Positions 1-64,000 of a stretch of DNA of 64,000 bases are shown here, one piece after another. Source of the DNA: Eledone cirrhosa (taxonomy: Eukaryota); the NCBI GenBank assembly GCA_964016885.1, contig OZ024741.1, forward strand, positions 333,436,001-333,500,000, given 5' to 3'. The notes below the pieces were generated by a model. It had not been told where the DNA came from. It ran no database searches and saw nothing but the letters and a program-made list of their open reading frames with translations. Within the stretch, counting starts at the first letter, position 1, and each line of letters starts with the position of its first letter. A program made the position numbers and the translations under genes.

Positions 1-1286
1 CAATTCACTCAGTTGCTAAAATAATGGCACATGAAACTATTACAGGCTCTGGTTTAATTAACCTCTTGGCTTGAGAAAAACTTTAACTTTTATTTTTAAA
101 TAATTTTAAAATGTTTTCAATGCTAAATTGTTAAAATTTAACAAATATATAATTTTCCCAGATTAATTATTCATAACTTGACATGTGATTAAGTAATTTA
201 TAAAAAAATGTTCTAATAATTTTCTTAGTAATTTATTCACAGTAATTTTCTTCACTAGGATAAATTTAAAGTGGTAAACAGTCTGTGATCTTATTTACTA
301 CCATAACTAGGCCCTTATGTGCCTTTAGCAGAGACCACTCTGTTGCAAGCATTTGGCCCAGGCCTCCAGATAAGAATATATACTTTCCTATCTCCCTGCT
401 TCCCTCCCACCTTTCTTCCTTTCTCCCACATCAGGTGTATTGCTTTTCCCTCTCGGACTAAACACATCCTTGTGTGTAACACATCTCCCTCACCAATCCC
501 TCAGGGTAAACAGTAAAAAAACACAACAGTCTTGAATTTTACTCACAGCCTACAAAATGATGTAATATATATATATCAACAATATTGATTATATTCTATC
601 TAAAATTAAAGTAGAGCTTTTCTTCTCATTCTATGATGTAATATAGTATAACTGAAGATTAGAGTCTCAGAAATACGACTCCTAAATTAATGGGTAAAAG
701 CATTTTAGGATACACATCTCAATTTGCAAGCTAAACTCTCAAGTTCATAACCCATATATGATATCATATATTTGGCTGACTTCTAATTTATCTAAACAAA
801 TCCAGTACCAGGAGATGGGGGTGGTTACTGTACCCACAGCAAAATGGAAGAAGTTACTGAAATACTGTAATTTATTGAAACAAAACTAATTTTATGCTGT
901 GCTGGGAGATGGCTGGGTGGTATTGTATCTACAACAAACTGGAATAACTTATTGAAGTTTGTTGATGGATTACTTTATTCAGCCAATGGCATTCAAGTTG
1001 TTTGGATAGAAAGACAACTAACAATGAAATTTTGTCATTGTTGGTAGTTCATTTTACTAAAGTATCAGGTGATGTTGGTGAAAGTGTTTGGTTATTCCAG
1101 TAATTCAGCCTCTCTACCACCTGCAGTAATACTTGTGGGTGTTTTAGGCTGCCTTAAAACATTTTAGAGGAAAACACTAGAATTCTATGTTGTAGTGTGT
1201 AACCAAGAGATAGTATATGATTTTTCTCTCTTATTTTTTCTCTCTGATTTAATTTTTATAGACATAATCTGTTTGCATTGCTGATT

Positions 1287-1520
1287 CATCATCATCATCA
1301 CCGTTTTACGTCCATTCTTCCACGCTAGCATGGGTTAGATGGGTTGTCCAGTTGTCAGCCCAATCGGCTGACCTTGTTTTGCTCATACGGGAACTGATTC
1401 TAGCTTGATTTATACAGCTGGATGCCCTTCCTAACACCAACCTCATTTACAGTGAATGCTAGGTGCTTTTTTTCTGTGGCACCTCCATGATCACTTTGCT
1501 GTGGGAGGGGTGGGGGCATA
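1287..1520 (-). mobile_element. RTE 3'-end / RTE-tailed SINE
   Basis: (CAT)n-cgttttacgtcc...gctagcatgggttaga...gctggatgcccttcctaacaccaacc. Close match to 62319-62570. Further copies near 17083, 18034, 23618, 25383 and 32530. Confidence 0.8.
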
Positions 1521-1906
1521 TTGTCTGTATGCTTATGTGTATATACTTCAAACTGATAATAGTTAAACCTTATGGAATTTTAAAGATTAAAAAAAAAGTC
1601 AGAATGAACTCTCCTGTATTTTGAGTCTAGGCATACGAAAAAAAACAAGAAAAAGATTTCAGAAAGATTTTCTTTTATTAATTGAAATATTTTGAAATAT
1701 GGTAGAAAGATAACCAATATATATGAGTTCAAACTTATGTTAGATGTTTTGTTGTCTACACGGTTGACTATATATAGGTACATAGCTCACAAAAATCTAG
1801 CAAAGGTCAAGATTGAATTGTAAATCAATGAGTTGATAGACTCTAGACCAACAAAATGATTCATAATTTGTCATTAGGTAAACCCCTAACCCTAATTTTT
1901 ACCATT

Positions 1907-4165
1907 CTCCAATGCAACACATGAACTTATCCTTCAGGGTAACACATTAACACACCCTCCAGTGTAACACATGAATTTATCCTTCAGGGTAACACATTAA
2001 CACACTCTCCAGTGTAACACATGAACTTATCCTTCAGAGTAACACATTAACACACCCTCCAATGTAACACATGAATTTATCCTTCAGGGTAACACATTAA
2101 CACACCCTCCAATGCAACACATGAATTTATCCTTCAGGGTAACACATTAACACACCCTCCAGTGTAACACATGAACTTATCCTTCAGGGTAACACATTAA
2201 CACACCCTCCAGTGTAACACATGAATTTATCCTTCAGGGTAACACATTAACACACTCTCCAGTGTAACACATGAACTTATCTTTCAGGGTAACACATTAA
2301 CACACCCTCCAATGTAACACATGAACTTATCCTTCAGGGTAACACATTAACACACCCTCCAGTGTAACACATGAATTTATCCTTCAGGGTAACACATTAA
2401 CACACCCTCCAGTGTAACACATGAATTTATCCTTCAGGGTAACACATTAACACACCCTCCAATGTAACACATGAACTTATCCTTCAGGGTAACACATTAA
2501 CACACCCTCCAGTGTAACACATGAACTTATTCTTCAGGGTAACACATTAACACACCCTCCAGTGTAACACATGAATTTATCCTTCAGGGTAACACATTAA
2601 CACACTCTCCAGTGTAACACATGAACTTATCTTTCAGGGTAACACATTAACACACCCTCCAATGTAACACATGAACTTATCCTTCAGGGTAACACATTAA
2701 CACACCCTCCAGTGTAACACATCAATTTATCCTTCAGGGTAACACATTAACACACCCTCCAGTGTAACACATGAATTTATCCTTCAGGGTAACACATTAA
2801 CACACCCTCCAATGTAACACATGAACTTATCCTTCAGGGTAACATATTAACACACCCTCCAGTGTAACACATGAATTTATCCTTCAGGGTAACACATTAA
2901 CACACCCTCCAATGTAACACATGAATTTATCCTTCAGGGTAACACATTAACACACCCTCCAGTGTAACACATGAATTTATCCTTCAGGGTAACACATTAA
3001 CACACCCTCCAGTGTAACACATGAATTTATCCTTCAGGGTAACACATTAACACACCCTCCAGTGTAACACATGAACTTATCCTTCAGGGTAACACATTAA
3101 CACACCCTCCAGTGTAACACATGAATTTATCCTTCAGGGTAACACATTAACACACTCTCCAGTGTAACACATGAACTTATCTTTCAGGGTAACACATTAA
3201 CACACCCTCCAATGTAACACATGAACTTATCCTTCAGGGTAACACATTAACACACCCTCCAGTGTAACACATGAATTTATCCTTCAGGGTAACACATTAA
3301 CACACCCTCCAGTGTAACACATGAATTTATCCTTCAGGGTAACACATTAACACACCCTCCAATGTAACACATGAACTTATCCTTCAGGGTAACACATTAA
3401 CACACCCTCCAGTGTAACACATGAATTTATCCTTCAGGGTAACACATTAACACACCCTCCAATGTAACACATGAATTTATCCTTCAGGGTAACACATTAA
3501 CACACCCTCCAGTGTAACACATGAATTTATCCTTCAGGGTAACACATTAACACACCCTCCAGTGTAACACATGAACTTATCCTTCAGGGTAACACATTAA
3601 CACACCCTCCAGTGTAACACATGAATTTATCCTTCAGGGTAACACATTAACACACTCTCCAGTGTAATACATGAACTTATCTTTCAGGGTAACACATTAA
3701 CACACCCTCCAATGTAACACATGAACTTATCCTTCAGGGTAACACATTAACACACTCTCCAATGTAACACATGAACTTATCCTTCAGGGTAACACATTAA
3801 CACACCCTCCAGTGTAACACATGAATTTATCCTTCAGGGTAACACATTAACACACTCTCCAGTGTAATACATGAACTTATCTTTCAGGGTAACACATTAA
3901 CACACCCTCCAATGTAACACATGAACTTATCCTTCAGGGTAACACATTAACACACTCTCCAATGTAACACATGAACTTATCCTTCAGGGTAACACATTAA
4001 CACACCCTCCAATGTAACACATGAACTTATCCTTCAGGGTAACACATTAACACACCCTCCAATGTAACACATGAACTTATCCTTCAGGGTAACACATTAA
4101 CACACTCTCCAGTGTAACACATGAACTTATCCTTCAGAGTAACACATTAACCCATCCTCCAGTAT
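1907..4165. repeat. 50-bp tandem satellite, about 45 copies
   Basis: Unit atgaa(c/t)ttatccttcagggtaacacattaacacaccctcca(g/a)tgtaacac repeated head to tail with few variant sites. It decays into related sequence up to about 4250. Confidence 0.97.
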
Positions 4166-4819
4166 AACATATCTCCCTCTCCATCTTCCAGTATAACACA
4201 TTAACCCACCCACCAGTATAACACATCTCCCTCTCCATCCTCAAAGGTAATACTATACTAAAAGATGGAATGGTCTCAGCGGAAATATTTTTAACTCTAG
4301 GCCTGTTTGATTAAAGCGAACCTGGAGCTAAATAACAACAATAACAACAACAGTTTACTATAGCACCACAGGAAAACTAATAACCATAACCTTTGTGATA
4401 TCTGATATCACTTCCACTTGAGTTAATAAACAGTCACCATATTGATATCTAAATCTAATTAGTAGATGTCAAGTAATTAACTCCGTTTATTAATTATTTG
4501 TGAGATAATTATTAAAAGGTAACTGACTGTTTTATAGATTATCGGTCTACTTCGATTAAGCAAGTGATTTCCTTGAAACAGTCCATTAAACAATGCTAGC
4601 TAACTATGTATACATTAGCAGATGTATAAATTAATTTATATATACTATCATCAACATTATCAACAGCAGCACTATTTTAGCCCATTTTATACTTATTTTC
4701 CATTTGGGAAGGGGGTTGGACGAGTTGTCACATTTTGTGACTAGTCAGATCAGGTAACTATGTCCTGCTTATACATTCCATAAATTGTGGCATGGTTTCT
4801 ACAGCTGGTGTCCTCCCCA

Positions 4820-5300
4820 AGACCAACAATTTTACAGAGTGGACTGGGTAAATTTTACCATGGAATCAGAACTACCACATTACGGGGTAGACCAGGTGCA
4901 TTTAATCACTGTAACAGCACTACAAGTTTATAGAGTGTATGGAGTCTGTTTAGAGTGGCACTAGGACTCATTTACAGAATGGGTTGGGTGCATTTTATCA
5001 TAGCACCAGCACTACCACATTACAAAGTCTACTAGGTAAATTTTAACATGGCACCAGCACTAACACAGTATACTAGGTAAATGTCATCATGGCACCAGCA
5101 TTACCACATTACAGGGTGAACTGGGTACATTTTATCATAGCACCAGCACTACCACTTTACAGAGTGTATTGGGTACATTTTATCATACCTCCAGGTCTAC
5201 CACTTTACAGAGTGTACTGGGTACATTTTATAATAGCACCAGCAGGATACATTTTCTCCTGATATTAGCATTACCAATTACAGAGTGTATAGGGTGCATT
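4820..5300. repeat. Degenerate ~40-bp minisatellite derived from the RTE 3'-UTR motif
   Basis: About 10-12 copies of (tg/ta)gcaccagcactaccac(a/t)ttacagagtgtactgggtacattttatca, directly after an RTE-3'-end-like segment (ctacagctgg...ccaac). Confidence 0.8.
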
Positions 5301-5421
5301 TATATATATGTGTGTATGTATATATATATATATACACAGAAATAAGTAAAACTGGTAATATAAATATTCTCAACTTCCACATCATGTTTTGATTGCTATT
5401 TTCTTTAATTTGTACCCACAC

Positions 5422-5467
<46 letters not shown>

Positions 5468-5524
5468 ATATACATACATATATATATATATATAAGAATA
5501 AATATATATATATATATATATAAA

Positions 5525-5561
<37 letters not shown>

Positions 5562-5786
5562 TCTTTTACCTGTTTCAGCCATCCGACTGAGGCCATGCTG
5601 GGGCACCGCCCTTGTTATATATATATATATATACATTTACATACAAATATATATATATAAACAAATACACATATGCATACATATATATATACACATACAA
5701 ATACACATATAAACATATATACATACATACAAACATATATATATACACATACATACATATAAACATATAAAAACATATATACATAA

Positions 5787-5855
<69 letters not shown>

Positions 5856-6345
5856 TACAAACATATATATATATACATATCTCTATTTATGTATGTATAT
5901 ATACCAAATATAATGAAATTCTGGGTATAATTATTATCCATTGTAATAAACTGGAGCAATAATCTTCTCCAAGCCTCCTTGTCTCTGATGTGTCTCCCAT
6001 GATTATTTACAAATAATTCACAGAACAGTTTGAAAATTAATCATCTCTTCAACAGTCTCGAGTCTAATTCCATTATTTTAATATACACAAATCATATATT
6101 TCTGCTTCCCACTGATAAACTGAGTCAATCAACCATCAAATTAACTATCACTTTCCTCTTTCCTCTTATCTCTTCATCCACTTGCTTTCTTAACTTTTCT
6201 ATCTTCACAATCTCCCCATCTCTCTCTGTTTTTCCCTATCTATCTTCTCTTCTCTTTGTCTAATAGATATCTATATTAAAAACTTTCATAGTCCCCTTCA
6301 TACATACATATATGCATGTATGTGTCTAACCATCTATCTATCTAC

Positions 6346-6416
<71 letters not shown>

Positions 6417-6821
6417 AAAGTTATGAAAATTGACTTACTTACTAAAATTTCACTCCAACTAATTAATTTCTGTAAGGGGATAAATATGGTTATGGAGTGT
6501 ATCCATAGAGAAGCCTTACGTCATCAGGGAGTCTATTCTCAGCTAAGCTTCCAGGCAATACGGGCACACTGGGAACTTATATAAAAATAATTCAGTGGAT
6601 GGAAAAAAGCGAGCGGGGCTAGATTCCAAGACATTGAAAAATTACACTCCGTAATTTCTTTAATTTCTTTAGTCAAAATACGGTGATAGCTTACATATAT
6701 ATATATATCATCATCATCATCATCATGATATATATATATATATATGTAAGCTATCACCGTATTTTGACTAAAGAAATTAAAGAAAATTATTTAGCCTGAT
6801 AGTGGGGTTAAGAAGCCTCGG

Positions 6822-6860
<39 letters not shown>

Positions 6861-7006
6861 AAAATTAAGATAAAATAAATTAAATGAATTTAATCTAAAT
6901 CGAAATTGTGGGTGTCATGTCAATATGGCATGCGCCATATTACACGCGTGCAAAAATTATCTCCTGTGATTATTCATGTATATTTATATGTTAATCAATT
7001 TCTTGT

Positions 7007-7052
<46 letters not shown>

Positions 7053-7830
7053 GTATGTGTGTGTGTGTGTGTATATATACATATATGGAAGTAGTTGACA
7101 GATGAGATGATCCTGTGAGACTCCAGAATGACAAAACTCACTTAGCAACAATAAATGAATATATGTATATATATAAGGCACTTCCTAAAATGGCTAACTA
7201 AAAACACCACATACTTTCTCTCTAAATCTTTTTTTCTCTTTAGTTTCTTCCTCTTCTCTCTATCTTCCTACTTTTGATTCTGATGAAGGACTAACAACCA
7301 AAACGTTGTGACTTCTTTCCTACTATACCAAGCATAAAACTCATATATATTCCCATTGACAGTATTGTTATCCTGTGTTGTGTATCTCTTTAATCTTTTA
7401 CAAACACGCACATATATATACATATATGTATATATATACATATATTGTATATCAGAGAGAGCAACATTAGATTTTTTAATAATTACATTTACTGGCTGAA
7501 AAATTGTTTCAGAAACCAAATCACTAATTTGTACATATAGGATATAACCATCGATCTTTCGATTGATGTTTGTATAATAAAAAGAAAAGTTCAATAAGAT
7601 TTCCTCATCGGAGCCAAAAAGAAAAGGTAAAGATATAAAAATCCAAAAGGAATTCATCTCACTGTAAAATAAGGCCTATAATAAACTTATATGTATTGAG
7701 CACACTACCCACTTCACTACTGGCATTTAATCTGCATAACTGATCCCTTTTCTCCTTCTTTGATTAGTTTGCTTGCATAATTTTTGATATGTATGTATAT
7801 ATATATGAATATATGTGTGTATATGTATAT

Positions 7831-9110
7831 ATGGTTCCTCTCCCAGATCCTCAAGCCTATGCTTGCTACTTTTCCTGGACATGTCAGCAGCTCTGAAGAA
7901 GTCATACAAAGACTACATCAACTACAACCTAACCAACTTAAACTCAACAGATATGCCTTTGGCCTTGATATTGTCTCCCTGTACATGACAGTACCCTCTC
8001 ATCCAGTGGTCAACCTAGTGACTGACTGCATCATTTTATACAACATATACTGCTTTGACCTCACTTCACAAGACATACATAAGCTTCTATCCGTCATCGT
8101 AGAAAATATATATTTCACTTTCCACCACCACACATACAAACAAACAACAGGCCTACCTACAGGGTCCAGTCTTTCAGACCTAGCCATCACCTATATGAAC
8201 AAAGTAAAACGTCGAGCGGTCAACACCTTGCTCCTGTGTTTTCTTCACTCGATACATAGATGATATACTTATCCTCCCATCATCCTGTGAAGAAGCCGGC
8301 ATAATATCTACAGCATTTTCACAGATAACAACATACGATTTACCACAGAACAGTCCGATAAAAACGGTTCCTTGTCTCTGCTGGACTTCCAGCTTAGAGC
8401 AACAGAAGAAGGTGCTGTATACACCAACTTCTATAGGAAAGCTGCCAGTAGAGATCTGTTTGTGCATTATATATCAGCTCTTCCCCTTGGTGCTAAAACC
8501 GGATATATAAGAAATGAACTTGCATGTACCCGGAATAAATGTAGCAAGACAGAGGACAAGATCACTCACACTGCACACTTCATTGATGTACTGAAGACGA
8601 ACGGACACCCAATATCCATAGTGAATTGACTTATGAATCGAAGGTGCCACAGGCATAAGACCTCCTCTAACACCTGCTTCATGAAATTACCACATTTCAG
8701 CGAAAGCATAACTACAGCTATCCGCAGAGCTATCCACAAAGAAGGACTCACTCTGGCCCTTCACTGCTTGGATACCTGTCTAAAAAGCAATCCAGAGACA
8801 ACAACAATCAATGCTCACTGACTAAGTGCCCTATCCACGATACAGCTCTGTGCCAGTGGACACATGTGGTGTACCAGATTGAATGCAACAAATGTAAGGA
8901 TTTCTACATTGGTAGTACGACTCAAGCACTCCACACTCGCATTAAAGAACACCTCAACATACATACATTCTCATTCAAAAAACACATTGACAAATGTAGA
9001 AATATCAACCAACATATTACCATTACTATTAAAGCGAGTGATAGAAATGTGGGCAATTAAGGAAGCCTTGCTCATACGTAGACTCAACCAGCAAATAAAT
9101 ATAGATTAGA
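7831..9110 (+). mobile_element. Penelope-like retroelement, degraded RT plus GIY-YIG endonuclease
   Basis: Frameshifted fragments contain LDIVSLY, YKQTTGLPTGSSLS, RYIDDIL (about 8250), LLDFQL and NFYRK. The C-terminal VYQIECNKCKDFYIGSTTQALHTRIKEH is a GIY-YIG motif. Confidence 0.9.
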
Positions 9111-9747
9111 ACTCAGCGCACAATACTTAACATAAAAGACACACCTACAGGCACACAAACTAAACATCTCATACAAAAAAGAAAATGGATTCTGCGAAAT
9201 AATATATTGACAATTAACATCATTCTCGTGAAGAGCGAAATAACCATAAAAGATCGCTTGAAAACGACTTAGAAAAATTTAAATCAAAATCAAAATTTAA
9301 TCCCAAAGAGAGGAAATTGGAAAGTTCCTTAAACCCTGAAGGGACTTTTAGGTCCAAAATATTGGACAGAAAAATAACCAACAAAAAAAAAACCAAAGAT
9401 TACCAGGTAACTTACTTTTGTTACCTCATCTTACAGGCCATTTTGCATTGTTTAGCAATCTATCTCTTTCAACATTATATATGCATATATATTTATCTGT
9501 GTTTGTGTATATATATATATACATAAAAGTAATAATAAAAATAACAAAACAAATGACATAATACATGGAAGAAATATATTAGTTTAATGCTTGAAATAAC
9601 AGGAAGAGAGTCTTAACGATACTAATTCTTCATCAGAAGATAGAGTTAGAAATGGAAGATAAATAGTAAGTAAAGAGTGATGAGAGAAAAGAAAGGGGAA
9701 ATTAGGAAAAAAAATTAGGGAGAAAAACACACATATATATATATAAA

Positions 9748-10450
9748 ATAATAATAATAATAATGAAATTATTGTGTACAGTGCTCAGGTGCACTACAAT
9801 TCATCATAGTACATAGAATAATATACAAATGTCAGGGAAGTGAATAGTGTATGAGTCATGATATATAGGTGTGCGTGTGTATGGAGTGGGAATATTAGGT
9901 GTAGTGTTGGCGAATCTCAGGAAGCATGGAGGTTTTAAAGGATGCAGTGTCTTGACAGCTAATAACTGATGCAGGTAGTTTTTTCCATGCTTCACCAACT
10001 CTGAGCGTGAAAAATGTTTCCGAAAGTCATGGGAGCTGTGCTGTTTTCTGACTTTGTGGGCATGCCCACGTGTTAGACACATGGAAATCAAAAAGGTACT
10101 CAGGGTTGTTGTTGGCAAGATGGTTAATAATTTTGTGGGTGTTTACCAAGTCAGTTGTCAGAAGTTGGAGCTTCAATGTATCCATACTCAGGGAAGCAAG
10201 GCGTTTAGAGTATGGTAGATGCCTGATGGAGGGTATTCGCTTGGTTGCACGTCTCTGAACAGTTTCCAGGTGGTCAATGTTCTGAGCAAGATAGGGGTTC
10301 CAGACTGGTGATGCAAATTCTAAGTGTGGCCGCACCATAGCTTTAAATAGATAGCTGGAGAGCGGCTGACAAAGGTCTTGCTGAGTGATGCTAAGACACC
10401 CTCGGCCTTCTTGACAATTTTAGAGACGTGCTTCGTCCAACGCAAATCGT
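9748..10450 (-). mobile_element. CR1-clade LINE 3' fragment
   Basis: VRPHLEFASPVWNPY...LETVQRRATKRIP...YSKRLASL, the typical CR1/L2 C-terminal region. Short (TTA)n tail at about 9750. Confidence 0.88.
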
Positions 10451-10619
10451 AATGCCCAGACATATATATATATATATATTTGTTATTGTTGTTGTTCATC
10501 TTCTTTCTCAGCTGAGCCGTGGTAAATTAGCTCTATGATCAAACACATTCCAACATTGAATAACCAGTTTATTTATTTTAAAATGTTTTTATCATTGGCA
10601 ATGTATATCCTAAAAGTCT

Positions 10620-10884
10620 AAAGTCTGTCTCGAGCCCAGAGGCTCATCAGGCCGGTGCTTATCCTAGTTTCCATGGTGTTGAGTGAAAGTACATGGCTTC
10701 CCGCTGGACAGGATGCCAGTTTATCATAGGATTAAACCCCAGCTACTGTTGCTACTCATTTTCAGCTGACTATACTGGAGCAATGTGAAAAAATTGCTGA
10801 AGAACACAACACACAACCCAGTCCAGGAATTTAACCCATGGCATTATGATTTTAAGTCCATCACACTTACCGCTAGGCAACACA
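10620..10884 (-). mobile_element. tRNA-headed SINE (family A)
   Basis: Aligns along its length to 30376-30637. Partial copies at 18225-18378, 24336-24450, 26565-26670 and 39545-39640. A/B-box-like head on the minus strand. Confidence 0.7.
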
Positions 10885-12201
10885 CCATCAATAGGCTCAT
10901 TATTATCCAGGCTCATTATTATCCAATGTGTCTTTTTCTTTTTAAGATAGTATGGTCTGATACTCTGATATGAGAGGGGTGGGTGGTGATTTGGTTGTTT
11001 TTTCTAACAAAAATCGTATAAAGGCTCCACTTAGGGTCAATAAATTAAGCACCAACAATATACTGAGTTTAATTAACTTAATTGCACCAGAACCTTACAC
11101 ATTTAAAAGTCTTGGCCAATATAAGAAAGAAATAATTCTGAAACAAAATTGTATAATTTGCATCAAATTATTTTTATACTTAAATTTAATTTAGCATATT
11201 AAAATAAAAAAAAAAATTATCCATTAATTTTATGCATTGAAATGTCTCCAACTATAACAACAAAGAGCCTAGGGCTAGTGACTAACGTCCCTGCTGGGTA
11301 ATCTTCTACTGCATGCTATTCAAATGTAATACTAGGTTTTTATATCGTTAGTTATTCAAACCAATGAAATTCCAGTGAATGACATTAATTATGTATAAAA
11401 TATACAGATGGACGTTTGTTAATTATTTAATCAATTTTTTGAGGATTCATTAGGGAATATTTGAATCAGAATTTAAAGAAGGTGAAAAAATAAAGTCTAA
11501 TTATTTTATGCAAATGGAAAAATTCACTTGAAATCACATTTTGAGCATATAAAACTAAGCCGAAGCTCATGATGATAAAACAGGAGCAAGCAGAGCAGAA
11601 GTTTGTTATTAATTTATTCAAGACACATCTTGACAATAACGAGCTTTCTTTAACGAGTTTACGTGCATGCAAACATCGATGCATCCAACCCTTCATCGAC
11701 CCATCTCTTCCATATATACATCAACATCATCATAAACATCTTTTCATCACCATCATCATCATCATCTTCATCACCGTCATCAACATCATTATTGTCAACA
11801 TCATTATTGTCATCATCTCTGTTTAACATCTATTTCCTATATTTGCATGCATTAGACAGGTTATCACACTGTGGCTATGCCAGTCAGCTGACCATGTCTT
11901 GCTGCTATGCTCCGTTTTTGACTTGGATTTTTTTATGGCTGGATCGCCTTCCTAACAGCAACCACTTCACAGCATGTAATGAGAGCACTTTATCATGACA
12001 CCAGCACTACCACATGAAAAGGCGGAATGGGTGATTTTGCTATAGTACAAGCACTATAACTTACACTGTAGACTGTATATATGAACACACATGCATATAC
12101 ATACATATATAGTTTAGTATGGACCCATAATTCCTGAGTGAGTCGTAGGAGCACCATATTGGTATACAGCATTTATATATATATATATAAATATATATGT
12201 A

Positions 12202-12236
<35 letters not shown>

Positions 12237-12247
12237 ATATATATATG

Positions 12248-12290
<43 letters not shown>

Positions 12291-13174
12291 GTCAGAACGG
12301 GATGGAAAAAGTTCAGAGAGCTTATACCACTATTGGCTGCTAAAGAGTTCTCTCTAAAAATGAAAGACAGGCTGTATGATGCCTGCATACGAACAGCAAT
12401 GTTACATGGCAGTGAGACCTGGGCATTGTGTGCAGAGGATATACACAGACTGGAGAGAAACGAAGCTTGCATGCTCCGTTGGATGTGTAATAGTAATATA
12501 CGTGAACGGCAAAGCATAAACGAACTAAGAGAGAAATTAGAAATAAGAGGGATCAGATGATGTTTACTCGAGAGAAGACTACGTTGGTATGGTCACGTGA
12601 TGCGCATGAAGGACGATAGCTGTATAAAAAAGTGCAGGGCAATAAAAATAGACGGTAGCCACAGAGTAGGCAGACCCAGAAAAACCTGGGACGACTTGAT
12701 AAATTCCGACCTCACACACTTACACCTCTCCAAGACAATGTCACTGGACCGAGATCTTTGGCGCTACACAGTAATAGAGAAGACCCGCCTTACCTAAGTG
12801 CAAAGTGAAACCTACTACAGTCAGTAGGCACCTCTAACAAAATACACCCCCATCCCACTACCCCCACCCATCCACACCACCCTTTTCAATGTAAAGTTAT
12901 GTTGGTACTACAACATCCAGCCCGAAACAAATGAGTTTGTGTAGGTGTCACGACAAAAAAACACACAGTCCACGCTATAATGTGGCCGTGTAGGTAACAT
13001 GGTAAAAACCTCCCAGTTCCATACTGTAAATGTGGTTGGTGTTAGGAAGGGCATCCAGCTGTAGAAAACCTGCCAGACAACCACTCTTGCCTCAAGTGGG
13101 AAAACTCCCGTCCAAACCCATGCGAGCGTGGAATATGGACGTTAAACAAAGATGATGATGATGATGATGATGAT
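12291..13174 (+). mobile_element. RTE-clade LINE, 5'-truncated copy
   Basis: VRTGWKKFRELIPLL...LYDACIRTAMLHGSETWA...RLRWYGHVMRM...GRPRKTWDD. The 3' UTR ends in ggacgttaaac...(GAT)n. Both ends abut (TA)n. Confidence 0.92.
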
Positions 13175-14199
13175 ATATATATATGGATGATGGCATTTTG
13201 TATTTTCTTTAATGGTGTCCACTCTGTGCTGCAAGCATACCAATATATATATCACTAAGACAGCATTTAAGTGTATCATCATCATCAGTGTTGTTTTAAT
13301 GTCCACTTTCCCTGCTACCATGAAATCATACTCTATATGTTTATATACAATAAACTTATAGTAGCCTTGCTATCAAAGAAAAATATTTTTCATAATGAAA
13401 AAATTGTTTTTCTCTATTTTTCTCTAAGAACATCACTGATTTTGCCATTTTGTGAGAAAGCTAAATAGTGCTGTTTCACAATTCATTGATCTCTCATCAG
13501 TGATATTCTCTCAACTGATACTGAGATGAACATAGACGAGAATCTATATAGATTTTGCTGGGGATGCTCATTTGTATAAAGGTAATAGAAAAGATTGGTT
13601 AGAAATTGTCATTTGCATAGTGTGAACTTGGCTGGTTATAATTAATTGGCAGTATCACTAACACTGCATTTAAGCATAAAAATGGTGTATATGAAATCAT
13701 ACACTATAGAGTAGCCTCACTATCAAAGGAAAATAGTTTTCCATAATATATATCAATATAGATATAATATATAAATACATATAAACTCTTTTTTCCCTCT
13801 CTTTCTATATATATATATATCACTGAATATATTTATTGTCCTGGCTGCAGCCAGTACAGTCTTAATTCCTTAAGCTAGATTCTTTAATATGTCTCATAGA
13901 GGAAATCTTTCCAGTGTAGCATCATAAAATAAGAATAAAACAGATGTTTGTAGAAATATATCTATATGCAATAATAATTCACAAAATATATCAGGAACTG
14001 AATAAAGTTAATAAACTAAGACTATGTTGGCTTTGAACAGGTCATATACCCTTGAACTATATTTTATTGCAAAAACGTCCTTGTGGAAACTACACAGAAA
14101 TTGTACAGCACTATTTATTCCAAGGTATTAACTACCAGCCTGAGAGAGAGAAGGGACATCTTAAAGCTGGTATTTAAAAAAAGGTGCCTGTAGGAAAGA

Positions 14200-14231
<32 letters not shown>

Positions 14232-14603
14232 GTTTTGCGAGGTTTTAGATATGAAATCGTGTGTCGAAACAAATATTGTTATACTTGGGGAGGGTCATAT
14301 TTGTGTAATAATATTGCGAGAATTAATAATAGAACACACTCACAATACAACAGGAGGAAACATAATCGCACCACTGACAATGTTGCAGATGTACAACGAA
14401 AGAACTTTGTTAGACTATATATATGTGTTTGTGTCTATATTATATCTGTATTTTTGACCGTTGGTCAGTCAATGGTAACATTGAGGACCGAGTAAATTAA
14501 ATTAACTAATATAAAAGATACAGAAGCGAAAACCAATCTAACAGTGAGTGTGTTCTATTATTAATTCTGGCAATATTATTACACAAATATGACCCTATCC
14601 AAG

Positions 14604-14719
<116 letters not shown>

Positions 14720-15359
14720 AATACATATATATATATAAGCAAAGAGATATTTAATTTGTTGGTTATTCAACAAATTTATTTATAACATATTCGAAGCACT
14801 CTACAGAATTTCTTCTGGAGTATAATATCAATGATATTAATACATGGAAACTATCTTTATCAAACCATATTTATTTTATTATATATATTTCAAGGGTACC
14901 AACATTTTCGTATGCTCTCATCAGATAAAATACAAGAAATTGTTTTATAAATATTGACATATCCCAAAACAAGAACTTATCATTTTAAGTTCTATCCAAA
15001 ATGAACTTAAAATGATAGTTCTTGTTTTTGGATATGTCCATATTTATAAAACAATTTTTGTATTTTATCTAATGAGAGCGTACCAAAATTTGGTACCCTT
15101 GAAATATATATAATGAAATAAATATAGTTTTATAAATATAGTTTCCATGTATTAATATCATTGATATATATATATATATATATAAATACAATATAGGAGA
15201 AAGCTTTTTAGCGATACTCCGGCCAAATTCCAACTCACTCAACAAACATTAGGAAATAAGTGATTATATTCCCAATTATGCGTTCGGGGTGCTAACTAAA
15301 AGTATTGTGTGGAAAATTGGCTGTATTATTTCATATGAGACATATCTAATATATCTCTT

Positions 15360-15486
15360 CCCAGACGGACGTCTCGTTTCATTATAGGATTCCTACAATT
15401 TGGGTGAAATTATACCAATTTATGTAGGAGCTTGTATACCATCAATAGATATATATTCAAGTGGGCTCCTATAATTCATCAGTGGG
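15360..15486 (-). ncRNA. Type I hammerhead ribozyme, extended stem II
   Basis: Minus strand: CCCA-CUGAUGA-AUUAUAGGA...UCCUAUAAU-GAAA-CG(AGACGUC)CG-UC|UGGG. All three stems pair. GUC cleavage triplet. Confidence 0.85.
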
Positions 15487-15503
15487 TGCCCCAATATATA
15501 TAT

Positions 15504-15577
<74 letters not shown>

Positions 15578-15676
15578 AAAAAAAGATGAAATCGAAAATG
15601 CAACTGGAGTGTTATTTTTTTAAAAAATATATATATTTATTTGGTTCCTGAGAAAAACCACAGACCCTCAACTCTA

Positions 15677-15712
15677 CTTTTGAAAAGCAGAAGAACTGCG
15701 AAACCAGTAAAG
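15677..15712 (+). ncRNA. Minimal type I hammerhead, U3:A8 core variant
   Basis: CUU-UUGAAAA-GCAG(AAGAA)CUGC-GAAA-C(CA)G-UA|AAG. Confidence 0.65.
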
Positions 15713-15987
15713 GAACCAAATAAATATATATATTTTTAAAAAAAATAAGACTCCAGTTGCATTTTCGATTTCATCTTTTTTTCATTATACTTTCACTCGT
15801 GTAGGACACCTCGGTTATTTTTCATTTTGTGAAAAAAACCTCACTTTCTAATATATATATATATGTGAAGATAGACATAGAATATTCGAAAATATTCTGT
15901 ATGTTTATAATAAACATTTTGAAGACCTAATCGCTATAGAATAGAATACGTCACGTATTACAATTAGATTCTCGATAAAAGGGAAGT

Positions 15988-16026
15988 AACCTACGCGTTT
16001 CATTCTTATGAGAAATCTTCAGGATT
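15988..16026 (-). ncRNA. Minimal type I hammerhead
   Basis: AAUC-CUGAAGA-UUUCU(CAUA)AGAAU-GAAA-CGCG-UA|GGUU. Palindromic stem III (ACGCGU); U.U mismatch at the base of stem II. Confidence 0.72.
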
Positions 16027-16154
16027 ACATATCCAGTGCTTTTATCGAGAATGACACAGCTAGAGACTTATAGAATACTTAGCTGTGTACAGGAACTGGT
16101 TTGAAAGAGCGGTTGCCGGTCCGGCAGAAATTAGAAATTGGATTAAATGCTCTG

Positions 16155-17070
<916 letters not shown>

Positions 17071-17292
17071 TATCATCATCATTGATTAACGCCTATCTTC
17101 CACGCTAGCATAGGTTAGATGAGTTTGTTCCCATTTAGAGGCAAGTTGGGTTGGGTGACCATGTCTCGCTCATATGGGAGAGTTTCAGGCTGGTTTTCTA
17201 TGGCTGGATGCCCTTCCTAATGTCAACCACATTGAGCATGTGTGCTGGGTACTTTTTGTCCTGACACCTAAACGATTTGTGACACCTACACG

Positions 17293-17370
<78 letters not shown>

Positions 17371-17411
17371 CGAAACATAAGTCAATTGCATGAACTCATA
17401 ATCCTTTATTT

Positions 17412-17467
17412 ACTGCTATATATATTTCGATGATAGCCATTGAATGGCTATGACCTCATCAGGCAGT
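17412..17467 (-). ncRNA. Type I hammerhead
   Basis: ACUGC-CUGAUGA-GGUCAUAGCCAU(UCA)AUGGCUAUCAUC-GAAA-UAUAUA-UA|GCAGU. Confidence 0.85.
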
Positions 17468-17962
17468 TAGTCAGTTCTTAGATATGCCAGCTCTGTGTTT
17501 ATAGTGTTGATCGTATCCGAGCCTTGGGACATATATGTTTAAATTTGGTGGTTTACCACTGAGTAGAATTGATAATTCTGCAATGTTAACCATGATGTAA
17601 TGTGAGAAAAGCACTCGGCATTATGCAACTCATCTGTCTTTGATGTTGAATTATGTTGGTGGTGCAGGAATGGAGTAAATCTATTATAAAGTAAAATGAC
17701 AGGAGGCCAAATAGGTTGAATTTCTTTTATTATTTATTTCTGCAAATACTGCATATTTCAGTGGCCAGGTTGCGTAAAAACTTGGTGACAATTGCATGAT
17801 AGATGTATACCAATGGAATGATGGTAAACTTTATGGAAACATGCTGCTTCCTTTGTCTCTAGGTCAAAAGCATAAACACATCTTTTTCTTCTCTGTTTTT
17901 TCTTTGCTTGTTTCCTTAAAGTTTACCATCATTCCATTGGTATACATCTATTATGCAATAGT

Positions 17963-18018
17963 CACTTGAAGATGTCACCGGGTTCTTACGCAACCTGGCC
18001 AATGAAATGACCATAGTG
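17963..18018 (+). ncRNA. Type I hammerhead, U3.G8 variant (family shared with 20440 and 21143)
   Basis: CAC-UUGAAGA-ugucaCCGGGUU(cuuacgc)AACCUGGccaau-GAAA-UG(AC)CA-UA|GUG. Confidence 0.6.
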
Positions 18019-18475
18019 TTTGCAGAAATAAATCATCATCATCATCATCATTTCATTTTACGTCCGCTTTTCCCTGCTTGCAAGGGTGGGACGGGAACTG
18101 ATTCTGGCTTGATTTCTACAGCTGGATGCCCTTCCTAACACCAACCTCATTTACAGTGAGTGCTGGGTGCTTTTTTGCCGTGGCACCTACACGACCACTT
18201 TGCAGTGGAATGATAAGGACCTCAGTCCCTATCATCTCATTTCTACAGCTGAGTAAACTGGAGCAATTTGAAATAAAGTGTCTTGCTCAAGGAAACAACA
18301 CACCACCCGGTCTGAGAATTGAACTCACAACCTTTCGATTGCAAGGCCAATGCTCTAACCACTAAGCCATGTGCCTCCATAAATAATAGAGGAAATTCCT
18401 CTAAATAATAGAGGAAATTCAACATTTTTCGGCCTCCTGTAATTTACCTTTATGATATATATATTTATATATATG

Positions 18476-19536
18476 TCATCATCATCATCATCCTCGTTTA
18501 ACGTCCACTTTCCACGCTAGCATGGGTTAGACGGGAGTTGTCCCACTTGAGGCAAGGTTGGTCGGGTGACCGTGTCTCGCTCATATAGGACTATCTGGCA
18601 GGTTTTCTATGGCTGGATGCCCTTCCTAACACCAACCACATTTACAGTGTGGAACTGGCAACTTTTTACCGTGTTACCTACATGACCACATTACAGCGTG
18701 GACTGTGTGTTTTTTTCTCGTGACACCTACACGATCTTGATCTCAATCTCATTTATCTCATTTATTTGGACTGGATGTTGTGGTACCAACTTTACAGAGA
18801 GAGGATGGTGTTGGTGCGTGTGGGAGGATAGGGTAGGGGTAGTGGATTGGGGTGTATATTTGGTTAAGAGGTGCCTACTGACTGTAGGTTTTGCTTTGTA
18901 CATAGGAAAGGTGAGTCTTCTGTATTACTGTGTAGCGCCAAATATCTCGGTCCAGTGACATTGTCTTGGAGAAGTGTAAGTGCGTGAGGTCGGAATTTAT
19001 CAAATCGTCCCAGGTTTTTCTGGGTCTACCTACTCCGTAACTTCCATCTATTTTGATCGCCCTGCACTTTTATGCAGCAGTCGTCTTTCATGCGCATCAC
19101 GTGGCCATACTAACGTAGTCTTCTCTCGAGTAAACATCATCTGATCCCTCTTATTCCTAATTTCTCACTTAGTTCATTTATGCTTTGCCGTTCACGTATA
19201 TTACTATTACACATCCAACTGAGCATGCATTCTTCGTTCCTTTCCAGTCTGCGCAGGTCCTCTGCACACAATACCCATGTCTCACTGCCATGTAGCATTG
19301 CTGTTCGTATACAGGCATCATACAATCTGCCTTTCATTTTTAAGAGAAACCTTTTGTGGCAACAGCGGTATAAACTCTCTGAACTTTTTCCATCCCGTTC
19401 TGACTCTAGCTACTGTACTTTCAAAGCATCCTCCACCACTGTTGATTTCGTCACCCAGCTAACGGAAAGTGTCTACTATTTCTATAGAATCATCTGGGCA
19501 ATAGAAGGGGCTAGTATCCTGTGGACACTTGCTACC

Positions 19537-19537
<1 letters not shown>
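18476..19537 (-). mobile_element. RTE-clade LINE, 5'-truncated copy (same family as 12291)
   Basis: MKGRLYDACIRTAMLHGSETW. (CAT)n tail at the left end. Close to the reverse complement of 12291-13174. Confidence 0.92.
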
Positions 19538-19579
<42 letters not shown>

Positions 19580-20439
19580 TTGAAAAAGGTTTGAAGTGAT
19601 GAGTGTATATGAATATTTGTAAAATTGGAGTATTCTCAGTGCGAAAGGTAACCGTAACAGCGGGATACTATTTGTACAGCAAAAAACTTTTGGGGGTTAA
19701 GATATAACCACAAATCAGTTGGGGAGAGAGAGGGAGAAAGAGAGTCAAAGAATGAGATGAGAAATGAGAGGATTATAGTGAGAGAGAAGGGAGGAGGAGT
19801 AGAGGAGAAAAGGGGGATGAAAACGATGGAGCAGGACTTGTAGAGTAAATGAAGAGATGGAGAGAAAGATGAAGAGAATAGACCAACAAGAAAAAGGAAC
19901 TTAGCATTATTAGAATCGTCAGCTTCCTTGTAATACTTTACAATATAATACTGTAAAATAGTTTCTTGCATGAGAGAAGGACTATGTCTAGACTAAGTTC
20001 AGAAGTATTGACCGTGCAACATGAATTAAATCTCTGTTGTTTAAACACTAGAGAGGGCAATGGGGGTACGTCCGCATCAAGCCACGATTGTCGAAAGAAA
20101 GGCTGTTTGCTGTTCGAGAGGGAGAGAGTGGCCACAAGAGTAGGCATAAGTGACATCAGCAGCAGTGGCAAAATTGAAGGGAGGCAATGGTGGGAGATAC
20201 AACGATAGAGTCTGTGTGCTATTCAAACGGGAGCAGCAACAAACAGTATAACAGTGGTAAACACAAAAACAAAGGGAGGCAAAAATGGGAGAAACAAAAA
20301 TATAAAAAATATATAGAGTGAGGAAGAGAGAGAGAGAGACAAAAAAGGGTAGATAGATAAAGATATAAAGAATTTACCTGTCTCTTGCATCCCATCCATT
20401 TGATATGGAAAGCCTGACCTGGCTTATGTTATGTATAAA

Positions 20440-20492
20440 ACACTATATTTCAATGGCCTGGTTACATAAGAGATTAGTGACATCATCAGGTG
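20440..20492 (-). ncRNA. Type I hammerhead, stem II degenerate
   Basis: CAC-CUGAUGA-ugucac...uaaccaggccauu-GAAA-UA-UA|GUG. Confidence 0.6.
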
Positions 20493-20860
20493 CTCCGCGG
20501 TGGCAAACCCCTCATCTGGGATGCCACTTGCACCGACACTTTCTGCAGCCGCAACCTGGTGCAGTCTGCGGCTGACCCAGGTTCTGCTGCACGTCGGGCT
20601 GAGGGGGCCAAACTCCTCAAATACTGGTCGCTCTCCGATAGGTTTGTGGTCATTCCCCTGGCAGTGGAAACTTCTGGTGTCCTCGGCTCCAGGGCTACCT
20701 CCTTACTCACCACCATAGGCGCTGAGCTGGCCAGCCATAGGTGTGAGCCCCGCGAATTGGAGTGGCTTTTCCAGTGCGTCTCCCTTGCCGTCCTCCAGGG
20801 AAATGCCTTCTCCATTCTGTCCGCAGGGGCTGTGGGTGGGCCCCATCGCATACCAATATA
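20493..20860 (+). mobile_element. CRE-clade non-LTR retrotransposon 3' fragment (restriction-like endonuclease)
   Basis: GC-rich island encoding GKPLIWDATCTDT...AARRAEGAKLLKY...IPLAVETSGVLG...LFQCVSLAVLQGNA, the C-terminal RLE pattern of CRE-type elements. Confidence 0.8.
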
Positions 20861-21142
20861 TTAGTTAAATACCAGTCGTTAGACTAATATTCTATTTAAA
20901 ATAACCGAATGATTTCCAGCCCCGAAGTTTAAGAATGATGTAAATAAAATTGTAAACGAACAACAACAACAACAAAAAAAAAAAAACGGAATTACAGCAA
21001 ACAAAAACAGAGAATATTCGGAGATGGTCTGCCACAACAATAACACGGATTTTGTGGGTCATCTTTCCAAATCAAATATTTTCTCTATTCGCTGTTTGTA
21101 TTTGTCATAATTCCTTTTATTGATTAACTAATTATGCAATCC

Positions 21143-21200
21143 ACACCTGATGATATCAAGAGGGTCTTACCTAACCAGACCATTGAAATATGTATAGTGT
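21143..21200 (+). ncRNA. Type I hammerhead
   Basis: ACAC-CUGAUGA-uaucaagagGGUCU(uaccuaacc)AGACCauu-GAAA-UA(UG)UA-UA|GUGU. The base of stem II is imperfect. Confidence 0.7.
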
Positions 21201-21575
21201 CTTTTGCAACAATAACACTTTAAAAGGATATCCTCAGTCTGGCATCCTATTGTTTTAATCAAATTAATATGTAACTACATTCCTGCAGCCACGGGATTGG
21301 ATATCAACAATGGAGTGCTTTTTCTACTATTACATCATGGTTAACTAAAAGGAATGACCAGCTCTATCCATTGGTGAACCACAAACATAAATGTATATAT
21401 ATATAGAGAGAGAGAGAAAAGATGAAATTGGAAATAGCACGGGAGATATGTTTAAGGGTCTGTTTTTCTTTTTTTATTCGTCAAAGTGACATTATTGAAA
21501 AGATAGCATTATTAAAAAAAGAGGGACAATTCTTTTTTGAAAATTTTTTTATGGAATATATAAAGTGTATGGAAA

Positions 21576-21616
21576 AATTACCGGTTTCAATGTATTAAAA
21601 TCCATCTTGTCAAATT
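21576..21616 (-). ncRNA. Minimal hammerhead, U3:A8 core variant
   Basis: AAU-UUGACAA-GAUG(gauuuuaaua)CAUU-GAAA-CCGG-UA|AUU. Palindromic stem III ACCGGU. Confidence 0.6.
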
Positions 21617-22244
21617 CGGTGAAAAAAGTTAATTAAAAAGGGAGTAAAAAAATGTGTTTAAAATTAAAATTAAAATCAAAAACGAATGTTTGAGCAAAAT
21701 TTCTTCCATCATGCCTTCTGAAAAGTTGGCATGGAATAGTATGGGGTTAACCAAACAGCGATGGGCAGATCACATTATGGGCTGTCGGTTGAGAAGCATT
21801 ATATATTATTAAAAGATCTGCGGCCATAATCAGTTGATTCAGATTTATTTAAAACTCCATTATACATATTTCACTATCAGTTATGATAGCCTGAGCTACA
21901 AAAAAAGAAAGACGGCAAAACCTATACAAATTTGAAAACATTGAAAGTTCCTTAAAAAACCTTTAAATTTGAAAAAACCCAATAACTTCCTCGAAAAAGA
22001 TTTTCTTTTCTTGACACAGAGGGCTGGTTGAACGCATTGAGTTGTTTCTTCAATGACCCTAAGAATATTGGCAGAAGTGTTGGTCAGTTCAAGACCCACA
22101 TCACCCTTGCCTGATGTTTAGTGTAGAAAGTAATGAAATCAACTAGTAGCCCCTCTCCCTATCAGTCAGTAGTTGTTATAGTAGTTGTGACAGCCATCTC
22201 CTGCCAAACCCATTTTGTCCACAGGTCTGCAACAGCTGAATATT

Positions 22245-22432
22245 ATGGTGGATTGGCAGTATCGGTAGAGGGTCGGACGACATGCTTTGATGCATAGAGT
22301 TACGGCCCTTGCCATTCTGAGTTCAAATCCCGCCGAGGTTAACTTTGCCTTTCATCCTTATGGGGTCGATAAAATAAAGTACCAGTAATGCACTGGGTAA
22401 TTGCTGGCCTTGTGCCAAAAGTAGAAACAATT
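22245..22432 (+). mobile_element. SINE family B (tggcagtatcggtagag...gagttcaaatccc...ttcatccttacggggtcgataaaataaagtaccag)
   Basis: Pol III A/B-box-like head (tggcagtatcgg; gagttcaaatcc), conserved core and (ATT)n tail. Other copies at 24628-24815, 29400-29560 (-), 49750-49965, 51817-51962 (-) and 59025-59210. Confidence 0.85.
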
Positions 22433-25400
22433 ATAACTGATACCAAAAAGTAACTATATAATAAATAAAAAATGAATTAATGAAAAGCAAAAGGAAAAGT
22501 TATATCAAAGGGGATGAATAAGTGGGAAGAGATGATTATAATGAAAGAATTATTATTTTAATCTACATAGACCAAGTCAGTACTGAACAGTGTAGTGCTA
22601 GCCATTCAAGGTTCTTCCATCATCCTCAATATTGTCACCATTTAATGCCTATTTCCCATGGTTAAATGGGTTAGATGGGATGTCACATCATAAGGCTGGA
22701 CATGTTGGGTGACCACATTTTGCTCATATATTCTATTTTTGGCTTAGTTTTCTATGGCTAGATGCCTTTCCTAATGATATTCGGTACTGAACTGAAGCAG
22801 GGCTACTGACCTTCCAGACAGGCTAGGGATCTGTTATCTCTATATGTTTAAATTGGATTAAATAAATGAACAGATAAAATTATTTTTCCCAAACTGGGGT
22901 AAAATGGGGATGGAGGTTAATGTTAGAGTATTTCTAAAGTCTTTTGAATGGAAAAGATGAAGAGAAAAAACATGTGATGGTGGTGGTTATGAGGAGGATG
23001 GTGGTGAAGATGATAAGGATGGGGGCTGATGATGATGGTGGAAATGATAAAGATGATGATGATATAAGTGTGTGTAACTGAATGTGTAAATTTACTCATG
23101 TGCATACTTTTATATCCATTTATTAATACACAAATATGAAGGAGTGTGTGTATGTATGTGTGTGTGCTTGTATAGGTAAACACACACATACCCAAACATA
23201 AATATGAATAATGAAAATAATAATAATAATGATGATGGTGTTTATAATGATAATGGTGGTGATGAAATGGAAATGATGATGATGATGATGATGATGTTTA
23301 TGATGATGATAACTATAACTCTGGTGGTGATGATGATTTCATTTATGAGCCACCAGGGGACATTGTACATTTTTCAAGGGGAACTGAGAACTGCCAAATA
23401 TTTTTCCATTAGATTATTTTTAGGATTTAAAAAGAAATGTAAAAACAGAAATGAAAAAATAAAACAAACAAACAAACTGAGCCAATAATTGAGATTTACT
23501 TCTTCCCCAGTCTATGTTTATTAAATAACTTAATTTTAACAATCAAAAGGTTAGTAAGCTAAGGGAACATATATGACTATATAAATAAAATATCTTCAAA
23601 TATTTTTTAGGCTATTTCATCATCATCATCATCATCATCCTCATCATCATTGTTTAACGTCCATTTTTTTCCACATTGGCATGGGTTAGACAAGTTGTCC
23701 TGACACGAGACAAGCCAGATCAGATGATGGCGTCTTGTTCATATAGAACTGTTACTGGCTTGGTTTCTATGGCTGGATGCCCTCCCTAATGCCAACCACA
23801 TATACAGTGTGGACTTGGTGCTTTTTATTGTGGCACCAAAATGGCCACTTTACAGTGTGGAGTTGGCGCTTTTTGTTACAACACCTATACAACCACTTCA
23901 CAAAGTGGACTGCACAGTTTTTGTTGTGACACTTACACAACCATTTACAGTGTGGACTAGGTGCTTATATATATATATATATGTATATATATATTGCTTC
24001 TTATTTTGTATTTTATTGTCTATTTTATTTGAGAAAAAGCACATATTTAAAAAAATATTGCCAAATTAACTGAATTAATTGAAAAAAAAAATGTATTTAA
24101 CTGATGTTAGATATTTTCTATAAATTAGATTAAGATAGCTGTTATCTTGCATCAAATTTTTCTCTCCTGCCAGCACAATACATTGGTATTCCTAAACAGT
24201 CTGCTCTGATTGGAAAAAGGTTTAACTGATTGGATATTTAACTGTGAGGCAAACAGCACTTGGTTATTATTATTATTACTATAATTATTGTTATTACTAT
24301 TATTATAACATGTGAAAGAGGAGACTTACATGATGGCGCAGGCTGAGTGATTAGAGAATTGGATTCATAATCGTAAGGTTTCAAATTTGATTCTCAGACT
24401 GAGTGATGCATTATGTCCTTGAGCATGACACTTTATTTTACATTGCTCTTTCTGCTAGGAATTGCAATTGGTAGATAGTATCAACAATGTGAAGACCAGT
24501 GGAAATATTGTTTCCTGGTCCGATTTTACAAGTTCCACTCCACTTGGTAAATGAATGAGGTCTGAGACCTTATCAATCGATTCCAAAAATTATTATCATT
24601 ATTATTATTATTATTATTATCAACAGGGCAGTGGTTTGGTAGTATTAGTAGAATGTCAGACACCATGCTTTGCAGCATAGAGTTATGACCATTTACGTTC
24701 TGAGTTCAAATCCTGCTGGGGTTAACCTTGCCTTTCATCCTTATGGGGTCGATAAAATAAAATACCAGTAATGCACTGGGATAATTGCTAGCCTTGTGCC
24801 AAAAGTAGAAACAATTATTATCAACAGTTTAAAAAAAAACTGGCAAAATAAACAGACCTGCTGTTTCTGCAAAACCTTTTTCTTTTGTTTCTGCCCCTGC
24901 TCACTCTCCTCTATCTTTCTATTTCTTCTTTAATTTCTCAATCTACTTTCTTACTATATTAAGTGTGAAACTAATATATATCATGCTTGTCTGTTGTTTT
25001 TATCTGTTCTCTTTCCACACACACACACACATATAGAGAGAGAGGGAAGGAGGGAGAGAGAGGGAAGGAGGGAGAGAGATGGGGGAGTGATAGATATAGA
25101 GTATATTTTCATCTGACATATTTCTATTTTTAATTCAAAGAATTATAATTACATCATAATAAAGAATTAAATGTGGAATGGTTTGCTAGCGTGGAAAATC
25201 GATGTTAAACGAAGATGATGATGATAATAATGGACCATGTGTGTTTGTGTGTGTGTGTATACATATATATATGAAATCTGGGGAGATGGCCATAATTGGA
25301 CATTAAAACCTTAGGTTCTGCTCTTTGTTCTGTGTATGAACATAAATAAATAATAAAATATATACACCTTGTCTGATGACACATCATCATCACCATTTAA

Positions 25401-25559
25401 ATCCATGCTTGCATGGGTTAGACAGGTTGTCCATGCTAGGAGGCAAGTCTGGTCAGGGTTGGCCATGTGTCACACCTTGCTCTGGCAAGGACTGTAAATT
25501 TGGCTGGTAATTTTACAGCTGGATGCCCTTCCAAACACCAATTATGTGTACAGTGTGTA

Positions 25560-26000
25560 ACTGGATGGCTCCGTTATGAAGAAGGACAGACCAGTTGGGC
25601 ATGCCGAACCCATCTTACAACGGAAGCATGTTTTCAGAGCCTAACTCATCGACAGTGGAACCATAGTTTTGAGCCCAGTACTGGATGGCCCCAATATGAG
25701 GAACCTAACCCATCTCACAGTGTAGCCACAGTTTTGGGGCCTGGTATTGGGTGACACTGCTATGAGGAAGGGTGGCTAGTCAACCACGCAAAACCCATAA
25801 CACAACGTTACCACAGTTTTGGGTCCCAGTAGTGGATGAAACTGCTAAGAGGAGGGACAGGTGTGCTATCACAAAACCCTTCATACAGCAGACCCTCAAT
25901 TCAGGAATTGGATGCCGCGTGACTCCACTATGAGGAGGGACAAGCCAGTTGACCATGCCAAACCCATCTCACAGCGGCACACCAGTTTCAGAGCCTGGCA
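25560..26000. repeat. Degenerate minisatellite
   Basis: Recurring ggatg...ctatgaggagggaca...ccatgc..aacccatctcacag...cagttt units. Confidence 0.6.
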
Positions 26001-26047
26001 CTCTCCATGTGACAGACACTTCTCAATTCAAAACCGATTTCCACATG

Positions 26048-26099
<52 letters not shown>

Positions 26100-27954
26100 C
26101 ATACACAGAAACAGTGATGACATGAAGAACATAACTATATTCAATTTGTCTGTAAAACATTTCTGTAGATGCAATCATAGCTGTGTGGTTAAGAAGTTTG
26201 CTTCCCAATCCTGAGATATTTGGTTTGATGCTACTGCATGATATTGTGTGTTGGCATGACTTTATTTTATTTACTTTATTTTTTTTTAATTTAAATTTTT
26301 ATATTTACTTATCTCTGTATATCTTGTTTTGTTGTTGTTGTTTCTCAACTGTAAGAAGTACTAGATACTTCGCCTAGTTTGGCATGACTTACTAGCTCTA
26401 TACATATATTGATTAAATAAATAAATAAACCTCAGCTAATAAAGAAAATGAATGCTGTTGTTGTTACTGTTGATGGTATGGGTCCACTGTATCATATAAA
26501 ACAATACAGTTTGAGAGAGAGTTAAAATATTTATACCATTTTGTGAAGGAATAGTAAAAGATCATGGCCTTATGGTTAGGGTGTTGCATACATGATCATA
26601 AGGTTGTGGGTTCGATCCCTGGATAAGGTGGTGCATTGAGTTCTTGACGAAAATGCTTTATTTCATGTTGCCTTTCATGATCTGTATAATTAAAACACCC
26701 TAGAAATCCCTTATGAGAGACAACCCTATAAAAGACTACCATCTGAACCTATATAGGTGTGAATTTCATTTCATTTTCAATTCATATTCCAGGAAGCAAT
26801 AGTGTAAGCTATATATGCAGGGCCAGAATTTCCGTTGCTTAAACTGTAAACTATATGAAATCTGAGACCTTTCTCTAAAAATACTTATATTAATGTTAAT
26901 CATAAAGAGCAAATAATATATAATTTTTGATGATTTAGTGTTAAAGAAAAAAAATGAATGATAAAAAAAATATATATATATTTTTTAAATAAGGCCCCCA
27001 AGGGAATGTGGTCCTTAGCTATAGCTTATATATATGTGTATATCAATGATTTCTAGCTTGAGGTCAGTGGACCTTATGGCTCTACAAAGCCATGATATAA
27101 GTCCAAATTTCCAAGTACTTTTTTATAAACATAATATACCCCACATACTGGGTATCCATTATTCCCTAAATATAAACATTTCTCTATTCTTATTGTTATT
27201 CTCAATACATAACAATTTCAAGTACTTTGTTATATACATAACATACACCACATTATTGGGTAACCATTATTCTCTAGGTATAAACATATCTCTCTTTTGA
27301 TGGTTATTCTCATTGTACAACAGTCTGGAATGGAAGTAAGTGTAGCAGGGAATCTGTGAGAAAATTCATTTAACCTTTTTGTTATGATATTTCTAATGAA
27401 ATACACTGCATATGTTTCTTGATTGATTTAAAAACTAATCAAGAATTTAAAAATGATTAATTTTGTATAACTAATTAAGAAAAGTTTCAGATGGTTTAGT
27501 ATCAAAAAATTAAATAAAAGGAGTCCTTATGAGAGAAAATGTTGGGAACCACTAATGCCTGTCTCTCTATCTATCTAACTATCTGCATTTGTCTACCTAC
27601 CTACCAACTTACTTATCTGTCTGTCTGCTCTCTCTCTCTCTTACTGTCTGTGATATATGTATTATTCAATATCTAGTCACAACAGAGTTTATCGTAATTC
27701 TCTCCCTTTGATACTGCTATATTGTTAATTTACAGTGAAGTGAATGTCACTTCTTACTAAATATACTGCTTCAAAAACGATTCACACTGATAGACACATA
27801 AGCATGTGCATGTATGTGTGTATTCACACACGCACACATTCATACATACACATGCACATGGGCATACACATGTACATACACACATACACCGAAGCATGCA
27901 TATACAAACAGACGAACATTCATACAATTGTGTTATAAGGTTATGTATAACACC

Positions 27955-28487
27955 AACCTTGCTATTCATCATTCCAGGTGCAATAAAATAAAATACCAGT
28001 AATGCACTGGGGTTGATTTCATTGACTTTCCCCTTCCCCTTCAAATTGCTGGCCTTGTGCCTAAGTTAGAAGCAATTATTATCATTGTTATTGTTATAAG
28101 GCAGTGGATTGACAGAATTGGTAGAGCATTGAACAACATGTCTCGCTGCATATAGTTACATCCCTTTAATTCTGAGTTCCAATCTCACTGATGTTAGTTT
28201 TGCCTTTTATCCTTAAGGGGCCATAATAAAATAAAGCACCAGTAATATGCTGGGGTTGTTAATCGACTTACCCTTCTCCCAAAATTGTTGACCTTCTGCC
28301 TATATCAGAAACCATTATTTGCAGCACAGTTACGTCCCTTTACGGTCTGAGTTCAAATCCCGCCGAGGTTAACTTTGCCTTTCATCCTTACGGGATCGAT
28401 AAAATAAAATACCAGTAACGGGTCGATTTAATTTACTTTCCCCTCATCTAAAATTGTTGAATGTGTGCCAAATATAGAAACAATTAT
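27955..28487 (+). mobile_element. Cluster of about 3 SINE family B copies
   Basis: Repeated core and ggccttgtgcc...tagaaacaattatt 3' ends. Confidence 0.8.
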
Positions 28488-28575
28488 TACATGATACTTA
28501 ATATTAGATTCCAGTAGTTAAATATTTGTTTGTTATTGAGTTGAAAGTTAGTTATTTCATTTAAATTATGGATTA

Positions 28576-29158
28576 CTAGCAGTAGTACCCGGCGTTGTAT
28601 GGGATAAGGTATTGTGAAATATATAACCGCCTTAGCTAAGCTTAGTATTGCCACAACCATGGCTGACAAAGAAGTAAGGGTCTGGTGGTATGTAAGTAAG
28701 CAACACTGTGGCTTAAAACATGAGGAAGAAGTTGTGTGCACTTACCAACTGTTTGGGGATGAGTGTGAGATTTGTCTTGAGCAAGGGTGGCAGAATAACC
28801 GGAGGCAGCAGACAGCCAGACATACGGACAGATATTATAAGGGCACGTTCTGGACGCAGAGCGAATTGTAGGAAGTGACGTAATGCAGACAGCCAGACAT
28901 ACAGACAGATATTATAAGGGCGCGACGTTATATGTATGTATCTATCTAAAAAGAGAAAGACTAAGAATTATAGAGAAAGATCGCATAATGTGGTCCCTAG
29001 AGCATTGAAAATTTGAAATTTTTTGGGCTCATAACACTCCCTGAAACATAAGTATTACATGTGTAAAGTTTGAAAACAATCGGTTGGGTGGTTCTCTAGT
29101 TTTAGAGATTCAAACTCACACGCACACAGACAGACATCCCCAGTTTTATATATATAGA
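28576..29158 (-). mobile_element. Non-autonomous Helitron
   Basis: On the minus strand it begins A|TCTATATATAT and ends ...CCGGGTACTACTGCTAG|T, giving 5'-TC, CTAG-3' and an AT target, with a degenerate subterminal hairpin. Internal (GACA)n-like tract and a 40-bp internal duplication. Confidence 0.75.
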
Positions 29159-29984
29159 TTGTGATAATGATAATACAAAGGCAATATATTTTGGTAAGAT
29201 CAAAACGAAGGTGTTAAGATACTCAAATAACTATAAACAAAATTAATTTGAATATCGAGTTGCAAGAGTATTAGAATTTGTAGGAAAATGGGAAAACTGC
29301 ACAAGGAAGCTGTTAAAACAGCAAAATACCATGAAAGCAGCATTGGGTAAAATTTTTAGAAAGGATATAAATCAGTGGCTAGAAGTGAGTTGGCTCAAAG
29401 ATAATTGTTTCTACATTTGGCTAAAGGCCAGCAATTTGAAGGGAAAAGAAAGTCGATTAAATCAATCCCAGTACATAACTGGTGATTTATTTCATTGACA
29501 CCGTAAGGATGAAAGGCAAAGTTAAACCCAGCAGGATCTGAACTCAGAACATAAGGGTTATAAAACATGGTGAGAATGATATCATATCTCATAAGATATA
29601 TTGTATTTGAATTAGTTGATAAAAATTGGGAGTTATCAATTACTACTAAGATGGTATTTATATTATGACTTAACGTAAAATTATGTTAGGCAATTATAAT
29701 CCAAATAAGATTATTATATGGTATATCTTCTTCTTTTTCTTCATCATCATCATCAACATCATCCTGAGAGGATTGTGGAGGAAGAGTCTTCAAACACTCC
29801 TTCCAGCAGGTCCTGTCAGAAGCAGCTGTCTCCAAAATATGAACTAAAAGAAAATAACTCAAATGATCTAGCTAATACATGAATTTGGATAGCACTGCCT
29901 TACACGGTCCATTCTGAGAAGTTAAATAAAAAGTCAGAGTCAATTGTTAGCAGCTCTGTATTAGAAGTGGAGATCTTTTTCTTC

Positions 29985-30300
29985 ACCCACTTATTCCTAG
30001 GAGGGTCATGGGAGAAGTGTCATTAAACACTCCTTCCAACAGGTCCTATCAGAAGCAACTGTCTCCAATTGATCTCCAAGCAAGACCATCCAAGCTCATG
30101 GGTATAATCCAACCATCTTGATCAGGGTCTACCACTAGGTCTCCTGCCGGTTGGTTTTGCTCGTATAGTCTGTCCAGCAATTCTTTCCTGGGACATTCTA
30201 CCACATGCTCATAGTATTGGAGCTGTGATATTTCAATTCAGAGAAGTAGTGGCTCTATTTGGAGTGACTCTCTGATCTCCAAGCTATGCACTCCAAGCTA
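29985..30300 (-). mobile_element. Degraded RTE-like 3' fragment (second family)
   Basis: Related copies at 29765-29832, 52040-52390 and 54300-54470. The minus strand reads as an RTE C-terminus (GRP...W). Confidence 0.65.
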
Positions 30301-30375
30301 TGCACCAAAAAATATGATCGGAAATACAAGCACCGAAATGGGGTTCCTTCGAAGGGTCTTTAGGGTATATATATA

Positions 30376-30637
30376 AAGTCTGTCTTGAGCCTGGAGGCTA
30401 ATCATGCTGATGTTTATCCTGGTTTCCATGGCATTAAGTGACTGAGTGTTCAGGACTCCCCACTGGCAGGATGCCAGGTCATTGCTGTGTTAAACCTCCA
30501 GCTATTGCTGGTATTCATTTTTAGCTGAGCGTATTGAAGCAATGTGAAATGAAATCTTTTACTCAAGAACACAACACAACCCAGTCCACGAATTGAATCC
30601 ACGATGTTACGATTGTAAGTCCAACACCTTCCACTAT
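30376..30637 (-). mobile_element. tRNA-headed SINE (family A)
   Basis: Paralog of 10620-10884. Confidence 0.7.
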
Positions 30638-30694
30638 ATATAAATAAGTGTGTGTATGTGTTGTATATGCATTAGGGGTTATTAATTATCATTG

Positions 30695-31012
30695 TGGATT
30701 GGCAGTATCAGTAGAGGGTCGGACGCCATGCTTTCTAGCATAGTTACGTCCCTTTACGATCTGAGTTCAAATCCCGCCGAGGTTGACTTTGCCTTTCATC
30801 CTTACGGGGTCGATAAAATAAAGTACCAGTAATACACTGGGGTAATTGCTGGCCTTGTGCCTAAAATAGAAACAATTAATTATCATTATTCTGAGTTCAA
30901 ATCCCGCCGAGGTTAGCTTTGCTTTTAATCCTTACGGGGTCGATAAAATAAAGCACCAGTAATGCACTGGGATAATTGCTGGCCTTGCGCCAAATGTAGA
31001 AACAATTATTAT
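30695..31012 (+). mobile_element. Tandem pair of SINE family B
   Basis: One full copy followed by a 5'-truncated copy starting at ctgagttcaaatccc. Confidence 0.85.
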
Positions 31013-31610
31013 TAAGAGGATATTTGTAATGTAACTTAACATATAAAATTATGTTTGACAATTAAAATTTAAATAGGTACCTTTGAAAATGGGTGAGTTT
31101 TGTTACATAGTACCAGAGTTAATTTTGGGGTTTGTTTGTATTAAAAAGGTTGAGAATTGATTTCAAACCAGTTAAGATTGGTTTGTTTTGTAAAATTGAC
31201 ATCAGAAAAAGAAGAAGCAGATTGTAGGATAGATTTTACAGCTAAATGAAGAAGAGTTAGTCTGTTTGGCTCTGAATGTATTGTGGATGTCTCAGAGAAG
31301 CTATCTATGTGTGAAAGCTTATTATTTCTATGAAGAAATCAAGAAGAGAAGAAGATAAGATGGTTACTAGGGAACATAATCAGAGGTGTATGGAGCCAAG
31401 GATATTTCTGCCAGTTTCACTTATCACCTATAATATGGCACTAAAATGTTATCGTTATGATATAAATGTCATTTGAGAAACATATTACAAAATATACAAT
31501 TTTCTCTCACTAACACAACTACTTGGACTTTCAGCTTTTCTTTCTCATCTCTTCTTCCTCTCATTGGTTTCTTTTCCTGAGTTTTCTTTCATATATAATA
31601 TTATGTACTG

Positions 31611-31647
<37 letters not shown>

Positions 31648-31676
31648 GATCAAAAGATGGTTAAAGGAGTTCCATA

Positions 31677-31747
31677 TATTTTATTATGCGCATTTCAAAA
31701 ACAAACATCATCATGCAATAATATTTGTGTTTTCATCAGATAAAATA
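31677..31747 (-). ncRNA. Type I hammerhead
   Basis: UAUUUUAU-CUGAUGA-AAAcaCAAAUAUUA...UGAUGUUUGuuUUU-GAAA-UGCGCA-UA|AUAAAAUA. 8-bp stem I and palindromic stem III. Confidence 0.85.
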
Positions 31748-34418
31748 GGAGAACATGATATGAAGGCTAAAAAACACTTGTGGATAGTGCAGTTTTAAAT
31801 CAACATATGAAAAGTGGTTTTAGATTGATGTGTGATATTGGGAAAAATATTTTATTTAGAGAGGGGGAGGAAAGGATGAAAAGGGAAGGAGATGAGAGGG
31901 AGAGATGGGTGATAGAGAGAAAGAGATAGTTTTTATAACTGAGAGGAGATATATTTTTTACATATAGAGGTTGAAAACCGTTGGAAGATACTGTATAAAT
32001 TAAAAATTTTGAAAATTAACGAAGGGAGGATATGTGCGAGGAAAAAATATTTTATTTAGGGAGGGGGGGGGGGGAAGGATGAATCCCTACATGTCATCAC
32101 AATGCTGTCCACTGACAGGCTACCGATTCAAACATTTATGTTATGGCAGGAGATGAAATTCAAATAGTTCCGCTCCTGCCATAAGCACTCAGCCAATGTA
32201 TCTCAAACACAAATTAACAAGCAAGTTAAAAATGGGTTATTAGAAAAATTCAGTCTCCAATCTCTTAACAATAGAATGTTAGTATTCGGCTTCAGTCTCC
32301 AAGTCCCAATATGAGAAATAGTGCAACAGTAACAATGGTAGTGCTTAAAACCTTTCTGGACATTAAATGTCAGCCGGCGATTAGATGGTGATATAGAGTT
32401 AACGCGTTGGTTAGAGTTCGAATTCTAGATATTTCGACCAGCCACGTGCATAAACCGTTCAATTCATAACTTGTATGATTCAATATATATATACACACTA
32501 TATATATACACACTCATACACACACAATGATCATCATCGTCATTTAACATCTATTTTCTATGTTTTTCCATGGGTTAGATGGGTTGTCACATTACAAGAC
32601 ATGTCAGGTCAGGTGACCATGTCTTGCTCATGCACATCTGTTTTCCGTTTGGTTTCTATGGCTTGATACATTTTCTAATGCCAACCACATTAGAGTGGTC
32701 CCAGAATGACCATCTAGCAAGGTGGACAGGCTGCTTTTTTGCATATTACAAGTATTACTACCTTCAGAGTTGACTGGGCCTTTTGTTGTTGAGGCCACAT
32801 CACTAAGACCATGCAGAATGGACAAGATGTTAATTTGATGTGACAGCAGCAGCATGGTGGAAGAACAGGTGAGGAGCATGTGCTGCTCTCCATGGTTGTA
32901 TGTATGGGGTAAACAGGAGGAGTGTGTACCAGGGGTGTGAAAGGTGTTGGGGAGACTAGTATGTAGGAGGCAGATGAAGGAGGTGTCTGAGGGAGGTTTA
33001 AGCTGGGATACATAAGTGGTGAAAGGTAGCATGGGTAAGTATTAAGATGGGGGAAAATGTATGAGGTTGGTAGATTGATGTAGACAAGTGTCTTCTACAT
33101 ATTTGCTTAATCCTATTCACCTAGGAAGACAGGTCTTCTGCACTACAGCATAATGCCAGAGATCTGGGTAGTAAATGCTGAGGATAAGTGGAGGCTGGAG
33201 AAAAATGAAGTGAGCATACTCCATTGGATGTGTAATGTTAGTGTGCATGGATGATGGAGCATGAATGAATAGAAAGGAAAGCTGGGTATAAGAGGATTGA
33301 TATGTAATCAGCAAGAGAGAAGATTGTGGTGGTATCAATATGTAATGCATATGAATGATGAAGGATAGATGAAAAGTGCCATGAGATGCTAGTGGAAAGA
33401 AGATGTGGTAGAGAAAGACCAAGAAAAATCTAGGCATGTGTAGTTAGAGCTGACCTCAAAATGCTGAACCACACAGTGGAGATGATGGAGGAGGGATCTG
33501 TATTGGTTTGTTAGGACTTGGACAACCCATATACAGGCATGAAACAATGGACAAAATAACACTACTGTTGCTGCTGCTACTACTTCTGCTACTACTGCTG
33601 CTGCTGATACCATACATACACATACATGGACATACATAAACATACATACACATACATATGCACAAACATACAAACATACATACACATATATATGCACAAG
33701 CATTCATACATACATACACACATGTACTTAAATACATACTGATAAACACATACGTAGACTTATATAACTAAGGTGTCACCTGATGTAACCATAACTGAAA
33801 TGAGAAAATGAAAATTCTTCATCTTCATATGGTGCCATTAAAAAATGTTGCTAGACATTTTCAACACCTCACTTAATTGAAATATAATATTCTACACCTA
33901 TTAGCTGTGTTAACATAGTTTTTGTAGTTCTAGTTTGTGTTTCTTACATTATATACAATTGTAAAACTTTAGGTGTCATATAACAAAAGATTTTGTAGAT
34001 ATGTCTTATATATATATATATCATCATCATTTTTACATCCATTTTTCTTTTCACGCTTGCATGGGTTCAATGGGTTGTTTTCAAGACAGCATCTCTCCAC
34101 TCACTGTGTTCCTTCATCATCGCCTCTGTGAGTGTCAATGATTTGAGATCAGCTCTCACCACTTCTATGGATCCTTACTGTGATTGAAAAAGGTTTATAT
34201 CTCTTCCCCTAAATTTCCCCTGGGCATCTTCCTCATACAAAGTCTTCCCTTAATGTTATTCTACCTGTTATCCCATTATATCTCTTATGTACCCAGGATT
34301 TACATTGTGTACATCATATATTTATATATATGTAAAAGGTAAACAGAAATAAGAACACAATCGGAACAGTATATGGAAGGGATATATTAGGTTAACGCTT
34401 GATATAGCAGGAAGAGGG

Positions 34419-34454
34419 TCTTAACGTTTCGGACGCTAGTCCTTCATCAGAAGA
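34419..34454 (-). ncRNA. Minimal type I hammerhead with loopless palindromic stem III (dimer type)
   Basis: UCUU-CUGAUGA-A-GGAC(UAGC)GUCC-GAAA-CG-UU|AAGA. Decayed family members at 7280-7307 (+) and 9611-9640 (-), with homologous flanks. Confidence 0.82.
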
Positions 34455-34690
34455 AAGAATGAGAAATAAGATAGATTGAGGGGACGGGTGGGATGGAATT
34501 GGAAAAAATGTCTTTACAGGTCCATTCATGTTGACACCTCTTACCTGGCAATGAACGGAAAATAGAGAAGATAATACGTCAGCAATGAGAACAATATTTG
34601 CTCTAGGGTTCTTATATATTTGATATATATTTATCCTTATCGAGCCTCATGAAATAAATACGTTTGTTTATATTTTGTTATTGTGTATGC

Positions 34691-34722
<32 letters not shown>

Positions 34723-34733
34723 TATATATATAT

Positions 34734-34778
<45 letters not shown>

Positions 34779-34831
34779 TACATATATATATATATATACA
34801 GATACATATATATACATATATATATGCATAT

Positions 34832-36090
34832 ATCATCATCATCATGATCTTCGTTTAACGTCCGTTTTCCACGCTAGCATGGGTTAGACGGGAGTTGTCC
34901 CACTTGAGGCAAGGCTGGTCAGGTGACCGTGTCTCACTCATATAGGACTATCTGGCAGGTTTTCTGCGACTGGATGCCCTTCCTAACACCAACCACATTT
35001 ACAGTGTGGAACTGGGAACTTTTTACCGTGTTACCTACACGGCCACATTACAGCGTGGACTGTGTCGTGACACCTACACGAACTCGATCTCATTTTCTCG
35101 TGCTGTTGGTGGGAGTGGGAGGATAGGGTAGGGGTAGTAGATTGGGGTGTATATTTGGTTAAGAGGTGCCTACTGACTGTAGGTTTTGCTTTGTACATAA
35201 GCAAGACAGGTCTTCTGTATTACTGCATAGCACCAAAGGCCTGGGTCCAGAGACATTGTCTTAGAGAGATGTAAGTGTGGGAGGTCAGAATTTATCAGAT
35301 CATCCCAGGTTTTTCTGGGTCTACCTACTCCGTAACTACCATCAATTTTGATTGCCCTGCACTTTTTTATGCAGCTGTCGTCTTTCGTGCACATCACGTG
35401 ACCATACCAACGTAGTCTTCTCTCAAGTAAGCAGCATCTGATCCCTCTTATTCCTAATTTCTCACTTAGTTCATTTATGCTTTGCCATTCACGTATATTA
35501 CGATTACACATCCAACAGAGCATGCATGCTTCATTCCTTTCCAGTCTACGCAGGTCCTCTGCACGCAATGCCCATGTCTCACTGCCATGTAGCATTGTTG
35601 TTCGTATACAGGTATCATACAATCTGCCTTTCATTTTTAGAGAGAAACTTTTTATGGCCAACAGCGGTATAAGCTCTCTGAACTTTTTCCATCCCGTTCT
35701 GACTCTGGCTACTGTACTTTCAGAACACCCTCCACCACTGCTGATTTCGTCACCCAGGTAACGGAAAGTGTCTACTATTTATATAGAACCATCTGGGCAA
35801 TGGAAGGAGCTAGTATCCTGTGGGCGCTTGCTACTTATTGCACCTGAGCATTGGCCACATATAAAGTCTACGTTCTTAGATAGTTTACCTGTGATCCCAC
35901 TACATCTTTTATGTACCCATACTTTGCATTTGGGACAAAAAATGGAATTTCTGCCTACTCCTTTCCTACACACTGAGCAAGGCCATTTCCCTGAGGGCAG
36001 CTGTGCCCTATTTTCCTTCCTACAAACTAGAACTTTAGTCTTAGACAAGTTTACTTAAAGGCCTTTTGATTCTAGGCCATGCTTCCATGT
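34832..36090 (-). mobile_element. RTE-clade LINE, longest copy in the window
   Basis: ORFs 35779-36048 (SKTKVL...WPCSVCRKGVGRNSIFCPKCKVWVHKRCSGI, Cys-rich insert) and 35170-35661 (LHGSETW...RLRWYGHV...GRPRKTW). (CAT)n tail. Confidence 0.92.
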
Positions 36091-36114
36091 TTATATATAC
36101 ATATATACATATAT

Positions 36115-36149
<35 letters not shown>

Positions 36150-36321
36150 ATTATAATAATAATACTATTTATAGTTATGTATATAGTATAAACAACTATA
36201 AACAGGAAGGTCAGTAGTTTCCTATTGACTCCAAATAAGAGTTTGGAAGAAACGATTGTCAGCTATTAAATGATTTGAACACAACTTTGGTAATTGTATA
36301 ATTTATTTATTTATATATAAT

Positions 36322-36740
36322 GTAAAGTTATGTTGGTGCCACAAAATCCAGGCCGAAACAAATGAGATCGTGTAGGTGTCACGACAAAAAAAACACACAG
36401 TTCACACTGTAATGTGACCGTGTAGGCAACACGGTAAAAACGTCCCAGTCCCACACTGTAAATGTGGTTGGTGTTAGGAAGGGCATCCAGCTGTAGAAAA
36501 CCTGCCAGACAGTGCACGCTGTAATGTGGCCGTGTAGGCAACATGGTAAAAACCTCCCAGCCCCACACTGTAAATGTGGTTGGTGTTAGGAAGGGCATCC
36601 AACTGTAGAAAACCCGCCAGACAGTCCTATGCGAGCAAGACAACCACTCTTGCCTCAAGTGGGAAAACTCCCGTCCAAACCCATGCAAGCATGGAACATG
36701 GACGTTAAACGATGATGATGATGATGATGATGATGATGAT
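36322..36740 (+). mobile_element. RTE 3'-UTR fragment with an internal ~115-bp duplication
   Basis: Matches 12892-13174. The block ctgtaatgtg...ctgtagaaaacc..ccagacagt occurs twice. (GAT)n tail. Confidence 0.85.
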
Positions 36741-38024
36741 AATTATATACAGAAATGACTTGTACAGGACTTCAACTATCTCATTCATATGGAAGTCATT
36801 TCTATATTGAAATAAATATGTCTATACTCTACTAACATATCGATTACCTTTTTAACTGTGGTCACCTCCCAATATACAATGAGAATCCATCTATTATATA
36901 TATACATATATATATTATCATTGCTGCTGCTACCACTACATTACCAAGGAAGAGTGAGAGAGAGAGGGGGCAAGAGAGAGGGCGAGAGAGGGAGAGAGAG
37001 AGAGAGAGAAACGAAAATGTGAACTTCCTATATGTAAACTATGGAAATATTTACATGTTGTTTAATATTCTCTTCTAATTAATATCCATATAACTTTGTT
37101 ATATATTTTTTCAAGTATGAGGAAGTCAAAATTTTTATCGACTGAAATCAGTACTACCCTTTAAAAAACGGTTTTCTGATTTTCCATGATAAAATTCTAT
37201 TAGCATTTTCTGCTGTTTCTTATTTTCTTAATATATATATTTACTTTTTTTTTCACCTGGGAGTGAAAGCTCCAGTTGTCACAACACCTTTCTAGGAGAG
37301 GGAAACTCTGAAAAAAAACCTATGGCTTCGGAATCATCCGAAGGTGTTGACCAGTTCTCCTTTTCGGGTAGTGTTTTTGATGCTCAGAGAGTGGGATTGG
37401 GCGAGTGCAAGGCCTTTCCCCACTTAAAAAACATTCAAAGCACAGGCAGTGCTTGCTCATGATATGTTACAGGTTTGTGTGACTGGCCATAGCCTAAAAG
37501 TGCTCCAAACTCTATAATCCTCCAAGCAATTGCAGTACACTTAGCAGAGTTTGCAGCCATCATATATATATATATATATTTATAATTATTAATAATAATA
37601 AATTTCAAGACTAAAATCCAAAGAGGACTCGATAAGGATAAATATATATCAAATATATAAGAACCGTAGAGCAACTATTTATTAAAATAACAGAATAAAG
37701 TTTAAGCAAAGAATCGCTGCTTTCACCCGTTAAGGGTGAAAGCAGCGATTCTTTGCTTAAACTTTAATCTGTTATTTTAATAAATATATATATTTATATA
37801 TATTTTCCGAAGAAGACCGTCTGATTGAACCTATATATGAAGTCTGATAGTATACATTTATATAACTGTTATAGATCAGTCAATATGATCAATACTCAAA
37901 AACAATCGTAAAACAATGATATGAATAGGTAAGATAACTTGACTTGTTATTATTTTCACTGTTAAATTAATATCTAATATATAGATATATATTCAAACTA
38001 TTTCTTATTTTCTCTCTCTTGCAG

Positions 38025-38173
38025 ATTCACCAGATGCAGTTAATAATCTGTTCTTCAATTTAGCTGCTTCAAATGGAAAGTACATTATTGAGTAACCAAT
38101 ACACAGAGAATGAGAATTAAGTCTTGAGCTCTATGCAACTCTACATGGAAACAAACAGTTATATACCTTTGAG
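38025..38173 (+). other. Probable non-coding 5'-UTR exon of the protocadherin
   Basis: Strong acceptor tttcttattttctctctcttgcag| at 38024 and donor GAG|gtaagg at 38173/38174. Stops in all three frames. An upstream donor AG|gtaaga at 37928/37929 would define a 96-nt intron. Confidence 0.5.
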
Positions 38174-38509
38174 GTAAGGTAAACAAAGATAACTTTATTG
38201 TTGATTTGTCGTGAAATTAATTTCTGAGCTCCAATAACTATCAATACATGGCTATGAGTCATATGTGTTACACACAAAAAATATCTCCAAACACTTCATC
38301 CTGTCAGCCAGGACCAGGAGGAGGACTGACTCTTAAGTTTCATTTATGGTTATGGCATGTAGATTACTGCCATAAGCATGGTTAGTAAGAAAGTGAAAAC
38401 ATTTAATTGTAGATGACTAGCATAAATAAAGAGAATACCTTGACAGTGGTTTAAGATATTCAGAATGTATGAAATGAATTAAGGATACCATGTCATGGGT
38501 GTGCTCCTA

Positions 38510-39150
38510 TACTAGGACCATATCTGCCCTACCTGCCTAGTCTTCTTCCACAGATCTCAACTAAACTATGCCATGGACCTGCTCCCAAACCAGGACTAGG
38601 CCAGGACCATATCTGTCATTTTCCTCTACATACCTCAACCAAGCCATGCAACATGTCTGCCATATCTGCCATGTCTCCCAGATCTTCCTCCACAGACCTC
38701 AACCAATCCATATCAAGGACATGCTCCCACACCAGTACCATGTCTGCCAGATCTTCCTCCACAGACCTCAACCAAGTCATGTCATGGACCAGCTCACTGA
38801 TCAAGACCATATCTGCCAGGTCTTCATGAACAGACCCCAACCAACCCATGTCATAGACCTGCTCCCAGAACAAATCTGCTATATCTATCATATCTGCCAG
38901 ATCTTCTTCAACAGACCTTAACGAAGCCATGTTGAGGGCCTGCTACCACACCAGGACTATATCTGCCACGTCTTCCTCCACAGACCTCAACCAGATATTG
39001 ATAGACAGGTCTACTTTGCCTCCTTTGCCCTTTTTCTGGCTTCCATTTGAAGGAGGCCTCCACTGGTCTTTTTGTGGCCATACACAGCACATGGCCAAGG
39101 TCCATAGTATCTCATTGATAACTCAGTTGAGTCATGCAAAGAGACTCAAC
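38510..39150 (-). repeat. Tandemly amplified RTE C-terminal segment (~60-75-bp units)
   Basis: LGHVLCM...WKPEKGQRRQSRP followed by several copies of WLRSVEEDLADM(VLVWE). Confidence 0.7.
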
Positions 39151-40681
39151 TGAGTTATCCTCATTTGTGATGTGGTCACACCAAGAAATTCTAAATATCA
39201 TCCTAAGACAATACTTAGTAATATTTAATTTAACCCTTTCATGACAATAATTCTATTTACTGCTAATAGAGGATGCTAGTGCTCATGACCCTTTTCAGGA
39301 CAGCTTAGACATATGAGATATAGGGTAGCCTCAAATAAAAAACTAAAAAATAAAATAAATCTACAGCTCACACATATGCAAGTTTAGTTGGCTTTCTATG
39401 TGGCTGAATCTCAAAGGAGGTATCTTTAATATAGGGACCCTAGCCCACACCTATGTAGGTATATCTGGCCTCATATGAGGTTGCACCTCATAAGAGATTA
39501 CTCAAGATTTTAATGATAAGGATTCCAGTTTCCAGTTGTATCATGAAAAGCAATGTGAAATGAAGTGTCTTGCTCAAGAACAGAATGTGCTGCATGGTCA
39601 ATGAATTAAAATAATAACCTTATGATCATGACTCAAATACCCTAAATACTTCAATCATCGAAACTGATCTTTGTTCCAGATGTTTACAGCAGAGAGAACT
39701 CCACTAATAATACCTAACGGACAGGTGGTGGTTATAAACCAGGTGATATTAAATATATCATCTATTTCTCACTGAAATACACACCCCTATGGGTTTTTTA
39801 TTTATTTTTGAAAAATAATCTACAATTTGATGGTCATGGCTGGAATGGCAATAATCATGTATTTGCTAAACCAAGGTCGACTTCTGGCTAAATTACAAAA
39901 ACAACAACTGTTGCTGTTTTCTCATAGATCATATTTACTAAATATTATGCACTCAATATCATTTTTTATGCCATTGCCAATGATGAGGATGTTGATGTTG
40001 GTCATGTGATGGTGGTAGTATTGGTAATGTTGGCTGTTTCTTGTTGTTTTGCTGTTTATCCATGCAACAATATATTAGTTCTTATATCTTTTTCTCATGT
40101 GACAAGAGAAAACGAATATAGTGCTTTGGTGCCTCATTTCTTTTATTTCGTAACTGAGTATATGGATATATATATATATACACACATGTATGTGTGTTTG
40201 CTTACATATGTATGAGTGCATGTATATGTATATATAATGTATACATACATCTAATCCTTTTCTCTCTATATATCTATATGTATATATGTATATATATATG
40301 CACATAGACACATATACCCAAGTATGTATTAATTATTCTTTGCCAAACTATATAAATATGCCAAGCCACTATTTTGGAATAAGAATCAATAGAGTATAAC
40401 TTAAAGACATTTTATGATAAACAAATACAAATACGATTTCTTTTTCCTTCTGTTCAAAACATTAAAAGCTGCTCTCATACATCAATTTTACTTAGAATAA
40501 TGAATACCATTTTCCTGCGGACACGAATTCTATTATCTTTAATCTGGCTTTAAAACTTCAGAATAACTCGAAATTATTTCCTTTGAAGTATTTTCATGTA
40601 CTGAATAAAAACTATGTTTTGTTATTTTTTATATATATTTTTTTTTATTTTCAGGATATTCCTTTATAACAGAGAGGAAAT

Positions 40682-43078
40682 ATGCAGCTAAATCTCAGCA
40701 TTTGTTTGTTATATTTACACTATTGTTTGTGTATAGACTTTACATATTATGTGAAAGAAGGAGAACAAGAAGGGACTTACCTTGGAGATATCGCAGTAGA
40801 TATGCATTTATATGACAGTAATTTACTCACTGACCAAAGTAAAGTCACGTTCAGTCAATTTCAACGCAGTGCCACCCAAAATTCTCAGTTATTCAATGTC
40901 ACAAAATCAGGGAAAATATATACTGCACAAACACTGGATAGTGACATACTTTGCTCATATAACCAGGAATGTTTCAAAACTATAAAAATTGCCATTCAAC
41001 AAGCAAAGACATTTATAAAAATATTGAAAGTTCGAGTGGTTATTCAAGATATCAATGACCATCAACCAAAATTTAAAGATGATGAAATTAGCATTCAGTT
41101 TTCTGAAGATGCCAGCATTGGAGTGAAAAGATCAATTCCAAATGCTATCGACAGAGATGTTGGTATCCAAAATTCTCAAATAAGCTACCACCTTGGAAAT
41201 AATATGGACAGTCCATTTGCGTTATCAACATCAAAAAGTGTTGATGGAATATCAGAGCTTTCCATATTCTTAAAAGAAAAATTAGACAGAGAAAAGCAAG
41301 ATGAATATGTTCTTGAGATCATAGCTAAAGATGGTGGGTCACCAGCCAAAGAAAGTGTTTTAATTGTCAAAGTTACAGTTACTGATGTCAATGATAATAC
41401 TCCTATTTTTTCACGAAAGGTTTACAACATCACCACCAAAAACAAGGCAAGTAGAATGATGCCAATCATTACATTAAGAGCAACTGATTTAGATTCAGGT
41501 GATAATGGTAAAGTTTCCTACCATTTCAGTTCAAAGACTGCTGAATCAGCTAAAAGCCATTTCATGTTAAATGAAAGGACAGGTGATATCTACCTGCAGC
41601 AAATTTTCCCTCTTAGGAGTAAATTTGTCAATGAATTGTATGTACGTGCAACTGACAGCGGGAAACCACCTTTGAGCTCAGCTGCTTTGGTTTTTGTAAA
41701 TATTATCAACCAACAAAACAATTATCCAAGTATAGATGTCAATTTTGTATCTCCCCTCAGCGAGAGCTCAGCAGCTATCTCAGAAGACACCAATGTTGGT
41801 AGCTTTATTGCATATGTCATGGTGACTGATAATGATATCGGACTTAATGGTGAGGTGACTTGTGAACTTCACCATGCTAAATTCCAGCTGTTAATGTTGG
41901 GATCAAAGGAATACAAAGTAAATCTCAAAGATTCTGTTGATAGAGAAATCCAAGACCATTATGATATTACCATTTCCTGCCAGGACCAAGGATCTCCTTC
42001 ATTAGAAACTAAAAGAAAGTTTTCTATCCAAGTAATGGACGTCAATGATGTACAACCAAAATTCACTAAATCAACATTCAAATTTTTGACCTATGAAAAT
42101 AAAAAAGCAAATTTTCCAATTGGTTTTATTAATGCTACTGACCCTGACTTAGGACCAGGAGGTCAACTGACCTATTCTCTTTTGACCAATAATAAATACA
42201 ATTTTCCCTTCCAGATCACAAACTATGGATTTATTTCTACAAGGAAATCATTGGATCATGAAAATAAAAACATTTACAAATTCCAGGTTTTTGTCAAAGA
42301 CAATGGCAAACCATCTTTTAATAACACAGCAAATGTTTTCATTGAAGTAATGGATGAGAATGATAATGCTCCATACTTCTCTTTCCCTAGTGTTAACCCC
42401 TTCAGTCTTGATGTACACTATTATCCCAATAAAAAAACTAACATCACAGTTCTGAAAGCCTTTGACAGAGACAGTCGGACAAATGCTTTTCTCAAATATG
42501 AAATACTCAGAGGCAATGACAAACATTTGTTTAGCGTGAATCCTTACACTGGAGTTTTAGCTTTTTCTCGTCCAGTTTACCAAGATGATGTTGGATCTTA
42601 TAATTTACAATTTGTTGTCAAAGACAGTGGATCACCAGTCTTATCTGCAATGACAACGGTGTCTTTGACACTGACTGTCAGTAACAAAACTTCTAGAATT
42701 ATGCCTGCCATAAACAAAAATTTAAGTGAAATGGTCGAAGTAGATTTTGCAATAATAATAGTGCTAGTTGCAATGATTGTATCTATAGCTGTAGTAGTAT
42801 CTATAGCAACATGCATAATACGATGCAACAGAGCGAGAAATGCAGCACAAGGAGGAGGAGGGGTGGAGGTTATGAATCCCTCACTCAATTCACGCAGTGA
42901 ACGAAGACAGTTGATCAACCAAACGGATAGTTCTGTTGTCATTCCCAAAAGTCCCAGTGAAATGAGGAACAGGAATATTCAGTTGGTAGGATTAAGGAGT
43001 CAACTTTATTCTGATGATGTTACTCAGAGTGACTGGAAAACATCGACATTAGCCACAAAGCTCCCAAGTAATAAGCAG
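40682..43078 (+). CDS. Protocadherin, large ectodomain/TM exon (signal peptide, 6 cadherin repeats, TM, start of cytoplasmic tail)
   Basis: 813-aa ORF with cadherin motifs (DINDHQP, DVNDNTP, DVNDVQP, DENDNAP, LDRE, AxDxG, DxDxGxNG), C-x5-C in EC1 (CSYNQEC) and a hydrophobic TM (FAIIIVLVAMIVSIAVVVSIATCII). Acceptor ttttttattttcag| ends at 40654, 27 nt before the ATG. Donor CAG|gtaacc at 43078/43079 falls after codon 799 (phase 0), so the last 14 aa of the ORF track are probably intron read-through. Confidence 0.95.
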
Positions 43079-43478
43079 GTAACCTCTAATAATGCAAACT
43101 TATATCCTTATGATCTTGAGTAAGTCTTTCAAAAGCAGAGGGGGGAGGGGGAAGGGATAAAAGCTTAGCAACTGGTTGTTATTTTTTTAAAAATAAAACA
43201 AAACAAACTTTATTATGGGTAAAAATAACAATAGAATATGTACACATAACTCAATGGGTATTCATTTCTCTCTCTCTCTTTCTCTCTCTCTATATATATA
43301 TACACATATAAATACATATAGAAAATATATATTCATATGCATATACATGAATGTGTATATATATATATTTTTATATATATATACACATACATGTATATAT
43401 GTCAAAACATTAAAACAATCTTTATTAAGGGTAAAAATAACTGCAGAGTATATATGTCAATGCGTGTGTGCGTGTATA

Positions 43479-43517
<39 letters not shown>

Positions 43518-44058
43518 AGATTCAGGACCGCGACGGCTGAGCTACGACTTTTGGACAGTAAATCTGAATTGAGGTTATGGTCTAGCTGGTTTTTACCACA
43601 CCCTATCTGATATATATATATAAAGTATACGGTGCTGAGACAAAAATGACTACAAATCAGGGAAGAAGCAGAGTGGGTAGAGAGAAATGTAAAAACAGGA
43701 CCGTGATGCCTAGTGATTTGGGCTTATATTTAAGAAGCCTTTTCAAAGGTGTATTGACAGAATACCCTTGAAAAAGCTTGCCAAAACTGCTAGGCATTGC
43801 AGTCGAGTTTTTAACTTCCTTCATATATATATATAGTGGTAGAACACTCAGTCCATGGGACGAGTTAGGTAGAAGTGTTTACACAACAGTTAGTTCACCA
43901 TACCGAGTATGATGAACTATCTGTTGTGTAACCACTTCTATATATGTATATATGTATATATATATGTATATATATATATACATATATGTATGAATGAAGT
44001 ATTTCCGTCGGAAAGGTACAGGAAAAATCCATTTTTAATAAAAACACCATGTTATTTA

Positions 44059-44119
44059 TTCATTCTGACGACTGAAGACATACATAACATCTGCCTTCAA
44101 GAAACCACTGGTAAATGAA
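44059..44119 (+). ncRNA. Type I hammerhead, sense to the protocadherin intron
   Basis: UUCAUU-CUGACGA-cUGAAG...CUUCAa-GAAA-CC(ACU)GG-UA|AAUGAA. 6-bp stem I, GUA triplet; C.A mismatch at the base of stem II. Confidence 0.8.
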
Positions 44120-44148
44120 ATAATTATCTTATGTTGTTTATTACATAA

Positions 44149-44207
<59 letters not shown>

Positions 44208-44324
44208 CCAATACTCACTTTAACAACCAAGTTCAATTTGAATGACCTGGCTATAGAATATCTTTAGATAGAATCTATGGGAGTATGAAAAGTTACTATG
44301 TATCAGTTTTATATTAATTTTTAA

Positions 44325-44550
44325 TGTCCTTGTATCACATGAAACCACATTAACAAGACATTCTTGGTAAAAACAAAATAGAACTATGACTGCATCACAT
44401 TAAAAATTAAAAGTCTTTTATAAGTGTACTTTGAAATTTCCCAATGCTCTCGCCACTTGTAAAGATTCTATAAAAATTTGAATTAACAAATTCCTTTTTA
44501 AACATTTTCTGTTAAATCATTAAAGGTTGTTTAGAGTTAAATGAATTATC
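44325..44550. repeat. Interspersed repeat with three copies in the protocadherin intron
   Basis: taatgtcc(t)tgta.cacatgaaaccacatta.caag.cattcttg...gagttaaa recurs at 56447-56660 and, inverted, at about 53390-53575. Confidence 0.7.
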
Positions 44551-44819
44551 TGAATAAAGATATGTGTAAAGGACTTAAGGAAACAATATATTAGTAACTA
44601 AATTCATTTTACAAAACTATTACAGAAACATTTAAAAATGATCTGCTGATATTTTAATATTTCTTTCATGTAATTTATATATATATATATAACATATAAA
44701 TTACATGAAAGAAATATTAAAATATATGGCATATAAATATCTGTACATGAAATTGAATGGTGATAAGTGTGAATGGTTGTTCTGATTGGTAAATGGGGAA
44801 TGGTTATATATGTGTGTAA

Positions 44820-44853
<34 letters not shown>

Positions 44854-44933
44854 ACACACACATACATATAAACTAACACTTAACACACACACACACATAT
44901 ATATATACATATATAATATACACACATATATAA

Positions 44934-45000
<67 letters not shown>

Positions 45001-45210
45001 CGTTTCTGAATTTGTTTAGCAAGATTCTTTATCTGAAAACGTGTGTTGAAACCGATATTGTTATACTTTGGGAGGGTCATGTTGCCAATAAGAAACATAC
45101 GCACCAGTTGCTTTCACTTCAATTTATTATAAATTAAACTTATAAATTTAGGAATTTATAAATTTCCGGTTGGTTGGTTGGTTCCACAACCAAATGATTG
45201 TTCATATATT

Positions 45211-45253
45211 GTCAAAGTTCTTTCGTCACACATTCTGTGACTTCTTCAGTGAC
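45211..45253 (-). ncRNA. Minimal type I hammerhead
   Basis: GUCA-CUGAAGA-A-GUCAC(AGAAUGU)GUGAC-GAAA-G(AA)C-UU|UGAC. Decayed relatives at 54882-54924 (+) and 14372-14409 (+). Confidence 0.82.
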
Positions 45254-45329
45254 TGGGGATTATTTTCTTCTCTTCTTCTCAACTGGTGCGTGTGTTTCTT
45301 ATTGGCAACATGATCCTCCCAAAGTATAA

Positions 45330-45360
<31 letters not shown>

Positions 45361-45370
45361 ATATACACAC

Positions 45371-45418
<48 letters not shown>

Positions 45419-45899
45419 TATATGGATCAATGAAATTAAAAATATATATCTGAATCATCTAGTAATGAAAATAAGATAAGATTTAAGACAGGGTGTCTCC
45501 TAAACACTAACTTTTGTTTCAACCACACATGCACACACATACACACATATTCACTCAACTACACATACACACACACTCTTATACACACAAACATACACAT
45601 ATATATATATATCATGACATATAAAGCAATGATCTCACCATTTTTATGGATCAAAGAACAATTACAATACAATAAACTCATCAATCACTATTTCATTTCA
45701 CTAAAAGGAAAACAAAAAAAATTAAAAAAATGAAAACATTATTCTCTGCAATGACCTGCCATTTCTAAAAAAAAAAAGGAAAAAAAATCTTAAAAGGCAA
45801 TTTTTCACCCAATTTCTAACTAATATTTTTAACAATAAAATTATCATGAAATTTTTTTAAAACATGCTTTATTGAAATATTATTTTTATTATTATTATG

Positions 45900-47100
45900 G
45901 TCTGAGTTCAAATCCCACCGATGGTTAACTTTGCTTTTCATCCTTATGGGGTCGATAAAATAAAGTACCAGTAATGCACTGGGATAATTGCTGGCCTTGT
46001 GCTAAAAGTAGAAACAAATATAATTATTATTAAGGGCAGTGGAATCACAGAATCATCGGTAGATTCTGTAGATTTGCAGCATGTAGTTATGCCTTTCATC
46101 CATACAGGGTCAATAAGAATTACCAGTAATGCACTGCGGTTGATTTAATGAACTTTTCCTCCCCTGGAATTGTCAGCCTTGTGCCTAAATCAGAAACCAT
46201 TATTATTATTATTAAGGTGGTGGATTGGCAGAATTCGTAGAGCATCAGACAATATGCTTTGTAGCATATAGTTACATCCCTTTATGTTCTAAGTTCAAAT
46301 CCCGTCAAGGTTAACTTTGCCTTTCATCCTTATGGGGTCGATAAAATAAAGCATTCTAGTAATGCACCGAAGTCGATTTAATTGACTTTTCCATCATCAA
46401 CACCAAAATTGTTGGCCCTTTACATACTGAGTTCAAATCCCGCCAAAGTTAGCTTTGCCTTTCATCCTTACAGGGTCGATAAAAGAAAGCACTAGAAATG
46501 CACTGGGGTCGATATAATCAAACCCCCCCCCCCCAAATTGCTGGCCTTGTGCCTATAGTAGAAATCATTATTATTATTATAAGGCAGTAGATTGGCAGAA
46601 TTGTTAGAGCGTCAGACAACATTTTTTGCAGCATATAGTTACGTCCCTTTACATTCTGATTTCAAATGCTATCGAAATTAGATTTGTTTTTCGTCCTTGT
46701 GGTGTCGATAAAATAAAGTACTAGTCATGCAATTTAATCGACTTTCCTCTCCCCTCCCAAAAAAATCGCTGACCTTGTGCCTAAATCAGAACCCATTATT
46801 ATTAACGGCATGGGTTAGCAGAATTGGTAGAACATTTGACAAAATGGCACGTGGTATTCAGATACGGTTCATAACGTTCTTTGTTTTAAATCCCACCTAG
46901 GCCAACTTTACCTTTCGTCCTTTTGTTAATTATTGGGGGTTTGATGAAATCAGCTTTTCTCCACTTAACACCCCAAAGTTGCTGTGTTGTGGCAAAATTA
47001 GAGACCATGATCTTAGTGTGGTAGATTGGCAGAGTATTTGTTCCAGCTCTTTACTTTCTGAGTTCAAAACTCACCAATGTTATATTGAGCCTTCCGTCCT
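45900..47100 (+). mobile_element. Head-to-tail array of about 7 SINE family B copies in the protocadherin intron
   Basis: Repeated cores separated by (ATT)n tails, all in the same orientation. Confidence 0.85.
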
Positions 47101-48089
47101 TCTAGGGCTGTGGGGTTAAGATGTTTGTTTCATTACCATAGGGTTCAAGGTTCAATTCTGCAATATAACATTTTGAGCAAGTCTCTTCTAAAGTAGAATG
47201 TAATAAATGGTAATACATTAGAATCAAATGTTTTAACCCTTTCATGAAAGACACTAGTTTTTAAATAGTTTTGAACATAATCAAGAATTTGGAGGGATTT
47301 AGTAAAATAACCAACATTTTCATTATTAAACTGGTGTTTAGGATATAACAACATTTCTTACATAAAGTCATGATGGAAGGGTTTTAGATAAATATAAACA
47401 CTTTAAAATAAACAATTCTGTACCAGGGGTGATTGGAGCACAACTTAAAGGTTCTTTTATAATAAAGTCATGATGGAAGGGCTTCAGATAAATATAAACA
47501 TTTTAAAATAAACAGTTCAGTATCATAGAACCAGAGATGATTTCAGGAAGTTTGGTATCAGATTAAAGAATTTTACATTGTCTCTTTAACTCCTTAGTAC
47601 AAATCCCACTAGGGTTGATTTTATTTTTCCCCATCTTAGGTGTTGATAAAATAAGTACCAGTAATGTAATAGGGATATTTTATACAACCATACATTTTTT
47701 TACTAATATATATATTTTTTTGTATAAAAAATGAGTAGTTATTTTCCCTTTGTACATAACCCATTATTTTTGTGGATGAAATATAATATCAGGTTAATAT
47801 AAAGAGTGGTGCGCTCATGCACAAAGATGCGATAAAATAGCTTATAAAATAGGGTGAAGACGCTTAGATATGGAAAAAGAAGTTGCCATTGGCTGCTACG
47901 AGGAAACAAACCAAGTATTTCCTAGATGGCAACTTCTTTTTCCATCTCTAAGTATCTTCACCCTATTTTATAGCATTTCCGACATTATACTGACAGACAG
48001 ACATTGGGAGTTGTGAAGATCAGGGAGACAGACCTTTGCTGTTTGTATTGTGTATGTTTCCACTTTCATTGGTGTTGAGAAGATCCAAT

Positions 48090-49666
48090 GTTGGTTATAA
48101 ATAGGGAGGATGTGAGTTTAAGATAAATCATCTGCTGTCCATGGATGACCTAAAACTTTATGGGAAATCCTATGAACACATTGATTCCCTGGACATATGA
48201 ATGGAATTTGTCATAAAAAGTGTGGGGTACTACTACTGAAGTGAGGTAGAATTAATAAGATGGATGGAACTGTATTACCAGATGGACAAGTTATGAAGGA
48301 AATTGGCAACAATAGGTATAAGTACTTAAGCATCCTGGAAAGAGACCAAATGAAAGATAAGGAAATGAAAGAGCTATTATCAAAGGAATATTATCAAAGA
48401 GACTGAAATTGGTGTGAAAGACAAAGTTAAGTGATGGGAATAAGATACTGGCTGTCAATACATGGGATGTTGCAGCTCTAAGATATAGTGCTGATGTGAT
48501 AGAGTGGAGTTGTGATGAACTTAAGGAACTTGATAGAAAAACCAGGAAGATGATGACACTACAAGGGGCTCTACACCTCAAAAGTGACAAGGACAGGTTG
48601 TATCTATCACAACAGAGAGGAGAAAGAGGTCTCATTAGCTGTGAAATGTGTGTGAAGTCTGAAGAAAATAATCGGGCATGGTATGTACAGAATTCAAAAG
48701 AGAGATTGACGGCAGGAGTAAAAAATGTCCTAAATAGTGATAAAGCAAAGGAAAAGGGAGAATTTAAACAAGACAGACTGAATAATATCTTGACTAGAGA
48801 GAAGAAAAAAAAAATATATGGTCAATTCTTGTATGAAATGCCTGAGACAGTTGACAAAGATAGGAACTGGAAATAGACTTGGAAAAGTGACTTAAAAGTT
48901 GAAACTGAGGCCCTTATTTTCGCAGCCCAGGAACAGGCACCGAGAACAAACTATATCAAATTCAATATTGACAAGTTAATGAATTCCCCACTTTGTAGGT
49001 TGTGTGGTGAGAAAGGTGAAACAATAAACCACATTATTAGTGAATGTAAGATGTTTGCTCAGAAAGAGTAGAAGAGAAGGCACAACAACATTGCCAGATT
49101 GGTTCATTGGAAGGTCTGTCATAAGTATGACATGAGCAGAAGTGAGAAATGGTATGAGCACCAACTGGGAAGGGGTGCTGAAAACAAACAGTTTAAGATC
49201 TTGTGAGACATAACCATCCAGTGCGACCATTTTATCGTGACTAGAAAGCCTGACATTGTCGTCGTAGAAAAGAATAACAAAACAAGTATTGTGGATATTG
49301 CTTCACCATGGTACTACAAGGTGAATGAGAAGGAACGTGAGAAAGTTGAGAAATACCAGGAGCTGAAGAGGAAAACTAAGGAAAATCAGACACGTAGAAG
49401 CAGTAGTGATTGTGGTTGGTGCCCTGGGAGCAGTTAGTAAAAGGTTAGATGAATGGCTTGAGAAGCTAGGAACTACCACCAGGACAGGATTGTTACAGAA
49501 AACAGCCTTGCTAGGAACAGCAAGGATTCTAAGGAGGGTGTTAGAAAGTTGAAGGAGAAGGAATGGCCCAAAGGACTTTTGGCCATTGGCTATGACTCAT
49601 TCTTTTGGTATAGTGTCGGTATGACATCTGCTAGAGCAAAAGCGTGAAGAATGATGATAATAATAA
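48090..49666 (+). mobile_element. R4/Dong-like RLE LINE, degraded 3' half
   Basis: MDDLKLYGKS (RT), DRKTRKMM...DRLYL, AAQEQ, CCHC knuckle CRLCGEKGETINHIISEC, RKPDIVV...DIASP...EKVEKYQEL (RLE) and LQKTALLGTARILRRVL. Ends in a (TAA)n-like tail. Confidence 0.88.
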
Positions 49667-52600
49667 TATTCCTTTTGTTATGCAGAGTAGATGGAAAATG
49701 CACTGGAGTATTTAGTCACAGCAAGGACCTCTGACAGATTATTATTATTGCAGTGGATTGGCAGTATCGGTAGAGCGTCGGACACCATGCTTTGCAGCAT
49801 TGAGTTACAGCCCTTTATGTTCTGAGTTCAAATCCTGCCAAGGTTAGCTTTGCTTTTCATCCTTATGGGGTCAATAAATAAAGCACCAGTAATGCACTGG
49901 AGTTGATTTAATCAATTTTCCCCTCTCCCAACATTGATGGCCTTGTGCCTAAAGTAGAAGCAATTATTTCTACTACTGTTGTTAGTGAAGAAGATAGAGA
50001 CATTTAACAATTCCTCACCAAGAGAAAGTTATCAGAGTGTTTAATCATTGTTGTTGCCTTTCTTTGTCAATAATTTCACTAATTAGAACTGTAATAACAA
50101 CAACATGTTGTGTTTCTTTACTGGTGTTTGCAAGAATTTTCATTTTCAAATTAGACATCAAGCCTAAATATTGAAATAAAAATAATAACAATATTTCTTG
50201 GTCACTGTCATTGTTAGCTATGTTTAGCAGGGAGTTTCACTGCAGTTTCTGTTGCAATAAACAAATAAGGATAGACTTTTATTCTCTCCAGATAAGGACA
50301 AGTATATGTCAGAGAAGAGAGAGAGGTAAGAGGAGAGCCTATCAAGTTGGCCGGCTGTTGTGAGAGTTTTGGTTAAATGTACTTATTTGAACTAACTCAA
50401 TATAGTTAAGAAACAAATGTGGTATCCTGCTATGTATGAAATAAGTCTTTAGAAAGATACTTCCTGAAGCTGCAGTGTTATGCAGTCAAGATAATGAGGA
50501 AATGACTTGCTGATGATTATTTTCTAGTTCTTTTATAAATTTTACCCCCAAAACAAAAGGTAATTTAGATTCTGGAAAATAGAATTAATAATTTATTTTT
50601 AATTATTGGTTCTAACTGAAGTATAAATTTATGGAACCCTGGGATATTAGAGGAAAAGAGTCATCAAGGACAATGTGGAAACAACAAAGAGGGCATCTAG
50701 ATGGCTCTGGCTGTAAAGAAGTGACCAGTGGGGGTCAGTGGAGTGCTGCTAGGTCAGGAGTTGATGTAAGGTCAATCTCAGTTGGGTCATCTGAATGAGG
50801 GTTTATGTTGTAAGACCCAAAACATCCAGTGGCTCCAGGACACACACAGCAGCGAGGATGTGCCCCAGTATTTGCATCCTTAACTGTATGAATGACTGGC
50901 ACAGGCATAGGCATTGCTGCATAGTTAAGAAATTCTTTTCACAACCATGTAGTTTTAGGTTCAATCCTGCAATATGCCACCCTCGGCAAATACTGTATAT
51001 ACTGGAATATAAGCTGATACAAATGAAAGCACTGCCCCTCCACCATATTTTATGTCTGAGAAATAGGTAAAAATCAGAACCCCATTTATAAGCTGAGGTA
51101 GCTAATTACCACAGTGTTTATATAGGATATAGAAGCCTCCACCCCCACCAATTTTACCATTGATTTTTTGGTCACATATTCCTCAGCTTATATAAGGCAT
51201 CTTCTCAGGTTAACCAATGCCTTAAGTGGGAAATTTGATAGGCAGGGAGTTTGTAAAAGCCTGATGTATATTTATATATGTGTGTGTGTGTGATCAGTTT
51301 ATTTGAATGTAGTTAATTCTAGTTTAATCCTTTAACATTTAAACCAGCCATATCTGGCCAGAATTCTCTCTCCTCTTTCTGTTCAAACTGGCTGTAACTG
51401 GCCATTCGTATTGACATTAAGGTATTGTTTTCAAAATAAATGAAGTCAAAATCTCGTAGATTCGATATTATGTGAGATAATTATGTAAGATAAAGGTTTT
51501 ACCACAAAAATACAATAGTACATATAGAGTCATGTAAATGCTAAAGAGTTAAACTACATTCAACGCTCAAGCAATAGTTTGATTTCTGAGATGAAGAAGC
51601 ATCAACCGAAATGATGATTCTCTAATGTCTGCTTAGTGATGTAGATATGTCTGTTTGTCATTTGTTGATGGCCCATAACTTAGCAGTTCGACAAGAGATC
51701 AATAAAATAAATACCAATCTCATAACTGAAACCACTAATAGAATGCAAAAATATAACATTAGTAACTTATGATTGATCACAAATAAAAACATGATTTGCT
51801 GTAAATAAAATATAATAATTGTTTCTACTTTAGGCACAAGGCCAGCAATTTTGGGGGAGGGGAAAGTCGATTAAATTGACCCCAGTGCATTACTGGAGCT
51901 TTGTTTTATCGACCCTGTATGGGTGAATAGCAAAGCTAACCATGGTGGCATTTGAACTCAGAGTAATAAATTCAAATCTCAGATTTTTTTTAAGCATCTT
52001 ATATCTTATATCTTTTTCTTATTATTATTATTCTTCGCCCTCTTATTCTTGGGAAGGTAAATGGAGCAGAGTTCTCAAACACTCCTTCCAGCAGTTCCTG
52101 ACAGAAGCAACCATCTCCAACTGATATGGCTGGATCCCCAAATGAGACCAGCCAATCTCATGGATATTATCCAGCCATTTTGCTTGGGGTCTGCCCCTGG
52201 ATCACCTGCCAGTTGGTTTTTGCCCATAAAATCTGTCCAGCAATTCTAGCCACATGCCCATAGTATCAGAGCTGTGATCTCTCAATTTGGAGAAGTATTT
52301 GCCCTACCTTGAGTGACTCTCTGATCTCCAGGCTGTACACTCTATCGAGTAACGCTACTCCAGAGACCCTTCAGAGGAATCCCATATAAGTATTTTATAT
52401 TTCAAAGAAAATATATTCAGGTTTTTTTTTGTTTTTTATATACGTTACTGATAGAATTTGTCATTTCAGAAATAGCAGTAATATATTTCAATGATACGAT
52501 CATAAGCATTTTGACACCAAAACTTTAACAAGACTACTTTAAGTGTATGACTTGATGTGGTTATAGAAGGTATTTCTTTTATTTATGGGCTTTCATTGAA

Positions 52601-53150
52601 GTTTGTTACTAATTACCATGGATCTACATATAATAATTAGCCACATCTATTTATTTACTGCCACAGTAATGAGAGAAAAAGGGAGTAGAAGTGTGAGGTT
52701 GTCAAAGGATAAATAGAGATTGAGAGAGATGATGAAGGAACATGACAAGTGGAGAGATGCTGTACTAAAAAGGCCTTGTCCAACTCATGCTAGGGTGGAT
52801 ATAAAAACAATGATAATAATTGTTTCTACTTTAGGCACAAGGCCAGCAATAATTCAGTGCATTACTGGTACTTTATTTTATCGACAATGATAATAATGAT
52901 GAATGAATAATAGTAGGAAAAGTAAAATAAAAGTGGGTGAAAGGATAAGGTGTTTATCTGTCATGCATGATTAGAATAGGAAAGTGGAGAAAGGGAGAAA
53001 GGTGTGTGAGATTCGAAGAATTCAAATGAAAGTGGGTTCTAGCAAAACATATATATCCAAGTGGCAGGAGTCACTGACAGAAAATACAGCTGTACAGTAA
53101 TTTATAATTGATACAGGATAACATGATTTATCTCCCTTACACACGCACTT

Positions 53151-53151
<1 letters not shown>

Positions 53152-53241
<90 letters not shown>
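53152..53241. repeat. (CT)n microsatellite
   Basis: About 45 perfect CT units. Confidence 0.98.
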
Positions 53242-53244
<3 letters not shown>

Positions 53245-54101
53245 ACACACACACGGATTGACTATTGTATTTTGTTTGCAATATTTATTTAAACATTTAT
53301 ACTTTAGAAAATATGACATATACTACTGTCTATACGTATTTACAGCACACATTATTGCAAAACAAAACTTCTTGATACATTCTTAACATTCTGTAAGGAT
53401 TCAGCAGAAAATGATTAAAAATAGGTCTATAAACTCAAATGATTTTAGCATTTTTACTAGAGGACAAATTGTTGTGAAAATTTGCAAAGACTTTCATTTT
53501 TAAAGTGTTGCAATCATAGTGTTCTTTTGTACTTTTCCAGAATGTCTTGCTAATACAGTTGTATGCAGTATAGGGTAAAAGTTATTAAAATTGTCATCAT
53601 CTTTTTGACAACACTATTAATGCATATAATTCATAAACTGTAGATGTTACATCGGTCTGTCTAAACATAATTCTCTAAGTAATCACAATCATCTCAGAAT
53701 ATCTAGCCCTTTCTTATAAAATTGATCATTTAGTACCAGGTTATACGTGTCTGTGTGTATATATATATATATTTATGAAATACATGCATACACACATAAA
53801 TTTGGTCCTGAAAGTCAACCGTCACCGAAATATTCGTAAATTGAAACTATTTTTCACATACTTTATATTGAAAGAGAAATAGAGTGAGAAAGAGACTGTG
53901 TGTGTGAAAGACATAGATATCACCATGGTAACTAACTGCACATCAAGTGATGCTTTTCTGCAGATATTCCCAGCTTGTCATCAACCGTTATTGCCAGCGT
54001 GCATGTTCATTACTTGAGACACTGTTCGTGAACAAAGATTTTTATGTTCGAAAAAATTGTTCATGAAACGAGGCATTCATGAACTGAGGTTGCATTGTGT
54101 A

Positions 54102-54154
<53 letters not shown>

Positions 54155-55428
54155 CACAAAAAAAAATATGAACTAAAATAAAATAACTCAAATGATCCTA
54201 ATACATGAATTTGGATAGCACTGCCTTACATGACCCATTCTGAGAAGTTAAATAAAAAGCCAGCGGCAATTGTTAGCAGTTCTGTATTAGAAGTAGAGAT
54301 CTTCTTCTTTACCCACTTACTCCCAGGAGGTCATGGGGGCAGGGTCTTTAAACATTCCTATCAGAAGCAACTGTTTCCAATTGATCTCCTAGCAAGACCA
54401 GCCGAGGTCATGGATGTTATGAGGCATTCTAACCACCTGTCCGTAGTATCAGATCTGTAATATTTCAATTCAGCGATAGGTAGATAGATAGATTGATTGA
54501 TAGATAGATAAATAGATTCCTTTTTATTTTTACTTGTTTCAGTAATTAGATTGCAGCCATGCTGGAGTACCATCTTAATTCAATTGATCATATCAACCCC
54601 AGTGTTTATTCCTCAAGTCTGTTACATATTTTATTGATCTCTTTTTTGCTGAACTGCTAAGTTATAGGATATAGATATAGACACAAATGTAAACATAAAC
54701 AGAAAAATACATACATACAACTATACACACATATAGAATGGGCTTCTGTACTAAATTCCACTCACATGGAATTGGTCAGCACAAGTACCACACAGAAGGA
54801 ATAAACCCAATCCCTGAGATTGCAAATCAAACTTCTTAACCAAAATGATACGCCTTCATATAAATCTTTTCAAACTAGATAGCCATTGAGGAGGTCACAG
54901 AATGTGTGACAAAAGAGCTTTGACAAAATAACCAATAATTAATAATAATAAATCTGAAGTAAAAATCAAATACTGCATATTTTATTGGCAAAATTGACAA
55001 AATGACCATTTGTTTCAATACACAATTTCACATCAAGAATCTTCACAAAACAAGTACATAAACATATTTTATATATAATTTTCTTCAAAACTAAATTGTC
55101 CTTATTATAAAATAATACTACAATTATAGTTTATCTGCTTTGAAAATTATTTAGAACTATCTTTTTTTTTCTTATGTTCTGCAGCCAAGGGAAGGACATA
55201 CCTGTATGCAATAGACTTGAAGAATGAAGATGGCCGTAGCACTTACAGAATATACTTTAAAAAGAGAGAGAGAGGAAAAGAACCTTAAGCACTTTCTCAC
55301 AGAGTTGGCAACACTTGTCAGACTGCAATATAGAGAAAGGATACACATACCACATACACACAATTGATGTGAAAGTGGAGGAGGAGGTAGTGGAGACCAG
55401 TGAATGGGTTGGTCGGTTTTAATGAACA

Positions 55429-55667
55429 TTAACCTTTTCATTACCTTTACTGTATTTCTAAGGAAAAACTGCTGAAAACTTTCAAAATCGTTGTGAAAAT
55501 AAACAAACATTTTTGAGGGATTTTATTTGGAATATAACCTAAAGATTCTTACACAAAATTATGATGTTAGTTTTCTTTTAATATAAATATAAACACTTTG
55601 AAATGAACAGCTTTGCATCAGAAAAAACAGGGGAAATTTCAAGTGGTTTGGTATGAAAAGGTTTAAT
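55429..55667. mobile_element. TTAA-flanked MITE (piggyBac-like)
   Basis: Imperfect TIRs ttaaccttttcattacc / ggtatgaaaaggtttaa. Related interiors at about 27370-27520, 31030-31155 and 47233-47560. A similar TTAA-TIR element lies at 51324-51552. Confidence 0.6.
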
Positions 55668-55989
55668 AATGAAAACTACAAAATACACTGATGCGATAAT
55701 TTATCACAAAAATGGACTAAAATTTTATTTGTAAAAGTCTCAAAAATCAGTTCTCGTCCCTTCCACTACGCTTTCACCTCCTACTTTTTCTTCTTCCACA
55801 CATTTGATCTGCTGATGAAGTTCTATATTTAGCCTTCCTCAATGGGACAAAACTTACTCAGGAACCCCATAATGTGCTGTGGACACTAGCTTTAAGGCTT
55901 CAGTGAATCTGTATGTGGCATCATCAATGCTAACAGGATCACTTCTGTTAAACAAATAACAACAAACAAAAAGAAAAAAAAAATCATTT

Positions 55990-56255
55990 CCAGCTCACCA
56001 TCTTCAAAATTTGAGCCATTGATTGAACTCATGCTCAAATACCATTTAAACAATTTGAGTCCTTCATTAATCTTATGCTCAAGTACCATTCTCAAAATTT
56101 GATTCACTGATTGATCTCAGGCTCAAGTACCATCCTCAAAATTTGAGCCATTCATTAATCCTATGCTCATGTAGTACTCTCAATATTTGAGTCATTGAGT
56201 GATCTGAGGCTCAAGTACCATCTTCAAACATTGAGTAATTGATTGAGTCATGCTG
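55990..56255. repeat. Degenerate ~42-bp tandem repeat, about 6 copies
   Basis: ctcaagtaccatcctcaaaatttgagccatt.attaatc.tatg units. Confidence 0.75.
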
Positions 56256-57159
56256 CATCTTTGACCACAGACTGTTATTCTCAACTAAGACAGGGATAAC
56301 TTAAATGAAACCGCCAGTCTATATTTGAGTCGTATTTACTGCTTCTGCTTCAATGGAAGGCAACACACCTTAACTTTCAGTGATATATCATGGTTAATTA
56401 AATGTTGTATATAATTCATCATTCCATTTTCCACGTTCTTAACACTTAATGTCCTGTACCACATGAAACCACATTAGCAAGCCATTCTTGAAAAGTACAA
56501 CTATAACTGCATCACATTAAAATTAAAGTTTTTACATTAGTTTACTGCAAACATTCACAACAATCTATTCTCTTGTAAAGAAACTATAAACATTTGAATC
56601 AACAAACCTGTGTTTAAATATTTTTCTGCTAAATCATTGCAGGATGTTAAGAGTTAAACTTTTTTTTAAATATTAGCTGTGGGAGGTATCTTTGCTAACC
56701 TTAAAGCATATTCAAAGACACACACACAGATTTATATATAAGCTTAACGAACACAGAAAAATACATACACATTTATATATAAGTTTTAAAAAACATAGAC
56801 AAATACACACAAACATATATAAGCTAAACAAATAGAAACACAATAAAATACATACACAAACACATGTACATACACAAAACCAATATGGTCTTAATGATCA
56901 ATTAGATTTAGTTCAAATTATAATACCAGAATAATATGTACAATATAAATATGAATATTAGAAAATAAGATATATGATTATTGCTGTGAATTTTAATTTT
57001 TATTGTTACAATGTCCAGAAGTCCATATTTAGATATATTAAAAGTTGTCTTTCATAATTTAATCTACTTCTGCTACATCAGTATAGTCTTATTTATATTT
57101 CTGTTTACCTGAGTGAAAAAGCCCCAGCATTATTCTATATATACAATGTTATTACCTAG

Positions 57160-57322
57160 ATATATATACAGCAAGTAGCTGTGACAACTGGAGGGAAAGG
57201 AGTTCAAGAGAGTACTTGTATGGTTCCAAACAAGCAGAGTGACAGAATCACAATCGCAACTCATGTAGGTTCTCATCATAAATGGAGCGATGGACAAACT
57301 GGACTATATGAAGAAATAGCAG
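57160..57322 (+). CDS. Probable next coding (cytoplasmic) exon of the protocadherin
   Basis: Acceptor ttacctag|ATA at 57159/57160. Open in phase 0, matching the upstream donor: IYIQQVAVTTGGKGVQESTCMVPNKQSDRITIATHVGSHHKWSDGQTGLYEEIA. Donor GCAG|gtatgc at 57322/57323; alternatively read-through GML* (TAA 57331-57333) followed by two AATAAA. From memory it resembles octopus protocadherin tail segments (W-S-[DE]...Y-E-E-I); not checked by search. Confidence 0.7.
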
Positions 57323-58719
57323 GTATGCTCTAAGATGTTCATTGTCAGAAGAAAAATAAAAAATAAACCGTGTATAATAAATATTTTCACTTCAATAGAA
57401 ACATTGTCTTGGATTTTTCTTTAAATTTTTTGAAATAATCAAAGACATTATTACAGCTTCAAAGCTTTGGTGCAACACTCTTGGCACATCTGCTCAGATC
57501 CATCATGCTATTGGCATTGATTGCCCTTGTGGTTGTTTGGAGAATTGAAATATTTCATTTATCACAAAGCTGTGTTCAGGGCAACCTCTCTTCAATTAGA
57601 ATTAATTACACTGATCACAAGATGAATACATTTTACAATCTAAATATATTAGCAGAAGCATTATTACAGCATGATTCAGAATAGAGGCATATTGTATACA
57701 GAAACATATACAATATGTTTATGTAAATATATATAAATCTCAGTGTAAGTAATTTAAGCTGTGTCTTAACCACATTTTAAAATATTCAAAGTGTGATTTA
57801 TGCATATTTATTGGTATCTGGCGAATTTGTCTAATATAATTTCTAGAAATCAAACCAAAATACAGATCCATATGAGCATGGTGTGGTCTCTGGGCTTGAC
57901 TTCTCTCATTATGCAACAACATGTCTAACCCATACAAGTGCATAAAAAAAACGAACGTCAAATTATGATGATGATGATGATGGTGGTGATGATGAATTTG
58001 TCTAAAGCAATTTGAAGAAACCAAGCCAAAATACAGATCTGTATGAGCAAAACTTGGTCTCTGGACCTGACTTGTGTCATAACATGACAACCCATTTAAC
58101 CCATGAAAGTTTTGAAAATAGACGTTTGATGATGCTGATGATGATTTAGTCAAACACAATTGTCTGAAACATGATTCATCTAAACTCAATTTGTATCAAA
58201 TACAATTCATCTAAATTTTAACGTAATTTATCTATATTCATTTTGTTTTCACCATAAAATAATATATACAGCTGATGTTATCTACACTTTATCTAAAAAG
58301 GAAAAGCAAAGCTTACTTTAGTTTAGAATTCAATCAACTTTTTGTGACCTTCTCTAAATAAATAAATTAGGGATACAACATGAACTATTTAATTTTTAAC
58401 ACAAAACATTCAATGTTACTAACAACTGCATAAACCTGACAACCTACCATATCAAATGTTTAACACTAACAGGGCTGCTGAAAGAATTTCAATTAACCCT
58501 TGATGTAGTTTAATTAATTGTTACTTGTGCAACTTTGTTACTTTTACTCTTTGTTAGATTTAAAGAACAACAACAATATTAATGGTTTCTGATTTAGGCA
58601 AAGTCCAACAATTTTGGGGGGGAGTGGAAGGTGATTAAATCGATCCAGTATGTAAGTGGTTCTTTATTTTATCAAAGCTAACCTTGGCATGATTTGAACT
58701 CAGTATATAAAGGGCCAAT

Positions 58720-58970
58720 GAGCATGCTATCAGATCGTAACATTTCCTTGAAAGAGTTTAGAAAGCTCAGTAAGTATAAAGATCTATCAATTGAAATTGA
58801 GAAAATGTGGCATCTTAAGGCCTGTAAATTACCAGTGATAGTCGGTGTACTTGGAATGATAAAAAAGGGTACTGAAAAAAATTTGGACCTGGAAAGGCAT
58901 CTCTGCAAGATATACAGAAAATAGTGCTGACTGGTACTGCCCATGTCTTGAGAAGAGCATTATCAATTTA
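58720..58970 (+). mobile_element. R4/Dong-like LINE extreme 3' fragment
   Basis: KEFRKLSKYKDLSIEIEKMWHLK...PVIVGVLG...IQKIVLTGTAHVLRRAL. Confidence 0.8.
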
Positions 58971-59024
58971 AAAACTTTCCAAGGACATTTTGCAAGGACA
59001 TTTGTGCCCTTGTGGCATTATTTG

Positions 59025-59818
59025 TGCAGTGAATTGGCAATATCGGTAGAGGATTGGACGCCATGCTTTCTAGCATAGTTACGTCCCTTTACGGTCTGAG
59101 TTCAAATCCCACTGAGGTTAATTTGCCTTTCATCCTTACGGGGTCGATAAAATAAACTACCAGTAATGCACTGGGTAATTGCTGGCCTTGTGCCTAAAGT
59201 TGAAACAATTATTTGTGTGACAATTGATTGTAAAATTATCAAATTATCAAATTTTGCCTCAGGTGCCAGGTTGACACTCGACATGATTTTGGAAAGAAGC
59301 AGAACTCAAAGGAAGATTCAAATAATAATAATTGTTTCTACTTTTGGCAAAAGGCCAGCAATTACCCCAGTGCATTACTGGTACTTTATTTTATCGACCC
59401 TGTAAGGATGAAAGGCAAATTTAACCTCGGCGGGATTTGAACTCAGAACGCAAAGGGCCATAACTCTATGTTTAAAATAATAATGGTTTCTCATTTAGGC
59501 ACAAGGCCAGTAATGTTTTTTGGGGGGAGGGGAAAGTCAATGAAATCGATCCGAGTGAGTGATTGGTACTTTATTTTATTGACCCCGTAAGGATGAAAGG
59601 CAAAGCTAACCTCGGCGAGATTTGAACTCAGAATGTAAAGGGACGTAACTATGCTGTAAACCATGGTGTCTGACTCTCTACTAATTCTGCCAATCTACCG
59701 CCCTCTAATAATAAAAATAATTGTTTCCACTTTTGGCACAAGGCCAGCAATTACCCAGTGCATTACTGGTGCTTTATTTTATCGACCCTGTAAGGATGAA
59801 AGGCAAAGTTAACCTCGT
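59025..59818. mobile_element. SINE family B cluster: one + copy facing three - copies
   Basis: 59025-59210 is (+). 59328-59470, 59480-59705 and 59715-59818 are reverse complements. Confidence 0.85.
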
Positions 59819-61496
59819 TGTTAGTTTAGAGAAATATATTTGTTAATTTTTTAATGATAAAATAAGAAATTAGATAGATTGTGTTAAATGAAATGTGTTT
59901 TAAATTAACTGTGTGAGACAAATTCACCTAGAATCCTGTTTATCATACATAAATATATTGTATATGCTTTCATACATGGCTCTAGCCTGAATATATAAAC
60001 ATTTATCCAAGTACTGATATTGGACATACAAAATGTGTCATATTCTGAGGTTTAATCATAAAGATTCGTGGACATTACACCCTATCAACAGTTAATTCCC
60101 TTTGAGACATAAAATTCTACTTGTATCAATTTACCTACCTAGAAATTGGAATACATTTCTTCAAATGAAAATGAAAATGCAAAATGAGCCTCAGCAGGCT
60201 TTGAACTCAGAATGCAGATATACCTAGATCAAATATCCAGCTCTTTAATGACTCTGCCAAATACAACTGCCTGGGAATAGGGAAAGTTTCATGAATTTAC
60301 ATGTCCTTTCACGGTGGTCACATTAATCTGATGACATCTTTGTAGGGGTGTGTGTATGTTAATCTGATGTCATCATTACAGGGGTGGTTATGTTAAGCTG
60401 TACTGTCCCAATTTTAGAACATGTACTGCCAATCTAGGCTATTTTAAAATTATATAATACACAAATATGCGAAATGAATTGTAGCACAAAGTTCTGAGAG
60501 AAAATCTGAGAGAGAACAGACATATAGTCAAAGAAGACAGGATGAGATTGGGAGATGAGATCAATAATGAAAATGTGGAGAGTATTTGGTACACACACAC
60601 ATACACAAAAAAAGATGACACTAGATGGACTAATCAATGTACAGAATGGAAACAGAGCAGGACAAGTTAATATAACTCTAGTCAATGTTGGACTTCACTA
60701 TAAGCTGAATAAACTATAGATTAGGGTCAAACCTTCGGTGTCTAACACTTTAAAATATAATCTTATTTTATCATTAGTTTTTAATCTTTAGCACTAAATC
60801 ACCAGGAATCATTATTTTATTGACTCCCACAAAGATGAAATACAAAGTTGACATAGGTGGGATTTGGAATAAGAATATAAAATGCAAAAAAACAACAACA
60901 AAAAAACAAAACCTGATGTTTTAACAAATCTGTCAGTTCACCATTTTAGGAACAATAATGGTTTCTAATTTAAGATCATGCATTTTTGTGGGGAATGAGA
61001 TAGGTAGATTATACTGACCTCAGTATTTCACTTGTATTTTATTCTATCGACCATAGAGGTAGGAAATGCAAAGTTAATTTTAGTGAGATTTGAAATCAGG
61101 AGAAGTATTTATCGAATGTCTTAACAAATCTGTCAGCCCATTGCCCGAATAACATCATCATCAACGTCATCAAGATCTACAACAGTATCAATATCAGCAT
61201 CCCATTATTTTTTTTATTGATTTCAGTTTTTAGACTTTGGCCATGGTGAGACCACAAATTTTATAGGTTCCAGTCTATCATATTGAACTCATACAATATT
61301 GCGTGGTACTTATTGAATAACAAAGTTTTCCTCCTCCTCAGTATAAAGGGACACCACTCCTACAGAGTGACTACCACAAAATATTTTGATTTGATGCACC
61401 CATATATTGCTAATCCCTTACTGACCTCACACATACACACACACTCATATATGTGTGTGTGTGTGTGTGTATACGTGTGTGTGTGTGTGTGTATAC

Positions 61497-61534
<38 letters not shown>

Positions 61535-62318
61535 ACACATATATATATATAATTAAAAAAAAGATAGGTGAAGACAACAGAAAAACAGATGAAGCACATA
61601 ATAGTTCCTTCTCATCAGTTGACCTCTGGAGATCCTTGTGGTTTCAGTGCATTAAGGATGATATCATTTAGTTCAGTGCACATACAACAGCTCATATCAC
61701 TAGATCCAGTAACAAATGGACAGGGACACACACATATCTTTATTTTGTAGTTTGTCAAAGTTGATTATGACATTCTTTTTCAGGGTAGCCAGTGATGGGT
61801 ATGTATATAAAGTGAAAAGTTCAATACAAGACTGACAAACTCTACTGCAGATGTTGCATACATTCTATGTTTATGGTCCAGATGGTTGTTGCTGTTGTTG
61901 AACAAGCATTTATTGATGAGAGGACTTAATACTAGGAGTAGAGTCAAATACATATTAAATTGACTCGGACGCCGAGTTTTGCCATAAGTGATTAAATTGT
62001 CCAGAATGTATGATTTATCCTCCTTGTGGCAAAACTTGGCATTTCAGTCAATGCAAGATGTACAATATATATATATATATATATTAAATGTATACAGGTG
62101 TGTTGGACCTCTGGCAATTTCAACTCCGAGTGTTCCAGTCGTTCAAACAATGGAACAATCTGTTCATGAAAATTAACGTGCAAGTGACTGAGTATTCTAT
62201 AAAGACATGCTTCTTAACCTAGGTCTCTGAGTATGTCACCATGACACTGTGTGCACAGATGGATTTTCACCTGGTGAGGCCCTGAACTATAGGAAATTTG
62301 AGGCCCGTCTCTAAAGAA

Positions 62319-62670
62319 ATCATCATCATCATCACCGTTTAACGTCCGTTCTTCCATGCTAGCATGGGTTAGACGGGTTGTCCTGTTGTGGGAAGTGTCT
62401 GGTCGGCTGACCATGCCTTGCTCATACAGGAACTGATTCTGGCTTGATTTCTCAAGCTGGATGCCCTTCCTAACACCAACCTCATTTACAGTGTAGGCTG
62501 GGTGCTTTTTTGCCGTGGCACCTCCACGAACATTTTGCAGTGGGAGGGTGTGGGGGACATATTGTCTATATGCTTCAGCTTCGGCTTGTACCCATGGGAA
62601 GTCGGGTACTCTGTATTACTGCATGATGCCAGAGGTCACAGTCATGTGTCATCGCCTTTGAGAGGTGTAA
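62319..62670 (-). mobile_element. RTE 3'-end / RTE-tailed SINE
   Basis: Same (CAT)n-gtttaacgtccgttcttccatgctagcatgggttagacgg signature as the RTE 3' UTRs. Confidence 0.8.
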
Positions 62671-62833
62671 TTGGGTAAGGTCGGCTTTTATAATTATTAT
62701 TTTTCATATTAATGTTAATTAATGATAAAGAATAAATTATATATACATATATATATATATACATTATGAAGAGAGAAGAAACATTTAGATATAATTAGTA
62801 ATAAAATGTATCATACCTAAACTGCTCCTAAAT

Positions 62834-62923
62834 TCCTCGACTACGCAGTTTCGTGGCATAAACAAAAACAATATATCATAAAGATATAGAGTCCTTGCGA
62901 GGTCTGCCGACTTATCAAGAGGA
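62834..62923 (-). ncRNA. Type I hammerhead, U3:A8 variant, branched stem II
   Basis: Reverse complement of 63645-63734. Confidence 0.8.
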
Positions 62924-63644
62924 TACCTCATTTTACCAGTCTCAAGAACGCGTCTACACGACGTGAGAAAGAATCCCAAAAGGCGGAGGGGGAGATAGTC
63001 ACGCGATATAACGGTCGAGAAACAGAGCTAAGCCTCTTATAACCCCGAAGAAAATACCACGGAGGCGGAGGGGGTATTTATATCGAGGCCGTAGAAGAGG
63101 TGGTGAAGAAGGCGAGAAGTATGAGTAATGGAAGCTTTCCAGCTGTCCCCACACTTCAAAGATTGCTCGACCAGAGGGAGTTATTAACAATATATTTAGA
63201 AACACACAGATACATGCGGACACACACATATATACATGAATGCATCCGCACCCAACTGTGAGTTAAGGGTGCCAACTTCACCGATGTTGCTCAATGAATG
63301 ACTGGGACAGACCAATTCAGTTGAACTAGACTGAACCAGTATCAGAGTTAAAAATACATTATGAAGAGAGAAGAAACATTTAGATATAATTAGTAATAAA
63401 ATGTATCATACCTAAACGGGGACAGCTGGAAAGCTTCCATTACTCATACTTCTCGCCTTCTTCACCACCTCTTCTACGGCCTCGATATAAATACCCCCTC
63501 CGCCTCCGAGGTATTTTCTTCGGGGTTATAAGAGGCTTAGCTCTGTTTCTCGACCGTTATATCGCGTGACTATCTCCCCCTCCGCCTTTTGAGATTCTTT
63601 CTCACGTCGTGTAGACGTGTTCTTGAGACTGGTAAAATGAGGTA

Positions 63645-63734
63645 TCCTCTTGATAAGTCGGCAGACCTCGCAAGGACTCTATATCTTTATGATATATTGT
63701 TTTTGTTTATGCCACGAAACTGCGTAGTCGAGGA
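63645..63734 (+). ncRNA. Type I hammerhead, U3:A8 variant, branched stem II
   Basis: UCCUC-UUGAUAA-GUcGGCA...[internal hairpins]...UGCCAC-GAAA-CUG(CG)UAG-UC|GAGGA. GUC triplet. Confidence 0.8.
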
Positions 63735-63967
63735 ATTTAGGAGCAGTTTAGGTATGATACATTTTATTACTAATTATATCTAAATGTTTCTTCTCTCTTC
63801 ATAATGTATTTTTAACTCTGATACTGGTTTAGTCTAGTTCAACTGAATTGGTCTGTCCCAGTCATTCATTGAGCAACATCGGTGAAGTTGGCACCCTTAA
63901 CTCACAGTTGGGTGCGGATGCATTCATGTATATATGTGTGTGTCCGCATGTATCTGTGTGTTTCTAA

Positions 63968-64000
<33 letters not shown>

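What the first reader, a model, noticed from the sequence alone, without database searches (positions are those of the whole stretch)
62761..63974. Young 1.2-kb ribozyme element: 595-nt permuted unit plus an inverted copy
Seen: layout A B C D A | B' A' D'. The 62-bp block A recurs after 595 nt. The sequence then switches abruptly at 63417/63418 to an inverted copy that runs B'-A'-D' across the unit junction. About 4 substitutions separate the arms, each arm has one HHR, a TATAAATA (63486-63493) lies about 160 nt upstream of the + HHR, and (TA)n flanks both ends. I see no recognisable protein. Inference: the template was a tandem or circular RNA of about 595 nt, copied past its junction with a strand switch, as in Penelope tandem/inverted pLTR insertions or retrozyme circles.
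Basis: partly seen in the sequence, partly recalled or inferred. Interest (0 to 1): 0.85.

Follow-up and report, generated by a model that had tools for sequence, protein, structure and literature searches.

The report
Two-armed ribozyme retroelement, primed twice
This is one of thousands of copies of a protein-free, 595-base jumping element with a predicted self-cutting ribozyme in a mollusc genome; its two-armed copies almost always end at one each of two fixed points, so each was likely pasted in by a borrowed Penelope-type enzyme copying one likely circular RNA from both cut DNA strands, which would explain a long-puzzling shape of Penelope insertions.

Summary
The element is one copy of a young non-coding family with at least 2,558 insertions in (TA)n. 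Its 595-nt unit carries a type I hammerhead with a U3-A8 core. It is best filed as a non-LTR retrozyme likely moved by Penelope-like (PLE) machinery.

The inversion is not a strand switch. Arm 3' ends fall at two fixed sites, A and B, 78 and about 245 nt past the predicted cut. Of 49 two-armed copies, 47 have one A and one B end; none is B/B. An older subfamily (15 of 15 readable) and an ORF-bearing Neptune-type PLE here (11 of 11) obey the same rule. The arms of one insertion share rare alleles, and 21 of 46, this copy included, cannot be fold-backs.

Likely mechanism: both cut target strands prime on one circular RNA, one at each site. Inherited variants show an A>G excess, possibly ADAR editing.

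Not shown: RNA, circle, cleavage, partner enzyme, read support for this junction. The TATA box is not conserved. The scan noted related Penelope palindromes in a shark genome.

The parts
62737..62760 (.). Left (TA)n target; abuts the A end
   Evidence: Sequence; 133 of 142 A/B ends in the family are followed by (TA)n
62761..63417 (-). Left arm, 657 nt (1.1 units), RNA sense on the minus strand; RNA 3' end at site A (62761 = unit position U595), 5' end truncated at U534
62834..62923 (-). Type I hammerhead of the left arm (core UUGAUAA, U3-A8; predicted cut 62839/62838)
   Evidence: Mirror of the + copy; motif scan and alignment; cleavage untested
63417..63418 (.). Head-to-head junction of the two truncated 5' ends, no microhomology in this copy
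   Evidence: gap 0; 36 of 46 A/B junctions in the family share 1-11 bases
63418..63974 (+). Right arm, 557 nt (0.94 unit), starts at U206, crosses site A at 63807, RNA 3' end at site B (63974 = U167)
63486..63493 (+). TATAAATA; present but polymorphic (TATGAATA in about a third of young and half of old loci), so weak as a promoter candidate
   Evidence: 63489 A>G in 63% of contig depth in run X1
63645..63734 (+). Type I hammerhead of the right arm: stem I 63645-63649/63730-63734, core UUGAUAA 63650-63656, long stem II, GAAA, short stem III with a palindromic loop, predicted cut 63729/63730
   Evidence: U3-A8 core described in PLE hammerheads in PMC4209133
63631..63631 (+). A>G allele (U419) seen in both arms of this copy (left arm 62937) and in none of the 91 other loci compared
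63722..63722 (+). A>G allele (U510, loop III) seen in both arms (left arm 62846) and in none of the 91 other loci compared; turns the family's perfect stem-III palindrome into one with G-U pairs
63749..63807 (+). Best-conserved block, ending at site A; likely protein-binding or initiation element
   Evidence: 24 of 24 columns identical between young and old subfamilies at U561-595, against 17 of 27 at U386-420; 92-95% identity in short arms of old copies
63975..64000 (.). Right (TA)n target; abuts the B end and continues past the window

Best explanation
The element is a two-armed copy of a non-coding, 595-nt hammerhead-bearing repeat family (non-LTR retrozyme type) that was likely inserted by a Penelope-like RT-endonuclease acting in trans, likely by priming both cut strands of a (TA)n target on one likely circular RNA, one strand at site A and the other at site B. 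Shown: thousands of copies in (TA)n; two fixed 3' ends; a near-strict one-A-one-B rule; arms that overlap in template coordinates and share rare alleles; arrays of up to about 5 homogeneous units per arm. Inferred steps: (1) a multi-unit copy is transcribed; (2) paired hammerheads cut out unit-length RNA, which is ligated to a circle; (3) an asymmetric, probably dimeric PLE protein binds the RNA, nicks both strands of (TA)n, and starts cDNA at A from one end and at B from the other; (4) both RTs run round the circle with strand displacement and stop at variable points; (5) the two cDNA ends anneal by 0-11 nt of complementarity and are filled in, giving a head-to-head insertion with the 167-174 nt 'tail' at one end only. 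One-armed copies would be events where one side was not extended or was lost.
For: Copy number: 5,134 matches of a 25-mer; 2,558 A-ends directly followed by (TA)n. End rule: of 93 loci (38 best hits plus 55 covering the first 100 marker matches on contig C1), 49 are simple two-armed copies: 47 A/B (one is a local duplicate), 1 A/A, 1 B/other, 0 B/B; 40 are one-armed and 4 complex. No opposed A/A pair within 10 kb among the first 100 A-ends listed, which removes the bias of the B-side marker. Old subfamily, about 82% identical: 15 of 15 two-armed copies with both ends readable are A/B; 7 more had one unreadable end and 8 were one-armed (read by eye). ORF-bearing Neptune-type family N1: 11 of 11 two-armed copies A/B among 30 loci (one pair inferred from coordinates), with site A 82 nt after its hammerhead cut against 78 here. 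One template: arms of one locus differ at 7 of 651 common polymorphic columns, arms of different loci at 8,272 of 31,844. 53 rare alleles are fixed in all covering units of 26 loci (both arms in 12 loci), only 8 are mixed; five rare alleles are in all 7-8 units of L097. Not fold-back: in 21 of 46 A/B loci neither arm lies within the other, and only 7 of 46 fit a short-loop fold-back. 215 passes through the cut region show no deletion (insertions not counted). The unit folded as a circle gives -183 kcal/mol against -141 +/- 6 for 30 shuffles. Literature: purified Anolis PLE protein cuts and extends both strands, starts internally at two sites that delimit the tail, prefers AT-rich DNA and is predicted to dimerise (PMC11167929).
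Against: No partner ORF shares sequence with the unit: none among the PLE-search loci tested, and cut-to-B segments of four Neptune-type families align no better than shuffles (31-183 of 200 shuffles as good). N1 arms look older (89-98% identical where found) than this family's (about 99.5%). PMC11167929 saw no difference in start site between strands and found hammerhead cleavage dispensable for insertion in vitro, with unprocessed RNA the dominant substrate. Shared alleles do not separate one RNA molecule from two RNAs of one parent. 'Private' is relative to 92 sampled loci out of thousands. Hammerhead covariation rests on one stem I pair (C-G 17, U-A 14, U-G 12, none broken); the whole-structure score is not beyond shuffles (46 of 500) and that alignment was picked by a core motif. 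Arm 5' ends are mildly enriched just after the cut (15 of 136 at U514-546, 7.5 expected, p 0.009, window chosen after looking), which hints that some templates are linear. One A/A exception (L011).
Confidence: 0.72

Rival explanations
1. Same twin priming, but on a linear uncleaved multimeric transcript, on two RNAs from one parent, or on linear monomers with end-to-end template jumping; no circle is the template.
For: Unprocessed RNA was the main substrate for the Anolis PLE in vitro (PMC11167929). Mild excess of 5' ends just after the cut. A young homogeneous parent array would also give identical units.
Against: Rare alleles fixed across all units, with few mixed cases (53 vs 8), need a single-unit bottleneck followed by re-expansion. 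B arms run past site A in 37 of 46 loci and A arms past site B in 32 of 46, unlike classical L1 twin priming (recalled). No deletions at 215 passes of the cut site, where jumps would be expected to scar.
Confidence: 0.17
2. One priming event followed by fold-back self-priming or strand switch (first reader; self-priming model of PMC3846280), with the second end set by endonuclease resolution.
For: Junction microhomology is common; arm 5' ends lie within 35 nt of each other in 10 of 46 loci (5.5 expected, p 0.04); 7 of 46 fit a short-loop fold-back. Shared alleles between arms are expected under this model too.
Against: In 21 of 46 loci, this copy among them, each arm holds sequence the other cannot supply in order, and most of the rest would need loops of 70-570 nt. 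A switch back onto the RNA at a second fixed site is the best model under another name.
Confidence: 0.07
3. Satellite-like DNA amplified by unequal crossover or DNA circles, with the hammerhead a passenger.
For: The unit occurs in tandem; the 2026 preprint proposes local tandem amplification for retrozymes.
Against: Copies are dispersed, with fixed 3' ends at (TA)n and random 5' truncation. Inherited variants are strand-biased while single-unit changes are not. The hammerhead region is conserved between subfamilies (30 of 30 columns at U421-455).
Confidence: 0.02
4. The inversion in this copy is an assembly artefact.
For: No listed contig bridges 63417/63418 (partial list).
Against: The arms differ by 4 substitutions yet share 2 alleles seen nowhere else in the sample; the ends obey a rule seen in three families; every locus has its own junction.
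Confidence: 0.02

Closest known systems
Metazoan non-LTR retrozymes (PMC7229834; bioRxiv 10.64898/2026.07.22.740005)
   Same: Non-coding tandem unit with a type I hammerhead, weak palindromic helix III, strongly folded as a circle, thousands of copies; 595 nt is inside the 51-972 bp range of the preprint.
   Different: Mostly dispersed arrays of 1-5 units per arm with fixed 3' ends, (TA)n targeting and two-armed inversions, which were not described for retrozymes in the passages read. U3-A8 core with a stem II of about 60 nt. Circular RNA not shown here.
Penelope-like element insertions with inverted pLTRs and a tail at one end (PMC3846280, PMC8557442); Neptune/Nematis type
   Same: Head-to-head inverted 5'-truncated copy, tail at one end only, (TA)n preference, hammerhead upstream of the 3' ends, U3-A8 core as in N1 and other Neptune-type families of this genome.
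   Different: No ORF; tail 167-174 nt rather than 30-40; unit repeats seamlessly; the one-A-one-B rule is counted here on many copies; no sequence link to a partner found.
Anolis Poseidon PAc in vitro (PMC11167929)
   Same: Two internal RT start sites downstream of the hammerhead that delimit the tail; both strands cut and extended; little homology between primer and template.
   Different: That work saw no strand preference for the two sites and did not, in the text read, report paired use in single events.
LINE-1 twin priming (recalled, Ostertag and Kazazian 2001; not read)
   Same: Both target ends prime on one RNA; arms joined head-to-head by microhomology.
   Different: L1 uses the poly(A) end plus a variable internal site and its arms barely overlap; here both sites are fixed and internal, and the arms overlap by up to several units.
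MRC1 and other non-autonomous Chlamys PLEs (passage in PMC8557442)
   Same: Non-autonomous PLE with multicopy head-to-tail insertions.
   Different: That clade lacks canonical hammerheads, and its non-autonomous forms generally resemble their partner at the 3' end; here no partner similarity was found.

Membership tests
Non-LTR retrozyme | Tandem repeat unit with a type I hammerhead in each unit | tested here: met
   Arrays of up to about 5 units per arm; core columns near-invariant in 88 loci. This copy has only one hammerhead per arm.
Non-LTR retrozyme | No protein coding, no LTR/PBS/PPT | tested here: met
   Six-frame translation shows no long frame; ends are A/B sites and truncations, not LTRs. 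PBS and PPT were not searched separately.
Non-LTR retrozyme | Low GC, highly self-paired circle | tested here: met
   About 42% GC from column counts; circular fold z -6.6 on 30 shuffles.
Non-LTR retrozyme | Self-cleavage of the RNA | not testable with these tools
   Only motif, conservation and one compensatory pair.
Non-LTR retrozyme | Accumulation of circular RNA | tested here: inconclusive
   No run on record as RNA; unit-length cyclic contigs in two runs of unknown kind would also arise from tandem DNA.
Type I hammerhead | Core boxes with a 3-8 pair, three stems, NUH cut site | tested here: met
   UUGAUAA / GAAA / GUC; U3-A8 in 42 of 43; stems 94.9-98.8% paired (alignment picked by core motif). 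No Rfam hit at gathering threshold.
Penelope-like element (autonomous) | RT plus GIY-YIG ORF | tested here: not met
   No ORF in the unit and no ORF-linked copy among the loci examined.
Non-autonomous PLE derivative | PLE insertion signature: inverted 5'-truncated copy, tail at one end, AT-rich target | tested here: met
Non-autonomous PLE derivative | Sequence shared with the pLTR of an autonomous partner | tested here: inconclusive
   None found with the families sampled; the searches scored only 150 of 10,597-18,557 candidates each.
Non-autonomous PLE derivative | Target-site duplication | tested here: inconclusive
   Unreadable in pure (TA)n; short duplications seem present at L051 and L009 by eye.

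The most novel reading that the evidence does not exclude
An asymmetric Penelope RT dimer loads on one 595-nt RNA circle at two hard-wired sites and rolls two cDNAs off it from both ends of a cut (TA)n. This is the general origin of the Penelope tail and inverted repeats. ADAR edits made on the circle are written into the germ-line genome as A>G changes (two in this very copy), so RNA editing drives the evolution of an RNA-circle transposon in a cephalopod-type genome.
Probability: 0.33. Interest if true: 0.82.

Novelty: new variant of a known kind. Interest (0 to 1): 0.58.

Why it matters
How Penelope-like elements make their tandem and inverted insertions and their one-sided tail is called undefined in PMC8557442. 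Mobilisation of retrozyme circles by PLE enzymes has been argued from co-occurrence and phylogeny only (bioRxiv 2026.07.22.740005). A very young family with thousands of copies gives event-by-event records. The one-A-one-B rule, shared with an ORF-bearing PLE in the same genome, turns both questions into a direct prediction: single reactions should use one site per strand on one RNA. The A>G bias, if editing, would record RNA edits in germ-line DNA. The ingredients (tail at one end, two start sites, retrozyme circles, U3-A8 core) are each in print, which caps the surprise.

Tried and rejected
Rfam scan of the window: no hit at gathering threshold. Search for RNA runs: no RNA holder listed. Contigs of four runs laid on 63151-63745: runs X4 and X5 each hold one cyclic 620/621-nt contig of the unit, but the run kind is unknown and tandem DNA gives the same cycle, so this was not used; no listed piece bridges the junction, which proves nothing. 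Partner hunt: window PLE relic as query, Pfam GIY-YIG, short-stem hammerhead pattern (28 matches, all family copies or junctions), old subfamily as query, family N6; none linked the unit to an ORF. L118 first looked like a chimera of this element with N1; I rejected that as an insertion beside an existing N1 palindrome. L219 and L236 looked A/A but are A/B on reading the sequence. TATAAATA as a conserved promoter rejected. 5' U enrichment at A>G sites not found (12 of 27 vs 35 of 98, p 0.5), and differences between subfamily yardsticks show no purine excess (A/G 22, C/T 24). A possible GT-AG intron around site A was noticed but not tested. Scan notes: nothing for this genome or sequence.

Full report
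Observation. The layout is as described. A 64-bp block recurs after 595 nt, and 63418-63974 is an inverted copy with 4 substitutions. I define U as the unit in hammerhead sense (reverse complement of 62761-63355), with the predicted cut after U517. The left arm is 657 nt on the minus strand (U534 to U595, then U1 to U595, ending at 62761). The right arm is 557 nt on the plus strand (U206 to U595, then U1 to U167, ending at 63974). Both RNA 3' ends face outward into (TA)n, and the truncated 5' ends meet at 63417/63418 without shared bases. The host is a 3.0-Gb genome with a protocadherin whose nearest clusters are mostly molluscan; 'octopus-like' is my recall-based inference.

Ribozyme. Rfam finds nothing, but the sequence forms a type I hammerhead with core UUGAUAA, GAAA and GUC. 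The usual C3-G8 pair is U3-A8, a variant reported in Schistosoma PLE hammerheads (PMC4209133, passages). Stem II is about 60 nt. Helix III is short with a palindromic loop (perfect in the family), the type that paper says works as a dimer. Between the young family and a subfamily about 82% identical, U421-455 is identical at 30 of 30 columns and U561-595 at 24 of 24, against 17 of 27 at U386-420. One stem I pair covaries (C-G 17, U-A 14, U-G 12, none broken), but the whole structure is not beyond shuffles (46 of 500) and those 43 rows were picked by a core motif. Cleavage is untested. The TATAAATA box is polymorphic.

Family. One 25-mer has 5,134 exact matches, and 2,558 places show the A end directly followed by (TA)n, a lower bound on insertions. 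I parsed 93 loci: 38 best hits and 55 covering the first 100 marker matches on contig C1. 3' ends fall at site A (U593/595, 78 nt after the cut) or site B (U163-174, about 245 nt after); 5' ends are scattered. 133 of 142 such ends are followed by (TA)n. There are 40 one-armed, 49 simple two-armed and 4 complex loci.

The end rule. Of the 49 two-armed loci, 47 have one A and one B end (46 after dropping a local duplicate, L050), one is A/A (L011), one is B/other (L084) and none is B/B. Independent choice of site would give at most half (p 3e-13 for 46 of 47). The C1 marker could miss short A/A copies, so I checked the first 100 A-ends listed genome-wide: no opposed pair lies within 10 kb. In 30 old-subfamily loci, 15 of 15 two-armed copies with both ends readable are A/B; 7 had an unreadable end and 8 were one-armed (by eye). 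The genome also holds ORF-bearing PLEs with a Cys motif before GIY-YIG (Neptune/Nematis type by the criteria in PMC3846280 and PMC8557442). Family N1 (L199, 938-aa frame, pLTR-ORF-pLTR) has a U3-A8 hammerhead and two ends, 82 and 150 nt after the cut. Its two-armed copies are A/B in 11 of 11 among 30 loci, and six more look so.

One template, two primings. Arms of one locus differ by 0.48%, units in one arm by 0.34%, different loci by 2.05%. At common polymorphic columns the arms of a locus differ at 7 of 651, against 8,272 of 31,844 for arms of different loci (92 loci, L050 dropped). 53 rare alleles are fixed in every covering unit of 26 loci, 12 of them across both arms, and only 8 are mixed. 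This copy has two such alleles (U419, U510) in both arms. A fold-back would also share alleles, but in 21 of 46 loci, this one included, neither arm lies inside the other, and only 7 fit a short loop. So both arms were likely primed separately on RNA of one origin. B arms pass site A in 37 of 46 loci and 52 of 92 arms exceed one unit, so strand displacement on a repeating template is implied. Fixation of new alleles over whole arrays needs a single-unit bottleneck, most simply a circle. The unit folds strongly as a circle (z -6.6), and 215 passes of the cut region carry no deletion. Against this: 5' ends are mildly enriched just after the cut, and two RNAs from one parent cannot be excluded.

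Strand-biased variation. Of 102 inherited variants (shared among loci or fixed within a locus, 111 young loci), 87 could be polarised with the old subfamily: A>G 27, T>C 17 (p 0.005 against composition), G>A 13, C>T 11 (p 0.41). G follows the changed A in 11 of 27 against 15 of 98 (p 0.007); U before it is not enriched. Single-unit changes show no such bias (A>G 14, T>C 33, p 0.23). This supports an RNA step in hammerhead sense and fits ADAR editing (neighbour preference and high cephalopod editing are recalled, not looked up). RT error bias is an alternative, several tests were run, and differences between subfamilies show no purine excess.

Partner. Not found. PLE loci from three protein or family searches share no sequence with U beyond inserted family copies and an AC-rich stretch; each search scored only 150 candidates of 10,000 or more. 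End regions of four Neptune-type families align no better than shuffles. N1 is a candidate by core variant, spacing of site A and target, but its copies look older.

Comparison with print. PMC7229834 (passages) defines non-LTR retrozymes and shows their circles in coral, mussel and axolotl. The 2026 preprint (abstract through discussion; supplements closed) argues from phylogeny that they are non-autonomous PLEs. PMC3846280 (parts 1-4 of 5) describes inverted pLTRs with a tail on one of them and proposes self-priming on an antisense template. PMC8557442 (passages) notes the tail is often at one end only, attributes it to endonuclease resolution and calls the cycle undefined. PMC11167929 (main text; supplementary figures not seen and may bear on pairing) shows two internal start sites and extension of both strands. 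Searches listed no paper that, from titles, term counts or the texts read, describes this family, a strict paired use of the two sites, or editing recorded in such copies. Older subscription papers on Penelope structure are outside the library and were not read. An unchecked scan note on a shark genome (e1-7858806) agrees that the inverted half is built anew at each insertion.

Verdict. A real, young retrozyme-type non-autonomous element. It works like a PLE insertion but is not an autonomous PLE. It is a new variant of a known kind, whose value lies in the countable one-A-one-B rule and the single-template evidence. Interest 0.58.

Noticed in passing
window 7781-9060 (+): Broken Penelope-like element: RT-like fragment and a GIY-YIG fragment (PF01541, E 2e-5); member of an old, decayed family.
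   Followed up: partly
window 40670-43123 (+): 817-aa open frame of a protocadherin; nearest Atlas clusters mostly Mollusca.
   Followed up: partly
window 1907-4226: 50-bp minisatellite, 46 copies, 95% matches.
   Followed up: no
L199 (G000:C1:145868500-145878400): Near-intact Neptune-type PLE (N1) with a U3-A8 hammerhead, 5,367 marker matches genome-wide, obeying the same one-A-one-B rule.
   Followed up: yes
L205, L211, L214 downstream of ORF: Another Neptune-type family whose hammerhead-like motif reads UUGAAAA with GCAA in place of GAAA; may be inactive or an unusual core.
   Followed up: no
L133:16-1141; L151:1091 and 1544: Other hammerhead repeat families: a 310-nt tandem unit with CUGAUGA core, and an inverted pair with UUGAUAA core.
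   Followed up: no
window 63750-63832 and L199 after the hammerhead: Site A lies in a pyrimidine tract that looks like the 3' end of a GT-AG intron (clear AG in the old subfamily and N1; in N1, N4 and N6 the cut triplet GUA overlaps a donor-like motif). If real, only unspliced RNA could be primed at A, which would bear on intron retention by PLEs. Read by eye.
   Followed up: no
L010, L017, L031 flanks: Flanks on the two sides look like inverted copies of each other, as if the (TA)n target end had snapped back and been extended.
   Followed up: no
L004, L018, L067, L071, L079, L118, L092: 7 of 93 element loci lie within 150 bp of an N1 pLTR piece, consistent with a shared (TA)n target (L092 by eye).
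   Followed up: partly
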